Shown: positions 1 through 64,000 of the stretch, in pieces | Layout: every line of letters begins with the position of its first letter | Numbering within the stretch: the stretch's first letter is position 1 | NCBI GenBank assembly: GCA_963758525.1 | Contig: CAVWVQ010000003.1 | Span: forward strand, 2,560,001 to 2,624,000 | Direction: 5' to 3' | DNA from: an uncultured Phycisphaerales bacterium | GTDB taxonomy: Bacteria > Planctomycetota > Phycisphaerae > Tepidisphaerales > Tepidisphaeraceae | Length of the DNA: 64,000 nucleotides | Made by a program: the position numbers and the translations under genes | The notes under the pieces: generated by a model | What the model was told of the DNA's origin: nothing | Seen by the model: the letters and a program-made list of their open reading frames with translations, nothing else | Databases searched by the model: none

Positions 1-91
1 GTTCGCCCCGCTCGACATTGAAGTCGAGTCCCTTAAAGAGGATACGGCTGCCAAGAGTCTTTTCGATCGCTTGTAAGGATGCGAGTGACAC
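1..91 (-). CDS. N-terminus of ABC ATP-binding protein (probably ABC-F type), continues off the window
   Basis: Minus-strand GTG at 91 reads VSLASLQAIEKTLGSRILFKGLDFNVERGE to the window edge, a typical ABC ATPase N-terminus before Walker A; not in the ORF track. Confidence 0.7.
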   Translation of the reverse strand, partial: MSLASLQAIEKTLGSRILFKGLDFNVERGE

Positions 92-1177
92 GCCAATAAA
101 GATACGGGAGTCACGCACAGACGCAACTGGCGCGACCCAATCAGATGCACGCGCCGCATCGCCGGCGGGTGCGCGCGTCATCCGAGTCAAATCCAGCGTG
201 AGAGAAAAGTCTTTTCTTTGCATCTGAGTCATTCAGTTCGGGATGCGACATCGCGCGACAGATTTTGCAGCGTCGCATGTCGCATCCGGATTCCAACTCA
301 TTGCCATGCCGCAGGATACGCTCCATCCTCGCGCGACACCGCGCGCAACAGTTGCGCGCCGTTTGCTGAAAACGGGGGTTCCCCGCACGCTGGCCGTGCC
401 ACGCAGCGGAGCGCGTGCAATGGTCGCCGCCCTCCAACCGCCGTAAGAGGACGGATAACACTTCCAAACCGCTGTGCAGCGCGGCGCAACAAGCAACACA
501 GCGATTGCGAGTTGTGAAAAGCCTCGAATTTCGTTCAAAAACCCGGCGCCCACGCCCACAGCATGATATGTCTTTCGCCCTTTTTTCAACGCCTTCCCGT
601 CGATCCGCCGGCCGCATCTCGCAATGCAAATGGAGTAATTACAATCACTTGCCACCAGCCCGCATCGGCGAGCCGCGCGTCGCAAAATGGCGCAGTGCGC
701 CGCGCTGCGCGAATTTTGGTCCGCATCGGACAGAGTCTGACGCTGTTTTGCGTGTCGCGTTTCATGACCTCGCTCAACTCGCGGCGTCGCGGGCTGCCGC
801 AAACACACCGGCCGTCCTTCGACGTCGCTCAGAACTGGTCCGCGCCGACTACTTGTCTGCCCGGCGGGTTCAGTGGGTTCATTCACGTCCGCAACGTACA
901 AAAATTCCGCCCCCCGTTGCGACGTTTACTGTGAGGCAGGCAGCTCAGTTGCCGCATCCTGATTCTTTAGCTCGCTCGCTCGCCATCCAGGCTCTCCGCG
1001 CCGGAACCGCTGAAGGGAGCGAGCTACGATATATCGACGATCATTGATATGGCACGTTTTGGCACGATTTGGCACTGTTTTGGGGTTCATTCGTGACATA
1101 TTCATTTCCACTCGCATCCAGCGCCAGCTTTGCCACCGGCAGCCCGCCGAAAAAAGTATGTCTGCGATGGGAGCACT

Positions 1178-1210
1178 CAGAAGCCGGAAGCCAGAAGCAA
1201 GAAGCCAGAA
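1178..1210. repeat. Short tandem heptamer repeat (CAGAAGC-like)
   Basis: cagaagccggaagccagaagcaagaagccagaa. Confidence 0.6.
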
Positions 1211-1661
1211 ATCAGTGTCCCAAAGTCAGGAGAGAATCGGGTGGAAAAGCAGGAGTCTGTGAATTAGCGGAACATGCCTTCGCGCAGCGCCGTCAGCCTC
1301 GCAACACGCCAAACCCCGGGGAACATCAGCCTTGCGCCAGCACGAAGCCGGGCGACTTGCGGTGAGTTTGTCGGACGGTGTCGCCGGACTCAGAGACGCT
1401 TCCGTCTCCGCCGATGCCGTCGAATTCACGCCGCGCTGTTCGCCGTGGCCGCTGGCGGCCGCTTTGCGTCGTCGCGGATCGTGAGCCAGCCGTTTGCCAC
1501 CGCTCCCCGGATACCACAAATCGCCGGCCGGATGCGCCTGCGTTTCCACTCCGAACCTGCGGGCGGTGGCCGAAAATTGCAGACAAGCAACAAACAAAAA
1601 CGACGGGTGTCACCTTGACAGCTTCCTCACTTGACAGCTTCCCAAAGATAAATACCGCAGA

Positions 1662-1871
1662 TTGATGAAAACGCGGTTCGATACCAAGGCGTATCGAAAC
1701 CGGCCGCAGATTGAATCGGTCTTTTCGATGCTGAAGCGGAACCTGGGATCCGCGTTGCGTGCCCGGAGCCATTGGGGGCGCTGCCGCGATCTGTTTCTGA
1801 GAGTGCTGACCCACAACATCGCTCTCGCGTTACTCGGGGTTTTCTACAGAGCCGGGTCATTCGGTCATTAG
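1662..1871 (+). pseudogene. C-terminal remnant of DDE transposase (IS5-like) with putative right terminal repeat
   Basis: YRNRPQIESVFSMLKRNLGSALRARS..LRVLTHN is the Y-(2)-R-(3)-E-(6)-K C-terminal signature; ends in GGTTTTCTACAGAGC (1838-1852), which resembles an IS end; N-terminal part absent. Confidence 0.75.
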
Positions 1872-2025
1872 CCGATCTGGCTTTTGGCTTATGACCCGCT
1901 TACTTCTCTCCCCGCTTACTTCTCTCGCGTTGAAGAAGTCGCTGCTGCATCAGGCGTTCAGCGGGCACCTGACGGGCGTGGTTTTTGATTGACCGGTGTA
2001 AAGGATTGTTCGATAATCGCAAGCT

Positions 2026-2349
2026 GTGAAAACGACGCTGGACTTGCCTGAGGAATTGGTGCGACAGCTTGAATCGCGCGCTGCCGCAGGTGGGAATACG
2101 CCCGAGGAAGTGGCCGCGGGCTTGCTTAGGGTCGGTCTATCCGTCTCCGCTGGGGGGGCGTTGACCACCGCCGCGTTGGTCCCGAAACACTTGCCGCGGA
2201 TCATGGCCCGGCCCGCCGTGCCAGCGAACGTGAGGCAGATGTCGGGGCAGGAGTCGTCCGACTGGATTAAGGACCTGGAGCAGCAGCACGAGATCGAGCG
2301 ATATGAGAAGGCTCTTGGACACCAACACGTGGATCGCGCTGACGGTTGA
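2026..2349 (+). CDS. VapB-like ribbon-helix-helix antitoxin
   Basis: MKTTLDLPEELVRQLESRAA N-terminus typical of RHH antitoxins; overlaps a PIN-like start. Confidence 0.7.
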   Translation: MKTTLDLPEELVRQLESRAAAGGNTPEEVAAGLLRVGLSVSAGGALTTAALVPKHLPRIMARPAVPANVRQMSGQESSDWIKDLEQQHEIERYEKALGHQHVDRADG

Positions 2350-2421
2350 AACCCACGCGCAGCACGCTGCCGCCCGTCGCTGGTATGACCACGAGCCGCT
2401 CACCGCGGGGGATCTGAGCAC
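2303..2421 (+). pseudogene. Truncated VapC/PIN toxin (first ~39 aa only)
   Basis: MRRLLDTNTWIALTVETHAQHAAARRW matches the PIN-domain N-terminus (LLDTN..IAL...H..H..AR.W), then similarity stops. Confidence 0.7.
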
Positions 2422-2422
2422 G

Positions 2423-2615
2423 ATGGATATATTGAACGCCAAAGACCCCGATGTGCGTTCGTCGCTTGCTGCGCTGCGGCGTGCAGCAGCGCTCGCGCAA
2501 GGAGGCGATTGCGACCAATACCGACATTGTCGTCGTCAAGGACGGGCGATTACTGGTGATCGAAGCCACGACGCTCCGACAACAGGCCCAGACCGGAAAC
2601 GTGCCAACACCATGA
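2423..2615 (+). CDS. Small hypothetical protein (one frameshift near 2497)
   Basis: MDILNAKDPDVRSSLAALRRAAALA joined to KEAIATNTDIVVVKDGRLLVIEATTLRQQAQTGNVPTP*; stop overlaps the next ATG (ATGA). Confidence 0.5.
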
Positions 2616-2707
2616 CCGAATCCGGCCAGAAACAACTCGGCAAGTCTCTTTGGAACAGCGCCGACACGCTGCCCGGGGCGATGAATGCGAGCCTCCGCAG
2701 AAACTGA
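2612..2707 (+). pseudogene. N-terminal stub of type I R-M methyltransferase (HsdM)
   Basis: MTESGQKQLGKSLWNSADTLPGAMNA resembles the HsdM N-terminus (QLGxxLWxxADxLRGAMNA); stops after 31 aa. Confidence 0.6.
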
Positions 2708-2803
2708 GACGAATGCTTGCCAAGTTTGAGTCTCCCACAGACTTTTCCGAAGACGCCACGGCGCTCGGATTGCGACAAGCCGAATTTGTCGACAGGCCTT
2801 TGA

Positions 2804-3124
2804 CTACGTTAGAACTTCAAATCCGACAGCGTCAGAGATCCTCAAAACAGTGTCAATCGTTGGGTTTGGCGAGTCCTCGTTCTCCAGCCTCGACAAGTTC
2901 GCTTTTCCGATGCCACTGCGTTTGCTCACCTGTTCCAGCGTCAACCGCTTGGCGATTCTGGCTGCTTTCAGGCGAGCTATCGTCTTTTTGATCCTCTCAT
3001 GCCTTGCAAAAGCCGCTTTCCCCTTGGCAATGATCTGATCCTTTTCCTCGTGGTCGATCTTCTTGCGGAGCTCACGAATCTCCGCGAGCTTCCCCGCCGC
3101 GATTTTTGTACGTATCCCTGCCAT
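2804..3124 (-). CDS. XRE-family HTH protein (antitoxin-like)
   Basis: LKAARIAKRLTLEQVSKRSGIGKANLSRLEN..PNPTIDTVLRISDAVG HTH_3 pattern; likely start MAGIRTK at 3124. Confidence 0.85.
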   Translation of the reverse strand: MAGIRTKIAAGKLAEIRELRKKIDHEEKDQIIAKGKAAFARHERIKKTIARLKAARIAKRLTLEQVSKRSGIGKANLSRLENEDSPNPTIDTVLRISDAVGFEVLT

Positions 3125-3211
3125 ATCGGCGTCCCAGTAGACATCAAGCCACTGCATGTTTTCATATTATACAACATCGGGGCTGATGTTATCAAATCCT
3201 CCGCTCCTGTC

Positions 3212-3271
3212 GTAGGGCAGGACTGATCCCCCCGCATTGACCTCAGGAAGGCGGGATGAATCCCGCCCTAC
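3212..3271. repeat. GTAG-family REP doublet (REPIN-like), left copy degenerate
   Basis: gtagggcaggactgatccc...ggcgggatgaatcccgccctac; same family at 19810 and 37835. Confidence 0.75.
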
Positions 3272-3289
3272 ATTGCGGGGAGCGTCTCA

Positions 3290-3871
3290 TCACAACGCCG
3301 GCTCTTCCAGCGGCACCGGGCAGATGTCTTTCCGTTTGCATGACCGGCACTGATGGCCTTCCCACAGCATGTTGAACTGTTCGAGCACGCCGTCGATCAG
3401 GCCTGGGGCGTCGGTCCAGATCCCCATCTCAAAATTTCGGCGGCCGTCGGCCTTGGCTCCCAAGCCGGCGCCGGTGAGGTTGGCCGAGCCGAGATACATT
3501 TTGGCCGAATCGATGATGACGGTCTTGGAGTGCAGCCGAGGGCAGCGGCGGATGGTGAGATTTGCCGGGAGCTGGGCGCGCAGCTCGCGCAGGGCTGCGG
3601 AGCTGGGCGTGCCGGCGTGGAGCAACCGGATTTCCACTCCCCTGGCCGCGAGGCGTCGGAAGACTTCCACGATCGAGCGCGCCCGGCGGGATCCCACTTG
3701 GGGGATGAGCATCGCCTTGAAGTCGGCGGTCATGATGTCGACGCTGGTGCGCGCGGAAAGGATGCCTTGGCGCACGATGCGAAGAAAATGATCGCGGTCG
3801 ATGACCAGCTCCGAATGGCCGGCCGAGGCGGCCCGAGGCGGAGATGTCAGAATCGAGAGCCCGCGTCCCAC
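3290..3871 (-). CDS. Phospholipase D-like domain protein (single HKD)
   Basis: HSKTVIID (HxKxxxxD), GSANLT, RRNFEMG; C-terminal CRSCKRKDIC. Confidence 0.85.
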   Translation of the reverse strand: MGRGLSILTSPPRAASAGHSELVIDRDHFLRIVRQGILSARTSVDIMTADFKAMLIPQVGSRRARSIVEVFRRLAARGVEIRLLHAGTPSSAALRELRAQLPANLTIRRCPRLHSKTVIIDSAKMYLGSANLTGAGLGAKADGRRNFEMGIWTDAPGLIDGVLEQFNMLWEGHQCRSCKRKDICPVPLEEPAL

Positions 3872-4035
3872 AATGCAAGATCGACCAGCCAGACGCCCGC
3901 CCGTGACACATTTTCTCGGACCTCAGCACGCTCTGAAACTTGGCGTATATTACACGGCCGGGCGCGGCGTCTGCGAGCGTCAGGTTCCGTCAGCTCTATG
4001 CAGAATGCGATCCTGCGGTCGCACGCACCGGCGTT

Positions 4036-5783
4036 ATGAAGGATCTCACACTAAGTCGAGGGACGAGCGCCGAGCAGTTTTTGGCTGATCCCGAGTGCTG
4101 CGCCAATGGGCGGACCTTTGCCGGCGATGTTCGTGGTCGACGAGCTATCAGTCGCCGGCGTTTGCGGGCGCCTGGTATCGCGTTTATGCCGAAAGGTTCG
4201 AGCCCGTCATCGTGACCGCCCGCAGCGAGACAGCCGAACTGTGCGGAATTCTCTGCCTTGCCGTCTCACGCGACGATGGAACATTGGTGTTCGCGGGGGC
4301 GCATCAGTCGGAATACCAGAGTTGGGCAAGCAGTCCGGAATGTGACAGCGAGTTTCCCCTGGCCGCCGTGCAGAGGGTGCGCGGCGAATTTCCGGACAAG
4401 CCGCTGAAGTTTCAATATCTGCCGCCGGGAGCTCCGCTGGATTGGCTCGGCGATACCCGGCTTCGATCACGCTTCGTTCTCATCAAAAAAGTCCGGCCGT
4501 TGCTGCGCTTTGCGCAGATGAGCGCCGATTCGTTGAACAAGGCTAACAACAAGAAGCGGTTGAAAGGCCTCAAGAAACTGGGCGAGATCGAGTTTCGCCG
4601 GCTGACTTCCGCGGACGAATTGGAGGCGGTTTTCGACGATTTTGCGGATTTCTGCAATCTGCGGCTCGGCGCGATGCATGACATGGAGCCGTTCGCCGAT
4701 GATCCGCTGAAAAGATTGTTTCATCTCGAGATGATGCGCCAGCCCGGCCTGGTCCATGCGACGATTCTGAGGGCGGGCAATCTGCTGGCCTCGGCGCATT
4801 TCAACATGCGCGACCGGAAGCAGCTTCATCTGAATCTCATCGCCCACAACCCCATCCTGGCGAAGCATTCGCCGGGGAAATTTCACGTTCACATGCTCTC
4901 GCAGATGCTGATTGCCGAGGGATACGAGGAGCTCGATCTGACTCCCGGCGGCGACCCCTACAAGGAGCGTTTCGCCAACGCACATGACAGCGTTTCCGTG
5001 TTGCACTTCCCCGCGACGAAAGTGTCGCGGGTGAAACTGATGCTTCAGGCGCGCGGCGAATCGTGGGCGCGCAGTGGATTGAGTGCCGTCGGCGTTCATC
5101 CGGCCAGGGCCCGCCGACTCGTGGGAGTGGCGCGCGATTCTTCCCTCAAAGATGTCGTGGCGCCCCTCGCGCGTCTGGGGGATTGTGTTCACTCGACTCG
5201 TGAGACAAAACTCTACGTCAGGCAGATCGCGGAACCGATCGCGGCATCGGGAGACGGGAGGCTGTTCCGCCGCGATGTGATCAATGATCTTTTGAACTAT
5301 CGCGTTCCACCGGGCGGACTGCCGCGGAAGCGGTTTCTGTTTGAGGCAATGGATCGGCTTGAGGAAGGGCAGCACCTTTACAGTTGCGTCCGCGAAGGGG
5401 GGCTGATTTACCTCGGCTGGGTGATCGAGCGGCCCAGCGAAGTCTTCGTGTCGCGCGTGCTTCCCGGCCTGACGCTGCCGGCGGACAGCGCATTGATTCT
5501 GGATCTGCGCGCTTGCGTGCCCGCCGACGGCGCGGAGCTCGGCCCGGCTTGCCTCTCGGCGATGCTCGCGGATCTATCCCACGCAAACGGAATCCAACGC
5601 GCGGTCATGGCCGTCTCCGCCAACCCGGGCCAGACTCAATGGCTCGAGGCCGCGGGCTTCTCGTGGGAGCGATCGTTATTCGTCAAAAACTCGTTCGGCC
5701 GCACGAGGCATTGGACCTGGCAGGCGTCGCCATCGGTGGCGACCGCGAAAGTTCAAATGCTTCCGGTATCCGCCAACCATTGA
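4036..5783 (+). CDS. GNAT-family acetyltransferase, CelD/BcsL-like (frameshift near 4093)
   Basis: MKDLTLSRGTSAEQFLADPE joins LRQWADL..STSYQSPAFAGAW; HSPGKFH..LDLTPGGDPYKERFA are GNAT-6 motifs; second GNAT-like C-terminal region. Confidence 0.75.
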
Positions 5784-5821
5784 CTGAGAGCAAGCGTCGG
5801 CTTTCGAAAACGCGAGCAGGT

Positions 5822-6922
5822 TTACTTGACGTCCGTCCACAGCTTGTCTTCGACCTGCTTGAAATTTGAGAAGCTCGCATTCAATTGGGTCATGAGCTTC
5901 TGCACCGTCGCCGGATCGGCGTTTTTATCGTGCAATGAGTCGCGCAGGGCCGTGGCGGCATCGTTGAGGCTCGCGGCGCCGTCGGCAAATTGCCTGACGG
6001 AATCGTAGAGATTCAGATTGCCCATCTCGTCGGGGGTCGGCTTGTAAAGCAGTCGCCAGGGGCTCTGGCGGATTTCGACGCTGGCGCCTTTGAGATTATC
6101 GCTGGTGGTCTTGAGGGATGTGACGATGCCGTCGATCCTGCCGCGATTGGTGACCAGCAGGGAGCGGGCGCCGGCGGTGATGTCCTTCGCATTTGCCAGA
6201 GTGATCGTCAGATCGGAGAGCGCGGACTGCGCGTGATCGATGGTGAGTTGAACGTCGTGCAGGTCAATCCGCAGGTCGTCGAGAATGCCGGGGAGCTTGT
6301 CCCGGATGCCGTCCATGCTGTTGTGCAGGCTCGCCAGGGTTCCGCGAATATCGGATTTTGAGTCACCCAAAACATCGCGAATCTCGGTCATGGCCTGGCT
6401 GGTGTCCTTGACGGCGTCGTTGAGCCGGGGAACGGTGGTCGTCTTGAGGTCGTGCACGATGGTCGCCGCCTCCGGAGCGGCGCCGCGGAGCACTCCCAGG
6501 ACGCTGGTGAGCGTGCTGGGTTGTCCCTGGATTTCGGTCACTTCCGCTCCGCTTCCGAGCCGCTCGATGTTGAGATTGGGGACGCCGGTGAGGCTGCTGT
6601 CGACCATCACGGCCGAATCGGTGTGCAGCTTGTAGCGGGCGGGCATCGAAAAGCTGACGACGATGCGCGGCTCGCCGTCAGGCGTTTTGTCAGTGACGAC
6701 ATGAATGTCTTTCACGACGCCGACTTTGTAGCCGCCCAGACGCAGGTCGTCCCCTTTTCCCAGTCCGCTGAGATTGTCGCCGAGTCGGAAAATGACCTGG
6801 CGGTCTTCATTGGGCTCGACGGTGCGCAATGTTCCCTTGACGCTGATGATAATAAAACCCGCCGCCGCGATGCTCACGACGATGAACAGTCCGGCCTTGA
6901 GGGCGTTCTTTTCGTTGCTCAT
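5822..6922 (-). CDS. mlaD: MlaD/MCE family protein with long helical C-terminal region
   Basis: N-terminal TM, SGLGKGDDLRLGGYKVGVVKDI MCE motif, helical repeats, IRQSPWRLL; downstream of mlaEF. Confidence 0.85.
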   Translation of the reverse strand: MSNEKNALKAGLFIVVSIAAAGFIIISVKGTLRTVEPNEDRQVIFRLGDNLSGLGKGDDLRLGGYKVGVVKDIHVVTDKTPDGEPRIVVSFSMPARYKLHTDSAVMVDSSLTGVPNLNIERLGSGAEVTEIQGQPSTLTSVLGVLRGAAPEAATIVHDLKTTTVPRLNDAVKDTSQAMTEIRDVLGDSKSDIRGTLASLHNSMDGIRDKLPGILDDLRIDLHDVQLTIDHAQSALSDLTITLANAKDITAGARSLLVTNRGRIDGIVTSLKTTSDNLKGASVEIRQSPWRLLYKPTPDEMGNLNLYDSVRQFADGAASLNDAATALRDSLHDKNADPATVQKLMTQLNASFSNFKQVEDKLWTDVK

Positions 6923-6964
6923 ATGAGAACCTCACGACGCAAGCGGTCGTCTGCACACGATCTA

Positions 6965-7762
6965 TCAGTCACCGAGAAGATCAACCACATATCCCCCCGC
7001 GCGGCGGCGATCCGTGAGCGGCCCCTCGGCCAGGCCATGCACGAACTGATGCACCAGCGGATCGGCCGAGTCGCGCATCTCCGTCGCGGTTCCGGCCGCG
7101 ACAAACTTCCCGCGATCCAGCAGCACCATCCGGTTGGCGATGCGAAACGCGCTGTCCATCTCGTGCGTGACAACGACGCTGGTGACGCCAAGTTTGCGGT
7201 TCAGATCGATGATGAGCTGATCGATCTCGGCGCTGGTCACCGGATCGAGGCCGGCCGAGGGCTCATCGTAAAAGAGAATCCGCGGATCCAGCGCGATCGC
7301 CCGTGCCAGTCCTGCGCGCTTCTTCATTCCGCCCGAAAGCATTGCGGGCATCTTGTCGGCATGTTCGCGCAATCCGACCAGCTCGAGCTTGATCTTGACC
7401 ATGATCTCAATCGTCTCTTCGGGAAGATCGGTATGTTCGCGCAGCGGCAGCGCGACATTGTCCGCAACGCTCATCGAATTAAAGAGCGCGCCGCTCTGGA
7501 AAAGGACACCGATGGATTTGCGATACTCATCGATCTCCGCCTCGGACATGGCGGCCAGGCTTTTGGTCTGATGCACGAGAATATCACCGCTGTCACAGCG
7601 GAGATTCCCGATCATCAGCCGCAGCAGCGTTGATTTGCCGGAGCCCGAGCCGCCGAGAATGACCAGCGTTTCCCCCTCGATGACGTCGAGACGGATTGCG
7701 TCGAGCACGACGCGCCCGTCGAATTTCTTGGAGACGTCCTGCACTTCGATGGCGTTGGGCAT
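6965..7762 (-). CDS. mlaF: MlaF-type ABC ATP-binding protein
   Basis: GGSGSGKS, LFQSGALF, LSGGMKKRAGLARAIALDP, YDEPSAGLDP. Confidence 0.92.
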   Translation of the reverse strand: MPNAIEVQDVSKKFDGRVVLDAIRLDVIEGETLVILGGSGSGKSTLLRLMIGNLRCDSGDILVHQTKSLAAMSEAEIDEYRKSIGVLFQSGALFNSMSVADNVALPLREHTDLPEETIEIMVKIKLELVGLREHADKMPAMLSGGMKKRAGLARAIALDPRILFYDEPSAGLDPVTSAEIDQLIIDLNRKLGVTSVVVTHEMDSAFRIANRMVLLDRGKFVAAGTATEMRDSADPLVHQFVHGLAEGPLTDRRRAGGYVVDLLGD

Positions 7763-7765
7763 GAT

Positions 7766-8578
7766 CTACCAGCCGAAGTAGTAGAAGGTGGTTGTGAAGA
7801 GCAGATCGACGGTGATCAGCGCGACGATGGTGAGCACGACGGTGCGCGTTGTCGCGATGCCCACGCCCTGCGCGCCGCCGGTAACGCCCAGGCCCAGATA
7901 GCAAGCCAGGCCGCTGATGAGCGTTCCGAATACGCCGGATTTGATCAGACCGGTGATGAAGTCGCGGACATGGATCGCGTCGAAGGTGTGAATCACATAT
8001 TGGTGTCCGCCGATGCCGAGCACGAGGGTTCCGACCGCGAATCCCCCGGCAATTCCCGTCAGGTCGCCGATCACCGCGACGCAGACCATCATCAATGTTG
8101 TGGCGATCATGCGCGGGACGACGAGGAAGCGGATGGGGTTGATCGCCTGGGCTTCAAGGGCTTCGATCTCTTCGGATTCGACCATCGTTCCGATTTCCGC
8201 GGCGATGCTCGCGCCCGCGAAGCCTGTCAGCACGATCGCGCTGACCAGCGGACCCAACTCGCGAAAGGTGGCGATGGAGATCACATTGGCGACTTCGGTG
8301 AGCGCGCCGTAGTTTTTGAGAATGGGCCCCATCTGCAGCGCCAGGATGGCTCCGATGCAAAAGAGGACGAGGATGACGATCGGCACGCTGCGGACGCCGA
8401 CGCGAACCATCTGCGCCCAGAGATTTTCCCACCCGAGCCGCCTGCCGCGCTTTGCCAGCAGGCTTCGCGGCGCCGCCACGGCAGCGTCGCGCAGGAGATA
8501 TCCCATGCCCCCGAGAAATTCGAGCAGAGCCAGCGCGCGTGCACCCAGAGCGCCGATGGGTCGGAGGATCACGTTCAC
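7766..8578 (-). CDS. mlaE: MlaE-type ABC permease
   Basis: RELGPLVSAIVLTG..GASIAAEIGTM..SEEIEALE...PIRFLVVPR; GGAQGVGIATT. Confidence 0.92.
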   Translation of the reverse strand: MNVILRPIGALGARALALLEFLGGMGYLLRDAAVAAPRSLLAKRGRRLGWENLWAQMVRVGVRSVPIVILVLFCIGAILALQMGPILKNYGALTEVANVISIATFRELGPLVSAIVLTGFAGASIAAEIGTMVESEEIEALEAQAINPIRFLVVPRMIATTLMMVCVAVIGDLTGIAGGFAVGTLVLGIGGHQYVIHTFDAIHVRDFITGLIKSGVFGTLISGLACYLGLGVTGGAQGVGIATTRTVVLTIVALITVDLLFTTTFYYFGW

Positions 8579-8934
8579 GGCAGCAAGGCCTCCGCCTCAT
8601 CCTTGGTGATGGCGAAGATCGTGCCGAGGCGGGCAATTTCCAGAAGCCCCTGAACGCGCGGCTGCAGATTGGTGAGGCAGACCTTTCCCCCAAGCTTGCG
8701 CATCTTCTGCAGAGCCTCGACGAGCACTGCGATCGCGCTGCTGTCCATGTATGGAACCGCGGTGAGATTCAGGATGAGCTTCTTAGGGGAATTCTGCTGC
8801 ATCAAAATCAGAATCGCATGGCGCAATTCCGGACTGTTGTGCAAGTCGATCTCGCCGTGGATGGATGCAATGAGGCTGTCGCCATCCTTGCGGGCCGTCG
8901 GCACCAGGTCGGTATCGGTTTTCAGCGTGATCAT
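8575..8934 (-). CDS. STAS domain protein (anti-sigma antagonist / MlaB-like)
   Basis: GEIDLHNSPELR, LILNLTAVPYMDSSAIAVL, LLEIARL. Confidence 0.9.
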   Translation of the reverse strand: MITLKTDTDLVPTARKDGDSLIASIHGEIDLHNSPELRHAILILMQQNSPKKLILNLTAVPYMDSSAIAVLVEALQKMRKLGGKVCLTNLQPRVQGLLEIARLGTIFAITKDEAEALLP

Positions 8935-9377
8935 GGCGCCTTCCCATGGGTCAACGTTCGTTTCATCGTCAGCAGCATCCCGTCCGGCATTTTCGTGAAC
9001 GTGAACCCGTCGAGCAACTTCTTGAAGCAGACGATTCCGACACCGCCGGGCGTGAGCGGGTCGTGCCGCGGTTCTGTCGGGGGCTGCTGGCCGGAGCCCC
9101 AGTCGCGCACGGTCAGGAGCAGGTGCGAGCCGTCAAAATCAGCTTTCACCTCAACCGGCTGATCCATCGCGCCGCTGTAGGCGTGCCGGGTGACGTTCGC
9201 CATCGCCTCGTTCACGCACAATCCGATGTCATCGACCGCCGCCTTGTCAAATCCGTGCGCGGCGCAAAACGTCTCGATCGAATGCCGCACCGGCGCAAGA
9301 TAGGCCGTGTCGCTGAGAACGCGCAGAAAAAGCGTTCGATTCGCGGGAGACACCGCAGATGCTTCCATCTGATTCAC
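8931..9377 (-). CDS. RsbW-like anti-sigma factor Ser kinase (HATPase_c-like)
   Basis: VNEAMANVTRHAY (N box), VRDWGSG (G1), PGGVGI (G2); start uncertain (9377 or 9368). Confidence 0.85.
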   Translation of the reverse strand: MNQMEASAVSPANRTLFLRVLSDTAYLAPVRHSIETFCAAHGFDKAAVDDIGLCVNEAMANVTRHAYSGAMDQPVEVKADFDGSHLLLTVRDWGSGQQPPTEPRHDPLTPGGVGIVCFKKLLDGFTFTKMPDGMLLTMKRTLTHGKAP

Positions 9378-9382
9378 GCCAA

Positions 9383-9712
9383 TCACTTCCTGCCCTGTTG
9401 GCTGAGCCACTGTTTCCATCGCAGCGTCTCAGCGGCGCGATCGTCGTCTGAATCATAGTATCGGTACCCCAGGGTTTGCCCGGTCAGTCCATGAAGCCCG
9501 CGGATCGCGTAAAAGCGAACCGCCGGATCGTCGCTTTCCAACTCGCTGATCAGCTCCGGAATGACCGAGCGATCATGGTTTCGAACAGCGTCCTCAATGG
9601 CGGGAACTTTCGCTTCCAGGTCGGGATTGCTGACCGTACGCGGGCCGTGCCCTCCGCATCCCAGCAGCAGAGTCAGCGTCCCGCCGCCAATCATCCAAAC
9701 CACATGGCGCAT
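9383..9712 (-). CDS. HEAT-repeat lipoprotein
   Basis: Lipobox LLLGC; IPELISELESDDPAVRFYAIRGLHGLTG. Confidence 0.75.
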   Translation of the reverse strand: MRHVVWMIGGGTLTLLLGCGGHGPRTVSNPDLEAKVPAIEDAVRNHDRSVIPELISELESDDPAVRFYAIRGLHGLTGQTLGYRYYDSDDDRAAETLRWKQWLSQQGRK

Positions 9713-9951
9713 CGCCTTGACGTGCCAGATCCCTGGCGTCCTTACCCTTGACGGTATCGACCTGTATCGCGGACGGCGTGCATTAAATCAGCAATCGCGA
9801 ACCGCGCCAACTTGCAGCCCTGTGGCGAGCCAAACCCTGGCTCTCGAACCCATGGGTGCGTGACGCTAACCTTTGAGTCATCGTCCAATAAAGAATAATG
9901 TGATGCCAAAGTGTCGGTCGATAGGCGACCAGAGGACCTTGCAGAGGAACT

Positions 9952-10581
9952 ATGCCGGTTGAAAGCGCGGCCCAAGTCCGGCTTCGAGCCGCGGGACGCA
10001 TCAAGTCCCGTCTTGTGGAAGCATTGCGCGATGACCTTGCGGCGATGGCCGGGGCAGGGGCTTTCGCGCCGACCTGGCTGACGGCGCGGGAGATCGGCCG
10101 GCAACTGGACCAGACGGGCTACTGGCTCTCTCACAATGAGCCCCTGGCGCCGTTCTTGTCGGCGGAGCAGTGCCTCACGATGGTGACTGCCGCCCTCAAT
10201 GATCTGACTGCCAACGACGCGCGAAACTGGTGGCGCCATGAGGCGCGCTACCATCCGCATCAGATCGACTGGTCGGTTCGCGCCCGCGAAACCGCGGATC
10301 GCCTTCGCGCCTCCCGACCCGGCGAAGCACGCACCGCGATCTATGGCGGCTCTGAGGGAGAGTCGGTGATCTTCGCGAATGAAGATTTCGCGAATGGTCC
10401 AGTGGTGCGCCGACAGGTGGCGCTGCTGCGCGACAACTTGCGTGCCGCGGCCATCTCCGAGCTGGGGTTCGCCATTTCCACCGACGGCGGAGCCTGGGTC
10501 ATGCTGGTGTACACGACCAGCGAGCGCCTGCTGCAATCGGTCCTGTTCAGTCTGTGGAAGAGCACGTCCGCGGATGCATGA
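9952..10581 (+). CDS. Hypothetical protein
   Basis: 209-aa ORF, AGAGGA RBS, host-like codon use, directly upstream of prmC. Confidence 0.65.
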   Translation: MPVESAAQVRLRAAGRIKSRLVEALRDDLAAMAGAGAFAPTWLTAREIGRQLDQTGYWLSHNEPLAPFLSAEQCLTMVTAALNDLTANDARNWWRHEARYHPHQIDWSVRARETADRLRASRPGEARTAIYGGSEGESVIFANEDFANGPVVRRQVALLRDNLRAAAISELGFAISTDGGAWVMLVYTTSERLLQSVLFSLWKSTSADA

Positions 10582-10620
10582 TGTGTTGTGAGTGCTCAAG
10601 CCGTGCCATAAAATTCAGTC

Positions 10621-11514
10621 ATGCCTGATGTCGGGACATGGACGGTCCGACGGATTCTCGAGTGGACCACCGCTTATTTCACCCGAAAGCAGGTCGATCC
10701 GGCCCGCCTTTCGGCTGAGTTGCTGCTGGCACACGTCCTGGCCATGCCCCGGATCAAACTTTATATCGAATACGACCGGGTGCTCACCGAACGCCAGCTT
10801 TCTGGCTATAAAGAACTGGTTCAGCGGGCGATCCATCAGGAGCCGATCGCATATCTCACCGGTCGGGCACATTTTTTCAATCTTGAGTTTGAGGTGACTC
10901 GCGACGTGCTGATCCCTCGGCCCGACACCGAAACGCTCGTTGAAAACGTGCTGCAACTGGCTCGCCATCAGAGCGGGCTCGAAGCGCCGCGCGTGCTGGA
11001 TTTGTGTACCGGGAGCGGCTGCATCGCCGCGGCGATCGCGCATCATCTTAAATCGGCGACGGTCGTCGCAACGGACCTTTCGGCAAAGGCCGTCGAGGTG
11101 GCATCGCAAAACGTGCGGAAGCTGGGCCTCAGCGAGCGCGTGGTCGTCGAACAGGGGGATCTCTTTGAACCGATCGCAAAGCTCGTCGATCCGCAGCCGT
11201 TTGATTTGATTGTTTCCAATCCGCCGTACATACCGACCGGGCAGATTGAGACGCTTGACCGGAGCGTGCGCGACTATGAACCGTTGGGCGCGCTGGATGG
11301 CGGCCTGGACGGATTGGCGTTTCACCGCAGAATACTGAACGAAGCGCCGGATCGCCTGGTTCCCGGCGGCCGGATTTTCCTGGAAATTGCCTTCGATCAG
11401 GGGGCTGGCGCGATGCAGGTCGCGGAAGCGCATGCGGCGACGTTTGTCGAACCGCGCCTGCTGAAAGACTTTGGCGGCCGCGATCGCGTGCTGACTCTCC
11501 GGCGCGCATCATGA
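10621..11514 (+). CDS. prmC: Peptide chain release factor N5-glutamine methyltransferase
   Basis: EPIAYLTG, VLIPRPDTE, LDLCTGSGCIA, VSNPPY, ALDGGLDGL. Confidence 0.95.
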   Translation: MPDVGTWTVRRILEWTTAYFTRKQVDPARLSAELLLAHVLAMPRIKLYIEYDRVLTERQLSGYKELVQRAIHQEPIAYLTGRAHFFNLEFEVTRDVLIPRPDTETLVENVLQLARHQSGLEAPRVLDLCTGSGCIAAAIAHHLKSATVVATDLSAKAVEVASQNVRKLGLSERVVVEQGDLFEPIAKLVDPQPFDLIVSNPPYIPTGQIETLDRSVRDYEPLGALDGGLDGLAFHRRILNEAPDRLVPGGRIFLEIAFDQGAGAMQVAEAHAATFVEPRLLKDFGGRDRVLTLRRAS

Positions 11515-11548
11515 TCTGCCGTGTTCCACGTGTTGCAAGGAGACTTTA

Positions 11549-12948
11549 GTGATCAAGGTTGTGATGGTCGGCGCGGGCAGCGTCGTCTTCTCCAAAAATC
11601 TTACCGGTGACATCCTTGGCTTTCCCGAGTTCAGGAACGCGACGCTCACCTACATGGACATCGACCGCGACCGGCTCATGGTCGGCGCGCAGCTTTGCCG
11701 GAAAGTCGCGCGCGCCTGGGCGCGGAACCGGCAATCGAAATGACCGCCGATCGGCGCGAAGCGTTGCGCGGCGCCGATTTTGTCATCAACATGGTGCAGA
11801 TCGGCGGATTCGATTCGACGCTCGTCGACTTTGAAATCCCCCGCAAATACGGGCTGCATTTTACAATCGCCGACACCACCGGCCCCGGCGGACTGTTCCG
11901 CGCACTGCGCACCTTCCCGATGCTCACGGCTCTCTGCCGCGACATGCAAGAGATCTGTCCGAAAGCGGTTCTGCTGAACTACTCCAACCCGATGAGCATG
12001 AACATGCAGACGATCTCGCGCACCAGCGACGTCCGCGCCGTCGGGCTCTGTCACAGCGTGCAGGGAACGTTCGACCAGCTCATGGGATATCTCGGCGAGG
12101 ATCCTCAAACAGTCGCCTTCATCTGCGCCGGCATCAATCACATGGCGTTTTATCTTCGCATCGAAAAGGACGGCCACGATCTCTATCCGCGCCTTTTCGA
12201 CGCCATGTCGAGACCCGACATTTATACGACAAACCGCGTCCGGTTCGAGTTGATGCGCCGCCTTGGATACTTCGTCACTGAATCGAGCGAACACAACGCC
12301 GAATATTCTCCGTTCTTCATCCCGCATGGGAAGGACTCCATCGTTCGCCACGCGGTGCCGCTCAACGAATACCTGTGCCGTTGCGAGAAGAGCATCGGCG
12401 AGTTCGAAAGGATGAAGGCCGCCTGTCAATCGGACGAGCCGATCGAGGTGCGGCGGAGTCACGAGTATGGCAGCACGATCATTCATGCGATGGTCACGGG
12501 CGCGCCCACCGTGGTTTACGGCAACATGCCCAATCGCGGTGCCATCGCTAATCTTCCCGCAGACGCGATAGCCGAAGCGCCGACATTGGTGGATCGCTCC
12601 GGATTGCAGTTCACGACGGTCGGCCCGCTTCCCCCGCAGTTGCTAGGATACATGCAGCCGCACGTGATTCAACATGAGTTGTTCATTCGCGCCGCGATGG
12701 AAGGACGGCGCGATCACCTCTATCAGGCGGCAATGTTTGACCCGCTTACCTCGGCGACGCTGACGCTCGATCAGATCGTCGAACTGTGCGATGAGCTGAT
12801 CGCGGCGCACGGGTTCGTTTCCGACGGCGGATGCCTTCCCCCGCTCGATGCGAAAAAGACGCTGGTGTCTTGCAGCGGAAAGACGTTTGGGCCGGCTGAT
12901 CCTGCGCAGCTTCGGGCGAGTTGGACCGCCGCGAAAAGTGAAGCCTGA
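11549..12948 (+). CDS. melA: Family 4 glycoside hydrolase, alpha-galactosidase-like (frameshift near 11712)
   Basis: VGAGSVVF NAD motif in the first frame; ADTTGPGG, LNYSNPM, GLCHSVQ, AGINHMAF, TESSEH in the second. Confidence 0.85.
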
Positions 12949-12997
12949 CTCGGGATCGGGCGGTTAGCAGCGACTAACCGAGCCCGGCGATAGGTGG

Positions 12998-13067
12998 ACG
13001 ACCATCTCTGCGCGCTACCCTCTCTCCCGGTAACGCGGGAGAGGGGGTAGCGCGCAGAGATGGTCGT
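12998..13067. repeat. Long inverted repeat (32-bp stem) built around a CCCTCTCCC/GGGAGAGGG core
   Basis: acgaccatctctgcgcgctaccctctctcccg ... cgggagagggggtagcgcgcagagatggtcgt, one G-T pair; related core at 41181-41223. Confidence 0.8.
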
Positions 13068-13320
13068 GAATGGCCAGTTTGTCCCTCTGCCAGGAAGATC
13101 GGGGCAAGGACGACCCGGTTCATCCAGTTGTAGCGGGAACGCTTTGCGAAGCAGAGCCCTTCAGCGATCCATCTCCTCGAATCCGAACGTCTCGCGAGCT
13201 GCCTGGATTTCTGCGCCACACACGCTACAGCTTGCCGGATTTGCCTTTGGAATGGATTCTTCCTGTCGCGCAGGCCGATTTTGCGCTCTCCCATCGGGTC
13301 GTCCTGATACGATGCGACCC

Positions 13321-13491
13321 ATGCGGCACGTGCGGTTTTTCCCGTTCACTTTCCTCTCGGGCGTCCACGGATTTGCCATTTTCGCGCCCTATTTGATCGT
13401 TGTGATGGCGATCTCCTTCTATCGGGGCCGCCGACGGATGCTGCAGCCCGTTCCCGTTCGTGTGCCGGTATCATCGAATCCGCGCTCGTAA
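13321..13491 (+). CDS. Possible small membrane peptide
   Basis: MRHVRFFPFTFLSGVHGFAIFAPYLIVVMAISFYRGRRR..., a hydrophobic segment followed by a basic stretch. Confidence 0.35.
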   Translation: MRHVRFFPFTFLSGVHGFAIFAPYLIVVMAISFYRGRRRMLQPVPVRVPVSSNPRS

Positions 13492-13667
13492 CCGATTATC
13501 CCGTGGCGGAACGCTCGCAGGGATCACGCACGCTTCTCTTGCACGGAGCCCTTTACACAGGTGGTCACCGCCTCAAACTGCGCCACGCCCTGCGCTTGCT
13601 GGACAGGAGTTCAACTGCCGTTGCGAATCCGGTGCTATCATCAAGTCACAAACCGGAGGCGTCCACA

Positions 13668-14174
13668 ATGGCCGAAAGCAATCCGCTGGAAGTTCTTCTC
13701 AAGCACGATCATTGGGCAACGCAGCAGATTCTGGAGGCGTGCGTAAAGCTGTCGCCGGATCAGTTTCATCGCAAGTTCGAGATGGGGCGGGGCAATCTGC
13801 AGGATACCACGACGCACATTCTGGGCGCCATGCGCGGGTGGACGGACGTGCTGGTCGGAGGAGAAGCGCGCCCGCGTCTTGACGCCGATCCCCCGCGGAC
13901 GGCCAAAGAGTTGCTGACGCTGCTGCCGGAAGTCACCGCGGACTTCGACGCCGTGGCTCACGCGCATCCGCTGGACGAAATCGTCACCGCGGTCCGCGGC
14001 GGGAAGTCGTATTCCTTCACGCGCGGCGCCGTGCTCACCCACGTCACGACACACGGCATGCATCATCGCGCCCAATGTCTCAACATGCTCCGCCACGTCG
14101 GGGTTTCGCCCTTGCCATTGAGTTCCGTGCTGGAGTGGATGCGGGAAGTCGACCAGGTGAGGGATCCGCAATGA
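13668..14174 (+). CDS. DinB family protein
   Basis: GGAGG RBS; HDHWATQQIL, TTTHILGA, HVTTHGMHHRAQ. Confidence 0.85.
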   Translation: MAESNPLEVLLKHDHWATQQILEACVKLSPDQFHRKFEMGRGNLQDTTTHILGAMRGWTDVLVGGEARPRLDADPPRTAKELLTLLPEVTADFDAVAHAHPLDEIVTAVRGGKSYSFTRGAVLTHVTTHGMHHRAQCLNMLRHVGVSPLPLSSVLEWMREVDQVRDPQ

Positions 14175-14225
14175 CCGGACGCTCCGCTGCTTGTCGCTTG
14201 TTTTGACGATGATAGAGTGACGGAT

Positions 14226-14555
14226 ATGCGGGATCACCAATTGATTGACGAAAGAAGTTTGGCGCTGGCACAAGCTATCGCGGAGCGGCTTCGGCAGGAT
14301 CCGAGCCTGGTATCCCTGGCACGCGCCAATGTCGAGAGGTGGCGCAGATCCTGCTCGCCGCACGTCAGATCCACTTTGCAGGAATGGCTGGCGGTGCTGG
14401 ATGGCCCGGTCGACGGGGTGATTTCCCTGCTGACCAGCGACGATGAGCGGGCTGTTCGTCTTCGTCAGTCCAATCCTTTCGCGGGCGCATTGCCGCAGAA
14501 GGTGCGAAACGAAATTCTTCTGAGGTTTGAGGCCCGTGACAAGGCAGCAACTTGA
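14226..14555 (+). CDS. Hypothetical protein, probable antitoxin partner of the downstream NTase
   Basis: DERSLALAQAIAERL...ARANVERW...LRQSNPFAGAL; overlaps the next gene. Confidence 0.7.
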   Translation: MRDHQLIDERSLALAQAIAERLRQDPSLVSLARANVERWRRSCSPHVRSTLQEWLAVLDGPVDGVISLLTSDDERAVRLRQSNPFAGALPQKVRNEILLRFEARDKAAT

Positions 14556-15063
14556 GCACATCATCAGGGCCGCCGCCGGAACCGCCAATGTTCGTGACGT
14601 TGTAGTGATCGGCAGCCAGTCGATTTTGGGAAGTTATCCCGACGCTCCGCCCGAGCTCACGCAATCGATGGAAGCCGACGTCTTCCCCAAAGATGCTCCA
14701 GAGCGAGCTATTGTCATTGATGGCGCGATCGGCGAGGAATCACTATTTCATCAAACCTTCGGTTACTACGCCCACGGCGTGGGCGAGACCACGGCGATTC
14801 TTCCGGACGGCTGGCGTGATCGCCTCGTCAAAGTGGAGAGTGCTTCGACGGCGGGCGCAGTGGGCTGGTGCCTGGAAGTTCATGATCTGGCAGTGAGCAA
14901 GCTTGTGGCTGGGAGGGAAAAGGATCTTGATTTTGTTCGCGCGATGATCCGAGCCAACCTTGCCTCCACAGAGCAGATCGGAAACCGACTGGCGCATACG
15001 CCAGGGCTGTCTCCAGAACTGCGCACGCTCACCGCGGCCCGTTTCGAGCGCGCCAAGCGATAA
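14536..15063 (+). CDS. DUF6036-like nucleotidyltransferase
   Basis: LEHIIRAA..VVVIGSQSILG..SMEADV..FGYYAHGVG..LPDGW..HDLAVSKLVAGREKD. Confidence 0.75.
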   Translation: MTRQQLEHIIRAAAGTANVRDVVVIGSQSILGSYPDAPPELTQSMEADVFPKDAPERAIVIDGAIGEESLFHQTFGYYAHGVGETTAILPDGWRDRLVKVESASTAGAVGWCLEVHDLAVSKLVAGREKDLDFVRAMIRANLASTEQIGNRLAHTPGLSPELRTLTAARFERAKR

Positions 15064-15073
15064 ACGCGTCACT

Positions 15074-16759
15074 TCATCCAACAGTCAGCTTGCGATACTT
15101 AATTCGATGCGGCTGATCCGCTGCAATCCCCAGCCGCGCATGACGGTCTGCTTCGTAGGCCGAGTAGTTGCCGTCGAACCATACGACTTTGCTGTCGCCC
15201 TCAAATGCAAGGATATGAGTTGCGATTCTGTCGAGAAACCAGCGGTCGTGGCTGATGACGACCGCGCAGCCGGCAAAGTTCTGCATCGCTTCCTCGAGGC
15301 TGCGCATCACGTTGATGTCCAGATCGTTGGTCGGCTCGTCCAGCAGAATCACATTCGCGCCGCTCTTGAGCATGCGGGCCAGATGAATGCGGTTGCGCTC
15401 GCCGCCGGAGAGCACTCCGACTTTTTTCTGTTGATCGGTCCCGGTGAATCCGAGCCGCGAGACGTACGCCCGGCTGTTCATCTGCACGGAGCCGAGCTTG
15501 ATGATCTCCTGCTTGTCGGAGATCGCTTCCCAGACGTTGTCGTCATCATTAAGTGAGGATCGGCTCTGCTCGACGTAGGCAAGCTTCACGCTCGCGCCCA
15601 GGGAAAATTCCCCTGAATCGGGCTTTTCCTGGCCGGTGATCATGCGGAACAGCGTCGTCTTGCCGGACCCGTTTGGCCCGATGACGCCGATGATTCCGCC
15701 GGGCGGCAGCGAGAAGTTCAATTCGGAGAACAGGAGCTTGTCGCCGAACGACTTGCTGACGTTGATCGCCTCGATCACCTTCTGCCCCAGGCGCGGACCC
15801 GGGGGAATGTAGATTTCGATCTCCGTCACCCGTTCGCGCGCGTCCTGATTGAGCATCTGCTCGTAGGCGGCAATACGGGCCTTGCTCTTGGTCTGCCGGG
15901 CGCGGGCGGATGCGCGCACCCATTCCAGTTCGCGCGCCATGGCCTTCTGCCGGGAGGCTTCCTGCTTCTCCTGCTGGGCGAGGCGTGCCTGCTTCTGCTC
16001 CAGCCAGCTCGAATAGTTTCCCTTCCACGGAATTCCCGCGCCGCGATCCAGTTCGAGAATCCATCCTGCGGCATTGTCGAGAAAATACCGATCATGCGTG
16101 ACGGCGATCACCGTTCCCGCGTAGCGCTGCAGATGCTGTTCAAGCCACGCGACGGACTCGGCGTCGAGATGGTTCGTTGGCTCGTCGAGGATCAATACGT
16201 CGGGTTTCTGCAGCAGCAATCGGCAGAGCGCCACTCTCCGGCGCTCGCCGCCGGAAAGCACTTTCACCAGCGTGTCCGGCGGAGCGCATCGCAGCGCATC
16301 CATCGCCATTTCCAATTGTGAATCGATGTCCCAGGCTCCCAGGTGGTCAAGCTGTTCCTGCACTTCGCCCTGCCGTTCGAGCAGGGCGTTCATCGCGTCG
16401 TCCTCCATCGGCTCGGCGAACTTCTCGTTGATCGCTTCAAACTCCTTGAGCAGATCGACCGTCTTCTGCATGCCCTGCTCGACAACCTGCCGCACTGTCT
16501 TTGAGTCATCCAGCGCCGGTTCCTGCTCGAGGTAGCCGATGGTGTATCCCGGCGAAAGGCTGATTTGCCCGTCGAAGTTTTTGTCGACCCCCGCCAGGAT
16601 TTTCAGCAGCGAGCTTTTGCCCGAGCCGTTGAGACCGAGCACACCGATCTTTGCGCCGTAGAAGTAGGAGAGATAGATGTCCTTGAGGACGACTTTTTTG
16701 TCGTGCCGCTTGGTGACACCGATCATCGAATAAATGACTTTGTTGGGTTCGTCGCTCAT
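15074..16759 (-). CDS. ettA: Energy-dependent translational throttle protein EttA
   Basis: IYLSYFYGAKIGVLGLNGSGKS, two ABC cassettes, ELEWVR..ARQTKSKARI linker, PHRIKYRKL terminus. Confidence 0.95.
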   Translation of the reverse strand: MSDEPNKVIYSMIGVTKRHDKKVVLKDIYLSYFYGAKIGVLGLNGSGKSSLLKILAGVDKNFDGQISLSPGYTIGYLEQEPALDDSKTVRQVVEQGMQKTVDLLKEFEAINEKFAEPMEDDAMNALLERQGEVQEQLDHLGAWDIDSQLEMAMDALRCAPPDTLVKVLSGGERRRVALCRLLLQKPDVLILDEPTNHLDAESVAWLEQHLQRYAGTVIAVTHDRYFLDNAAGWILELDRGAGIPWKGNYSSWLEQKQARLAQQEKQEASRQKAMARELEWVRASARARQTKSKARIAAYEQMLNQDARERVTEIEIYIPPGPRLGQKVIEAINVSKSFGDKLLFSELNFSLPPGGIIGVIGPNGSGKTTLFRMITGQEKPDSGEFSLGASVKLAYVEQSRSSLNDDDNVWEAISDKQEIIKLGSVQMNSRAYVSRLGFTGTDQQKKVGVLSGGERNRIHLARMLKSGANVILLDEPTNDLDINVMRSLEEAMQNFAGCAVVISHDRWFLDRIATHILAFEGDSKVVWFDGNYSAYEADRHARLGIAADQPHRIKYRKLTVG

Positions 16760-16875
16760 GCCGGTCGTCACGGTATAGGAACATGCATCGCTTGCAAGCG
16801 CGGCAGCCGGAGTTTTGCTGGCGAATTGCGATTCGGATGTTTAAAATAGTGGTGATTCGGGACTGGACGGTTCGC

Positions 16876-17277
16876 ATGACGGTCGAGCAAATTGATGAAC
16901 GCTGGCAGGCGCACCGTGACGCGTGGGTGCGCTGCTGAAGGAGCTTGCGGCCCAGGTAGCGCAATGGGCACAAGACCAGAACTGGTCCGTGCATCGGGAG
17001 ATGAAGCTGATCAGTGAGGATCTCATCGGAGAGTACGAAGCGCCGGCTCTGCGCATTCGCACGGTGTCTGGAGAGGTGCGGCTTGATCCGGTGGCTCTGC
17101 GCATCGTCGGCGCTGACGGCCGTGTCGATCTCGAGGCGTGGCCTTCTTTGAACCGAGTGAAACTACTCCGGCGCGGGAAAGTGGATCATCATGACCGACT
17201 CTAACGTGCCGCTGAGAGACGAGTGGAGCCCTGAAACCTTTGTGCGTCTGGTGAACGATCTCGTGTCAGGGGCATGA
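16876..17277 (+). CDS. Hypothetical protein (two apparent frameshifts, near 16928 and 17180)
   Basis: MTVEQIDERWQAHRDAWV / ALLKELAAQVAQW...GEYEAPALRI..DPVALRIVGADGRVDLEAWP..RRGK / WIIMTDSNVPLRDEWSPETFVRLVNDLVSGA*; stop overlaps the next ATG. Confidence 0.6.
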
Positions 17278-17731
17278 ACCGCGATGACGCATATCGTTCG
17301 TTTCTGAGAATACAGGATCAGCTGGAAGCCTCCCGATTCGCGCTCTCGCGGATGCTTCGCGACGTCGCCGGTGGAGCAGAACTGACCACTGACTTGGAAT
17401 ATCCGCTGCGCCCGCAGCACTTCCGCGAGTGTGCCGCCGAATTGGAACTTACGTATTCGTTGCGGCTCTTCGCATCCTTCGAGGGAGTGCTGCGTTCCTA
17501 TTGGCAGAGCATGCGTCCATCACCAAGGCCGCGTCGTACCCCCGTCGAAGTACTCATGAATCGTATCGCCAGCCGCTGCTCAATGTTTCACGATGTTCTT
17601 TCCGCCGCGCACCAATAAGGGAGTACCGCAACAGCGCCGTGCATCAGGGACTTCCGTCAGTAGTTTTCACGTTCGGCGACGCGAAATCGCGTCTCTCAAA
17701 ATACGTAAGCTATCTGCCGAGAGCTTGGTAG
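17274..17731 (+). CDS. HEPN-like protein with RxxxxH motif (frameshift near 17615)
   Basis: YSLRLFASFEGVLR helix, then IREYRNSAVH after the frameshift. Confidence 0.6.
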
Positions 17732-17819
17732 CGGCTCACTTCGGCGCATTCCGCGAGCAGATGCGCCGCACGCCAAGTCCGCTTTGATTTTGAGTCACAC
17801 TGCCCGTAGCCTAAGCCGA

Positions 17820-18695
17820 ATGCCTTCCGTGCCGATCGATGGAGCAGCGCTTTCAGCGGCAATTCGCGCGCGGGTGAAAAAAGAGGTCGCGGCGCTCGTT
17901 GACGCAGGCCGAAACGTTCATCTCACCGCGCTGCTGATCGGGTCCACGTCGGCCGGCGAACTGTACGCTCAGCGCCAACGCGAGGCATGCCAGGCCGTCG
18001 GTATTGATTACGACCTTCGCACGCTCCCCGCGGAGATGCAACAACGCGAAGTCGAGCAGGTTCTCAGCGGGCTTAACCGCGATCCGTCCATCACCGGCAT
18101 CATGCTGCATCTTCCGTTGCCGGATCATCTGGATCCTACAGAGCTGCAATATCAGATCGACCCGGTGAAAGATGTCGAGGGGGTGAACCCGGCCAACATC
18201 GGATATGTCGTCTACGGTCACACGCGAATTGCTCCCTGTACCGCGCTGGCGGTGATCGAGCTGATCAAATCGACCGGCATTCCCCTCCGCGGCGCCGAGG
18301 CAGTTGTCGTCGGCGCCAGTGAAATCGCGGGCAAGCCGATCGCGCTGCTGCTGACCGAGCAGATGGCAACCGTCACGCTCTGTCACATCGCCACCCACGA
18401 TCTTCCCTCGCATACGCGCCGCGCGGAGGTCCTGGTTGTCGCCGTCGGCAAGCCGGCGCTCATCGGCGCGCGGCATCTGCGCGAGGGATCAATCGTGATC
18501 GACGTCGGCATCAACCGCGTCACGGGCGCCGATGGATTCAAAAAAACCATTGGCGACGTCGATCCGCAAGCCGTCAGCGCGATTGCCGCCCGCCACACCC
18601 CCGTTCCCGGGGGCGTCGGGCCGATGACCGTTGCCATGCTCCTGCAAAACACGGTGCGCAGCGCGACATTGCTGGCAGCGCCTTCCGGCGTTTAG
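17820..18695 (+). CDS. folD: Bifunctional methylene-THF dehydrogenase/cyclohydrolase
   Basis: LNRDPSITGIMLHLPLP, KDVEG, PCTA, VIDVGINR, TPVPGGVGPMTVAML. Confidence 0.93.
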   Translation: MPSVPIDGAALSAAIRARVKKEVAALVDAGRNVHLTALLIGSTSAGELYAQRQREACQAVGIDYDLRTLPAEMQQREVEQVLSGLNRDPSITGIMLHLPLPDHLDPTELQYQIDPVKDVEGVNPANIGYVVYGHTRIAPCTALAVIELIKSTGIPLRGAEAVVVGASEIAGKPIALLLTEQMATVTLCHIATHDLPSHTRRAEVLVVAVGKPALIGARHLREGSIVIDVGINRVTGADGFKKTIGDVDPQAVSAIAARHTPVPGGVGPMTVAMLLQNTVRSATLLAAPSGV

Positions 18696-18752
18696 TCGCC
18701 GAGCTTGCTCGTGCTCTTTCCGCGAAGAACCGCGAGCAAGCTCGGCGGCTAC
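18693..18752. repeat. Second GTAG-type REP doublet between convergent genes
   Basis: tagtcgccgagcttgctcg ... cgagcaagctcggcggctac. Confidence 0.7.
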
Positions 18753-19720
18753 ACGGGGTTCTGGGTTTCGTGTTTCCTCGAATCTTCGGTTCCCAAGACC
18801 GGACGAAAAAAGCCGCTTAGCTCCTGTGCATAGCGATGAACATCGGCCGCCAATGCAAGCACATGTCCCGCGTCGTCAACTTGCCAGAGGCGATCTTGCG
18901 GAAAACGCTCGCGGCGGATCGCGAGCGCAGCGCAAAGCGCTTCCGCGTCGCTTTCCGAAAGCGTCGGGTCGTGCTTCGGCTGAATCACCATCACCGGACA
19001 ACTGAGCGTCGCGATCGATTTCGTGGTCGACAGGGCCGAAAGAGTCGCGCCCGCGATACGCCCGGCCAGCCAGACCGCGGATCGTTGCATCAGTTCGCCG
19101 GGCGCTCCCAGCCGATCCATCTGCCGCATCGCTGCCCGCGTGAAGTCGACATATGGACTATCCAGCACCACCGCGCAAATATCCTGGCGCAGCGCGGCCG
19201 TCGCCGCGGCAACTGAAGCGCCAAAGCTCGCGCCGAACAAAGCGATGCATCGCGTCTGATCGGGCCGATCGACCAGCAGTTGATCGATCACCTGACTCAC
19301 ATCTTGCCGTTCGAACCATCCGCCGGTGCAATATCGGCCCCCGCTCTCGCCATGCGCCCGCAGATCGATGGCAAGAATATGAAACCCCAGCCCGTGCCAG
19401 AGCGGCGCCCAGGCGATCGCTCCGACCTTGGCGTCCGCATATCCGTGAATGAGCACGACGCAACGATCGGAGCAGCCTGACGCGGGAATCCACCATGCCG
19501 CGAGGCGCAGTGGAGCGCCGCGTTCGTCACGCACGTGAAACGAGATTTCCTCGAAGATGAGACCCAGGTCCCCGGGTGAAAGTCGCCGCAGCAGATATAG
19601 GGCTTTCCCATCATCCATTCTCGGCGGCCGCAGCAACCCCTCTGCCATCAGCGCGATCGCCGCCAGTGCCGCGATCGCGCCAAACGAAAGCACCATAGCG
19701 ATCAATGAGGCATAGTTCAC
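18749..19720 (-). CDS. Alpha/beta hydrolase
   Basis: VLIHGY, DLRAHGESGG, GASFG nucleophile elbow, DSPY, DAGH; N-terminal TM; start uncertain. Confidence 0.85.
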   Translation of the reverse strand: MNYASLIAMVLSFGAIAALAAIALMAEGLLRPPRMDDGKALYLLRRLSPGDLGLIFEEISFHVRDERGAPLRLAAWWIPASGCSDRCVVLIHGYADAKVGAIAWAPLWHGLGFHILAIDLRAHGESGGRYCTGGWFERQDVSQVIDQLLVDRPDQTRCIALFGASFGASVAAATAALRQDICAVVLDSPYVDFTRAAMRQMDRLGAPGELMQRSAVWLAGRIAGATLSALSTTKSIATLSCPVMVIQPKHDPTLSESDAEALCAALAIRRERFPQDRLWQVDDAGHVLALAADVHRYAQELSGFFRPVLGTEDSRKHETQNPV

Positions 19721-19809
19721 AGACGCATGGTAATGAATTTCTTGAGGTTTTCCGGCATCGCGTCCGATAACGGGCATAGAGATTTCCGGTCATGGATGCC
19801 CGGCGAAGC

Positions 19810-19831
19810 GTAGGGCGGGATTCATCCCGCC
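19810..19831. repeat. Single GTAG REP
   Basis: gtagggcgggattcatcccgcc, identical to the arm at 37835. Confidence 0.75.
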
Positions 19832-19854
19832 GTTGCCCTCCAAGGAGGCGTGTT

Positions 19855-20235
19855 GTGAAGAGTGCTGTTGCAGCGATAGCGATCGTGGCGGGCTTGGCCG
19901 CCGGTTGTGCCACCGACAAAAAGCCCGTATCCGCCGCTGACACGGCTCCCGGCGCGCTGGACGTCATGCCCGTTGGCAAGCCAGAGCCGATGACAGCCGT
20001 CGCGATGAACACGCCTGCTCCGATGCCCGTGACAGCCGCCCCGGACACCGTCACTACGCAGACCCCCACCGGCTCCGGTGCCGGCGGCTCCTACACCGTC
20101 AAGAAAGGGGACACGCTCTATAAGCTCGCCCGCGAACACTACGGCGACGGCAAACAATGGCAGCGGATCGCCTCAGCAAACCCCGGCCTGACGCCCCAGT
20201 CGTTGCGGGTCGGCCAGACATTGATCATTCCCTGA
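19855..20235 (+). CDS. LysM domain lipoprotein
   Basis: AAGGAGG RBS, lipobox LAAGC, YTVKKGDTLYKLAREHYG..IASANP..LRVGQTLIIP. Confidence 0.9.
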   Translation: MKSAVAAIAIVAGLAAGCATDKKPVSAADTAPGALDVMPVGKPEPMTAVAMNTPAPMPVTAAPDTVTTQTPTGSGAGGSYTVKKGDTLYKLAREHYGDGKQWQRIASANPGLTPQSLRVGQTLIIP

Positions 20236-20277
20236 TCGTGCATCGGTTGAGTCGGAGACTCAAACGGAGTGACGATG

Positions 20278-20313
20278 ATCGCCTGCGTCCGGAGGACGGA
20301 GGCGATTTTTTTT
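20278..20313 (+). terminator. Intrinsic terminator after the LysM gene
   Basis: atcgcctgcgtcc-gga-ggacggaggcgat hairpin followed by a T run. Confidence 0.7.
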
Positions 20314-20371
20314 GCGCACCCATTTGACAACATTCAATTTGATTGCGAGATCATGCATGCGGATATCTGAT

Positions 20372-20406
20372 GAAACAGTACGGGCCGGGCATTGACGCCC
20401 GGCCCG
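20372..20406 (-). terminator. Probable terminator of the Tad-like gene
   Basis: cgggccgggc-attgac-gcccggcccg 10-bp stem; minus strand continues tactgtttc. Confidence 0.55.
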
Positions 20407-20431
20407 CACACCCAAACAACGCTCTTGGGGG

Positions 20432-21520
20432 TTATTTCACCAGAGTGACCGTGCCGTTGGTGCTTACCTTGACGGTGCGGTTGCCGGAGTTATTGCTCCA
20501 TTCGTAGAAGTCCCAGGTCGCCAGGAAGAGCCGGGTCGCGCCTTTGGGGGCGACGAACTGCTGTGCGACTCCCGCCGAGTTCTGCCCGTCGCCGATGAAG
20601 AAGATCTGCTTGAGCTGCGGCTTGAGGACCGAGAAGTCGCGGCTCGCGGCAGAGCTGAAGTCCAGGCTCGACGGCGCCGGGGTTGTATTGGGCGCCGAGT
20701 CATCCAGGAAGACGCCAACCAGGGCATTGATCGGGGCCAGCACGTCGGCAATTCCATTCTCGCTGTACATCGTGTTCGAATAGTCTCCCGATTCCACCGG
20801 GGTCAGGTTGTTGTGCCCGATGTTGTCCAGTTCCCCGTCCGGCTCGTAGTCGGACATGTTGGGGTCGTGACGGGCGGTGCCGGTGATCGAGGTAAAGGTC
20901 AGACTCGTCCCGCCGCCGATCGGCATCCCGAGCACTGTCGGCGATTCGAGCGCGTTGGTGCTGTTGCCCGCGTGATCCACGTCATGGTGCGGATTGATCT
21001 CGCTGGCCGTGCTGCCGGCGGGCATTCCCGACAGGAACGGGTTGGCAGTTGCCTGAACCAGTTGATTCACGTTGAGCGGGGGCACCAGCAGGGCGGTAGC
21101 ACTGGTATGAATATCCAGCGATTTAAAGCCCAGCGCCGGCGCGAACATCATTCCCAGGCCCGTTCCGCGTGAGGTCAGAAAAGCGGCCGAGCATTGTGCC
21201 GCGTTGATGTTTGAGCCGCCGGGGGTGAAGGTTCTGCGTGTCGTATCCCAGTAGCCGAGGACCACGTCGCTTGGCTGAAGGACGACTGGTTTGCCGTCCG
21301 CCTTGTTGCGCCCGGCGATATCGATCGCGTCAGCGACCGAGGTTCCGGTGGTGATTCCGTAAGCCGCGCTGCGTGCCGCCGCGTCGGCGGCGATGTGCAA
21401 CTGCGTCTTGACCATCTGGGCTCTGCCCAGGTCGACTGCCAGAGAGCAGAAGCCGAGCATTGCCGCCATGGTAACCAGAACGTAGATCAGAACCGCGCCT
21501 TTCCGTTTTCTCGTAAGCAT
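20432..21520 (-). CDS. TadG-like (Tad N-terminal domain) protein
   Basis: RKGAVLIYVLVTMAAMLGFCSLAVDLG...LHIAADAAARSAA; DVVLGYWD. Confidence 0.8.
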   Translation of the reverse strand: MLTRKRKGAVLIYVLVTMAAMLGFCSLAVDLGRAQMVKTQLHIAADAAARSAAYGITTGTSVADAIDIAGRNKADGKPVVLQPSDVVLGYWDTTRRTFTPGGSNINAAQCSAAFLTSRGTGLGMMFAPALGFKSLDIHTSATALLVPPLNVNQLVQATANPFLSGMPAGSTASEINPHHDVDHAGNSTNALESPTVLGMPIGGGTSLTFTSITGTARHDPNMSDYEPDGELDNIGHNNLTPVESGDYSNTMYSENGIADVLAPINALVGVFLDDSAPNTTPAPSSLDFSSAASRDFSVLKPQLKQIFFIGDGQNSAGVAQQFVAPKGATRLFLATWDFYEWSNNSGNRTVKVSTNGTVTLVK

Positions 21521-21788
21521 GTTTCTCCGTTGTTGGGGGTAACGGAACATGCCTCGTATTTCGCGGTGCGCGGGAGAAATTTGCTCTTTGGGACTGCGAA
21601 TCGTATGTCCCAACGGCAGGATGGGGGAAATCTAGTGAGCGGTGCAGGCGCGGCCACGCGCTTTTCCAAAAAACCCCAAGTTTTGCGGCAAAGTTCCTTG
21701 CGTTTTCCTCGGGAATAGCCTTAGTATGAGTGTTTTCTTGAGCTCCTCGGCGTTAGGGATTTCCCCGGCGCGAGGGAAAGAGAGCCAT

Positions 21789-22661
21789 TTGCCGCCTGAA
21801 ATCGCCGAAAACACGAGATTACAACCTCTTTTTCCCGCCCTTGGCGTGGTCGACGCCGCCCTGTACGAATACTTCCGCCGGTCCGAGAAGATGGGCTGGT
21901 CGCCATATGACTTGGCTGAGCAAAGCCAGATTCAGGCGATCGCCCGACCGGAGCGTATCAGCGAAGTACAGCTGTCAGCCGTCAAGACCGTCCTCTTTGT
22001 AGAGGACCATCTGCCCGGATATCTGGCTGAATATCTGCGCATTATGACCGATCCGGACATGCCGGACGATCAGCAGATTATGAACCGCAAGGTTCTGCAC
22101 TTCACGTTCCGATGGGTTTCCGAAGAAGATCGCCACGCCCACGTGCTGGGAATGTATCTGACCAACACCGGCCTGGTTCCGGCGGCTGAATTGGAAGAGG
22201 AGACCCTGCGCGAACGCCGCACGGCCTATAACTTCCCCTTCGATCACCGCACCAATATGGTGGAAGGATTCATCTACCTGGCCCTGCAGGAGAAGGCGAC
22301 GCATCTGTATTATCGCGCTCTGGCGCAGGATATCGATGAACCGCTGCTGAAGACGGTGCTCGGAAAGATGGGCGCCGATGAGGCAAGCCACGGGGCGTTT
22401 TTCTACAATATTCTGATTGAATCATTCAAAGGGGATCTGGACCTGCTGGCGAAAAAGATTTCTGCGGTGGCCAACGAGTTCAAGATGCCGGTGCAGAACA
22501 ATCTGATCAATTACCGCCGGCAGTTGCTGGGAATGATGCGGGCCGCGCCGAGTTACAAACATCCCGACGTCTTTGCAAACATGATGGAAGCGGTGGAGAA
22601 AGCGGCAAAGAAGTACAGCCGCGATTCACTGGACCTGGTTTCGCCGGAGATCAGGGAGTAG
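21789..22661 (+). CDS. Acyl-ACP desaturase family (ferritin-like di-iron) protein
   Basis: VEDHLPGY, WVSEEDRH, QEKATHLYY, DEASHG di-iron motifs; probable TTG start. Confidence 0.8.
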   Translation: MPPEIAENTRLQPLFPALGVVDAALYEYFRRSEKMGWSPYDLAEQSQIQAIARPERISEVQLSAVKTVLFVEDHLPGYLAEYLRIMTDPDMPDDQQIMNRKVLHFTFRWVSEEDRHAHVLGMYLTNTGLVPAAELEEETLRERRTAYNFPFDHRTNMVEGFIYLALQEKATHLYYRALAQDIDEPLLKTVLGKMGADEASHGAFFYNILIESFKGDLDLLAKKISAVANEFKMPVQNNLINYRRQLLGMMRAAPSYKHPDVFANMMEAVEKAAKKYSRDSLDLVSPEIRE

Positions 22662-22774
22662 GTCGCACTTTTCGCTACAACAAATACAACAAATTAAACG
22701 CCTGCGGAGCTTGCTCCGTAGGTATCTGCTTATCCGAGGAACCTACACGGCAAGCGGTGTAAGCTTTTAGCGGA

Positions 22775-23728
22775 TCACCCGCTCGTCTGCCGGTCTCCAT
22801 CTGTTGCATAGCTGCGCACGCCTGCGTTGGTCAGTCGCAACAACGCGTCCTGCGCGCTGGTTCCTGAGGCCGCGCCGACATCGCTTTCAGTCAATCCATC
22901 GCCGAGCAGCGTCACTTCATCGCCGGTCTTATCATTTGCCGCGGCTTCGACGTACGCCGACTGCATTCCGACTTCGAGGATGCGCGAGGGCCGGCCATTG
23001 ACCAGGCACGGGCCAGGGCGAACGCCGTTGGAGTAGCCGGCGAGGATAACCCCGTGGCGAACGGCAGTGAAGCCGGTGTACCCGGCGGGGCCAGTGGTAT
23101 CGCGGACATCGACAAGATTCGTCGTGACGCGCACGGCGCCGCGGTATAGGGCCAACCCGGGACGCACCGCATCGAGTCGGGCACCGGGTTCGTCCAACAG
23201 GGCAGAAGCGGCGGCGTGCAGCCGCAGCCCGCGGCCGCCGACGAGAGCGATGAGCTGCTGAACCTGACCAGGACGCAGCGCGTGGGTAAACGCTTCGTCG
23301 CAAGCGCCGGCCGCTAGCACCGCGTCGATTTGTGTCGGCGGGCACGAGAACCGCTGCATGCCGGTGTCGACAGACAGAATTGGTCGGGCCAATCGCAGTG
23401 CGGCTGCGCGTTCCGCGGTCCAGACAGCGGGCCGGACATGATGCTCAAGATAGTCTGATCGATCCGCCCCGGGATCAGGGCCAAGGGCCATGCTGGTTCT
23501 TCCAGTCGTTTCCCAGATCCGCGCGGCGATCGCCTCCGCAAGACTGAAGACACAAAATCCGTCGACCAATTCCCTCAATGCCTGAACGACGTGCTGCGCT
23601 CCAAGTCCGTACGCATCAGCTTTGACGACCGCAAGGATCGGCACTCCGACGTGCGCAGCGACGGCGGCGGCATTGCGCCGCACCTGATCCAGATCCACGC
23701 GAACGCTGATGTATTTGCCTGGCGACAC
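22775..23728 (-). CDS. alr: Alanine racemase (compact form)
   Basis: AVVKADAYGLG, SVDTGMQR, VRPGLALY, AGYSNG, GDEVTLLG; start uncertain. Confidence 0.85.
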   Translation of the reverse strand: MSPGKYISVRVDLDQVRRNAAAVAAHVGVPILAVVKADAYGLGAQHVVQALRELVDGFCVFSLAEAIAARIWETTGRTSMALGPDPGADRSDYLEHHVRPAVWTAERAAALRLARPILSVDTGMQRFSCPPTQIDAVLAAGACDEAFTHALRPGQVQQLIALVGGRGLRLHAAASALLDEPGARLDAVRPGLALYRGAVRVTTNLVDVRDTTGPAGYTGFTAVRHGVILAGYSNGVRPGPCLVNGRPSRILEVGMQSAYVEAAANDKTGDEVTLLGDGLTESDVGAASGTSAQDALLRLTNAGVRSYATDGDRQTSG

Positions 23729-24055
23729 GTCGGCATTGAACCCGTGCGCGGCCGACGCGTCCAGCCGCGCTCCGGCCAACCGATCTGAGAGCCGCTATTG
23801 GCGGGGAGCGGCCGGCGGAAGCGCCGCCGATCCTCGCCACAAGAAATTGACACCGACCCCATCCGACGAAAAGGTCCGTTCCGCGGGGTGCATCACCTTT
23901 TCCGATTGTACGGCCCGTAGCGAAGTTAAGGGGCACGCACGACGGTCCGACGAACACTGGGACCTCTGTTGCTGAGGACGTGGTCCCATAGGCAGTTGCG
24001 GCGGCGGGGTCGTCCGCTCAGTGCGGCGCCATGCGCGAATATTTTGGAGCTATGC

Positions 24056-27000
24056 ATGTCACATCAGTTCGATTCGTCGCTGGTCCGTTCTCCTCATTCC
24101 AAAGAGTCGGCCCTGGCAACGGCTGCCAGGCGGCGGCGGGTCGCGCAGGCAGTCGTAGAGGCGCTGGAAAATCGGCGGCTGTTCTCCACCATCACGGTGA
24201 CGACACTGGTCGATACCACCAACTATCCGACTTCGGTCACAATCAGCCAGTTGAACGCAACCCCGGTCAGCTTCCGCGATGCCATCAATGCGGTGAACAA
24301 CACCGGCGGCAATGACACCATCAACTTTGCGGCCAGTCTTACCGCCGGCGGCCCGGCGACCATCACGCTGAATGGATCGGAACTGCTTCTGAACGACACC
24401 AGCGGCACGCTGACCATCGACGGTCCCGCAGCCAATCTTCTCACGATCAGCGGCAATAATGCCAACCGGGTTTTTGAAGTTGCCAGTGGATCGACCGCTG
24501 CGATCGACGGCGTCACGATCACCGGGGGGAACGGGGCAGGTAATAGTGGCGGTGCAATCCTCAGCCACGGTGCGCTGACCATTGCAGAGAGCACCATCAG
24601 CGGCAACTCCGCTGGGGGTGCAGGGTACGGCTATGGTGGGGCGATCTACGAATACGGGAGTAATTTAACTCTCCAGGGATGTACGATTGCCTCCAACTCC
24701 GGGGGGTGGCTCGGTGGCGGCATTTTCGCCGGAAGTACTAATCTGAAAATCTCTGACAGTACCATTACCGGAAACAGCGCCCGATACGGCGGCGCCATGT
24801 ACACAGACTTTGACACGGCAACAATTTCCGACAGCACGATCAGCGGAAACACGGCAAATCTCGGAAGTGCGATCTATGGGTATCGCTCAAATAACACGCT
24901 GCAAAACACGATTCTGACCGGAAGCACCAGCACTTTCGGCACTTCTTTCAGCGGCTCTTACAACCTCCTGGGCCCCGGCATCACTGTCGGAGGCAGCCAC
25001 AACATCGTTGAAAGCAGCGTAGCGGCCGTTGGTCTAGGCACATTGGGCAACTATGGCGGTCCAACCCAGACCATCCCAGTGCTCGCCGGCAGCCCGGCAA
25101 TCAACGCCGGGAGCAATTCGCTCGCTGTTGACGGCAGCGGCAACGCGCTCACCACTGACCAGCGCGGTATCGGTTATGCGCGGCAAGTCGGCGGCGTTGT
25201 GGATATCGGCGCGTTCGAAGTACAGACATTGAGCGTCACCGCCAATACCACAAACCGTGCTGCCAGCGCCGCGACCCTCACGATCGCCGGGAGCGCCTTT
25301 GATCCGACAGCGGCGAACGACTCCGTCACGTTCAACAATGGCGCGGTGGGCACCGTCACGTCTGCCACTCCCGGCACGCTCACCGTCACGCTCACCACCG
25401 CCCCGACGGCCGGCGCGCTGACTGCTGTCGTTACCGCGGATGGAAGTAGCAGCGGCAGCCCGGTGCAGGTCGCCACGATCGTCCCAGTCGTGACTTCCAG
25501 TACCGCAAATCTCGCTGCGAACGCGACAAGCTTGACCATCGGCGGCGTCGGTTTCGATCCAACCATCGCCCATGACAGCGTCGTCTTCAACGACGGCGCC
25601 GTGGGCAGCGTCACCGCAGCGACTGCGACGAGCCTGACGATTTCACTTTCCAGCGACCCGACCTCGGCTGGCAGTCTCACCGCTGTTGTGACGACCAATA
25701 GTCAGAGCAGCGGGAGCGCGGTGCAGGTTGCCGCCGTCGTTCCCGTGGTGACTTCCAGCACCGCGAACCTTGCCGCGAACGCGACGAGCTTGAGCATCGC
25801 CGGCGTCGGTTTCGATCCAACCATCGCCCATGACAGCGTCGTCTTTAATGATGGTGCCGTGGGCAGCGTGACGGCGGCGACGCCGACGAGCCTGACGGTT
25901 TCCCTGTCCAGCGAGCCGACCTCGGCCGGCAGTCTCACTGCTGTTGTGACAACCAATAGTCAGAGCAGCGGGAGCGCTGTGCAGGTTGCCACGGTAGTTC
26001 CCGTCGTGACCTCCAGCAGCACGAGTCTTCCCATCACCGCAACGAGCGTCACCATCGCCGGCTTCGGATTCGATCCGACGATTGGTAATGACGCCGTGGT
26101 CTTCAATGACGGCGCGGTCGGCCAGGTGACCTCCGCCAACAGCAACTCGCTCACGGTGACGTTCTCGGCTCCGCCGGCTTCGACCGGCAGCCTGGTCACC
26201 GTCGTGACCGTCGACGGCGTCAGCAGCGGCGCACCCGTGCAAGTGGCAACCGTGACAGCCGTCAGTCCTACCGTTACCACACCGACGCAGGCGAATCTCA
26301 CCAGCGTTACTGCCACCCTCGGCGGGGACGTGACCAGCGATGGAAGCACATCGATCATCGATCGCGGCGTGCTGTATTCACTCACTTCGGTCAACGCAAA
26401 TCCGACCATCGGCGGGACGGGCGTAACCGAAGTCGACGATGCCGCGTCAACGACCGGGACGTTCACGGAAAACGTGGCAAATCTGTCGGAGAACAGCGCG
26501 TACACGTACGTGGCGTTCGCCACCAACGGCGTCGGCACCAGCTATTCGCCGGTCGATACGTTTCAAACCCAGCCGACCCTGGTCGTCAATACGGCCGGCG
26601 ACCCGAACACCCCCGTTGACGGCGACACCAGCCTGCGGGAAGCGATCGCCTACGCGGACTCCCTCGGCGGAGACCAGACGATCAGCTTCGATCCAACTCT
26701 CACTGCCAACGGCCCGGCGACGATCACGCTGAATGGATCGGAACTGGATCTTGACGACCCCATCGGCACATTGACCATCGACGGTCCCGGAGCCAACCTG
26801 CTCACGATCGACGGCAATAATGCCAGCCGGGTCCTTTCAATCGTCTCACATGCCGCAATCGACGGGGTCACAATCACGGGCGGGAATCCGCATCCGCACA
26901 CGCTTTTCGGTGGTGCAGTCCTTGTCGCCTTTGCCACGGCGACGATTACAGACAGCACCATCACCGGCAACGCCAATACGGATCCAACTTCAGGCGGGTA

Positions 27001-30000
27001 CGGCGGAGGCATCTACGCCTACCGTTCTAGTTTAAATATCCAGGGATGCACCATCTCGTCCAACAGCGCATTCTACGGCGGCGGCATTCACGCGGAGCAG
27101 ACCTCTCTGGTCATCTCTAACAGCACGATTACGGGGAACACCGCCAGAAATGGAGGGGCCATCGCAGCATACTTCGGGACATTGGCAATCTCGGACTCGA
27201 CCATCACCGGCAACACGGCGACGTCAGGCTCTGCTGGAATCACGGGCGACCTTGCAGCCTCGTACGACACGATCAACAACACGATTCTGACTGACGGCAC
27301 TCCCCCTTATTTATCTTCCTACTTCGGCGGCTCCTACGACATTTTGGGACCGAGTGTTGCGGTAACGGGGAGCAACAATATCGTCGTAAGCGACGCAGCG
27401 GCAGTTGGCCTCGGAGCACTGGGCAATTACGGCGGTCCGACCGAAACGATCCCGCTGCTTTCCGGCAGCCCGGCGATCAACGCCGGCAGCAATTCTCTAG
27501 CCGTCGACATCAACGGCAACGCTCTGACTACCGACCAGCGCGGCGTTGGTTTCGGGCGCGAAATCGCCGGTGTTGTGGATATTGGCGCGGATGAATTTCA
27601 GTCAATAACCGTCACGCCAGACACCGCCGGCCTCGCCAACAGCGCGACTACCCTGACGATTGCCGGCATCGGTTTTGACCCGACGGCGGCCAACGATTCA
27701 GTGGTATTCAACGACGGCGCGGTCGGCACCGTCACGTCGGCCAGCGTCGGTTCACTCACCGTGACATTCACCACAGCTCCGACTATCGGTGGTCTGACGG
27801 CGATCGTCACTTCTGACGGGACCAACAGCGGGGCCGCCGTGCAAGTGGCGAATGTGTTTGCCGCTCCGACCGTCACGACGCCGACGCAGGCGAATCTCAC
27901 CAACACTGACGTGACGCTGGGAGGCGATGTGACCAGCGATGGCGGGTCAGCGGTTATCACTCGCGGCGTGCTCTATTCACTCACCGCGGTCAACGCGAAT
28001 CCAACCATCGGCGGGGCGGGCGTCACCGAAGTGGATGATGCCTCGGCGACCACCGGGACCTTCACGGAAAACGTGACGAACCTGCCGGAAAACGGCGCTG
28101 ACAGCTATGTGGCGTTCGCCACCAACGCCGCGGGCACCAGCTACACGCCGGTGGATACGTTCCAGACCCAGCCGAGCCTTATCGTCAACACGACCAGCGA
28201 CCCGGCAACTGCCGTCGACGGCTTCACCAGCCTGCGGGAAGCGATCGCGTATGCGGATACGCTCGGTGGAAACCAGACGATCAGCTTCGATCCCAGTCTG
28301 ACTGCCAGCGGCCCGGCGACGATCACGCTCAATGGATCTGAATTGCTTTTAAACGATACGAGCGGCACGGTGACGATCGACGGCCCGGCAGCCGATCTCC
28401 TTACGATCAGCGGCAATCATGCCAGCAGGGTTTTTGACGTTGCCATAGGATCAAAGCACCAGATCGATGGAGTCACGATCACGGACGGAAGATCCTCAGA
28501 TGGCGGCGCCGGGATCCGGGACCTGGGCACCCTGACGATTTCGAACAGCACCCTCACCGGAAACACCGACCTGCCAGGGAATGGCAGGTCGTATGGCGGC
28601 GCGATCTATGCTAGCGGGCCATTGACCGTGCAAGGCTGCACGATCTCGTCCAACCAATCGAAGTACGGGGGCGCCATCTTCTCGCGTGACGCGCAGTTGA
28701 CCATTTCTGACAGCACAATTGCGGGAAACACCGCCCAAAACTTGGGAGGCGCCATTTGGAAAGAAGGCGGCGCCCTTGCGATCTCCGACAGCACCATCAC
28801 AGGAAACACGGCAAGGTCCGACGACGGGATACTTGCGTATGTCGTGAGCGCCACGCTGAATAACACGATTCTGACCGACAGCGGCAGCGGCTACAGCTCA
28901 ACTCTCAGCGGCTCTTACAACATCCTGGGCCCGAACACGGGGGTGACGGGCAGCAACAACATCGTCGAAAGCACCGTGGCAGCGGTGGGCCTGGGAACCC
29001 TCGGCAATTTCGGCGGCACGACCCAAACTATCCCGCTGCTCCCCGGCAGCCCCGCCATTGATGCGGGCAGCAATGCTCTCGCAGTCGACGGCAACGGCAA
29101 TGCGCTGACCACCGACCAGCGCGGCGCGGGTTTTCAGCGGACCATCGGCGCCTCGGTGGACGTCGGCGCGTACGAAACCCCCGGCTTTACGATCGCCGCC
29201 ACCACCGGCAGCGGTCAGTCCACCAGCGCCGGGTCTGCCTTTGCAACGTCGCTGGGCGTGCATGTGACGGCGAACGATTCCGACTTGACCGACCTGACCG
29301 GCGGCATGATCACGCTGACCGCGCCCTCCAGCGGCGCCGGCGCTACGTTCTCCAGCGCTCCCATCGTGCTCGACAGCAGCGGCGACGGCAGCACCACTGC
29401 AACGGCCAACAATATCACCGGCATTTACACCGTCAGCGCCTCTGCCGGCGGAGTCGCCAACAGCGCCACCTTTTCCTTGACGAACCTCGTCACCGCGCTG
29501 GCCACCCCGACCGTGACGGTCAGCGATACCGGCGGTGTTTACAACGGCAGTGCGTATCCCGCGACCGCGCTCGTTGCCGGCACCGATGCAAACCCCGTTG
29601 CCAGCCTCGAGGGAGTAACTCCGACTGTCGCGTATTACGTTGGTTCCACTGCGACGGGCGCCAGCTCTTCCACCGCGCCAACCGACGCCGGAACGTATAC
29701 CGTCGTTGCCTCATTCGCCGGCAGTACCGATTACACCGCGGCAGTCTCCCTGCCGACAACCTTCACCATCAGCCACGCCCCGGTGACGGTTTCACTGTCG
29801 AATCTCACGCAGACTTATGATGGCTCGGCGAAGCTCGCCGCCGCCACGACAGCGCCCGATCAGATTTCGACAACGATTCTGTACCGCCAGCATGGTCATC
29901 TGGTCGCTTCGCCAACCGAGGCCGGAAGCTACGGGGTGTTTGCCTTCGTGAATGACGCCAACTACAGCGGCTCGACCCATGGCACCCTGGTGATTCAGCC

Positions 30001-31336
30001 GGCGAACGTCAGCTCAGCGATCGTCACGATGTCGAATCTTTCGCAGACGTATGATGGGTCGCCCAAGTCGGCCGTCGTCTCGACCACGCCGTCAGGCCTG
30101 GCAACAACGATCACGTACAGTCAAAACGGTCAGCGCGTCGCCAACCCGACCAACGCCGGAAGTTACGACGTGTCGGTAACGGTGAATAACCCCGACTACA
30201 CCGGCTCAACAACCAGCACGCTGGTCATTCATCCGCAAGCCATTGCAATCACCCTCGGGGATTTGTCCCAGACATACGATGGCACCGCCAGGCTCGCCAC
30301 GGCTTCAACAACGCCAGGCGGAATTGCGACGGAGATAAACTATTCGCAAAACGCAGACCGGGTGACGACGCCCATTGGCGCCGGAACGTATGACGTTTCC
30401 GCGGTAGCAAGCGATCCGAATTATTCTGGATCGGCCAGCGGAACGCTGGTGGTGGACGCGGCCAGCCCAATTCTGGACGTGGCGGGATCGACCGTCACTT
30501 ACGACGGCGCTCCCCACGCGGGGACCGGCCCGGCCATGGGGGTGGAACCGACCACGCCGGCGAATCTCACTCCACTGCTGCAACTGAGTTATCAGGACAT
30601 TGCGGATAATACCGTCAGCGCCGCCGCGCCCGTCTACCCGGGAACGTACGATGTGCTGGCCCGCTTTGACGGCAACGCCAATTACAAGGCCATCCCGCTC
30701 TTTAACACCGGCAAGACAATCGTCATCAACCCATTTGCGTCATTGGTCGGCCCGTCGATCTACACCCAGCGACCGACCACTCGTTTCGCCGGCAAGGTTT
30801 CCAGGAACGCCGAAGTTGCCCACGGCGTGGTGACCGTCGAGTTGGCCGGTGTAACACAGACCGTCAAGATCAGGCCCAATCGCACGTTCTCGACCCGCTT
30901 GTCCACGGCGAATCTGCCGGTCGGCAGTTACACCGTGAACTACACCTACTCCGGCCCCGGCAGGTTCCGGATCACCACCTGGTCTCGCACCCTCGCCGTT
31001 ACCTACAAGACCACGCCGCAGTTTGACGCAGCGCGACACTATCCGCCCGGCTCGATTATTCCGGTTGCGGTCAAGCTGGCGAACTCCGCCGGCGATCTAA
31101 TCGCCGACCCGCAGACCACACTGACGGCGGTCGGCATCGCCCACGCGTCATCGCACAAGACCGTGCTTCCGCTACCGGCCGGCACACCCGCCGGCGGCGC
31201 GTTTGCACTCGATCCGCGGACCGGCAGCTACGACTTGAATCTGAGCACCATGGGCCTGCACGCTGGGAAGTACTTGCTCTACTTCACCGCCTCGGGGGAT
31301 CCCATCACTCATGCGGTGAAGTTCATCATCGCGTGA
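24056..31336 (+). CDS. Large repeat-rich surface/secreted protein: three beta-helix plus choice-of-anchor-Q modules, Ig-like repeats, MBG-like repeats, PxKF-like C-terminus
   Basis: EALENRRLFS motif; 3x LG.LGN(Y/F)GG.T.TIP.L.GSPAI.AG...TDQRG; ~86-aa Ig/IPT-like repeats; TYDGS-type repeats; GSIIPVAVKL..GSYDLNLST. Confidence 0.9.
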   Translation: MSHQFDSSLVRSPHSKESALATAARRRRVAQAVVEALENRRLFSTITVTTLVDTTNYPTSVTISQLNATPVSFRDAINAVNNTGGNDTINFAASLTAGGPATITLNGSELLLNDTSGTLTIDGPAANLLTISGNNANRVFEVASGSTAAIDGVTITGGNGAGNSGGAILSHGALTIAESTISGNSAGGAGYGYGGAIYEYGSNLTLQGCTIASNSGGWLGGGIFAGSTNLKISDSTITGNSARYGGAMYTDFDTATISDSTISGNTANLGSAIYGYRSNNTLQNTILTGSTSTFGTSFSGSYNLLGPGITVGGSHNIVESSVAAVGLGTLGNYGGPTQTIPVLAGSPAINAGSNSLAVDGSGNALTTDQRGIGYARQVGGVVDIGAFEVQTLSVTANTTNRAASAATLTIAGSAFDPTAANDSVTFNNGAVGTVTSATPGTLTVTLTTAPTAGALTAVVTADGSSSGSPVQVATIVPVVTSSTANLAANATSLTIGGVGFDPTIAHDSVVFNDGAVGSVTAATATSLTISLSSDPTSAGSLTAVVTTNSQSSGSAVQVAAVVPVVTSSTANLAANATSLSIAGVGFDPTIAHDSVVFNDGAVGSVTAATPTSLTVSLSSEPTSAGSLTAVVTTNSQSSGSAVQVATVVPVVTSSSTSLPITATSVTIAGFGFDPTIGNDAVVFNDGAVGQVTSANSNSLTVTFSAPPASTGSLVTVVTVDGVSSGAPVQVATVTAVSPTVTTPTQANLTSVTATLGGDVTSDGSTSIIDRGVLYSLTSVNANPTIGGTGVTEVDDAASTTGTFTENVANLSENSAYTYVAFATNGVGTSYSPVDTFQTQPTLVVNTAGDPNTPVDGDTSLREAIAYADSLGGDQTISFDPTLTANGPATITLNGSELDLDDPIGTLTIDGPGANLLTIDGNNASRVLSIVSHAAIDGVTITGGNPHPHTLFGGAVLVAFATATITDSTITGNANTDPTSGGYGGGIYAYRSSLNIQGCTISSNSAFYGGGIHAEQTSLVISNSTITGNTARNGGAIAAYFGTLAISDSTITGNTATSGSAGITGDLAASYDTINNTILTDGTPPYLSSYFGGSYDILGPSVAVTGSNNIVVSDAAAVGLGALGNYGGPTETIPLLSGSPAINAGSNSLAVDINGNALTTDQRGVGFGREIAGVVDIGADEFQSITVTPDTAGLANSATTLTIAGIGFDPTAANDSVVFNDGAVGTVTSASVGSLTVTFTTAPTIGGLTAIVTSDGTNSGAAVQVANVFAAPTVTTPTQANLTNTDVTLGGDVTSDGGSAVITRGVLYSLTAVNANPTIGGAGVTEVDDASATTGTFTENVTNLPENGADSYVAFATNAAGTSYTPVDTFQTQPSLIVNTTSDPATAVDGFTSLREAIAYADTLGGNQTISFDPSLTASGPATITLNGSELLLNDTSGTVTIDGPAADLLTISGNHASRVFDVAIGSKHQIDGVTITDGRSSDGGAGIRDLGTLTISNSTLTGNTDLPGNGRSYGGAIYASGPLTVQGCTISSNQSKYGGAIFSRDAQLTISDSTIAGNTAQNLGGAIWKEGGALAISDSTITGNTARSDDGILAYVVSATLNNTILTDSGSGYSSTLSGSYNILGPNTGVTGSNNIVESTVAAVGLGTLGNFGGTTQTIPLLPGSPAIDAGSNALAVDGNGNALTTDQRGAGFQRTIGASVDVGAYETPGFTIAATTGSGQSTSAGSAFATSLGVHVTANDSDLTDLTGGMITLTAPSSGAGATFSSAPIVLDSSGDGSTTATANNITGIYTVSASAGGVANSATFSLTNLVTALATPTVTVSDTGGVYNGSAYPATALVAGTDANPVASLEGVTPTVAYYVGSTATGASSSTAPTDAGTYTVVASFAGSTDYTAAVSLPTTFTISHAPVTVSLSNLTQTYDGSAKLAAATTAPDQISTTILYRQHGHLVASPTEAGSYGVFAFVNDANYSGSTHGTLVIQPANVSSAIVTMSNLSQTYDGSPKSAVVSTTPSGLATTITYSQNGQRVANPTNAGSYDVSVTVNNPDYTGSTTSTLVIHPQAIAITLGDLSQTYDGTARLATASTTPGGIATEINYSQNADRVTTPIGAGTYDVSAVASDPNYSGSASGTLVVDAASPILDVAGSTVTYDGAPHAGTGPAMGVEPTTPANLTPLLQLSYQDIADNTVSAAAPVYPGTYDVLARFDGNANYKAIPLFNTGKTIVINPFASLVGPSIYTQRPTTRFAGKVSRNAEVAHGVVTVELAGVTQTVKIRPNRTFSTRLSTANLPVGSYTVNYTYSGPGRFRITTWSRTLAVTYKTTPQFDAARHYPPGSIIPVAVKLANSAGDLIADPQTTLTAVGIAHASSHKTVLPLPAGTPAGGAFALDPRTGSYDLNLSTMGLHAGKYLLYFTASGDPITHAVKFIIA

Positions 31337-31356
31337 ACAGCGGTTCCCGCCCCGCG

Positions 31357-31510
31357 CCCAATACTCCGGGAGACGAACCCATTCTTACCCCACACCCAAT
31401 ACTCCGGGAGACGAACCCATTCTTACCCCACACCCAATACTTCGGGAGACGATCCCATTCTTACCCCCTCGCCCGGTACTCCGGGAGAGGGTTGGGGTGA
31501 GGGTGATTTC
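31357..31510. repeat. Three tandem 38-bp repeats running into a GGGAGAGGG palindromic element half
   Basis: cccaatactccgggagacgaacccattcttaccccaca at 31357 and 31395, variant at 31433, then cccggtactccgggagagggttggggtgagggtgatttc. Confidence 0.85.
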
Positions 31511-31543
31511 GGATTTCAGTGCCGTTGGTACCCGACAATTTTG

Positions 31544-32743
31544 TCAGGAGCGAAGCTCGCGGTCCGAAGCGATCGAACGCATCTCTGCCGGAACCTTGAG
31601 CAGCGCCTCCGTGGGCAGTTCGTAAGTCTCGGCCACATGCTTGTCGTCATCGAGCAGCACTTCCGGCCAGCGCAGCCCGGCCAACGCCTGCACGGCAAAA
31701 ATCTCCTGAACGGCATCGGTGAACTTCACGAAGCCTGCGATCTGGCCGGTCCGGGTGTCGACGGCCCATACGCCACAGCACCGCTCGGCCTGCGGCTTTT
31801 CCGCGATGCTGATTCCACTGAAGGTCGCTGTCTCACGGACCTGCGATAATCCCACGAAAGCATAAGGCCCGACGAAATCCAGGCCGCGCGTAAAGCCCGG
31901 TAGCCGGCAGACCTCTTCATATTTGCCAGTTCGCTCGTCGACGACGCCAACGCCGCCGTTGCCGCTCTCCAGCACCCAGAGCTTGCCGTTGCGCCATCGC
32001 GGCGAGTGGGGCATCGACAGTCCGCGAGTGATGACCTCGCCCGATACCACATCCATGAGAACTCCGCCTGAGCGTTTGTTCTCGCGCCAGCCGCTGCGGG
32101 TGTCAGTCTCTCCCAGAGCAGTGACGTACCGGAGGGCGCCATCCCGCAGGCATGCCCCGTTGAGGTGACATCGATCCTCGGGCGTCAGCGCCGTAATGAA
32201 CGGCGGCTGCCAGAAGGGCACAAAACTGTAGATATCGCTTCGTGTTGCCAGGCAGGAAAAGCGGGTGTTGATAAAACACAAGCTCGAGAGCTCCGACGGC
32301 GCACGATTTACGCCCGCCGCTTGGCGCGGCACCCAAACCATCTCATGAATTTGGATGTCGCCGGTGGCGTGGCGCGTGCGGGGCATGAATGCAGCGTCAC
32401 ATGCTTGGGGGGATTCGGGCGTGTCCAGCTTGCGGGCCACGGCGGGCATGTCGTGAAACTCCCACACCTCGCTGGCCGTGCCCAGGGCAAATCGCCCCGG
32501 CTCCCAGACGAATCCCATCGGCTTCTGGAAGTTGCGAAAATGGGTATTGAGGACCGGAGAGCCCCCATTGGGGTCAGCCCGGAGCAGGACCAGCTTTCCC
32601 GCTTGGTACGTTGTGACGGCTAACGAGACGCCGAAACTTTCGAGGATCCGAGGAACCGTCGAGGTGTGGATGCTGCGCAGCGGGGGAGTCGCTGGCGCCG
32701 CTGTGTCTGGCTCGATCGTGCTCGGAACCGACATGCCGGGCAT
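31544..32743 (-). CDS. TIGR03032 (DUF4915) family protein
   Basis: SLAVTTYQAGKL, TGDIQIHEM, NTRFSCLA, PEDRCHLNG, GLSMPHSPRW, PGFTRGL, VGLSQVRE. Confidence 0.88.
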   Translation of the reverse strand: MPGMSVPSTIEPDTAAPATPPLRSIHTSTVPRILESFGVSLAVTTYQAGKLVLLRADPNGGSPVLNTHFRNFQKPMGFVWEPGRFALGTASEVWEFHDMPAVARKLDTPESPQACDAAFMPRTRHATGDIQIHEMVWVPRQAAGVNRAPSELSSLCFINTRFSCLATRSDIYSFVPFWQPPFITALTPEDRCHLNGACLRDGALRYVTALGETDTRSGWRENKRSGGVLMDVVSGEVITRGLSMPHSPRWRNGKLWVLESGNGGVGVVDERTGKYEEVCRLPGFTRGLDFVGPYAFVGLSQVRETATFSGISIAEKPQAERCCGVWAVDTRTGQIAGFVKFTDAVQEIFAVQALAGLRWPEVLLDDDKHVAETYELPTEALLKVPAEMRSIASDRELRS

Positions 32744-32971
32744 GGAGGGTCAATCGGCTAACGGCTGGACAATGATGCACAATTAGAGACGAGCGGAGGA
32801 ACGTTCAACCGCCGGGGGCATGACCGTCGCTGCGCGGGGCGTGACACTTTCCGCGCGGCTGGTCTTTCCCCCTCCCCCGGAGTTTTTCATGAGGGCGCCA
32901 CGCCCGGAGAGAATGAAAATGGGGTTGCGTCTGGCATTGGGTGGCGTGGGTGGCGTCTCTTTTCAGAGCAA

Positions 32972-33083
32972 AAATGTCCAAGGCCCAATGGCCAAAAAAG
33001 CCCCAAGGTCCAGGGCCCAAGGCTGGTTCTTCCATTGGTCATTGCGATTTGGGATTTTGTTGGCCATTGGGCATTGGGCATTT
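32972..33083. repeat. Inverted cluster of degenerate heptamers (CATTGGG-like)
   Basis: aaatgtccaaggcccaatggccaa ... ttggccattgggcattgggcattt. Confidence 0.65.
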
Positions 33084-33268
33084 CTTTGTTTCCCACATCT
33101 CTTTTGAGCAGTACCAGGGGAGGGGGAAAGAGTCGCGAATTCGAAAAATCGTGCACTCCCCCAGAGCGTCCCAGAGTGCCTCCCAATGTCGTGGCTTGCT
33201 TGCTCCGGGGTTTTTGGAGAGACTTTCAGCCGTTTCGATGCTCGATCTACCCAGACGGAGGAACGCTC

Positions 33269-34434
33269 ATGTCAAACTACAAAGCCGATCCAACTTTGAA
33301 ATTCAGCTTCGGTCTCTGGACCGTGGGAAACCCCGGCCGCGATCCCTTCGGCGAGCCGGTCCGGGAGAAAATCTCCGCGCCCAGATCTGCGACATGCTCG
33401 GCGAAGTCGGCGCATACGGCGTCAGTTTCCACGATAACGATCTGGTTCCCATTGACGCGTCACCGAGCGAGCGCGACAAAATCGTCAAGGACTTCAAGGC
33501 CGCGATCAAGAACAACGGCCTGGTCGTCCCGATGGCTACGACCAACCTCTTCACCGATCCGGTCTTCAAGGACGGCGCGTTCACCAGCAACAACGCGAAG
33601 ATCCGCGCCTACGCGATCCAGAAGACCATGCGGGCGATGGATCTCGGCGCCGAAATGGGCGCGAAGATTTACGTCTTTTGGGGCGGACGTGAAGGCGTCG
33701 AAAGCGATGCCACCAAGTGCCCGATCGAGGCCGTCAAGCGATTCCGCGAAGCAATCAACTTCCTCTGTGAATATTCGATCGACAAGAAATACGGCTACAA
33801 GTTTGCGTTTGAGGCCAAGCCAAATGAGCCGCGCGGACATATGTATTTCGCCGTGACCGGCTCGTACCTGGCACTGATTCCGTCACTGGCCCATCCGGAG
33901 ATGTGCGGCGTGAATCCCGAGGTCGCTCACGAGCACATGGCCGGGCTCAACTTTGTCCACCAGGTCGCTGCCGCGATCGAAATGGGCAAACTCTTCCACA
34001 TCGATCTCAACGATCAGGAGTTCGGCCGATACGACCAGGATTTTCGCTTCGGGTCGGCAAATCTCAAACACGCATTTTTCCTTGTGAAGCTGCTGGAGGA
34101 TTCGAAGTATGACGGCCCGCGCGCGTTCGACGCGCACGCCTATCGCCAGAGCGATTTGGCCGACGTGAAGGAGTTCGCCCGCGGGAACATCCGCACCTAC
34201 ATGATTCTCAAGGAGAAGGCGGCCAAGTGGAACGCTGACGCGGAGATTCAGGGTCTGATCAAGGAGATCAATGCGAAGGACGAGGGGCTATCGTCACTGA
34301 CGAAAAAATACAGCTCGCAGCACGCCGCCAAGCTGCTGGAAGCGCCGCTGGATCGCGTCGAATTGGCGAAGGCGCCGCTGCCATACGAGAAGCTCGATCA
34401 GTTGACGATGGAAGTATTGATGGGCGTGCGATGA
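33269..34434 (+). CDS. xylA: Xylose isomerase (frameshift near 33375)
   Basis: [26 protein letters not shown], then [41 protein letters not shown]. Confidence 0.93.
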
Positions 34435-34595
34435 CAGGGGATCTGTGGCCCACCGCGAAAGCTGTGCAACTCATCGATGGCTCACTTTTCTTTAGTCGGC
34501 GGCGACGGTAGAGCTTTGGCGGCTCGGACGGTTGTGGCCGCGTTCAAGAAGTAGAATTGGTGAAGACCAAACGCGCCAATTTGGAGACCACAAGC

Positions 34596-35231
34596 ATGTC
34601 AATCCAAGATTTTTGGATCAACATACGGATCGGAGCGAGTTCAATTGCGCAATCGGCGAAGGCAGACTCGTCGAAATTGGATGCCGAAGGTTTCCAGCAG
34701 GCAATTCGCGGAGGCGTTTTATGGCTCACGCCCAAGGCCGTCCAGGGATTTGAAGATGTGGAATTCGATTTCTTAACGGACCCGGAAAGAACCGAGTTGG
34801 CACGGGCGGTTCGGAACTTTCGACGGGCTGCCGAGAAGGTGCCCCCTGGCAAGCCGGCGTCCGACACACAGTTGAAGGAAGCTCGACGGGCGTTTGCTGG
34901 TGTGCTTGAGGTCATGCGCCCAGATAAGTACGCGGACCTCGAGGCCTTTAAAATCGGCAAGAGGGTTGAACAGCAACTAGAGCAACGACCAAGCTGGGTC
35001 AAAGATCTGCGGTTCGAGACTGGTGAAGACAATGCCGGGCAACCAGCCGTCTGGGTGTGGGTGGAAGTGGACGATTCCGCTTTGAAACAAGAGGTGCTTC
35101 TGCAGAATACGCAGATGATCAAAGGCATCATCGAGCGTGCGGTGGCCGAAGTCGCGTCCGATCGCTGGCCTTACGTCAGGTTCCGCTCCACTTCCGAGCA
35201 GAATTTAGGTGCGAGCGGAGTGAGACGGTGA
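34596..35231 (+). CDS. Hypothetical protein, partner of the downstream HEPN-like gene
   Basis: ~210-aa ORF ending GEDNAGQPAVWVWVEVDD...WPYVRFRS; GTGA overlap with the next gene; start uncertain. Confidence 0.65.
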   Translation: MSIQDFWINIRIGASSIAQSAKADSSKLDAEGFQQAIRGGVLWLTPKAVQGFEDVEFDFLTDPERTELARAVRNFRRAAEKVPPGKPASDTQLKEARRAFAGVLEVMRPDKYADLEAFKIGKRVEQQLEQRPSWVKDLRFETGEDNAGQPAVWVWVEVDDSALKQEVLLQNTQMIKGIIERAVAEVASDRWPYVRFRSTSEQNLGASGVRR

Positions 35232-35734
35232 GTCTGCACGGTGACCTCTTAATCCAGGCAGGCTTTCTCGCGCTCCGCGAACCCAAGCGACCCAGGCAGG
35301 CGAGCCTTCGTCGAGCCGTTTCGGCGGCGTACTACGCGATCTTTCATCTGCTGACGAGTGAAACGTCTAGACTATTTGCGAAAGATGACCGAATTATCGC
35401 CGCTATCAACAGGGCGTACGCGCATGGCGACATGAACACCGTTTCGAAGGCTGTGGCGGCCGGAAACTTCCCCAAATCAATCAATCCGTTGAAAGCGACG
35501 TTCGCGGTGCCGCCAAAACTTCAAAGTGTGGCGAAAACGTTCGTTGATCTTCAACAGGCGCGTCACGAAGCCGACTACAATCTTGGCAAGACATTTACCC
35601 GAAGCGAGGCGCTGGCGCTCATCAGCCAAGTAAAGCAGGCGTTCACCGATTGGGAGGATGTCCGCAAGGATCACTACGCTCGACTGTATTTGGCCTGCTT
35701 CCTGCTCTGGCAAAAGTGGGATCTGGTCCGATGA
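35228..35734 (+). CDS. HEPN domain-like protein
   Basis: LRRAVSAAYYAIFH and LQQARHEADY, the two hallmark segments of SAAYY/R..ADY-type HEPN. Confidence 0.75.
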   Translation: MSLHGDLLIQAGFLALREPKRPRQASLRRAVSAAYYAIFHLLTSETSRLFAKDDRIIAAINRAYAHGDMNTVSKAVAAGNFPKSINPLKATFAVPPKLQSVAKTFVDLQQARHEADYNLGKTFTRSEALALISQVKQAFTDWEDVRKDHYARLYLACFLLWQKWDLVR

Positions 35735-35791
35735 GACGGACGGATGCATCTCCCTCGGCAGCGTTTTCCCGGCGCACCGCATTCAATCTCC

Positions 35792-36613
35792 TCACGTTTT
35801 CTTTCGAAACTCGATGACACGATAGCGAGCGAGAATCAGATCATATGAGCCGTACGCGATGAAACCCGCCGCTACGAAAGCGAGGAGCCATCGTCCGGCG
35901 GGTTGACGGCTTAAAGCCCGCAGCGCACCGTCGAGTCCCTGCGCCTTGTGCGAATTGAGGCTGACGGCGGCGATCAGCAGGAAGAAGCCAACAATTGCAA
36001 AGACGATGGCGCGCGAGACGATGCCGAATTGAATCATCCAGTGCACCCATCGGCGGGTGTGCTCGGGAATTTTCAGGCGATCGTTCGCCATTGGATGTCC
36101 CGAGCGGACGAACTCCGCGGCGACGTAGATCAGGAATCCGATTCCCACTCCAGCCACCGCCCAGCGGCCCAGGGGAAATGCCATCAGCGTCGCGGTCCAG
36201 TGCCGGGCATTGCGGTCCCCCTCATGGCGTCCGACGGTTCCCCGCACGGTGCGCAACGTCAGAACGACCAGCCCCCAGTAGAGAATCGACGTGAAAAAGA
36301 AACTCACCCGCCGCATCCATCCGCGCGGCTTGCGTGTCTCCCCCTCCGGATCAAAGGTCGCGCGGAGGAAGGACCAGAGGGCATACGCGAGCAGCCCGAT
36401 CGCGAGAATGATCAGCAGCACATCGCCAAACGGGCTGTGATGCACGAGCGATAGCGCCCCCTGCGTGTCATCGGTTCCCCGCTCGAAACCCGCTGAGGTC
36501 ATCGCCGCCAGCAAACCGGTGAGGACATACACGATCCCCCGCGCCGCATACCCGACGCGCGCCAGATAGCGCAGATACTTTCGTTGGCCGCTGGTCTTGC
36601 CGAGACTGCTCAT
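35792..36613 (-). CDS. DUF1206 family membrane protein
   Basis: LARVGYAARGIVY, PFGDVLL, GLDGAL..L..QPAGRWLL..VAAGFIAYG. Confidence 0.85.
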   Translation of the reverse strand: MSSLGKTSGQRKYLRYLARVGYAARGIVYVLTGLLAAMTSAGFERGTDDTQGALSLVHHSPFGDVLLIILAIGLLAYALWSFLRATFDPEGETRKPRGWMRRVSFFFTSILYWGLVVLTLRTVRGTVGRHEGDRNARHWTATLMAFPLGRWAVAGVGIGFLIYVAAEFVRSGHPMANDRLKIPEHTRRWVHWMIQFGIVSRAIVFAIVGFFLLIAAVSLNSHKAQGLDGALRALSRQPAGRWLLAFVAAGFIAYGSYDLILARYRVIEFRKKT

Positions 36614-37668
36614 GACTTTTTGTGCGGCCAGACGAGCATTTTGGCGATCAGCGCGTGCGGCCGGGGCAGTGGATAGCCTTCCAGTTCCTCAAGGCTGACC
36701 CAGCGATTGGAGCCGGCAGCAATGCGCGGTTTCATCCCGCTTGCCAAGCAGTGAAAAACGTCGAACTCGTATTGGCGGTGCGTCAGTGTGTGCGAGACTT
36801 TTCCGATCGCTGTCGGAGGCGTGGTCGTCACGGGCAACTTGAACGGGCCGTCGGAATGCAGCGTGATGAACTGCCACATCGCGGCCCAGCGTCCCTTGGC
36901 GGGCCGCTGCTCGATCAGCCAGCGGTTGCCGTTTTGAATGCAGAAGGTCCGCCGTCGCAGGAGCGGGATCGCTGACTTCTGCTTGGGCGCGGGGATGTGA
37001 TCCGCCATGCCGGCGGCGAACGCTTCACAGTGCGAGCGCACCGGGCAGATCAGGCATTGCGGAGAACGAGGCGTGCAGATCATCGCCCCCAGTTCCATCA
37101 GCGCAGAATTGAAATCGCCGATGCGCCGCGACGGAAGAATCTCCCCGGCCCGCTGCCAGAGCAGTTCCCTCACCGACGGTTCACGCGGATCGGCTTCGAT
37201 TTTGTCCAGACGCAGTATGACGCGCGTCACGTTCGCGTCGAGAATCGGCGCGCGCCTGCCGAAACCGATGGAGCTGATCGCGCCGGCTGTGTAACGCCCG
37301 ATGCCGGCCAGCGTTTGCAGGTGCGTCACGTTTGCGGGCAGTTTCCCGTCGTATTCGGCGACAACCTGCCGGGCGCACCGCAGCAGATTGCGGGCTCGCG
37401 CGTAATACCCCAGCCCCTGCCACTGCCGCAGCACCTGTTGCTCGTCAGCCGCTGCCAGGTCGGCAAGGGTTGGGAAATGCTCCATAAAGCGTTGGAAATA
37501 GGGGATAACGGTCGCGACCTGTGTCTGCTGCAGCATGAACTCGCTGACCAGCACGTGATAGGGACAGGGATGCCGAACGCGCCCGCGCACCCGCCATGGC
37601 AGATCGCGTTGCGATCGGTCGTACCAACCCAGCAATCGGCGGGCAAAGTCAGCGTGGCGAAGCAGCAT
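36610..37668 (-). CDS. mutY: A/G-specific adenine glycosylase
   Basis: WYDRSQRDLPWR, VSEFMLQQTQV, WQGLGYYARARNL, GIGRYTAGAI, C-X6-C-X2-C-X5-C Fe-S motif, NUDIX-like tail. Confidence 0.95.
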   Translation of the reverse strand: MLLRHADFARRLLGWYDRSQRDLPWRVRGRVRHPCPYHVLVSEFMLQQTQVATVIPYFQRFMEHFPTLADLAAADEQQVLRQWQGLGYYARARNLLRCARQVVAEYDGKLPANVTHLQTLAGIGRYTAGAISSIGFGRRAPILDANVTRVILRLDKIEADPREPSVRELLWQRAGEILPSRRIGDFNSALMELGAMICTPRSPQCLICPVRSHCEAFAAGMADHIPAPKQKSAIPLLRRRTFCIQNGNRWLIEQRPAKGRWAAMWQFITLHSDGPFKLPVTTTPPTAIGKVSHTLTHRQYEFDVFHCLASGMKPRIAAGSNRWVSLEELEGYPLPRPHALIAKMLVWPHKKS

Positions 37669-37698
37669 GCGGCGGCCGGATGATACTGGATGAGGGGG

Positions 37699-37747
37699 CA
37701 GGGCGTCAGGGTTCAGGGCGTCAGGGTTCAGGGTGTCAGGGTTCAGG
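37699..37747. repeat. CAGGGTT/CAGGGYGT tandem repeat
   Basis: cagggcgtcagggttcagggcgtcagggttcagggtgtcagggttcagg; same family at 45863. Confidence 0.8.
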
Positions 37748-37834
37748 AAGAGGAAAGGAGAGGCTGTTCGCCGAACCGGGCTCTTCATCGGAAGGGTGTA
37801 ACTTTTATTTGTGGCGATTGCAGATTTTGCGATC

Positions 37835-37902
37835 GTAGGGCGGGATTCATCCCGCCGTTTTCTCAGCCGGCCAACAAATCGGCGGGATGAATCCCGCCCT
37901 AC
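37835..37902. repeat. Perfect GTAG REP doublet (REPIN)
   Basis: gtagggcgggattcatcccgccg ... cggcgggatgaatcccgccctac. Confidence 0.85.
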
Positions 37903-38062
37903 TCGGAGCCGATCGCCACTTTCGAGCGCCACACCCCATCGGAATCCTGTCGCGAAATGTTGCTTGCGTTAAGATGCGAAAAGGTTATTATGTGTAGTGC
38001 TGCCATGGACTGGCGATTCTGTAGAGTGATGGGAATCACACTAGCAAAGCATGGAGGTTCGT

Positions 38063-38290
38063 ATGCGAAGACCACACGTTGACGATCGGGTCCGTCTCAC
38101 GCAGGACATCCCTGAACTATCTCTGATCCGCGGCGAGCTTGGCGTTGTGCGCAGCACATGGTTCGCGCCATCGGTTGCGTACGAAGTCGAGTTTCACAGC
38201 ACCGGTTCGGATTACGAAACACGCGCCCTGCTCCTCGCCGAGCAGGTCGAGGTGGACGAGTCGGCGGAACTGCAGATTGCCGGCGCGTAG
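38063..38290 (+). CDS. DUF4926-like small protein
   Basis: GGAGG RBS; DRVRLTQDIPELSLIRGELGVV..AYEVEF. Confidence 0.75.
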   Translation: MRRPHVDDRVRLTQDIPELSLIRGELGVVRSTWFAPSVAYEVEFHSTGSDYETRALLLAEQVEVDESAELQIAGA

Positions 38291-38339
38291 GCGCGATACG
38301 AGCGCGCGAAGCAGTTCACCCGTTCCGCGTGAAGCGGGT

Positions 38340-39668
38340 TCAGTGCGGCGCCGCGTCGGGGTTGGTCGTAGGCATCAGCGCCGGTGGCGGCCAATCGAAG
38401 GGGCCGGCATCATAACGCTGCATGCGAAAGTAATATGTTGCCTCGCCGGTCGAGGGCGCGACAATTCCGCGCCAGGTCTGGCTCATGCCAATCACGCTCT
38501 CGAAGTTAATCGTCAGATCGTGCTTGCCAGGCGAAAGAGTCAACGGAAGCAGAAACGTGGTTCGCGGCAGCATTTCCCACTGTCGGACGTCGGCCTGACT
38601 GGTCGCCTTCAAGAGGACGCCTGTCGCTATCAGACCCAACGCGAGGCCCGGGTCGGCCCGGCCGCGCAGGCCTTCATAGGCGCCCGCGGCGATCAGCCCG
38701 GTTCCCAGCGCTGACTTGATGACGCGGAACGTATCGATGCTTTGCCAAAGCCGGTCCTGCGCCAGAGCCAGAAGATCGAGCGGCGGACGATCGGTGTACC
38801 CCAGAGCGAGCAGTTGCCCGTCGAGGGCGACCAACGGCCTTGGTATCGGGCCGGCCTCTTCGGGAGTCGGGGCGAAGCCAACGACTGCCCCGTCATAATT
38901 CTTGCGCTTGTAGGGGCCATACCCCAGGTCCACCACGAGCAGCACGTTGGACTTCTGATTCAAATCGAAGTCCGCCAGTCCGCGCAATCCGGGCCGCAAT
39001 TGCACGGCCCGGTCGAACATTTTGCGGGCGTCCGCGGGACGGTCGAGACGCTGGTATGCCTTGCCCAGCATGAGAAATCCCAGCACGAAGTTGGACTCCA
39101 CCTGCCTGTATTGGTCCTCCTTGTCACCTTCCTCCCCATAGTCGCGGAGCTTGAACAGCGCGTTTTCAAACGCGGCGCGGGCGTTGTCATAATCCTGCTG
39201 CATGTAGTAGGTGAGCCCGAGATAGAAATTCGCCATCGCCCGCTCGAACGGCTCTCCCTTCCACACCTTGATTTTTTCATCCAGCAGCACCGCGCCCAGC
39301 GTCCGGCCGCCGTTATTGACGCCGACGCTGTTGATCACCTCGTAAGCCCGCAGAAAATCCTTCTGGGCGTCGTTGATGTGATAGTCCGCCAGGTCGGTCG
39401 AGCCGAGCCGGCAGTTGTTCAGCACGAAATTCTCGTCGGTCTTGTCCGCGAGGGGGCGCAAAGGGCTGCGCGCGCCGGCGTAGTCTCCGACGACATAATC
39501 GGATACCGCGTGATCGATGATCGGGTCGTCGGTGCAACCCGCAAGAAACAGCAGCGCGATAAGGCACAGAGCCGTCAGGGGCAGCTGAAATCGAACCAGA
39601 GAAGAGCCGCGAAGGCGCGAAGGCGCGAAGGAGAATTCAAGAACGGCGATTTTTGCACGAATATTCAT
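38340..39668 (-). CDS. TPR-containing lipoprotein (COG3014-like)
   Basis: Lipobox FLAGC; WKGEPFERAMANFYLGLTY, ADVRQWEMLP; start uncertain, and a CGCGAAGG x3 repeat lies in the 5' region. Confidence 0.75.
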   Translation of the reverse strand: MNIRAKIAVLEFSFAPSRLRGSSLVRFQLPLTALCLIALLFLAGCTDDPIIDHAVSDYVVGDYAGARSPLRPLADKTDENFVLNNCRLGSTDLADYHINDAQKDFLRAYEVINSVGVNNGGRTLGAVLLDEKIKVWKGEPFERAMANFYLGLTYYMQQDYDNARAAFENALFKLRDYGEEGDKEDQYRQVESNFVLGFLMLGKAYQRLDRPADARKMFDRAVQLRPGLRGLADFDLNQKSNVLLVVDLGYGPYKRKNYDGAVVGFAPTPEEAGPIPRPLVALDGQLLALGYTDRPPLDLLALAQDRLWQSIDTFRVIKSALGTGLIAAGAYEGLRGRADPGLALGLIATGVLLKATSQADVRQWEMLPRTTFLLPLTLSPGKHDLTINFESVIGMSQTWRGIVAPSTGEATYYFRMQRYDAGPFDWPPPALMPTTNPDAAPH

Positions 39669-39725
39669 GCGGACCGGCGACAGTGGACAACGTCACAATC
39701 GATATTCTTTCTCAACTGATCATTG

Positions 39726-39842
39726 CCCCCTCTCCCGGTAATCCGGGAGAGGGTTGGGGTGAGGGTGATTTCGAGGACCAATGGCGTCCGGCGCTCAAAA
39801 TCACCCTCACCCCTGCCCTCTCGGATTACCCGGGAGAGTGGG
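39726..39842. repeat. CCCTCTCCC/GGGAGAGGG palindromic element
   Basis: ccccctctcccggtaatccgggagagggttggggtgagggtgattt ... aaatcaccctcacccctgccctctc; shares its arm with 31466-31510. Confidence 0.8.
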
Positions 39843-39870
39843 TAGGTTGCTCGCAGTTCTGAAACGTTCC

Positions 39871-40457
39871 CTAATCCAAAAAACCCTTCACGGCCGTCTT
39901 CCTGACTTCATATTTCTCGGTCCAGAGGATCGTGCGGGTTTGCAAATCGCTCAACTCATAAACGCACAAATACGCATCGGTGCGAATATGGCTGGATTCG
40001 TCGGCCAGCGAACGAAACCGCGCGACCAGCGCGTATCGCGGGTTGATCGCGTCCGGCGCCGGGCCGAGCGGCACGTCGAGTTCCTGCGCCCGCAGACGGT
40101 AAAAGGCGTCGCGATTCATGATCCAGGTGAAACGGTCCGGCGCATGCTTGCTCAGCAAATATCGCACCCGCGCCGTGAACGCCTCCGCCTGCCCTCGCGG
40201 CAACACCGCGGCTTCCATCTCATTACGCACCGGCTCAACGACAACGCGCAGTTTCCCCTCGCGCTGGATCGCCGCCTGCACCTCGGAATCACCGGCGATG
40301 CTCGCCGCCATGCGATCGGTCATGACCGTCAGATCCAGGCTGTCCAGCGCAGTGTTGTGCCCGCTTTCCACGGCAGAGCGCAGCCCCCCATGAGTACCGC
40401 AACGAGCACAATAAGCCAGCCGGCACCCGGCAAGCGCGCCGGAACAGACATGGGCAT
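39871..40457 (-). CDS. LpoB/CsgG-like fold lipoprotein (frameshift near 40380)
   Basis: Signal WLIVLVAVLMGGC, then VVVEPVRN...YLCVYELSDLQTRTILWTEKYEVRK. Confidence 0.65.
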
Positions 40458-40478
40458 GACAGCTCCTCTGCTGATCAT

Positions 40479-41084
40479 TCAGCGGGCCGAGCGCATTTCA
40501 TATTGCCCGCTCCAGACCTGCTCGCGGGTGCTGAAATTCGTCAGATCAAACTGAAGCAGGTAGTAGTTTGTGCCCCGGTTGGGAAGGTCCATGACTTTGC
40601 CGTACAGAACGTAATCCGGTTGCACCGCCGCGGGCTGCGGAGCGCGATCGCCGCTTCCCTGCCCGAAATCGTCACGCTCGCTGCTTTCGAGTTCCTTGTT
40701 CTGCAGATCGTGATATCGCGCTTTGTTTTCGATGAGACGCACACGGCCCTTCCCGAGCTGAAAAATACGCGTGCGGAGGCGCTCGATGAAGATGTCGTAG
40801 TTGTGCCGGTAAACGTTGTCGGTCGTGTGGTCCTCCACCTGGGCGACAACGATCGTCCATTGCGTCCGGCTGGCATTCAGCTCCTGAAGCGACAGCAGCT
40901 CGTTAGCCATTTTATCGGACGCGGCAATCACGTCGTAGCTTTGCAATCCGTTGTCACGCGGATCGACCTGATCGGCAGGGGGCCGATCGCTCCCGTAATC
41001 GCTCGGTTTGTCAGAAGCGCATCCCGCCGCAATCGCCAGTGCAACAAACACCGCCCCGTATTTCCATCCGCTGAACATGTTCAA
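40479..41084 (-). CDS. LpoB-like lipoprotein
   Basis: Lipobox IAAGC; DKMANELL, VEDHT, PDYVLYGKV, YYLLQFDLTNFSTREQVWS. Confidence 0.75.
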   Translation of the reverse strand: MNMFSGWKYGAVFVALAIAAGCASDKPSDYGSDRPPADQVDPRDNGLQSYDVIAASDKMANELLSLQELNASRTQWTIVVAQVEDHTTDNVYRHNYDIFIERLRTRIFQLGKGRVRLIENKARYHDLQNKELESSERDDFGQGSGDRAPQPAAVQPDYVLYGKVMDLPNRGTNYYLLQFDLTNFSTREQVWSGQYEMRSAR

Positions 41085-41390
41085 TCTCCTGCAAGTGAAT
41101 CAGTTGAAGATACTAGCACCCGGCGGCAGTAGCCGTCATCCCGGCAAGGCGGACGGGCCGCCTGAGTGCGCGGCCGTCTCCGCGCTACCCTCTCCCGGAA
41201 ATACCGGGAGAAGGGGTAGTGCGCCGAAACGGTCATGAACTCATGCCGCCTTGAACGCAACTGCGAGCCCTTCTACGCTTTAGACACGCCGCCTGCCGCA
41301 AAGGATGGCGCCAGGGAGCGACGGTGAACCATCCTTTTATCGTCAGGCGTGTCTAACACATTGCTTTTTTGCCTCGAAGAGGAGGTTTTC

Positions 41391-42401
41391 GTGAAGGGAC
41401 TTGCAGCAATTCTCTCCGTCGGGCTGGGTGCGGCGGCGTTCGCGGCCGGTTGCGCAGACAATTCGCCCGCGCCGGCGCGGGTGCCGATTCCCCCCACTGA
41501 CCAGGTGCGAGCCAGCGAGCAGCCGGAGAACAAACCGCTGCCGCAGCCCGATTCCGCCAATCCACTTCCGCCGCCGGTGTTTGACGACGCGCCGCTGGTC
41601 AGCCAGCGCCTGCCGGAGGAGCGGGCCTTTGTCGGGGCCTACGAGCAGGTGGGCCGGCCGCGTATTTTGATCTTCGTCAACCGCACACTGGAGGGCCAGA
41701 TTGTCCCGGTCAACCCGGACACTCCGCTGGCCACCGTCGAGCACAAGGCGCAAACAAATGGCGCCATCACGGCAGACGCGTCGCGCACCTCGGGCACGTA
41801 CGGCTACTGGTACGACTCCCATCACGACAGCACCTCCCATTTCCAAAGCACTGGCCCGGCGGACTTCACCGAGACAACCAGCGTCTATTTGCATCCTGGC
41901 GAGTACGACGAAGCGGCCGCCAAATCGCTCGACTATGAGGCAGTGGAAAACGTGCTGACCGACTGGCTCTCCGCGGGCGGCAAAGTCGCGATCGTTTCCC
42001 CGACGATGGCTCGCCAGCGCCTGACCGAGGAACAGCTCAAGGATCTGAAGAGCGATCGCCCCCGCATGCTCGGCGAGGTCGCCCGGCAGTTGGATGCGGA
42101 TATTCTCATTCAGGTCCAGGTGCATCCGACGCAGCAGACGCAGGACGGGCTGGAATTCCGGCTGGTCGCCGAGGCGATCAACGTGCGTGGCGGGGAATCC
42201 ATCGCCCGCGCACTGGTCGATGTCCCGCCGCCGTTGGATAAGCCGAAGATCAACAAGTACACGCGTTTTCTGGCGCGGAAGCTGATGGACGGGATGGTTG
42301 GGTCATGGGAATCGTTTGGCGGACGCCCCGAAGGCGCACCGCCGGCGCCCGCCACCGTGCCGGCGACCCAGCCTGCGGCCGAGCCGGAACCGCCGAAATA
42401 A
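41391..42401 (+). CDS. Hypothetical lipoprotein with CsgG/LpoB-like C-terminal region
   Basis: GAGGAGG RBS, lipobox FAAGC, Pro-rich linker, GRPRILIFVN...LDADILIQVQV...EAINVRGGESIA. Confidence 0.7.
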   Translation: MKGLAAILSVGLGAAAFAAGCADNSPAPARVPIPPTDQVRASEQPENKPLPQPDSANPLPPPVFDDAPLVSQRLPEERAFVGAYEQVGRPRILIFVNRTLEGQIVPVNPDTPLATVEHKAQTNGAITADASRTSGTYGYWYDSHHDSTSHFQSTGPADFTETTSVYLHPGEYDEAAAKSLDYEAVENVLTDWLSAGGKVAIVSPTMARQRLTEEQLKDLKSDRPRMLGEVARQLDADILIQVQVHPTQQTQDGLEFRLVAEAINVRGGESIARALVDVPPPLDKPKINKYTRFLARKLMDGMVGSWESFGGRPEGAPPAPATVPATQPAAEPEPPK

Positions 42402-42426
42402 ATTGCTTCTCTTGCGAGGATTGCCC

Positions 42427-42816
42427 ATGAGATCTCTGCTGCTGTTCTCCGTTTTGGCGATGGCTGGTTGCGGCGTGAACCCGCCGATCGAAGGCCGCGC
42501 CGATCCTTATGCTCCCGCGCAGGTACACTTCGACAGCGATGAGATTCGCCGCGACACCGCTATCGGGCAACCCGTCGTCACGCGCGACCAGTTTGGGCTG
42601 CTTCACGTGTCGCTCCCTGTCCGCTCGGCAGTCGATCTGCAACTTCACGTGCAATACCGCGTTTCGTTCTTCGATCAGAACCGCGGTCTTCTCGATCAGC
42701 AAAGCTGGATCGACAAAACACTGACTGCAAACACGCCGGATCAGATCGACGTCAACAGCGTCGACAAGCGTGCCGCGGATTTCCAGATCGACTTCCGATA
42801 TCCGCCGGGGTATTGA
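42427..42816 (+). CDS. YcfL/DUF1425-like lipoprotein
   Basis: Lipobox MAGC; LHVSLPVRS..LHVQYRVSFFD..G..W...AADFQI. Confidence 0.75.
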   Translation: MRSLLLFSVLAMAGCGVNPPIEGRADPYAPAQVHFDSDEIRRDTAIGQPVVTRDQFGLLHVSLPVRSAVDLQLHVQYRVSFFDQNRGLLDQQSWIDKTLTANTPDQIDVNSVDKRAADFQIDFRYPPGY

Positions 42817-42936
42817 AGCCGTGCGGGAGCGCGAATTTCGGGCGAGAAAGAGACGAAGTGCGTTTGCACGGCCGGAACTGCAGGCTGGAAGCCTGCACCA
42901 CAATGGGCGGGAAGTTCGCGCACCCATAGCCCAGGC

Positions 42937-43962
42937 TCATACGGCCGATTCGATCTTGACCGATAGTTGCTGCAGCGCCAGCGCGACGTTGACATTGGCG
43001 TCGAGATATGTTTCGGACTGTGCGATCGCCTCGATCATGTCACACAGGGTATCACGCAGCTCGGCGTCTTCATCGCGGGCCAGGCGTTTTCGCAGGTGCT
43101 CGGCGGCGATCATCAAATACATGTTCAGCCCTTCGCGGGTGGCCTGCTCCTTGCTCGAAAGCTCGTCGCGCTCCAGTTGCCGGGCGGCATAATCTTCAGC
43201 CGCCTTGCGCAGCCAGCCGGGAAGATCGGATGGGGCTTCTCCGCGCAGCAGGGCATCCATCTGTTCGATCAGTTGCCCGGCCGGCTCGACGACGCCGTCC
43301 TCAATCCATTTCAGCGCCAGTCCGAGGGAGCCCTCAGCGAGCTTCGCCGCGCTGGCCGCGGTTTCCGGCGGGATCTTTCGTTTTGCCAGTTCGCGCAGCA
43401 CGGTTGCCCGATCCAGCGCCGCGAATCGCACCAGCCGCGCCCGGCTCCGGACCGTCGCCAGCAGCAGGGAGGGTTGATCCGTCAGCAGAATGATCAGCGT
43501 TCTTCCGGCGGGTTCCTCGAGTGTTTTGAGCAGGGCGTTCTGGGCCGCCGCGTTCATCACCTCGGCCTGCTCGATGATGAAGACCTTCCCGCGTCCCATC
43601 GCCGGCTTACGACACGCCGGCTCGATCAGCTCCGGGCGAATCACGTTGATCGACAATTCGATCCCCTTCGACTTACCGGTTTTGTCGTGATAGCGGATCA
43701 GCTCCTTGGCGATCACGTGAAAATCCGGATGGTTGCCCGCGGCAAAAATCCGGCAGCTCTCGCACTTGCCGCACGCGATGTCCCCCTTGGGCTGCTCGCA
43801 CAGAAAAAGCCGGGAGAGCACGCCCGCCGTCATCGCTTTCCCCACGCCGATCGGACCGCCAAAAATCAACCCGTGCGGCAGCCGATCCGCGGCATACGCC
43901 GATCGCAGCGCGTTCACGGCTTCGTCCTGCCCGAGGATGTCGGTCCAGGTGTGTTGATTCAT
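42937..43962 (-). CDS. holB: DNA polymerase III delta' subunit
   Basis: ILGQ, HGLIFGGPIGVGK, C..CG.C.SC Zn motif, HPDF, AQNALLKTLEEP, TVRSR. Confidence 0.93.
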   Translation of the reverse strand: MNQHTWTDILGQDEAVNALRSAYAADRLPHGLIFGGPIGVGKAMTAGVLSRLFLCEQPKGDIACGKCESCRIFAAGNHPDFHVIAKELIRYHDKTGKSKGIELSINVIRPELIEPACRKPAMGRGKVFIIEQAEVMNAAAQNALLKTLEEPAGRTLIILLTDQPSLLLATVRSRARLVRFAALDRATVLRELAKRKIPPETAASAAKLAEGSLGLALKWIEDGVVEPAGQLIEQMDALLRGEAPSDLPGWLRKAAEDYAARQLERDELSSKEQATREGLNMYLMIAAEHLRKRLARDEDAELRDTLCDMIEAIAQSETYLDANVNVALALQQLSVKIESAV

Positions 43963-44587
43963 GGCAATTCGCCAATTACCTGCTTTACCGTCTCCCATAC
44001 CCGTGCGTGCACCTCTTCCACGGTCCCCTCCGCGCTGATCAGCCGGAACGATTCGGGCGACTCATTTACTTGCGCCAGATAGTTCTTCCGCACCTGCTCG
44101 TGGTACTCCAACGGCCGCTGCTCGATACGATCGCGCGCTCGTCGCACTCGTTCCAAGCTCGCGCCGTGCGGCATGTCGAGGATTAACGTTAGATCGGGCC
44201 AGCGCCCTTGAATCGCAACCTCCGCGACGCCGCGAATCTCGGCAGCGGTCAGTCCATCTCCGCCGAGCTGATAGGCCAGCGTGCTGGAGACAAAGCGGTC
44301 GCAAATCACCGTCTTCCCGGCGTCCAATGCCGGCAGGATCAGCTCTGCCATGAGCTGCGCCGCGCGGCCATGTAGAGGAGCATCTCGCAGCGCATCGACA
44401 TTTCCTGGCACTGCGGGTCGAGCAGGATGGAACGGACCTTTTCGCCGATCGGCGTCGTTCCCGGATCGCGCACCAGGATCGCGTCAACGCAGTGGCGAAC
44501 GAGCCGCGCGCGCAGCAACTGGCTCTGCGTGCTTTTCCCGCAACCTTCGTTCCCGTCGAAAACAATGAAACGCCCGGGCGTCGGCAT
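43959..44587 (-). CDS. tmk: Thymidylate kinase (frameshift near 44362)
   Basis: FIVFDGNEGCGKSTQ, RDPG, EMLLYMAAR / AQL..ILPAL..G..VICDRF..STLAYQ, PDLT, DRIEQ. Confidence 0.92.
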
Positions 44588-44670
44588 CGCAGGGAGTATA
44601 TCGTTCGATCGCGGCAAGTGGTCACTCGTATTTCTTGACCCCCCTTCCCTACACCCGTAGATTTCACCGC

Positions 44671-45840
44671 ATGGAAGCGGCCGTTTCCGAAATTCGCCAG
44701 GAGTTTGCCCGCGTTTTCGGCGAAGCGGGGCGCGTCTGGGTCATTCGTGCGCCGGGCCGCGTCAATCTCATCGGCGAACACACCGATTACAACGACGGCT
44801 TCGTTTTCCCGATGGCCATCGAGCCTGAGGTCCGCATCGCCTGCCGGGCCCGCGACGACGGGGTAGTCCGGCTGGCTTCCACCGTCTTTCCAAATCAGAT
44901 CGCGGAATTCAGCCTCGAGAAAAAAATCGAACCTGGCAACCCCGCCTGGGCCAACTACTCGCGCGGCGTCGCGGCGGAATTTCTGGCGGCGGGAATTCCG
45001 CTGCTGGGGATGGATGCGATGTTCGTCAACACGCTTCCCGTGGGCGGGGGCCTGTCGAGCAGCGCCGCCATTGAAGTGGGGACCGCTCGCGCGCTGCTCA
45101 CGCTGAGCGGCCGTGACATGGACGAGCGGCGTCTGGCGCTGCTCTGCCAGCGGGCCGAGCACAAATTCGCGAACGTGCCGTGCGGAATCATGGATCAGAC
45201 GATTGTCGCGTCGGGACGTGTGGGACACGCGATGCTGCTCGATTGCCGCGATCAGAGCCGGACGTTCGTACCGATCGACGGCAACGAACTGCGTGTCGTC
45301 ATCGTCAACAGCATGGTTCGCCACGAGCTGTCCGGCAGCGAATACGCCGATCGGAGCCGGCAATGTGAAGAGGGCGTCGCGTATTTCGCCAAAAGCGACG
45401 CGAACGTGCGCGCCCTGCGGGACGTGACGCTCGAGCAGTTGCATGCCGCCAGCGGCGCGCTCTCCGATGTGGTGTTCAGACGCTGCCGGCACATCATCAC
45501 CGAGAACACGCGAACGACGCTGGCCGCGGAGAAACTCAGACAGCGACATTACGAACAAGTTGGCGAGTTGATGGTGCAATCGCACAACTCGCTGCGCGAC
45601 GACTACGAAGTGAGTTGCGTCGAACTCGATTTTCTCGCCGCCGAGGCGGCTGGCGTGAAGGGCGTGTACGGCGCCCGCATGACCGGCGGTGGTTTTGGCG
45701 GCTGCATCGTCGCGCTGGCGCAGCCGCGCGCGGTGGAGCGTCTCTCGGAACATCTGAAGACGGTGTATCCTCCGAAGTTCGGAAAAACTCCCGGAATTTA
45801 TGTCACTACGGCGACCCAGGGCGCGAGCGTGATCGCTTAG
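44671..45840 (+). CDS. galK: Galactokinase
   Basis: APGRVNLIGEHTDYN, GGGLSSSAA, CGIMDQ, GARMTGGGFGG. Confidence 0.95.
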   Translation: MEAAVSEIRQEFARVFGEAGRVWVIRAPGRVNLIGEHTDYNDGFVFPMAIEPEVRIACRARDDGVVRLASTVFPNQIAEFSLEKKIEPGNPAWANYSRGVAAEFLAAGIPLLGMDAMFVNTLPVGGGLSSSAAIEVGTARALLTLSGRDMDERRLALLCQRAEHKFANVPCGIMDQTIVASGRVGHAMLLDCRDQSRTFVPIDGNELRVVIVNSMVRHELSGSEYADRSRQCEEGVAYFAKSDANVRALRDVTLEQLHAASGALSDVVFRRCRHIITENTRTTLAAEKLRQRHYEQVGELMVQSHNSLRDDYEVSCVELDFLAAEAAGVKGVYGARMTGGGFGGCIVALAQPRAVERLSEHLKTVYPPKFGKTPGIYVTTATQGASVIA

Positions 45841-45862
45841 AAGCCGTTTCCGAACTCTTCGC

Positions 45863-45972
45863 TCAGGGTGTCAGGGTTCAGGGTTCAGGGTGTCAGGGTT
45901 CAGGGTGTCAGGGTTCAGGGTTCAGCAGATCAATTCCCCGCTGAACCCTGACACCCTGAACCCCGAACCCTG
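45863..45972. repeat. Inverted tandem CAGGGTT/CAGGGTGT repeat cluster
   Basis: About eight forward units, then ctgaaccctgacaccctgaaccccgaaccctg in reverse orientation. Confidence 0.85.
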
Positions 45973-46035
45973 GTCCGGGAGTACGACATCAGGGGTTTGA
46001 ACGGCCTCTTGGCGATCGCTCGCAGCGTAATTCTC

Positions 46036-47052
46036 ATGCCTCTCCTCCGCGACATTCTCCTCAAGCTCTGCCGCCGCGAAGATCTGACGCGTTCGGAGAC
46101 GCGGGAGGCATTTGCGCACATCATGGCGGGGGAGGCCAACGACGCGGAAATCGGCGGGCTGCTGGTCGGGCTGGCGGCCAAGGGAACCACCGTGGAGGAA
46201 CTCGTCGGCGCGGCATCGGTCATGCGCGACAACGCGATCTGCGTCGCCGGCGATCCCGACGGCGTGATCCTCGACACCTGCGGCACCGGCGGGGACGTGC
46301 GCGGGACCTTCAACATTTCCACCGCCGCCGCACTGATCGTTGCCGGGGCGGGCGTGCGCGTCGTGAAGCACGGCAACCGCTCCGCATCGAGCCGATCCGG
46401 ATCGGCGGACGTTCTGGAAAAGCTCGGCGTTCGCATCGACGCCTCTTCCGAGGCGCTGGCCCGCTGCCTGAAGGAAGCCAACATCTGCTTCGCGTTCGCC
46501 CGCGCGCATCACCCGGCCATGAAACATGTCTCCGCGGCCAGGGCCGCGCTGGCGATACCCACCATCTTCAACCTCCTTGGGCCGCTGACGAATCCCGCGC
46601 GCGCACGGCACCAGCTTCTGGGTGTCTTCGCGCCCGAACTGACCGAACGCATGGCCACCGTTCTGCGCGAGCTGGGAAGCGAGCGGGCATGGGTGGTGCA
46701 TGCTGACGATGGGCTGGACGAACTTTCCACGCTGGGACAAACGCGAGTCAGCGAGCTGGCCGCCGGCGAGGTCCGCACCTGGAAGCTGGATCCAAAGACG
46801 CTTGGCATTCCCTACGCGCGGCTTTCCGATCTCCAGGTGAACAGCGCGCGAGAGTCGGCTGACGTCATTCAAAAAATTCTCGCTGGAGCGAAGGGCGCGG
46901 CCCGCGATATTGCGGCGCTCAACGCCGCCGGAGCGCTGATGGTCGCGGGAGCCGCTCCCGATTTATCCACGGCAATGTTCCACGCGCAAACTGCGATCGA
47001 TGACGGCTCTGCGAAGCGTGCGCTGGAATCCCTGGCGCGTTTTTCTCAGTGA
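46036..47052 (+). CDS. trpD: Anthranilate phosphoribosyltransferase
   Basis: DTCGTGGD, FNISTAAA, KHGNRSASSRSGSAD, FNLLGPLTNP, DGLDE. Confidence 0.95.
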   Translation: MPLLRDILLKLCRREDLTRSETREAFAHIMAGEANDAEIGGLLVGLAAKGTTVEELVGAASVMRDNAICVAGDPDGVILDTCGTGGDVRGTFNISTAAALIVAGAGVRVVKHGNRSASSRSGSADVLEKLGVRIDASSEALARCLKEANICFAFARAHHPAMKHVSAARAALAIPTIFNLLGPLTNPARARHQLLGVFAPELTERMATVLRELGSERAWVVHADDGLDELSTLGQTRVSELAAGEVRTWKLDPKTLGIPYARLSDLQVNSARESADVIQKILAGAKGAARDIAALNAAGALMVAGAAPDLSTAMFHAQTAIDDGSAKRALESLARFSQ

Positions 47053-47220
47053 ATGCGCGGGCTCTGCGGAATTCGCGTTTTCGCGCAATTGAACCGCGCA
47101 CCTTGCATGGGCAGGATGTCCATGCCACAGGGGCGCGATTCACTGGCTTGCCCTTCGCGGGAAAAAAGTCTGTTCAGCGCCGGTCCGGTGAGACAGGTGC
47201 GACATTTCGAGAACCTCACA

Positions 47221-48113
47221 ATGCCCGGCGAATTTGATTTCATCCAGTGGATCAGAACCCGGTCGCCTGCGACGGCGGTCGTGCAGATCCCCCCTGGCGA
47301 CGATCTGGCGGCGCTCAAATGGGACCCGTCCGACCTGCTGCTCGTCGGCGTTGATCAGGTTCTCGACGGCGTCCATTTCGACTCGGCGGTTCATTCTCCG
47401 CGCAACATCGGTCACAAGGCAATGAATCGCAATCTTTCCGATTGCGCCGCGATGGCCTGCCTCCCGGTTGCCGCGCTGGCGTCGGTCGCGCTGCCTGGAG
47501 GCGCGGGCGTCGAATACGCAAAGGAACTCTACGGAGGTCTTCGCGCGGCTGCCGACCCGTTTGATTGCGCCATCGTCGGGGGGGACACCGGCGCCTGGGC
47601 CGGTAAGCTCGCGCTGAGCGTGACGATTCTGGGCGCAGCGCCGGGATCGCGCCGACAACGCGCAGCGGCGCCAAGCCTGGAGACACGCTCTACGTCACCG
47701 GCCCCCTGGGCGGCAGCATCCGCGGCCGGCACATGCGCTTCGTGCCGCGCGTCTACCTGGCGCGGGAGCTGGCCTCGCACGGGCGCATCACCGCCATGAT
47801 CGATTTGAGCGACGGATTGGCGCGCGATCTGGGGCACATCTGCCGCGAGAGCGGCGCGGGCGCGATCGTTGATGCCGATCGAGTGCCTATTCACAACGAC
47901 GCTCTGGAATTATCACAGGCCGATCGGGTCGATCCGCTCGCGCATGCCATTGGCGACGGCGAGGATTATGAGCTGCTTCTGACCAGCGCCGACGATCTTT
48001 CAAGGTATGGCGCGATACCGATCGGACGGATGATTGCAGGGCGCGAAATACTGATACGAACCGAGGCGGGGGTGAAGCCGCTCGCAACCGGCGGATGGGA
48101 GCACACGCTGTGA
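47221..48113 (+). CDS. thiL: Thiamine-monophosphate kinase (frameshift near 47640)
   Basis: GEFDFI, PGDDLA, DGVHF, NLSDCAAM, VGGDT / MIDLSDGL..DLGHI..ESG, GEDYELL, GWEH. Confidence 0.92.
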
Positions 48114-48541
48114 CACCCGCGGTGGAAGAAACGATTACCGCGAACGTCGGCGAGACCGAGGCGCTCGCCGCCCGATTCGCACAGACGCTTCGCGGCGGCG
48201 ACTGCGTCGCCTTGCACGGGGAGATGGGCGCGGGCAAAACGCAATTCGTTCGCGGCCTGGTCCGCGGGATCGGTGCGAATCCCGCCGCGGTCAGCAGTCC
48301 GACATTTGTTCTGCTTCATGTTTACGATGGCGGGCGGCTGACGATTTACCATCTCGATGCGTACCGCGTTGCCGGCCCGGAGGACTTTGAGACGATCGGC
48401 TTTGCCGAACTGCTGGAGCAGGGGGGTATTGTGGTGGTCGAATGGGCGAAACGAGTGGAATCGCTGCTGCCGTCAGGGACCGTCAGTGTCAGGATTGAGT
48501 CGATCGGCGAATACGAACGTCACATCGAAATTCGTCGCTGA
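48110..48541 (+). CDS. tsaE: tRNA threonylcarbamoyladenosine biosynthesis ATPase
   Basis: LHGEMGAGKT, VSSPTF, YHLDAYR, VVEW. Confidence 0.93.
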   Translation: MTPAVEETITANVGETEALAARFAQTLRGGDCVALHGEMGAGKTQFVRGLVRGIGANPAAVSSPTFVLLHVYDGGRLTIYHLDAYRVAGPEDFETIGFAELLEQGGIVVVEWAKRVESLLPSGTVSVRIESIGEYERHIEIRR

Positions 48542-48710
48542 AGCGGCCGCTTTTTCAAACGTGTCCGCTGAAATGTGCGCGTTCTGCTAACACGCGATCA
48601 TTGGCCGGTAAAACCCCCGGCTTCATCAATAAAAACCATCTTTTGGGGTGGTATCGAGCACAGCCATGGCATAAGATGCCGCGCCAACCCGAACTCCTTA
48701 CGGAGCGGAT

Positions 48711-49055
48711 ATGCGTTGTAACTACTGCCAGAGCAATGATTTTCGTTACTCAGCCTTCAAGCCGGAAGACTTTTTTCTGCTGCTCGTGCTGATTCGGCCT
48801 TTCCGTTGCAAGGAGTGCGAAGAACGCACCTATCGCTTCGTTGGAGCGCTCGTTCTCAGCCAAATCGCACGCCGGCTGGGCCTCGACGACTACTTTTCGC
48901 GAGCCATGGACCTCGCCCAGCAGCAAGCGATCAAGTTCCGCGAGTTCACCACGTGGCGCAGTTCGCCACCGAGATTGCAGGAACGGGCTATAATGCCTGC
49001 ATTCTCGCCAAGCGAAGATGATGAAGCCACCATGGACGACTCGCTCTCGAATTGA
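48711..49055 (+). CDS. Hypothetical Zn-ribbon protein
   Basis: GGAG RBS; CNYC ... RPFRCKEC with a short hydrophobic segment between. Confidence 0.65.
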   Translation: MRCNYCQSNDFRYSAFKPEDFFLLLVLIRPFRCKECEERTYRFVGALVLSQIARRLGLDDYFSRAMDLAQQQAIKFREFTTWRSSPPRLQERAIMPAFSPSEDDEATMDDSLSN

Positions 49056-49851
49056 AGCCGCCCTGGCGTGCTATCGGCAGTGCTCTCTGTGCGAACATCG
49101 CTGCAACGTGGATCGGACCGTCTCGCCCGCCGGATTTTGCAAAGCGCGCGACAACGCCAACGTATTTCGGCATCGCATCGAATACGGCGAAGAGCTGGAG
49201 CTGATCCCGTCCCATCTGTTTTATCTTTCGGGGTGCGATCTGCGCTGCGGCTTCTGCATCGCGGGCATCAACGCGTTTGATCCTTCCCGAGGAACCAGGC
49301 TGACGAGCAGCTTTTTCAATGACACTATTTCTTGGGGACTCGATCGGGGGGCGCACAATATCCAGTGGGTAGGCGGCGAGCCGACTATCCACGTGCCGGC
49401 CATTCTCGACGTGATGTCCCGCTGCTCGAACTTGCCGCCCGTTGTCTGGAAATCTGATTTCTATGGTACGCCCGAGGTTTTCGAATTGCTGGATGGTGCC
49501 GTCAACGTCTACGTTGCCGACTTCAAATTCGGCAACGACCGATGCGCTCGGCGGATTGCGGGGATCGACAACTACGTTTCAGTGGTCACTCGAAATCTGA
49601 AGATTGCAGCAAGTCAGTCCAAATTGATCATCCGCCATTTACTGCTGCCCGGCCATGGTGAGTGTTGCTATCGTCCGATTGTGAATTGGCTGCGCGACAA
49701 CATGCCATCCGCGCGATTCAGCCTGCGCGACAGCTATTTGCCCAGTTGGCGGTCGGCGCAATTTGAAGACCTCGCGCATCCCTTGAACCCGCAACAGGGC
49801 CGAGACGCCCTAGACCTGGCCAATCGGATGGGGCTCACGGTGATCCAATGA
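49018..49851 (+). CDS. Radical SAM protein, PflX-like
   Basis: CSLCEHRCNVDR..GFC N-terminal Cys cluster, GCDLRCGFC (CxxxCxxC), VGGEPT, YVADFKFGN, IIRHLLLPGH..CC; start uncertain. Confidence 0.88.
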   Translation: MMKPPWTTRSRIEAALACYRQCSLCEHRCNVDRTVSPAGFCKARDNANVFRHRIEYGEELELIPSHLFYLSGCDLRCGFCIAGINAFDPSRGTRLTSSFFNDTISWGLDRGAHNIQWVGGEPTIHVPAILDVMSRCSNLPPVVWKSDFYGTPEVFELLDGAVNVYVADFKFGNDRCARRIAGIDNYVSVVTRNLKIAASQSKLIIRHLLLPGHGECCYRPIVNWLRDNMPSARFSLRDSYLPSWRSAQFEDLAHPLNPQQGRDALDLANRMGLTVIQ

Positions 49852-50051
49852 CCAACCGCGAAGATGCAATCGAGGACGAAACCACGATGACGGAAATTAC
49901 CATTCAGCCGGATGGACGTGTTTACATATTTGGGACATCCCGCCAGGTTCTGGATATTCTGGCGGACCTGGATCCGCTCTCGCCAAAACTGCAACTGCTG
50001 CTGAATGAAGTCAAACGCCAGGAAAAGATCGACACAACTGCGAGGCTCTGA
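49848..50051 (+). CDS. Small hypothetical protein with DUF2997-like hairpin motif
   Basis: ATGA overlap with the radical SAM gene; EITIQPDGRV. Confidence 0.65.
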   Translation: MTNREDAIEDETTMTEITIQPDGRVYIFGTSRQVLDILADLDPLSPKLQLLLNEVKRQEKIDTTARL

Positions 50052-50085
50052 ATTGAGACAGCAACGTTTCACCGATTCCTCTGAT

Positions 50086-50215
50086 CCCCTCCCCTGGCAC
50101 TCCGGGGGAGGGCCAGGGTGGGGGCCCGATCCGCGGAAGTCGATCGCCACTGAACGGAAATTCGAACACGCCCTGCCCTCACCCCAGCCCTCCCCCGGAG
50201 CACCGGGGGAGGGGG
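50086..50215. repeat. CCCCTCCCCC/GGGGGAGGG palindromic element
   Basis: cccctcccctggcactccgggggagggccagggtggggg ... ccctcaccccagccctcccccggagcaccgggggaggggg; partial relatives at ~52715 and ~52860-52900. Confidence 0.75.
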
Positions 50216-50230
50216 AAAGCCACTCTTAAA

Positions 50231-51918
50231 GTGTCACGGATTCAACCCGCAGCTCAGCCCCTGCCCGCCGCCGCAACTGCATCGCCGACGGTTCCACAAC
50301 CGCCTGCCGCGCCGGGCTCTGAAATGATCGCTGCCGCGGGCAAGCGATTGGTCGATTGTCTTCGCCCCGAAGACGAGCTTGAGGTTCTGATCCGTGCCCG
50401 GTATCCGATCATCTACGTCCTCACCTGGGAAGAAGAGCGGGTGGAAAAAGTGCTGGCGGAAATCGCCGCCGCGCGCAGCAAGAAATTCCACGTCTGGTCT
50501 TACACCCAGGGAATCGTCAAGTACGGCGCCGAGCCGCAGCGCGCCAAATCCGGTACGGGCAGCACCACCGATCCGCTGTCGGCCCTGGACGCGGTGTTGC
50601 AGCACGTCGAGCCCGCGATTTATCTCTTCAAGGATTTTCATCCGTTCACCGAAGAGAACCGCGCTAATCTGGCCGTGATCCGGCGGCTGAAGGACGTCGC
50701 ATATCATCTGCGCGACACCTACAAGACGATTGTGATCGTCGCGCCGGTGATGCGAATCGCTCCCGAGCTGGACAAGGACATCACCGTGGTGCAGTTCCTG
50801 CCGCCGGATGTGAATGACTTCAGCAAGCTGCTCGATCGGATCATCGAGGATTTGAAGGACAAGCCGCAGATCAAGATCAATCTCGACGCCGCCGGCCGCG
50901 AGCGGCTGGTGCACGCGGCGCTGGGCCTGACGCTCAAGGAGGCAGAAAACGTCTTCGCCAAAACGCTGGTTCTGGAAGGCACGATCGACACGGAGGACAT
51001 CAGCATCGTCTTTAGTGAAAAGCAGCAGATCATCCGCAAGAGCGGCCTGCTCGAGTATTTCGCCAGCGACGAGCAGTTCTCCCATGTCGCGGGGATGGAC
51101 AATCTCAAGCAGTGGCTCGTGAAGCGCAGCAGCGCCTTTACCGAGCGCGCCGCCAAGTTCGGTCTTCCCTCGCCTCGCGGGCTTCTGCTGCTGGGCGTGC
51201 AGGGGTGTGGAAAGAGCCTTTGCGCAAAAGCGGTGGCAAGTCTTTGGAAGTTGCCGTTGTTGCGATTCGACGTCGGCCGCATGTTTGGGAGCCTGGTGGG
51301 CTCCAGCGAAGACAATATTCGCCGTGCCATTCAGACTGCCGAGAGCGTCGCTCCCGCCATTCTCTGGGTGGACGAGATCGACAAGGCCTTTGCCGGGTCC
51401 GTCGGCTCCGGCGGAAGCGACGGAGGCACTGCCGCCCGCGTGTTCGGCACGTTCCTCACCTGGCTGTCAGACAAAACCGCGCCGGTCTTCGTCATCGCGA
51501 CGGCCAATGACATCAGCCAGTTGCCGCCCGAATTGCTCCGCAAAGGCAGGCTCGACGAAATATTCTTCGTCGATCTCCCCAACGCGCCGGAGCGGCGGGC
51601 CGTCTTTTCGATTCATCTGCAAAAGCGCGGACGCGCGCCGGAAAACTTCGATCTCGATACGCTCGTGCAGCGTTGCGACGGCTTCAGCGGCGCTGAGATC
51701 GAGCAGGCGATCGTGTCGGGTTTGTTCGACGCATTTGACGCGGGGCACGAGCTCGACACCGCCACGCTGCTGGTCAGTCTGGAGGAGACCGTTCCCCTCT
51801 CCAAGACAATGAGCGAAGATCTCAATCGACTGCGCACCTGGGCGCAGGGCCGGGCGCGCCCGCTTCGGGCGCCATTGCGTCCGCGGCGCCCGCAGCGCGC
51901 CGGAAGATCGAACTGTGA
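50231..51918 (+). CDS. Ycf46-like AAA+ ATPase (apparent frameshift near 51860; true C-terminus ...ARRKIEL*)
   Basis: [84 protein letters not shown]; start 50231 or 50323. Confidence 0.88.
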
Positions 51919-51943
51919 AGATGGAATTTCACCGGAGGCATCC

Positions 51944-52411
51944 ATGAGTTCCTGCATCATCGTGACCCCGTTGATCATTGCCGGCTGGCCTGTCATTTCC
52001 GCCGCGGTGACTGCCGCAGTGGGAAGCCTGGGATACAGCATCGTCGTTGCGCCTTCGACCGCGGCCCTTGCCGCCTCGAAGCTCAAAACCCTCAATCGCG
52101 CGGAAATCGATCTTGAGGACAGCGAAGTGCTTCAGGAGACCGGATCAACAGGCGGCCAGATCGTTGTCGAACGGGCCGGCATTCGGGCCGTCTTCACGCG
52201 CGACGCTCGCGGCGCGCTGAAGCTGTGCGTTGAAGGCGAAGGGCATTCCAAGTCTGACTTGAAAAAAATCGGCGAAGAGCTCATCGGCCGGGTGACGCAG
52301 CAATATGCCTATCACAAGATCGTCTCCGAGCTGCAAAACCGCCACATGTCGATCGTGGACGAAGAGGTGACCGCCGACCGGACTGTGAAAATCCGCGTCC
52401 GCAATTTGTAG
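51944..52411 (+). CDS. DUF1257-like protein with hydrophobic N-terminus
   Basis: Own GGAGG RBS; ends VTQQYAYHKIVSELQNRHMSIVDEEVTADRTVKIRVR, the DUF1257/Ycf35-type C-terminal pattern. Confidence 0.72.
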   Translation: MSSCIIVTPLIIAGWPVISAAVTAAVGSLGYSIVVAPSTAALAASKLKTLNRAEIDLEDSEVLQETGSTGGQIVVERAGIRAVFTRDARGALKLCVEGEGHSKSDLKKIGEELIGRVTQQYAYHKIVSELQNRHMSIVDEEVTADRTVKIRVRNL

Positions 52412-52420
52412 AGGAATGCC

Positions 52421-52630
52421 ATGGCTCAGGAAGAACTCGAGATCGAAATCGCACCGGATGGGAAAGTGACTGTCACAACGAAAGGGATTAAGGGCCCCGC
52501 CTGCATGGACTACGCGGATCTGATCGCCCAGATCGTCGGCCGCGAGGAAAGCCGAGTGAAGACCGCCGAGTACTATGAGGAAGCCGAGCAGACCGAGCGC
52601 CGCGTCGATATCAAGCAACGGCGAGGATGA
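52421..52630 (+). CDS. DUF2997 family protein
   Basis: AGAGGA RBS; EIEIAPDGKVTVTTKGIKGPACMD...TAEYY. Confidence 0.85.
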   Translation: MAQEELEIEIAPDGKVTVTTKGIKGPACMDYADLIAQIVGREESRVKTAEYYEEAEQTERRVDIKQRRG

Positions 52631-52921
52631 TGGATCACCGTCCGACGCTATCACAATCTTCCGTCCATGGTCAGATCTGGAATAGATCGTCGTTCAATAT
52701 CCCCCGCGCGTTTTCCCCTCCCCTAATACGCCGGAGAAGGGTCATTGTCGCCCGATGTTTCACCTGGAGGTGCAGGTGACGCGGTGGTGAGGTCATCCAA
52801 CTGTCCCTAGGAATTTGTCGCGTTGGTTGAAGCCTTCTGAGGTACTCGCAAACAACCGCCCAGCCCCAACCCACCCCTCCCCGCGAGTACCAAGGGAGGG
52901 AGAAGAGCCGGACCGCCTCCC

Positions 52922-53940
52922 ATGCAATGCACCAACTGCGGCTTCCAGAACATGCCGGGCAGCGAATTGTGCGGCAGGTGCAGCACATCGCTGGGCCTCG
53001 CCACCGCGGTCATCGACGTAAACCCCCCGCGCACAGCGCCGCCAGCAAGCGGCTGCGCCGGTTGCTCCCATTCGGCAGAGCGTACTACCGCACCCGCGAT
53101 GCAGTACGCGCGGCTGACATTGCCGCGGGGGTGCGCCACGCGAACGCGATTCTCCCCGCTGGACTCCTCCTGCGCCTGATCGTTCCCGGCTGGTCACACT
53201 TTGCTCTCAAGCAACCGATCCGCGGACATCTTTTTCTGTGGAGCTTCGTGCTCTTTGTTCTGCTGAGCTTGTTCTGTCTCGGATCAACATGGGGAGCCAT
53301 CTGGCTGGGGATGGCCTTCAGCGTTCACTCGTCGGCGGCGATGGATATCGTGACCCAGACATTCAGCGACGCCGGCGTTCGCGATCGAATCGTGCGCTCC
53401 CTGGTCATCTCGGCGATTCTGGGAGTACTTCTCTATTGGCCGGCGATCTGGTTCATCGGCGGAGTGGCGCAGCCTCATACGGTCCAGACTGCTCTTGCGG
53501 CTTTTCAGCCCAATGATGTGGTGCTCGTCAACCAGTGGGCAGTGCCCAAACGCGGCGATATCGTTTTGTACGAGATCAATTACGCCCCGATGAATCTGCC
53601 CAATCGGGGACGCGAGCATGTGGTAGTCTGGTACAATGGCGAAAATATAGATCGAATTCTCGCGGTTCCCGGCGACCGTGTGCAATGTGATTCCGGCAGG
53701 CTCCTGGTCAACGGCTCTCCGTCCGCGTGGCAGCCGTTGAATTCTCATCCGATGCCGCAGTCTCTGAGTCTGACCATGCAGAGCGAACATTATCTCATTC
53801 TCCCCAGCGGCGCGCCCGGTGTTGTCACCTTCCAGGATGTAAACTTCTGGAAGAGCACCGGCGACGTCGAGCGAGGGCAGATTGTCGGGCGGGCCTGGCT
53901 GCAGACCCAGCCGTTGTCTCGCTTTCACGTCATTCGTTGA
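52922..53940 (+). CDS. Zn-ribbon plus membrane plus S26 signal-peptidase-like protein (frameshift near 53030)
   Basis: CTNCG..N...CGRC; IVPGWSH and ~3 TM segments; NDVVLVN..PKRGDIVLY..DRILAVPGDRV..LLVNG..QIVGRA. Confidence 0.72.
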
Positions 53941-53950
53941 TCGGAGCGGG

Positions 53951-54738
53951 ATGATGAAGAGATTCGATCTGCTTGAATTTGATGATCGGCAGGAGCCCTC
54001 TCGGGCGCAATTGCAACATCCGCCGATCGCCCGCGCCGAAGATCACGACGAACAGTACTGGATTAAGGCGGCCACTGAGGATCGTCGCAATGGATTCCAT
54101 GAGTCGGCGCTGCGTCACTATTCCCGGGCATTGGAGCTGGACAAATCCGTCGTTGCCGGCTGGGTCGGACAGGTGCAGATGCTGATCGCGCTGGCTGAAT
54201 ATCCCGAAGCCGAATTGTGGAGCCGCAAGGCGCTCGAACTGTTCAAGAATAACGTCGATCTGCTCGCCGCCCGCGGGCAGGCGCTCTGCCGTACCGGCGA
54301 TCTCAAAAACGCCCAGGCGAGTTGCGACGCCGCCATCAATCAGCAGGGAATGCACAGCTATCCCTGGGTCGCGCGCGGCGAGCTGATGCTGGCGCAAAAT
54401 GAAGATCTCGATACCTTCTGCTTCGACAAAGCCGTTCAATTCGACAATGACTGGCTGCTTCTGCTGGAGATCGGCGCCATCTATCTTCATTACGGCCGCG
54501 GCACCAAAGCCCTGCAACGCACCCGCCTTGCGGTGGAAAGAGCGCCGGAGCATGCCTATTGCTGGTATCGTCAAGGCGTCTGCGAGATGGCTGTCGATCT
54601 GACCGGAGCCGCGGAAAAGAGCTTCAGGCGTTGCATGCAACTGATGCCCCAACACGTGCTCGCGCGCGGGCGCTCAATGAACTGAAGCAGAAGAACGGCG
54701 CAGTCCGCGGCTTCCTCCGCCGGTTATTTGGTTCCTGA
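53951..54738 (+). CDS. TPR repeat protein (frameshift near 54670)
   Basis: ALRHYSRALELD..AGWVGQ, RKALELF, CFDKAV, AYCWYRQG; reconstructed end ALNELKQKNGAVRGFLRRLFGS*. Confidence 0.82.
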
Positions 54739-54853
54739 TGACTTGCGATGACTCAACCCCTCATCAACCCGTCATTAGCCGCTGCCCTTGGGCAGCGTAC
54801 CTCCCGGCGTGTGTGCGTTTTTGCACACACTCATCAGTTGGAAAGGTGAGCTT

Positions 54854-55912
54854 ATGCCCGTCAGCCTCGATCACATTCTGCAGGCCGGACGCGAGCTGGG
54901 CGCCAGCGACATCCATCTCGTCCGCGGCGTCTCCCCCGCCTTTCGCATCCACGGTCAGATCCGTCTGGCGAAGCACGAGCCGCTGACGGAAGAGATGCTG
55001 CGCTTGCTGCTCGACCAGTTGCTCACGGAAAAGCACAAGAAAATTCTCGAGGACGAATGGCAGCTCTGCTTTTCCAAACACTGGCCTGGCATCGGCCGGT
55101 TCCGCGCCAGCATCTATTTCCATGGCGGGTGCCCGGAGATGGCGATCCGCGTCTCGGAAAGAGAGATTCGCACCCGCGAGGCGCTGCGGCTCCCGCCGGT
55201 GATCGACGAGCTTACCCGCCGGCCAAACGGCCTGATTCTCATCACCGGCCCCACCGGCGTCGGCAAAACGACAACGCTCAACTACATGGTCGATCTGATC
55301 AACCGCGAGCGCCGCGCAAAGATTGTGACAATCGAAGATCCCGTCGAATACGTCCACGAGAACCGCAACAGCATCATCATTCAACAGGAGGTGCACACCG
55401 ACACCCCCTCGTTCAGCAAAGCGCTGATTCACGTGCTGAGGCAGGACCCCGATGTGATTGCCGTCGGCGAGATGCGCGATCTGGAGACGATGGCCACCGC
55501 GCTCACCGCCGCCGAGACCGGCCATCTCGTTCTCGCGACGCTGCACACTCCCGACGCCGTGCAGACGGTGCAGCGCATCTACGGCGCGTTTCCCGCCGAT
55601 CAGCAGAACAACGTCGTCTACCAGTTATCCAATTCACTGCAGGCGATCGTCGCTCAAAATCTGCTCCCCTGCGCCGATGGCAAAGGACAGGTGCTCGCCT
55701 GCGAGATCTGCGTCGCGACCCCCGCCATCCGCAAGCTCATCCGCGACGGCGAATCGCACCTGATGAACAACGAAATTCAGATGGGCAAGAAGTTCAACAT
55801 GCAGAACATGGACACCGCCCTGATGGACCTTTATCAGCGCGGCGAAATCACCTACGACACCGCCGTCTCCTCCGCCCGCGATACCAATGCCTTCCGCCAT
55901 AAGACAGGGTAA
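54854..55912 (+). CDS. pilT: PilT/PilU-family type IV pilus ATPase
   Basis: ASDIHL, GRFRAS, GPTGVGKTTT, TIEDPVE, LRQDPDVIAVGEMRD, AETGHLVLATLH, AIRKLIRD. Confidence 0.9.
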   Translation: MPVSLDHILQAGRELGASDIHLVRGVSPAFRIHGQIRLAKHEPLTEEMLRLLLDQLLTEKHKKILEDEWQLCFSKHWPGIGRFRASIYFHGGCPEMAIRVSEREIRTREALRLPPVIDELTRRPNGLILITGPTGVGKTTTLNYMVDLINRERRAKIVTIEDPVEYVHENRNSIIIQQEVHTDTPSFSKALIHVLRQDPDVIAVGEMRDLETMATALTAAETGHLVLATLHTPDAVQTVQRIYGAFPADQQNNVVYQLSNSLQAIVAQNLLPCADGKGQVLACEICVATPAIRKLIRDGESHLMNNEIQMGKKFNMQNMDTALMDLYQRGEITYDTAVSSARDTNAFRHKTG

Positions 55913-55927
55913 AGAAAAGGTACAGAA

Positions 55928-56107
55928 GAAGGCACGGAGGCACGAAGGGAAGGAGAAGCAAGCGCAACTTGGAGGTCAACAATGCATCGATTCGCCAAAC
56001 GGCACCGCCGTGGCTTGCCCTTCGCGGCCGGTTCCAAGGACGCACCGCTTCCACCTCTCCTGTTCCTTCCCTTCGTGCCTCCGTGCCTCCGTGCCTTCGT
56101 GCCTTCC
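55928..56107. repeat. Inverted octamer repeat cluster (GGCACGRA / TYCGTGCC)
   Basis: gaaggcacggaggcacgaagggaagga ... tccttcccttcgtgcctccgtgcctccgtgccttcgtgccttcc. Confidence 0.75.
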
Positions 56108-56167
56108 CCTCGTTGCCTTCCCCTCAATTGACTGCCTTTTTAGCCACCGATACGATACCCCCTCGCT

Positions 56168-56258
56168 GGAGAGATGGCCGAGTGGCTGAAGGCGACGGTT
56201 TGCTAAACCGTTATACGGAGTCAAATCCGTATCCGGGGTTCGAATCCCCGTCTCTCCG
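56168..56258 (+). tRNA. tRNA-Ser (anticodon GCT), CCA not encoded
   Basis: GGAGAGA acceptor pairs with TCTCTCC; anticodon arm acggt-ttGCTaa-accgt; long variable arm; GGTTCGAATCC T arm. Confidence 0.95.
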
Positions 56259-56300
56259 TTCTAAAACTGGTCTCGTTCGCAAATGGCTTAATTGAAGCAC

Positions 56301-56346
56301 TTTCGCAACGGTGGTATGCTGTTTATCCGCCGTTGTGAAACTTTTT
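56301..56346 (+). terminator. Hairpin plus T tract downstream of the tRNA (possible terminator / att arm region)
   Basis: tttcgcaacggtgg ... ccgccgttgtgaaa stem with G-T pairs, then ctttt; TTGTGAAA direct repeat at 56333 and 56345. Confidence 0.45.
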
Positions 56347-56395
56347 GTGAAAGAATCGGCATCCATTCAGCCGGTTCTTTCGGAGCTTCAAGATT

Positions 56396-57772
56396 ATGCC
56401 CACCACAAAAAAGCCACGTCCGACTGCTCATTCCGGTCACACCGATAGAGGGAACATCCGCGATCTGAAAATTCAGCGAGTGGGAAATGTGACCATCTAC
56501 AAGCGGGGACCAAGCTACTACCTGTATTACCGCGAGGATGGCAGCAGTCAGCGGCGCAAGGTCGAAGGCAACCTGGCAGTCGCCAAAGCCTCCGCCGCCA
56601 AGGTCGCCGCGGCTCTGGCCGAACAGCGACCCTCGCCGCTGGGATTTCAGCGGACCGCCCCTGGCGCGTTTGTCACCGGGTATCTGGACTTTGTCGAGAA
56701 TGTCCAGGGCCTGGCTTGGCGTACGGTCGACCGTTACCGGGCGGCCCTCGACCGCCTTCTGGACTTCTGCACGGACACGGGTGTCACTGCGATCGACGCC
56801 ATCGATGAGGCCACCATCGAGGATTTGGTCCGCTGGCTGCGTGGACAGACTCGAACCCGCAACGGCTGCGAAAAGGGCACCCGGGACTTGTACAAGGTCG
56901 GCGGAATCAAGTTCATCCTGAGCACCTGCCGCACCGCCTTCAATTGGGCTGGCCGGCGACGGATGCTCCCTCCGTATGTCGAGAATCCCTTTAGCCGGTT
57001 CCCCATTGATCAACTCCGCGACTCTGAGGCGGATGAGGAGGACCTCCACGTCTTCACCCCGGAGCAGGAGAAGGCATTCTTCGCAGCCTGCTCGGACTGG
57101 CAGAAGGCGCTGTTTCTGCCCCTGGCGACGTACGGCATGCGGGTCGGTGAGTGGACCCACGTGCTGATCGAGAACGTCGACTTCAAGGACGGGACGATCC
57201 AGATCTCCTCCAAGCCCGAGATGTTCTGGCGGGTGAAGACGGCCCGGCGGCGCTGGCTCCCCCTCACGGCCGAGATGACCGTGTTGTTGAAGAAGCTGAT
57301 CGGCCGGCGTACGGCGGGGTTCGTGCTGCTCAATGAGCATCAGTTCAAGGGTGACAAACTTCCCGCGAGCGAGTTTGTCTCGGATGAGCAGTTCCGCAAG
57401 CACCTGGCAACGCTGGTCGCGGAGCTAGAGGGCAAGAATCCCCAAGCAAGTAAACGCGACAAGCGGCGGGTTGTCACCGCCTTCTGCCGGTCACTCGGGC
57501 AGGTGCCAGTCAAGCGGGTGCAGAGCGAGTTCTGTGAGCTGACACGAGAAATCGGATGCCCGGACTTCACCCGGACGCACGACTTGCGGCACCTTTTTGC
57601 CACGCGTGCCCAGGAAACCGGGACTAATCCGATCTTGGTGTCGCAGATCACGGGGCATCGCTCGCTAGAGATGCTCAAGCGCTACACACACGCGAGCGTG
57701 GCCGCAAAACGCGAGGCGGTGGAGCGCATGACATCCCCGCAGCCTGAACTTCGAGAACCGAAAGATCCATGA
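56396..57772 (+). CDS. Tyrosine recombinase / integrase
   Basis: YGMRVGE (R), VKT (K), HDLRH (HxxR), TGH, RYTH (Y); N-terminal arm-like YYLYYREDG; TVDRYRAAL core-binding region. Confidence 0.92.
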   Translation: MPTTKKPRPTAHSGHTDRGNIRDLKIQRVGNVTIYKRGPSYYLYYREDGSSQRRKVEGNLAVAKASAAKVAAALAEQRPSPLGFQRTAPGAFVTGYLDFVENVQGLAWRTVDRYRAALDRLLDFCTDTGVTAIDAIDEATIEDLVRWLRGQTRTRNGCEKGTRDLYKVGGIKFILSTCRTAFNWAGRRRMLPPYVENPFSRFPIDQLRDSEADEEDLHVFTPEQEKAFFAACSDWQKALFLPLATYGMRVGEWTHVLIENVDFKDGTIQISSKPEMFWRVKTARRRWLPLTAEMTVLLKKLIGRRTAGFVLLNEHQFKGDKLPASEFVSDEQFRKHLATLVAELEGKNPQASKRDKRRVVTAFCRSLGQVPVKRVQSEFCELTREIGCPDFTRTHDLRHLFATRAQETGTNPILVSQITGHRSLEMLKRYTHASVAAKREAVERMTSPQPELREPKDP

Positions 57773-58795
57773 GCAAAAGTTCGAAGGACAAACGGCAACC
57801 AGAGCGATCCACGTCGGAAGTGAGTCGTCCGGCCCAGTGGCGGTCTCTATGGCGAGCCTTCAAGCAATCGTACCCCGATTGGATTGCCAGACTTCCCGTT
57901 GGAGAGGCAGTCTACGTTTTACCGGAACCGATCATTCGAGAGCTGACTTCGCCCCGCGGCGGACATCGGCGGCTTCCACCCTTGCTCGACGAGAACGGAT
58001 GCCCAGGCCGAACGTGCCTTCGAGCAAACCTGCCGGGAATTCGGAAAGTGGGTGATTGGGGTGTGCGAGGACAGCCCACTGCAGTTCCCATTACTCTTTG
58101 AATCGTGGAATGACGAGGCAAACCGGTCTGAAAATCCAGACTTCAGCGATGGCATTGTCCGTGCTCACCAGCAAATGTTGGCCTACGCAGGTTCGTTGTC
58201 GTTCTATAAACCCTACCGCCAGGAACTTGAACAGGTGAAACAGAAGTGGCTCGCGCTGCCAGCGCCGAAACCGGCTGCCGGCCCCTGGGCGTCAGAGCGC
58301 CTAGCTCGTCATTTCGGGGGGAGCCAAACCGGTGAAGAATACTATCAGCTTTATGATACCTTCCGTTCCAGGCGGCATCTGGCGATGTTGGTGAGCTGGG
58401 ACGTGCCGTGGCCGATGGGACCGGATGAATTTATTCCCGCCTCTTTTGCCAGCATTCCTTTCGGCCAATCCGGCGTGTTTGAGTATCACCCGCCTTTTTT
58501 GGACACGCCCCCAATGAGCGTTCGGCAAAAGCATGATCTCGCGGCAGCAATGGCGGAAATGTTCCCATACCTTCCCAAACTGCCCCCCATGCGGGTCGTC
58601 AGGCAAGGTTCCGGCCCCAATGAGTACGAGACGTCATTCCGAATGTGGCTGGTTGAGCTGACCGCTCGCCGACACTACAGCAACCTCCGGGGTATGTCGG
58701 AGGCGATGATTCGCGGTTTTGCAACACACCTGAATCGCACTGAGGAGCACGTGAAACGGCTGCGAAGAATGTACACCCGATTTCTCACATCCTGA
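57769..58795 (+). CDS. Hypothetical protein coupled to the integrase (frameshift near 57993)
   Basis: ATGA overlap with the integrase; the frames join as LLDE/TDAQAERAFEQTCREFGKWVIG; HTH-like end FATHLNRTEEHVKRLRRMY. Confidence 0.6.
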
Positions 58796-58837
58796 GCCAT
58801 TTCGTCCCCGCCGCACAAAAACAACACTTCCCGAATA

Positions 58838-58867
58838 AGGGCGCAATCCACATGCGGATTGCGCCCT
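58838..58867. promoter_or_regulatory. Perfect 12-bp inverted repeat upstream of xis (operator or terminator)
   Basis: agggcgcaatcc-acatgc-ggattgcgccct. Confidence 0.45.
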
Positions 58868-58901
58868 CGTTGAGTCTTTTGGTGTTTTGATAATCAGGTT
58901 C

Positions 58902-59222
58902 ATGTTAGTTCATCGACCACGGCATGAGGTCCATGCTGGCTCATTTCCGGAAGAGCCAGCGGCCACGCCCACCATGGGTTTAGGCTCGCCGTGGATGACA
59001 CCGCCGGCGGCTGCTGAGTACCTCGGCATTGCCTTGGGCACGCTGCGCAACTGGACGTCCGCTCGTTTTGTTCCATTCGCAAAAAAAGGTCGCCTCGTCC
59101 GCTACCACCGCGACGCCCTGGATCGATGGCTGTCCCGTGGTAGTTGTCCTGGTCGTGCCACCTTCGCGGCCACGATGCATAGCCGTTCCAACTCGCCGGA
59201 AGACAACGGAGCAAACCCCTGA
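58902..59222 (+). CDS. Excisionase-like HTH protein
   Basis: WMTPPAAAEYLGIALGTLRNW...VPFAKKGRLVRYHRDALDRWL; start uncertain. Confidence 0.85.
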   Translation: MLVHRPRHEVHAGSFPEEPAATPTMGLGSPWMTPPAAAEYLGIALGTLRNWTSARFVPFAKKGRLVRYHRDALDRWLSRGSCPGRATFAATMHSRSNSPEDNGANP

Positions 59223-59277
59223 CAAAAAATTAGGCGGCATTCCGGTCAAGGTTACGCCGCCCGTGAGGAAACGAACT

Positions 59278-60015
59278 ATGACACATTATAAATCACAATC
59301 CGCCAATTCGCAAGATAATTCCAATGTTGATTTGCGTGAAAAACTCTATAACGACCGAGAAATCGGTCCCGTCACCATCTCGGATCCCGAGTCGATCATC
59401 ACACGACTGCACGGAATCTTGCTGGACGTCGATCCGCTGAACTATCGCAAGTCGCGAGGTGCAAATGTACGGAGCAACCCAGAAAAGTTTTACCTAAGAG
59501 TCATTAAGACGATGCTCCTCCGGCACGCTGTACTGGCGCGTGCGGAGGTCCGTCTCAGCGGCACCGGGCTGCACATCATCATCTGGTTCGCCGAGCCCGT
59601 GGAACTGAAGACCGAGGGTGATCGGCTCAGGTGGGTAGCGATCATCAAAGCCATCCAGCGACTGCTCCCGACGGACCATCTTGCACCGGCCATCACCGCG
59701 ATGACCCGCCCGTTAGGCAGCCGCAATGGCAAGAATCAGAAAAAAGTAAAATGTCTGCACAGGGGCGAACCGGTGCCGCCGGCCGACATTCTCAAACTCT
59801 TCGATCAACTGTCCGCCAAACCCTTCGCAACCGTCGCTCAAGTGCTGTTCGGGGAAGGTCCAATCCGACCTTGTCCCATTTGCAATGGCGAAGGTAGTTC
59901 GCTTGGTGTCCTCAGCGCGACGGGAAAATGCTATGGGGGATGCGGGAAGGTGAAGCTCAGCCAACTGTATGACGTCTTTCTGGAAACGAAGCTTTCTGCC
60001 GGAAAGGGAAACTAG
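59278..60015 (+). CDS. AEP/RepB-type primase-like protein with C-terminal Zn finger
   Basis: ILLDVD (DxD), LSGTGLHIIIW (SGxGxH), TD..MTRPLGSRNGK; CPIC...CYGGC. Confidence 0.72.
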   Translation: MTHYKSQSANSQDNSNVDLREKLYNDREIGPVTISDPESIITRLHGILLDVDPLNYRKSRGANVRSNPEKFYLRVIKTMLLRHAVLARAEVRLSGTGLHIIIWFAEPVELKTEGDRLRWVAIIKAIQRLLPTDHLAPAITAMTRPLGSRNGKNQKKVKCLHRGEPVPPADILKLFDQLSAKPFATVAQVLFGEGPIRPCPICNGEGSSLGVLSATGKCYGGCGKVKLSQLYDVFLETKLSAGKGN

Positions 60016-60017
60016 CG

Positions 60018-61439
60018 ATGCCAGCAAAGTCCCCGACAACCGGCGATCAGCTCGCCGAGCAACTCATGCAGGCGATCCGCGACGCCCAGCATGCACCGCT
60101 GCTAGGTGCGAGGGATCTCCCGATCCTTCGGGGACTGTCGCCCTATGGCACTTTTAGCGAGCCGCAGGAGAACGTGCTAGTCCGTGCGATAGGATTGTTG
60201 CGGGCAACAGGCCGCGTGTATGCGTATGGCAACTCGGTGGTGTTTGACACTACGATCGCCGGTCAGGGTAGATGTCTGCTGCCGTTGCGAAACGGCACCA
60301 CAATCGAACCAACCGCCAAACGTCTGCTGAGCAATGTAATGGTATGTGCTGACGGCGACGAGCAGTTTCCGCCGCCGGACTGGTTTGTCAGCATGCTTTT
60401 GCTCGCTGAACCGCTGCTGGACCACCTGCCCCGCATCCAGACGTACATGCGACGTCCGGCGTTTGACGCCAATTTCAATCTTTGCGGGCCGGGCTTCCAT
60501 TCTTCCGAAGGGATTCTTGTACACGGGCCGGAGATTGAGCCCGTTATCTTTGTACCGGCTGATCCAAATCTGTCGGCCGTGCAACGGCTGCCGATCCACT
60601 TGCGGACATTTCTCGGCGGCTTCTGTTTTCGCTCGGATGCGGATTTGGCGAACACGATCGCAATCCTAATTACCGGCCTGCTCGTCAATCACTTCATCAA
60701 ATATGGCAAGCCAATTGTACTGATCGACGGAAATCAGCCTGATGTTGGAAAGTCCCTGCTCGTCCAAGCCATCGGCGTGTTGTTTGACGATAGCGTCCCG
60801 CCGGACATTCGGTACACATCGGACGACGAGGAACTCGCAAAGTTGATCTGTGCAGCTCTGCGTGAAGCAGCAACTTCGATTTTACATATCGACAACGCCA
60901 AGAACGCCAGCAGCGTCGGCATCTCCAGCCCCACCATCGAATCACAATCATTGGCTCCCGAAATTTGCCTGCGCATCCTCGGCCATTCCAGCATGCTGCG
61001 TCGGCCCAATGACTTGATCTGGTGCATCACGATGAACAAGACGAAGGCGTGCGGCGACATTGTTTCACGGGACGTGCCGGTCCAGCTTTTCTACGACGGC
61101 CGCACAGAAGATCGCAGGTTTGAAGGTCCCAACCCGCTCGATTATGCACGCGAACATCGCATTCAAATCCTGGGTGAACTGGCGGGAATGATCATCCAGC
61201 ACAATCAGCACGGACGGCCCGACGGAATACGCACACATCGCTGTCGCCACTGGGCTCGGCTCGTAGGGGGCATCATGCAGTCAGCGGGATTCCCAGAGTT
61301 CCTCTCAAACGCCCAAACGGTTGCCGCAACATTCAACTCAGAACTCGATGAGCTTGCCGCTTTGATCGAAGTCATGGTCGCTGGCGGCGGACCATTTATG
61401 GTGGTTGGAAATAACCCAACTGATACTGATGAGGTTTAA
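60018..61439 (+). CDS. P-loop NTPase, putative primase-associated helicase
   Basis: DGNQPDVGKS (Walker A), LHIDN (Walker B), RILGHS, ITMN, IVSR; immediately after the primase. Confidence 0.7.
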   Translation: MPAKSPTTGDQLAEQLMQAIRDAQHAPLLGARDLPILRGLSPYGTFSEPQENVLVRAIGLLRATGRVYAYGNSVVFDTTIAGQGRCLLPLRNGTTIEPTAKRLLSNVMVCADGDEQFPPPDWFVSMLLLAEPLLDHLPRIQTYMRRPAFDANFNLCGPGFHSSEGILVHGPEIEPVIFVPADPNLSAVQRLPIHLRTFLGGFCFRSDADLANTIAILITGLLVNHFIKYGKPIVLIDGNQPDVGKSLLVQAIGVLFDDSVPPDIRYTSDDEELAKLICAALREAATSILHIDNAKNASSVGISSPTIESQSLAPEICLRILGHSSMLRRPNDLIWCITMNKTKACGDIVSRDVPVQLFYDGRTEDRRFEGPNPLDYAREHRIQILGELAGMIIQHNQHGRPDGIRTHRCRHWARLVGGIMQSAGFPEFLSNAQTVAATFNSELDELAALIEVMVAGGGPFMVVGNNPTDTDEV

Positions 61440-61440
61440 T

Positions 61441-61944
61441 ATGTCTACACCAAAAGAAATTGCAAAACCGGGCTCGGAACTGGATAGACACTTTCGCGCT
61501 GCAAACGTTCATGTCGAAGAACTTGAATCGTGCAAAAGCAATCGCGCCAAGGCGATCAAGATCGGCCAGTTCCTCGGACCAGTCGTGGGGCGTGAGGTTC
61601 CCATTCAGGTGAAGGGCCGCACAGGAAAAGCGATTCTCAAATCCCTCGACGGCCGGAGTGGACAGAAGCTCTATTACGCCGAGATTCGCTGGGACAGGCA
61701 ACAAGGCAGCGAATCGTCGCCTGCCACGATGCCCAAGATGCCCGCGGCAAATATGACTCCTGGCGGTGAACCTCGGCAAGCTGCGAAAAAGACAGGCGGC
61801 AAAACCCAAACCGCTCAAGAGCGTGAGACAAATGAACAGGGACGTCGACCAACACAACCTGCCGCCAAAGACAAGCTGAAGGTGACGACCCCAACGAGAA
61901 CAAAGGCAAAACCAGACGCTGCCGGCAACGTGGAGAAATGGTGA
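61441..61944 (+). CDS. Hypothetical basic protein
   Basis: GAGG RBS; starts 1 nt after the NTPase stop; low-complexity K/T/P-rich tail. Confidence 0.6.
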   Translation: MSTPKEIAKPGSELDRHFRAANVHVEELESCKSNRAKAIKIGQFLGPVVGREVPIQVKGRTGKAILKSLDGRSGQKLYYAEIRWDRQQGSESSPATMPKMPAANMTPGGEPRQAAKKTGGKTQTAQERETNEQGRRPTQPAAKDKLKVTTPTRTKAKPDAAGNVEKW

Positions 61945-62198
61945 ATGGTGAATAGCGTCAGACGGTATTCACCACTGATATTCATCACAGTTATGTCTCT
62001 GTAGGACAGAGGTTTATGCGAAAGTGGTGAATGTGGTGAATGTTTGCAGGGTCTATACACATGAGTACCAATCACAAACAACCAAATACTACCCTGCCGC
62101 GACGAGGGTAATTTTTAGCCCCAACATTCACCATTTGCCGTAACTGACCAGCAGACAAAGTTTTACCGGTGGTGAATGTTGCCGTGCGGGTATTCACC
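61940..62198. repeat. Iteron-like array, 8 exact GGTGAAT copies in both orientations (putative origin)
   Basis: Forward at 61940, 61947, 62026, 62035, 62171; reverse (ATTCACC) at 61967, 62126, 62192; AT-rich spacers. Confidence 0.75.
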
Positions 62199-62215
62199 AA
62201 CAAGAGAAAAAAGCC

Positions 62216-64000
62216 ATGAAAGTCACTTTTGGCCACAAGTCCTACCCCTTCCGCCCCTGGAAGCCTGAGATGGGTAAGGTGTTCTCCACGGTGTTCTCGT
62301 TCGACTCAGAAACGACGCTAATCGACACCGACCGCCCCTGGATCACCCCCGCATACGTGATCGGCGCAGTCTGCGGCGTCACCAGGAACGGCGGTGTTGA
62401 AGGTTTTTTTCTTCACCGCCAGCATGTCGCCGCATTCTTCGAGCTGCACCGCAATGTGCTGTTCGTGGCGCACCACGCTACGTTCGATTTGGCGGTCATA
62501 GATGTGGTTGCGCCCCGTCTGGACATCTATGGATGGGTCGACCGAAATCAAGTGTGGGATACGCAACTGCTGCACAAGCTGCTGGCGCTGGCGACTGAGG
62601 GTCATGTCGCCGGGGGCAAAGACCAATCCACACTCGAAACCTGCGTTCAGAAATACCTAGGAGTTGAGTTACCGAAAGACGTGGTGGATTCACGGGGCCA
62701 AGCTGTGCGACTTTCCTACGGACGCTGGTTGCGGGCGGCACCGTCAGAAATCGAGCCCATCTACCTTAATTACTTGGCAAAAGACGCCATCGCCACATTT
62801 CGGCTGTTCCTTGAGCTTCGCCGCCGCCACATTGACATTCTGTACAGTGCTAGTGACACGTGGGGGTTTGTCTCGGAGACGTGGCTCAAACGACAAATCT
62901 GTCTGTGGGGTTTCCAGACGCACCACATTCAGCTTCGCGCCGAGATTGTCCTCGGCAAGATCAGCGGCAACGGTCTGCATCTTGACCTGTCTCGCCGTGA
63001 CGCTCTGGCCGATACATTTGAAAACGTCGTCGTCGAAAAGAAAGAACAGCTCCGTGAATTCGGCTACCTTCCGGGTAAAGGGTCGGAGAAGGCGTTGCAG
63101 GCCATCTTCGCCCGACTGGAACGCAAGAATCCTGGGCTGAATTTTCCAAGAACTGATACGGGGAAGTTTTCCACCGCGCATGATGCGATCCAGGAGCTGT
63201 CAGATCATATCCCGTTTGCCAAGCTCCTGTTGGAATACCGCGAGGTGGAAAAACTGCGGGGGACATTTCTCACCAGAATGGTCAGACCCGTTCTTCATCC
63301 TTCGTTCCGCGCGATGACCCGGTCGGGCCGAGCGTCATCGCATGGTGAAATCAACAGCCAAAATCTTCCCAAGGACGATCGAATCCGCTCCTGTTTTGTG
63401 CCGTCGCCTGGTCACGTATTCATCGATGCGGACTATTCGACAGTCGAGATGGCCACACTCGCCCAGGCTTGCATCGGCCAGTTTGGATTGACATCGGGAA
63501 TGGGCAACGCGATCAATGCGGGCCAGGATCTGCACAAGCTGGTTGCCGCGAGAGTCACTGGCAAGCCGGTGGACCGGATCTCGAAGGCAGAGCGTCAGAA
63601 TGCAAAGCCAATCAATTTCGGCAAGCCCGGCGGGATGTCGAACAGAACATTGAAAGCGTACGCAAAGGCGAATTATGGCGTCGAGTTGACCGAACAAGAG
63701 GTCGAGGAGTTGTCCGATGCCTGGTTTGAACTGTTTCCTGAGATGAAAACATTTCTCAGCGATGAAAACAACCTCGGTCTGGAAATCGCAACACTATTCG
63801 AGCTGACCCCACAGTCGCACCACGAGCACTCCGGCGACACTCGATTTCTTAACCATCCGGAGAACGTAGGCTGTGGTGAACTGCCTCATCCGATTCTCGG
63901 CTGGATGTTGCTCAAGACTTCGGGGAGTCCAGATCCAGTAACACGAGGCAATCGGCCTTACCCAGCTTCCGACATAGACTATTTCTGGAGTGCCGTTGAG
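62216..64000 (+). CDS. Family A DNA polymerase with 3'-5' exonuclease, partial (595 codons, runs off the window)
   Basis: Open frame from ATG 62216 (absent from the ORF track): FDSET (ExoI), AHHATFD (ExoII), YLAKD (ExoIII), TRSGRASS..NSQNLP, DADYSTVE (motif A), DLH, RQNAKPINFG (motif B). Confidence 0.92.
   Translation, partial: MKVTFGHKSYPFRPWKPEMGKVFSTVFSFDSETTLIDTDRPWITPAYVIGAVCGVTRNGGVEGFFLHRQHVAAFFELHRNVLFVAHHATFDLAVIDVVAPRLDIYGWVDRNQVWDTQLLHKLLALATEGHVAGGKDQSTLETCVQKYLGVELPKDVVDSRGQAVRLSYGRWLRAAPSEIEPIYLNYLAKDAIATFRLFLELRRRHIDILYSASDTWGFVSETWLKRQICLWGFQTHHIQLRAEIVLGKISGNGLHLDLSRRDALADTFENVVVEKKEQLREFGYLPGKGSEKALQAIFARLERKNPGLNFPRTDTGKFSTAHDAIQELSDHIPFAKLLLEYREVEKLRGTFLTRMVRPVLHPSFRAMTRSGRASSHGEINSQNLPKDDRIRSCFVPSPGHVFIDADYSTVEMATLAQACIGQFGLTSGMGNAINAGQDLHKLVAARVTGKPVDRISKAERQNAKPINFGKPGGMSNRTLKAYAKANYGVELTEQEVEELSDAWFELFPEMKTFLSDENNLGLEIATLFELTPQSHHEHSGDTRFLNHPENVGCGELPHPILGWMLLKTSGSPDPVTRGNRPYPASDIDYFWSAVE

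Follow-up and report, generated by a model that had tools for sequence, protein, structure and literature searches.

An eight-gene planctomycete cluster with a Ycf46-type AAA+ core, a dead signal peptidase and PilT: a candidate membrane-tethered remodelling machine

Ycf46 and Ycf35 are long-standing unknowns of cyanobacteria and plastids, and the trio of Ycf46, Ycf35 (DUF1257) and DUF2997 is also unexplained on IncC plasmids and phages. The cyanobacterial and plastid ycf46 operon (slr0373-slr0374-slr0376; Synpcc7942_0416-0418) and the DUF2997-ycf35(DUF1257)-fed7 cluster share these three core families with the planctomycete cluster analyzed here. Published reports state that the function of the cyanobacterial ycf46 group is largely unknown (PMC7496141, PMC13060386), that the ycf46 operons are induced by stress (PMC7496141, PMC13683863), and that DUF2997-ycf35 adjoin the ferredoxin gene fed7 (PMC4284462). 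Unlike our cluster, those systems have not been described with PilT, a TPR protein, a dead S26 domain or a radical SAM enzyme of the cluster type. The DUF1257-like protein of the cluster is longer than its cyanobacterial counterpart and has no MSH start, and the cluster AAA forms its own clade. AAAs of cyanobacterial plasmids, encoded beside DUF1257 and DUF2997, have 44-46% identity over 96-97% of the query.

Plasmids, phages and integrated elements also carry the trio, there in the absence of PilT, TPR and S26. Relatives of the AAA were found on 675 plasmids (574 conjugative), in 57 phage records, and at two integrated-element paralogue loci in the host genome. Mobile trio modules include the IncC backbone, a TM-HhH plus NrdG-type module of Bacillus and actinobacterial plasmids, an Hsp70/GrpE type, and planctomycete integrated elements. 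They share the core of our cluster, in most cases have a second hairpin protein, and in many cases add either a membrane protein or a radical SAM enzyme; two distinct radical SAM subfamilies are found beside the trio in different systems. However, their accessory set and their AAA clade differ, and the PilT and S26 profiles were unmatched in them. We found no account in print of these mobile modules or of the present cluster.

Gene content, order and distribution

The window is the whole stretch of DNA analyzed, 64,000 nt; coordinates are positions in it and strand signs are relative to it. Domain searches (Pfam, TIGR models) and comparison of related loci delimited a conserved unit of eight genes, all on the + strand and ordered from the radical SAM enzyme to PilT as listed, together with two features outside the unit.

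48711..49055, + strand: orphan Cys-rich ORF, not a conserved member
49018..49851, + strand: radical SAM enzyme (Pfam Radical_SAM, E 1.6e-8; CxxxCxxC)
49848..50051, + strand: small hairpin-helix protein, likely a tether, whose ORF overlaps the stop of the radical SAM gene; similar to DUF2997 and to NrdG-type tails
50086..50214, no strand: REP-like palindrome, inverted pair, outside the system; more copies at 52714-52744 and 52874-52900
50231..51918, + strand: Ycf46-type AAA+ ATPase (start 50231 or 50324; AAA E 1.6e-28)
51944..52411, + strand: DUF1257 (Ycf35)-like protein (E 6.8e-5), its own gene in relatives
52421..52630, + strand: DUF2997 protein (E 3.5e-14; GxxC and Thr invariant)
52922..53940, + strand: zinc ribbon, three TM helices and dead S26 domain (Peptidase_S26 E 1.5e-7), one gene in relatives
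53951..54738, + strand: TPR protein, its tail lying past the frame change at 54667-54682; the assembled ORF ends at 54685
54854..55912, + strand: PilT-family ATPase (TIGR01420 404.8 bits, cut-off 319.1; ATPase boxes intact)

The first-pass annotation of this DNA had counted nine co-directional genes. The common direction and the domains that it named held, but the number did not: the ORF at 48711-49055 had no match in 80 related loci or 60 other genomes and matched no Pfam family over cut-off, so the conserved unit is eight genes. All profiles were co-stranded in 48 of the 52 planctomycete loci with both flanks long enough, and 4 of the 52 (L043, L079, L082, L091) were incomplete. Exact gene order was kept in 55/56 complete loci; median intergenic gaps are 3-50 nt, short enough to hint at a single transcript. 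The proposed synteny of the accessory genes with the AAA trio was likewise borne out, as DUF1257-like loci with enough flank carried the radical SAM gene in 62/64 cases, the S26-like gene in 69/73, the TPR gene in 66/69 and PilT in 57/60. The small hairpin ORF was found in 65/68 loci. A search with the TPR profile found 9 loci independently, 8 of which also have the other large members; at locus L143, AAA, TPR and PilT were matched and the remaining members had no match. Of 85 anchored loci, 8 distinct ones have an ECF sigma gene in the same orientation as the AAA and no more than 4 kb upstream of it; none adjoins the cluster copy in the window.

Palindromic repeats had been noted in the gaps. 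They are present, at three sites, yet they are copies of a dispersed REP-like family (102 matches in the genome, 0 for the reversed control). A tRNA-Ser gene and an integrase gene lie downstream of the cluster in the window, and a rhomboid-family gene lies upstream in one locus, L141.

As assembled, one frame change (near 51850-51890) fuses the AAA to the DUF1257-like protein, a second (53023-53032) parts the zinc ribbon from S26, and a third (54667-54682) removes the TPR tail. In relatives, AAA and DUF1257 share a single ORF in 0/76 loci, and zinc ribbon and S26 do so in 69/71. Single contigs of a near-identical strain, which span the second and third breaks and not the AAA break, have one added base at 53032 and at 54666; they also have one at the break in an upstream AIRS-domain (thiL-like) gene, although at their low depth (2.3-2.9) this is weak. 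The three frame changes in the cluster are probably assembly errors.

The cluster is patchy, with a TPR match in 9 of 300 other genomes of the phylum and no match to the cluster query in either same-genus genome. This patchiness, and the AAA relatives on plasmids, phages and the two integrated elements of the host, would fit a conflict system directed against phages or competitors and domesticated from mobile elements, in which the membrane protein would be the sensor for an invader, and the ATPases would either set off arrest or clear away a protein of the invader. However, nuclease and toxin domains are absent from the cluster, and defence genes or integrases do not recur beside the 80 loci; the tRNA-Ser and integrase genes of the window are not conserved neighbors. 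High conservation and fixed gene content are also atypical of most defence cargo. PADLOC 2.0 gave just generic partial domain matches (AAA of IetA, mad8, pVip), none over the length of a component, and a known anti-phage system was rejected. We consider a conflict function quite improbable.

The AAA core and the radical SAM enzyme

The AAA+ protein is one that we take to be of Ycf46 type, a name that no library model returned. Its full-length AAA with adjoining DUF1257 and DUF2997 genes places the cluster among carriers of the trio. Walker A and B, sensor 1 and the Arg fingers are intact (K297, D350/E351, N395, R406 and R409 in 68/68). Pore loop 1 has Leu324 in 66/68, as in most of the wider family; this residue is non-aromatic, and p97-like threading is therefore doubtful. 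An RRKIEL-type tail, present in 61/67 cluster AAAs compared to 7/1988, is reached here only past the frame change near 51850-51890. The cluster AAAs form a dedicated clade (20 rows, FastTree support 98), and among solved structures p97/Cdc48 is closest to the AAA domain. A single AAA domain is recognizable (profile match between N-half and C-half, 0.4%); the N-half may be a degenerate first ring.

The DUF1257 family was matched by 76/76 members at E ≤ 0.1; the DUF1257-like model had a pLDDT of 69.7 and a best fold match of just Z 6.2. In DUF2997, G25, C28 and T48 were found in 73/73. The DUF1257-DUF2997 pairing was predicted weakly, with a score of 0.56 compared to 0.00 for the best control, at least 91% of contacts agreeing between runs, and a partner pLDDT of at least 56. 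The score mark was reached by 116/157 solved pairs and 2/215 mismatched pairs; scores at or below 0.60, where this pairing falls, included just 18/157 solved pairs but both mismatched pairs. The prediction lends weak support to binding of DUF1257 to DUF2997.

The radical SAM enzyme has CxxxCxxC and GGEP motifs, and C73, C77, C80 and six more Cys (C22, C25, C29, C41, C216 and C217) were kept in 61/61. It had been labelled PflX-like; no search here returned that label. There was no match among PDB sequences at E 0.01, glycyl-radical activase models scored far under their cut-offs, and neither a glycyl-radical enzyme nor a leader/core precursor peptide was a recurring partner in the 80 loci. Its substrate could be a core protein.

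The small hairpin protein matched DUF2997 by HHalign (65%, E 5.9e-5) and five C-terminal tails of NrdG-type radical SAM enzymes encoded beside the trio, chosen by their hairpin pattern (5/7), at 72-90%, with controls at 1.9% or less. The hairpin tail was found on 29/38 NrdG-type enzymes beside trio genes compared to 0/15 beside NrdD-like genes, and also on 13/37 long loci having neither trio nor NrdD gene; the metagenome set had been ordered by resemblance to a query with the tail. By sequence likeness, the small protein resembles a tether split off from the radical SAM enzyme more than it does a substrate. The first-pass annotation suggested that the small proteins may be modified by this enzyme, with assembly or extraction at the membrane; the sequences do not show this, as the small ORF is more tether-like than substrate-like and the DUF2997 Cys is kept also in loci without a radical SAM match.

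The same Cys bears on another scenario, a maturation pathway in which a core protein would be modified by the radical SAM enzyme, for example at the DUF2997 Cys, or loaded by it, for example with a metal cluster, and the AAA would be a MoxR-like chaperone and not an extractor. The invariance of the Cys, the non-aromatic pore loop and the recruitment of two radical SAM subfamilies beside the trio favor it, as does the ferredoxin gene beside cyanobacterial DUF2997-ycf35 (PMC4284462). However, trio and Cys persist without a radical SAM match on the IncC backbone, integrated elements and phages, and PilT and the dead peptidase are left unexplained. We regard such a pathway as very doubtful.

The membrane protein, the TPR protein and PilT

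At the aligned catalytic positions of the S26 domain, Lys was found in 0/68 and Ser in 3/68, with Asp usually in place of Lys. The domain scored 40.1 bits against TIGR02227, below the cut-off of 47. An active type I signal peptidase (S26) was rejected, since the Ser-Lys dyad is absent. Basic inner loops flank the three hydrophobic helices, and an invariant His lies in the TM region. In the model of a relative, L018 (pLDDT 89.2), helices at 100-120, 124-147 and 154-183 fit the hydrophobic segments; we infer that the S26 domain faces the periplasm. The best fold match of this model was SipA (Z 12.7, rmsd 3.0, 125 aligned), and LepB followed at Z 11.9. Streptococcus pyogenes SipA, a pilin assembly factor, likewise keeps the S26 fold and lacks both catalytic residues, Ser and Lys; it is proposed to engage a binding partner on the cell surface (PMC4049620). 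The cluster protein differs in its fusion to three TM helices and a zinc ribbon, and sortase or pilin genes are not co-encoded with it.

The TPR protein has an N-terminal RFxxLEF peptide (58/64 compared to 0/1988) and ends in an amphipathic helix (hydrophobic moment 0.81 compared to 0.41-0.52). In a neighboring AAA clade, 5/6 loci have the peptide at the C-terminal end of the gene that precedes the AAA, 4 of these 5 being from one family. By a pattern set once three of the eight matches were known, it was present at 8/54 non-cluster Ycf46 loci compared to 0/61 control loci, and was missing from the other 46. In the host genome it occurred in 2/1120 windows, one being the cluster TPR. Its carriers beside related AAAs are otherwise unrelated genes.

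PilT keeps Walker A, Asp box, Walker B and His box in 61/61, as well as a motif that we take to be AIRNLIRE-like. Like PilT/PilU it passes TIGR01420, and it matched structures titled as Geobacter- or Aquifex-type PilT at E 1e-87. Unlike them it forms a dedicated clade, for which the first-pass annotation had proposed a test (in a quick tree, a branch with SH-aLRT 100 and stem 0.66 sets 31 rows apart), with fixed substitutions at many positions, including the Walker A flank and the N-domain. That annotation had also seen no pilB, pilC or pilin genes nearby, and we agree: PilB, PilC and N-methyl pilin models had no match within the 64-kb window, the nearest PilB/PilC pair being about 72 kb off and the closest match to an N-methyl pilin about 64 kb off. 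No pilus gene recurred as a neighbor in the 80 loci. A type IV pilus system with co-encoded PilB, PilC and pilins was rejected, though the cluster may act in trans.

In that case it would serve type IV pili or pilin-like proteins whose genes lie elsewhere. The dead S26 protein would bind prepilins, as SipA does for sortase pili, and the dedicated PilT would retract or dismantle the filament on a signal relayed by the AAA core. PilB/PilC are encoded at several loci of the genome, which also gives 62 N-methyl pilin-type matches, PilT-family genes were present in 61/61 planctomycete genomes searched, the AIRNLIRE-like motif is kept, and SipA is the top fold match with LepB within 1 Z. However, SipA works for unrelated sortase pili, a pilB-pilT-pilC locus is already in the genome, no pilus gene is a conserved neighbor, and the cluster PilT departs from other PilT at many fixed positions, several of them in the N-domain. 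We hold this pilus explanation to be on the unlikely side.

The cluster might also be two separate modules, radical SAM plus trio and S26 plus TPR plus PilT, that are merely co-regulated neighbors. Elsewhere the trio stands by itself or has different partners, so that contact between the halves is not required, and insertions separate DUF2997 from the zinc-ribbon gene in several loci. However, the halves form congruent dedicated clades and are almost never apart, and the TPR peptide is shared with genes beside other Ycf46 AAAs. Two independent modules seem highly improbable.

A possible machine and its resemblance to p97

We propose, at a probability of about 40%, that the eight genes encode a single remodelling machine, tethered to the membrane and built around a modular Ycf46 core that plasmids and phages also carry. 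At sequence level the proposal rests on gene order, intact ATPase motifs, the dead S26 site, and the dedicated AAA and PilT clades. A client would be gripped by the dead signal-peptidase protein, while the pair of ATP-driven motors, with the TPR protein as their likely bridge, would take the client apart or draw it from the membrane. AAA, DUF1257 and DUF2997 would be the core, to which the small hairpin protein, a tail of the enzyme itself in other systems, likely ties the radical SAM enzyme. The TPR protein would likely lie on the inner membrane face by its amphipathic tail, with RFxxLEF docked on the core, holding PilT. On the outer side, the client is likely bound by the three-helix protein, whose zinc ribbon would signal or anchor inside. 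The cluster is likely switched on by stress, a reading based on the stress-induced cyanobacterial ycf46 operons and on the ECF sigma genes upstream of the AAA at some loci, and membrane-anchored precursors are our best guess for clients. The first-pass claim of an undescribed membrane-associated machine with two ring ATPases is supported by sequence features and by a literature search that found no account of it.

A broader reading, which we think unlikely, is that the trio is the core of an unrecognized modular remodelling family with its own docking code (DUF2997-type hairpin, RFxxLE), and that our cluster is a version working as an ERAD-like extractor without ubiquitin. The parts plugged onto the core would be Hsp70, membrane anchors, radical SAM enzymes or PilT; in the cluster, the dead signal peptidase would capture membrane-anchored precursors, PilT freed from pili would pull, and the tethered radical enzyme would mark or cut them.

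In the cluster, Ycf46 and Ycf35 have constant partners whose chemistry can be read, along with two short motifs that can be deleted, which makes binding and function directly testable. Complete genomes G112, G128 and G267 carry it, and a genetic host therefore likely exists. If the proposal is true, a pilus motor would have a new use here, in a PilT clade that operates alongside a dead signal peptidase and at a distance from pilus genes.

ERAD extraction combines p97/Cdc48, the Derlin pseudo-rhomboid and a TPR-like adaptor. The cluster likewise has an AAA domain closest to p97, a dead membrane protease and a helical-repeat adaptor, and the rhomboid-family gene upstream at L141 is a further parallel. 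In contrast to ERAD, it has no ubiquitin system, no aromatic pore loop and only one recognizable AAA domain, and it adds PilT as a motor along with a radical SAM enzyme. The likeness to p97/Cdc48 is one of resemblance, not membership.

A conserved but patchily distributed gene cluster

Co-directional open reading frames (ORFs) in the window matched the Radical_SAM, AAA, DUF1257, DUF2997, zinc ribbon plus Peptidase_S26, TPR and PilT families. The genome assembly has six contigs, and the window comes from one of 5 Mb. A first GTDB scan with a single S26 protein as query found no match. The five relatives found via the S26 protein were colinear with the window cluster in gene order, one of them ending at a contig edge and one having its first two genes inverted. 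A search from the side of the trio (the Ycf46-type AAA, DUF1257 and DUF2997 genes) identified 143 GTDB stretches encoding a DUF1257-like protein. The best 80 of these were kept. They were thus selected by rank and are mutually related, and four repeat loci found earlier via the S26 protein. The closest related loci were titled Tepidisphaeraceae or Phycisphaerae.

Among the best 80 of 143, loci with enough flank carried the radical SAM gene in 62/64 cases, the small hairpin ORF in 65/68, AAA in 69/70, DUF2997 in 77/78, S26 in 69/73, TPR in 66/69 and PilT in 57/60. The gene set was complete in 48 of the 52 loci having both flanks, which goes against the loss of synteny that the first-pass annotation named as a refutation. 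That the cluster is two unlinked modules is very improbable in our estimation. Any given flanking gene was seen in at most 8 of the 80 loci. An independent TPR search, which scored no more than 8 candidates in each genome, matched 9 of 300 other genomes of the phylum; eight of these nine loci have the other large members, and one (L143) has only AAA, TPR and PilT. Together, the fixed member sets and the TPR match in 9/300 genomes indicate that the unit is fixed but patchy. In a scan of viral sequences, the DUF1257-like alignment had no match.

The nine genes originally described were indeed co-directional, but nine did not hold as a conserved unit: ORF 48711 (48711-49055) was unmatched in 80 related loci and 60 genomes and was ruled out as a member. 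The palindromes were ruled out as elements of the system, being a dispersed genome repeat (102 matches compared to 0 for the control). Promoter and terminator signal at the locus was no higher than in shuffled sequences. Between PilT and a tRNA, a second repeat family occupies 55928-56106, with GCCTCCGTGCCT-type tandem and inverted copies and 25-nt perfect arms. An island begins downstream of the cluster with the tRNA-Ser(GCT) at 56167-56259, followed by a tyrosine integrase at 56396-57772. The cluster as cargo of this island was unsupported, since the integrase neither adjoined the cluster in the five relatives nor recurred in the 80 loci.

Variants were seen in several loci. The zinc-ribbon/S26 gene was tandemly duplicated in L039, and an unnamed gene of 200-370 aa was inserted after DUF2997 (L040, L041, L045, L047) or after AAA (L038, L082); four of these inserted genes form one family without a Pfam match. 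In a complete genome (L141, 4226-4921), a rhomboid-family gene immediately precedes the one for radical SAM, its catalytic His motifs seemingly lost when inspected by eye. It was rejected as a general member, as the upstream copy occurred in only 1 locus of the set.

Three cluster genes carry frame changes as assembled. AAA was fused to DUF1257 in 0/76 relatives, and the zinc ribbon was joined to S26 in 69/71. An extra base was present at two of the three breaks in a near-identical strain (single low-depth contigs), and reads gave no coverage of the AAA-DUF1257 break. The AAA-DUF1257 fusion was rejected as real biology on the 0/76 relatives, and we read all three changes as assembly errors. 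An AIRS-domain (thiL-like) gene at 47053-48113 is likewise broken by a change of frame near 47630, pointing to indel errors across the assembly in general.

The AAA-DUF1257-DUF2997 core and its relatives

AAA catalytic motifs were intact in 68/68 cluster sequences. Pore loop 1 was Leu in 66/68, a sequence feature that argues against classical threading. A tail motif was found in 61/67 compared to 7/1988 background ORFs. The closest solved structures were p97/Cdc48, over residues 255-461, and 20 cluster rows grouped together in a 74-row tree (support 98). Profile comparisons of the AAA N-half with its C-half, and of DUF1257 with DUF2997, found no match. DUF2997 kept G25, C28 and T48 in 73/73 sequences. 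The DUF1257-like structure model was of middling confidence, and its fold search found nothing distinctive, the top match at Z 6.2 being to an adaptin appendage, KA1-type arrangement that is common; against viral structures, the best match was unnamed (TM 0.38). The predicted DUF1257-DUF2997 complex scored 0.56 compared to 0.00 for the control, which hints that the two may pair.

AAA relatives were found on 675 plasmids and in 57 phage records. In most annotated contexts opened, DUF1257 and DUF2997 (or ORFs that match them) were present, and the partners varied; both were missing at three of them (L154, L156, L162).

Partners and settings of the trio
TM-HhH protein and NrdG-type enzyme: Arthrobacter, Rhodococcus, Bacillus
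Hsp70/GrpE: Pseudanabaena
Settings: IncC backbone; phages

That the cluster is a conflict system seems improbable to us. Accessory gene sets tracked AAA clades. DUF2997 was present in 20/151 phylum genomes, at 29 places; 20 of these were fetched, excluding own-genome and known cluster copies, and the PilT and S26 profiles had no match at any of the 20. The source genome has two integrated-element paralogue loci of the trio, L014 (G000:C3 about 4,814,000-4,818,700), adjoining three tyrosine-recombinase-like ORFs, and L016 (G000:C3 2,739,700-2,749,300), adjoining a WGR-ligase gene. Both combine the trio with a small hairpin protein and an unnamed protein of 329 aa, a set found in many planctomycete genomes. 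IncC plasmids have a conserved and apparently unstudied block in their backbone (L152, 7010-10386), made up of AAA, DUF1257-like and DUF2997 genes together with one for a membrane protein that ends in a basic-hydrophobic tail and one for a small hairpin protein. The Treponema plasmid pTRESU01 (L147/L153) has an NrdG-type enzyme and a Ycf46-type AAA amid repeated genes annotated as VgrG/baseplate; a DUF2997 gene follows about 20 kb away.

The small ORF had no match in Pfam or PHROGs. In Atlas it fell in unnamed clusters, the first 0.92 Planctomycetota and the second 0.85 Verrucomicrobiota, which we treat as a lead only. NrdG-type enzymes adjoining the trio end in a hairpin-helix, and HHalign matched five such tails, chosen from seven by hairpin pattern, to the small ORF at 72-90% (controls <=1.9%). 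We further surveyed 120 enzymes found by Cys motifs. A strict hairpin pattern separated the groups poorly; a relaxed pattern, written afterwards, was found in 29/38 enzymes beside trio genes compared to 0/15 beside NrdD-like genes, and in 13/37 long and 24/30 short loci with neither nearby. The cluster's radical SAM enzyme has no hairpin tail (0/60); the small ORF comes next, often overlapping. As a post hoc lead from related genomes, the enzyme and small ORF could be a split version of the NrdG-type enzyme-with-tail design. A maturation pathway is quite an improbable reading of the cluster. Stand-alone NrdG-type enzymes with a hairpin tail and no trio gene within 7 kb were also seen (L205, L227, L229).

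PilT, S26 and TPR proteins and a possible membrane machine

PilT ATPase motifs were intact in 61/61 sequences. In a quick tree of 84 rows, the 31 cluster rows (every second cluster sequence plus the window's own) fell on one side of a branch with SH-aLRT 100, which supports a dedicated PilT clade. Profile searches for PilB, PilC and N-methyl pilin had zero matches anywhere in the window, so their earlier reported absence near the cluster was upheld. PilT-family genes were present in 61/61 genomes. The cluster could conceivably serve pili in trans, a reading we regard as unlikely.

The S26 domain lacked Lys in 68/68 sequences and had Ser in 3/68. The protein has three hydrophobic helices, with an invariant His and inner loops that are basic, from which the zinc ribbon is probably inside and the S26 domain outside the membrane. 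A relative's S26-protein model (pLDDT 89.2) matched SipA (Z 12.7, rmsd 3.0, 125 aligned) and LepB (Z 11.9, rmsd 3.1, 132 aligned); the transmembrane part had no fold match exceeding common helical bundles.

The TPR N-terminus carried RFxxL[DE]-hydrophobic in 58/64 sequences. The C-terminal tail was amphipathic (moment 0.81 compared to 0.41-0.52 for five other members), reminiscent of the MinD membrane-targeting helix. In a neighbouring AAA clade, an RFxxL[DE]-type peptide ends an unrelated gene upstream of AAA in 5/6 loci. In all, such a peptide was found in 8/54 non-cluster loci compared to 0/61 control loci and 2/1120 genome windows, a post hoc lead from related genomes that the peptide may link TPR to other Ycf46 loci. 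In another undescribed variant (L165, L170, L172, L178, L181), the protein encoded upstream of the trio ends in RFxxL[DE], and at least 2 of these loci have a downstream pentapeptide-repeat gene.

The most likely reading, to which we give a probability of about 0.4, is that the cluster encodes a membrane-tethered remodelling machine. AAA-DUF1257-DUF2997 would form its core, the hairpin protein would tether the radical SAM enzyme, the TPR protein would bridge membrane, core and PilT, and the dead peptidase (the S26 protein) would hold the client. Stress control of the cluster may be inferred because of cyanobacterial ycf46 operons, as presented in passages of PMC7496141, PMC13683863 and 10.1101/2020.12.15.422378, and ECF sigma genes near the cluster in 8/85 anchored loci.

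No published account of the cluster was found in the openly accessible literature searched. Passages of PMC4284462 and 10.1101/2025.10.13.678797 mention DUF2997, and a passage of PMC13060386 terms Ycf35 uncharacterised. PMC4049620 proposes that SipA, which has no catalytic dyad, binds a partner at the cell surface; it and the cluster S26 protein are alike in having an S26 fold without the dyad. As judged from sequence, the cluster is a real, conserved and undescribed variant on a known yet unexplained core.

Follow-up and report, generated by a model that had tools for sequence, protein, structure and literature searches.

A probable PICI-type replicon with its own family A DNA polymerase at the head of a large planctomycete island

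Gene layout and integration site

The window is a 64,000-nucleotide stretch of planctomycete DNA, and the island genes within it all lie on the + strand downstream of tRNA-Ser(GCT). An earlier note on this DNA had read its last 7.7 kb as this tRNA followed by an integrase, a further gene, xis, a primase, an NTPase, a small gene, repeats and PolA, and each of them is found in that place and orientation. The features are as follows.

56167..56259, + strand: tRNA-Ser(GCT), the integration target (ARAGORN)
56245..56260, + strand: attL core of 16 nt at the tRNA 3' end, direct repeat of the likely attR
56396..57772, + strand: tyrosine integrase, 458 aa (Pfam Phage_integrase, E 6e-20)
57769..58795, + strand: gene of no family match, split into overlapping frames of 110 aa and 247 aa (ORFs)
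58838..58867, no strand: 15-bp inverted repeat 5' of the HTH gene, possible operator
58974..59222, + strand: HTH_17 excisionase/regulator (Pfam/PHROG), start uncertain, frame open from 58887
59278..60015, + strand: predicted AEP (RepB'-like) primase, 245 aa, with a C-terminal four-Cys zinc finger
60018..61439, + strand: predicted SF3 ring helicase (Rep; D5/SaPI-Rep-like), 473 aa
61441..61944, + strand: small gene, 167 aa, split-off C-terminal domain of the helicase
61938..62199, no strand: likely replication origin with 8 iterons
62216..64000, + strand: family A DNA polymerase (PolA), 752 aa, continuing to C3:2624474 (474 nt past the window)

The catalytic set of the integrase, R249/H395/R398/H421/Y430, is complete. 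The gene behind it has no family match in Pfam or PHROG, and one homolog, in G439, spans both of its frames; the split is probably a frameshift, either real or an assembly indel. As had been noted, the 7.7 kb has no match to capsid, terminase or conjugation genes, save for a weak HTH-level match of the Xis gene to the terminase small subunit family (E 0.007). A promoter and terminator scan gave signal at chance level.

The attR copy of the tRNA 3' end, which the earlier note had anticipated downstream, is likely the 16-nt repeat at C3:2766305-2766320, 150 kb away and beyond the window, giving a total span of 150,076 bp. The core is short, with three exact copies genome-wide. The crossover position is identical in G439, where the target is also tRNA-Ser(GCT) and the integrase is 54% identical. 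When 20 kb around attR was compared with five relatives, all 19 DNA matches fell on its right side and none on its left. The GC content of the 150-kb span is 0.588, lower than in any of the contig's 490 150-kb windows. Because the tRNA end is repeated 150 kb away and composition and conservation shift there, the element is probably not of satellite size, and an island of cargo with a likely length of about 150 kb is indicated instead. No empty site was found among the close relatives (40 searched); tRNA-Ser(GCT) and the gene to the right of attR are non-adjacent in the returned loci, and synteny around the tRNA is not preserved among close relatives. These tallies take in the unpublished genome G404, and no claim depends on G404 alone.

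Predicted replication proteins and candidate origin

The 245-aa protein is predicted to be an AEP primase from its motifs and language-model neighbours. Its DxD, GxGLH, and PxD motifs are invariant in an alignment of 43 rows, and its Atlas neighbours at 0.95-0.96 are RepB_primase, AEP-TOTE, and DnaG Zn-ribbon clusters; sequence searches of Pfam, PHROG, and PDB returned no match. The predicted helicase has a Walker A motif at residues 238-246, a motif C asparagine (N340), and R351. A model of a fused homolog (47% identical) has a fold like those of D5, NrS-1, and SaPI PriRep1 (Z 12.8-14.4), and residues 22-563 of the model of helicase plus small gene align with the SaPI PriRep1 fold. The domain encoded by the small gene is joined to the helicase in L019, L020, L021, L022, L026, L034, and L037, and it matches residues 495-622 of the L020 fusion. 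Its modelled fold consists of three helices and three strands, is winged-helix-like, and ends in a disordered tail; all of its Atlas matches are below 0.9. The domain is predicted to bind the origin.

The iteron array is likely the replication origin. A 7-mer occurs eight times in 255 bp, and nowhere else in the 6.47-Mb genome does it cluster as densely, the runner-up having three copies. Over the whole window the 7-mer has 11 matches, a number reached by 12 of 100 shuffles and thus not above chance, so that the signal lies in the clustering. The layout is symmetric: an 86-bp spacer separates the central tandem pair from an inverted copy that it faces. The AT content of this spacer, only 55% here and 34-51% in other loci, counts against the assignment. 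The array sits between the same two genes, with a similar layout, in most related loci. A resemblance of the iterons to the origin repeat of phage P4 was considered but found no confirmation in the literature searched.

PolA is composed of the Pfam DNA_pol_A and 3'-5' exonuclease domains and has no 5'-3' exonuclease. Motifs A, B, and C and the exonuclease motifs DxE, D, and YxxxD are present, and 13 of 13 motif or catalytic positions expected to be fixed, exonuclease motifs included, are invariant in 42 of 42 PolAs. Motif B reads NFGKPGG, and a helical insertion of about 100 residues separates it from the FQG motif. Two of the signs that the earlier note had set against its own proposal, a grouping with host Pol I and a missing motif C, are both absent; motif C is kept (H679-D680) and the tree sets the protein apart. 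Host Pol I is a separate gene at C3:4354990 with 32% identity, and identity of PolA with it was rejected on the lack of a 5'-3' exonuclease, the separate gene, and the tree placement. In the tree, an 18-row planctomycete clade (SH-aLRT 99) lies inside a 71-row group with PolAs of uncultured viruses (100), and a branch of 0.71 (support 100) parts PolA from three PolAs of cultured phages and one of a cyanobacterial plasmid. The relatives of PolA number at least 119 at 51-75% identity. PolAs of cultured phages and plasmids gave distant matches only, none covering 80% of the query. The best PDB sequence match is 8jrb (E 1e-48), presumably from Aquifex. Two motifs of the PolA clade were sought in the supplement of Czernecki et al. 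and were not found in the portion searched.

Related loci and island spans

Among the 21 planctomycete loci that could be evaluated, 17 have the primase and helicase 5' of PolA. The module, whose synteny the earlier note had proposed to look for, recurs across Planctomycetota. An integrase is found upstream in 9 of the 13 ordered loci that have at least 7 kb of upstream sequence. The dN/dS values of integrase, primase, helicase, and PolA are 0.10-0.35 in two pairs of relatives; the replication module is under purifying selection in relatives. Decayed copies are many (G439, G440, G441, L016, and several fragments).

As no att copies were found within 10 kb of PolA in the loci tried, whole genomes were searched for att repeats. 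Of six other genomes tested, five have a related module at the head of an att-bounded span. These spans measure 66.7 kb with a 58-bp repeat, 76.3 kb with a 47-bp repeat, 89.2 kb with a 17-bp repeat, 161.4 kb, and 191.9 kb, a range of 67-192 kb; in G440 a downstream att copy is absent. We regard the locus as probably a PICI-type replicon that carries its own PolA and heads large cargo islands.

The genes common to these spans mostly end 9-13 kb past att and the remainder is unrelated cargo, so the spans may be composites. This points to another reading, in which only a small PICI- or VEIME-like satellite of about 11-20 kb, with PolA, is mobile, and the long spans are later accretions of elements and host DNA that are not moved whole. 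The left arm has the layout described for Gram-negative PICIs, unidirectional int, xis, pri, rep, and ori (PMC6092414), VEIMEs of less than 17 kb are described with a COG0749 polymerase (PMC9618062), and in L019 the two arms meet no more than about 13 kb from the tRNA. Nevertheless, no nearer att copy lies within 200 kb even when one mismatch is allowed, the six bounded spans range from 67 to 192 kb with no small one measured, neighbouring islands of the same tandem arrays are 40-78 kb, and no terS, capsid-remodelling, or interference genes are recognised. We consider the small mobile unit unlikely.

We then inspected the spans for structural and transfer genes. A six-frame search of the island's own span found terminase, portal, and capsid all absent, and a full head and tail module downstream, which the earlier note had named as the mark of an ordinary prophage, was not found. 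Within the six spans we found neither capsid nor portal, nor relaxase, coupling protein, or FtsK. The genes typical of ICEs, IMEs, and AICEs (relaxase, coupling protein, VirB4, or FtsK/SpoIIIE) were sought with PF10412, PF08751, PF03432, PF19044, and PF01580, all without a match in a span, and with PF13814, which had no match anywhere, controls included. An orphan terminase large subunit, without a portal, lies in the G444 span, and the other five spans have no terminase, portal, capsid, or tail gene. Outside the bounded set, the relative L022 has a Replic_Relax gene upstream.

That terminase invites the idea that the locus is what remains of the early genes of a prophage that decayed and lost its structural genes, and so do the IMG/VR contigs among the nearest outside relatives of PolA and a close copy of the module in G443, an IMG/VR provirus record with terminase, portal, and capsid (Pfam). 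The G443 module, however, starts at an orphan 3' half of a tRNA-Pro gene, and the prophage, which has its own integrase, is a separate unit lying upstream of it. The G443 copy is 95% identical across 13 kb to the G437 copy, which comes from a different source and heads a 76-kb att-bounded span without a phage structural match. When 34 proteins from the prophage side of G443 were compared with the six spans, the matches were the G444 terminase and a 57-aa ParB piece only. Together with the purifying selection on the module, these findings make a decayed prophage very improbable and largely refute it.

Comparison with known elements and proposed replication

The probable PICI-type replicon can be set beside several known systems. 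With PICIs and SaPIs it shares a specific att site, the order int-xis-pri-rep-ori, and the lack of structural genes (PMC6092414, PMC7581432), as well as an SF3 Rep with a C-terminal DNA-binding domain, predicted here, and two iteron sets flanking a spacer. The C-terminal domain of SaPI Rep binds iterons directly downstream (PMC7581432). The island differs in the proofreading PolA behind the origin, in spans of 67-192 kb versus about 15 kb, and in having no recognised terS or interference genes. PICIs are further marked by induction through helper phages, by packaging, and by interference.

For the marine satellites we take COG0749 to be PolA. A COG0749 DNA polymerase is reported in 117 VEIMEs, 40% of the module 6 marine satellites, and an integrase, a primase/helicase, the absence of a capsid, and in part of the VEIMEs a COG0749 polymerase are common to VEIMEs and the island (PMC9618062). 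VEIMEs are defined by concatemers in virions and measure less than 17 kb (PMC9618062); should the whole att-bounded span be the mobile unit, the island is too large to fit them. Pipolins resemble the planctomycete islands in tRNA integration, att repeats, a small core with large variable cargo that includes defence genes, integrases of several types, and the rarity of transfer genes (PMC11551731). Their polymerase is a primer-independent family B enzyme (PMC11551731), whereas on the island PolA is accompanied by a distinct primase, a helicase, and an iteron origin.

The SCCmec CcPol-MP-Cch2 module is likewise a cargo-island system with an A-family polymerase, a helicase, and a downstream iteron origin (PMC7581432, PMC10061031). 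CcPol is described as a truncated, non-proofreading primase that replaces the canonical one, with an SSB-like partner and serine recombinases (PMC7581432, PMC10061031); unlike it, the polymerase here is a full Klenow-type PolA beside a predicted AEP primase and a tyrosine integrase. TV-Pols are PolA-related enzymes of mobile elements, in planctomycetes too, where they occur together with an integrase and a D5 helicase, but the published account gives them as minimal 400-600-aa cores never bearing nuclease domains, and PolA here has an intact 3'-5' exonuclease (PMC2579912). PolA3 and the Hot Spring (Aquificae-like) PolAs are auxiliary, proofreading, free of a 5'-3' exonuclease, and have phage relatives (PMC12926913, PMC10201439); they differ from PolA here by its NFGKPGG motif B, 100-aa insertion, and long branch in the tree. 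As family A polymerases have already been described on other mobile elements (VEIMEs, SCCmec CcPol, and TV-Pols), the earlier note's PolA-using integrative class is not a new category. No description of the planctomycete PolA-island family was found in the literature searched, which mostly did not extend to subscription papers.

Gene order, intact motifs, att repeats, synteny, and purifying selection in relatives are established, and from them we propose how excision, replication, and transfer would proceed. The integrase, HTH gene, predicted primase and helicase, likely origin, and PolA would let an excised circle copy itself. Integrase and Xis would recombine attL with attR, the winged-helix-like helicase domain would bind the iterons, and the symmetric iteron layout suggests that two helicase rings may be loaded head to head. 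The AEP primase would then prime, and PolA would elongate and proofread in place of host Pol III, with the host supplying primer removal and single-strand binding. Such replication would stabilise or amplify the circle ahead of re-integration or transfer.

The island could instead be real and bulk synthesis be left to host Pol III as in PICIs, with PolA an accessory in origin primer extension, Okazaki maturation, or gap filling during integration or repair. PICI pri-rep-ori maintains a plasmid without an element polymerase (PMC6092414), and CcPol of SCC is proposed to pass on to the host polymerase (PMC7581432). No SSB, clamp, or 5'-3' exonuclease gene is recognised beside PolA, and two further helicase homologs in the same genome lack an adjacent PolA. 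Yet PolA keeps full proofreading, is encoded immediately after the origin, and clusters in the tree with viral PolAs that are linked to primase-helicases, and the pairing persists with different primase/helicase types in L038, G444, and L091. An accessory role is thus improbable, less likely even than the small mobile unit.

As recognisable transfer machinery is absent, the island is most likely carried along by phages or other elements, by analogy with proposals for pipolins and SCC. How islands of 70-190 kb spread without transfer genes is a question shared with SCCmec and pipolins. More tentatively, and with some doubt, the planctomycete loci may form an unnamed class of 70-190 kb self-synthesising elements that move whole, without their own virion or known conjugation, and carry a T7-style replisome of AEP primase, SF3 helicase, bidirectional iteron origin, and PolA, whose 100-aa insertion would serve processivity or helicase docking. 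If the proposed replication is true, the island would be to family A polymerases what pipolins are to family B: a replicon that sits on large cargo islands and does not depend on a host polymerase, in a phylum with barely described mobile elements. Spanning 5.2 kb from primase to PolA, origin included, the block is a compact candidate minimal replisome and a candidate cloning replicon for planctomycetes, which to our knowledge have few replicating vectors.

Replication module and its PolA

The element behind tRNA-Ser(GCT) is real, recurrent, and apparently unnamed, and it is intact but for one frameshifted gene of unknown function behind the integrase. All features that the earlier note had listed after the tRNA were found, and all are co-directional. 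The PolA gene is complete (62216-64474; positions beyond 64000 continue along the contig, and as the window is C3:2560001-2624000, adding 2,560,000 gives C3 coordinates) and encodes 752 aa with DNA_pol_A and 3'-5' exonuclease domains (Pfam). Its exonuclease residues D30, E32, D91, Y186, and D190 and polymerase residues D406, E411, R460, K464, F468, G472, H679, and D680 are invariant in 42/42 aligned homologs, and position 681 is Q or E. Motif C, on which the earlier note had made its reading depend, is present (H679, D680). The structure model is confident (pLDDT 90). Motif B and the FQG motif are 177-180 aa apart in 12 of 18 core-clade PolAs, the 12 being the rows that matched the search pattern, versus 80-81 aa in 19 host Pol I; over 67 viral rows, the median is 67. 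Hence, the element PolA carries an insertion of ~100 aa, which is helical and confidently modelled. The host Pol I is encoded separately, elsewhere in the source genome (G000), and is 32% identical to the element PolA. That the latter merely serves as an accessory to host Pol III seems improbable to us.

The 245-aa gene shows D50-x-D52, G95/H99, D133, and a Cys finger invariant across 43 rows, and its neighbours in the Atlas, at 0.95-0.96, are clusters of RepB_primase, AEP-TOTE, and Zn-ribbon primases. As it matched nothing in any profile library searched (Pfam, PHROG, PDB sequences), it is a predicted primase. The NTPase and the small gene form a single ORF in seven related loci. The fused form of one of them, L020, is 47% identical to the window NTPase and 36% to the window small gene, and was folded. 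The model matches D5, NrS-1, and SaPI PriRep1 with Z of 12.8-14.4 and rmsd of 4.5-6.7. The SaPI alignments extend to residues 552-563 and thus include the small-gene domain, whose three helices and three strands in the model we read as a winged helix. According to the relevant passage of PMC7581432, the C-terminal domain of SaPI Rep binds the iterons immediately downstream.

In the gap between the small gene and PolA, one 7-mer occurs eight times within 255 bp, five times in forward and three times in reverse orientation. No other cluster among the 1278 genome copies is as dense, and the runner-up has three. An outer inverted pair is followed by a central tandem pair with copies 9 bp apart; a spacer of ~80-90 bp then leads to an inverted copy and a further outer pair. 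Under one consensus, the forward tandem pair recurs in 17 of 21 intergenic regions examined; it was not found in L028, L032, L027, and L036, where variant repeats are visible. The PICI origin spacer is described as AT-rich in a passage of PMC6092414, whereas the element spacer, at 34-55% AT where well defined, is not strongly so.

Recurrence and phylogeny

The PolA protein search gave 283 matches among 7995 candidates scored, the best 119 of which (query excluded) are 51-75% identical. The gene is rare: at E 1e-60, it was seen in 3 of the 401 genomes of the phylum, with the source genome counted. From 77 GTDB loci, 37 were kept at at least 40% identity, and in 21 of these the PolA match is near full length and the sequence extends at least 3.2 kb upstream. 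The synteny that the earlier note had suggested searching for recurs: primase and helicase homologs precede PolA in 17 of the 21, and an integrase is present in 9 of the 13 among these 17 with at least 7 kb upstream. Integration targets are Pro, Ala, Val, Leu, and Ser tRNAs and orphan Arg- and Gln-like 3' halves read by eye, and the integrases split into several groups, which together point to module exchange. For integrase, primase, helicase, and PolA, dN/dS is 0.10-0.23 between loci L028 and L090 and 0.17-0.35 between L028 and L031. Broken copies are common in the family. In a separate locus (L083:1-4788), an integrase and Xis 58% and 70% identical to the window's are directly followed by a distant PolA, and homologs of the window's types of primase and helicase are absent, reflecting either module swapping or deletion.

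For the tree, 85 rows were hand-picked from the query and 165 extracted PolAs; 21 were close, 24 distant bacterial, 26 viral, 10 host Pol I, and 4 references. It was built by quick IQ-TREE under LG+G4 with SH-aLRT support only. The query falls in an 18-row planctomycete clade (99), nested in a 71-row group (100, stem 0.71) of mixed bacterial and IMG/VR PolAs. The element PolA is apart from host Pol I (98), and the grouping with it that the earlier note had considered was not seen. Eight of nine viral loci scanned have a primase or helicase family match nearby, and one has a tail lysozyme/endolysin match.

Probable extent and cargo of the island

The likely counterpart of the attR anticipated by the earlier note is a 16-mer copy of the tRNA 3' end at 206305, the sole copy within 200 kb even with one mismatch allowed. 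Since the genome has three exact copies of the 16-mer, it says little by itself. In 20 kb around this likely attR, 19/19 DNA matches to five family-level relatives lie to its right, and the 10.3 kb on the left side has none; the element's first 20 kb has one match beyond the tRNA itself. The GC content of the 150-kb span, 0.588, is lower than in all 490 150-kb windows on the contig. In G439, a relative also in tRNA-Ser(GCT) with a 54% identical integrase, attR begins at the same T-loop position. The conservation switch, low GC, and this crossover position support attR at 206305. In other genomes, the span was measured between the att beside the integrase and the following copy on the same strand; G440 has no att copy downstream.

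Att-to-att spans in other genomes
G437: 76.3 kb, 47-bp repeat
G438: 66.7 kb, 58-bp repeat
G439: 89.2 kb
G441: 191.9 kb
G444: 161.4 kb, more distant PolA and other primase/helicase types

Features beyond PolA
65425-66391: two small unknown genes, behind PolA here and in L019 and L053; the second also in L017, L020, and L034
66450-67394, minus strand: two-gene pair
179501-201376, oriented away from attR: right-arm block with AAA ATPase, ATP-dependent ligase, ThiF-like enzyme, PD-(D/E)XK nuclease, and unknowns

The minus-strand pair, which resembles a toxin-antitoxin pair, had no family match in profile searches. Among the cargo are type I R-M, GmrSD, Mrr, WYL, Ku, ligase, transposases, pilin-like clusters, and duplicated blocks. 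Parts of the right-arm block lie a few kb from PolA in L019, L049, and G444 and ~45 kb downstream in G440, positions that suggest an island of two arms with a cargo site in between. Genes common to the spans mostly end 9-13 kb past att. A small satellite buried within accreted DNA is a reading to which we give some, limited, credence.

Aside from these features, a near-exact ~5-kb duplication inside the island (C3:2691164-2696272 and 2711029-2715717), surrounded by a further inverted gene-cluster duplication, is either real or an assembly artefact. Just upstream of the tRNA, the host has an operon of an AAA ATPase and small partner genes (50231-52630), and the right-arm AAA ATPase block is laid out similarly. 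The 3' end of tRNA-Ser(GCT) has three more orphan copies, 18-19 nt long, at C3:1743636, C3:4954293, and C5:179183; they are possibly scars of older integrations. Downstream of eight other tRNA genes, orphan copies of the 3' end stand on the same strand at distances of 1-77 kb (Val 13 kb, Lys 1.2 kb, Gly 54 and 23 kb, Arg 6.8 kb, Met 25 kb, Gln 40 kb, Glu 53 and 77 kb), a pattern that suggests many integrated elements in this genome.

Transfer, known systems, and other loci

We scanned 113 of 151 own-span ORFs against NCBIfam and subsets from G437, G438, and G439 against Pfam. Six-frame searches covered six whole genomes for coupling protein, TrwC, MOBP relaxase, TraG/VirB4, FtsK, GpA terminase, and lambda portal, and five for Terminase_6N and HK97 capsid. 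In the own span, these searches gave no match to such genes, in line with the earlier note, which had seen no capsid, terminase, or conjugation genes in the visible 7.7 kb. Their only in-span match is a terminase in the G444 span, in which the lambda portal search found no portal. G444 has eight GpA-type terminase genes, most of 720-770 aa, versus a single lambda-type portal match; they may form a family of orphan terminases, mobile or domesticated. The single close IMG/VR match (G443) is a provirus record with terminase, portal, and capsid. Its phage genes lie upstream of an orphan tRNA-Pro half and the module comes after, 95% identical over 13 kb to the phage-free island of G437; we read the phage genes as belonging to a separate prophage that has an integrase of its own. 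A decayed prophage is a reading that we consider very improbable. A six-frame search for Replic_Relax (PF13814) matched nowhere, controls included. L022, which has no att-bounded span and no integrase within 10 kb, carries such a gene upstream of the primase (L022:4152-4814) and is a possible mobilisable variant.

We consider it fairly probable that the integrase and Xis would excise the island, that a PICI-type primase-Rep-ori together with PolA would replicate the circle, and that transfer would occur by hitchhiking. The replicon would work like that of PICI/SaPI, but the element's size precludes membership. It is organised like pipolins, from which its polymerase family separates it, and like SCC. 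PolA on such elements is not unprecedented: published cases are COG0749 in 117 VEIMEs (PMC9618062), CcPol (PMC7581432), and TV-Pol (PMC2579912). The element differs from CcPol and TV-Pol by its exonuclease and primase. A 12-kb cyanobacterial plasmid is annotated with helicase, PolA, and integrase. The literature searched gave no description of the planctomycete family; a 2026 polymerase survey or the Czernecki dataset may list members.

Other loci of the source genome were also recorded. A 40-kb island at tRNA-Gln (C3:4693012-4733139) has a helicase 26% related to the window's, ParB-like and thymidylate-synthase-like genes, and two unknown phage-family genes, without PolA, and is possibly a DNA-modification cluster. 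A satellite-like element adjoining tRNA-Cys (C1:47000-60400) has a 29% related helicase, terminase small subunit, head protease, RecT-like gene, and integrase. tRNA arrays lie at C3:3600074-3600529 (5 genes) and 3764011-3766477 (15 genes, one of them another tRNA-Ser(GCT)); L013 has a similar array immediately before a truncated PolA from the window PolA's clade. A tandem repeat with a period of ~38 bp (C3:4444786-4445528), where ARAGORN miscalls five tRNA-Ser, could be an array of CRISPR-like or other repeats. Ahead of the window tRNA, short repeats (55990-56120) recur widely in this and related genomes as a REP-like family.
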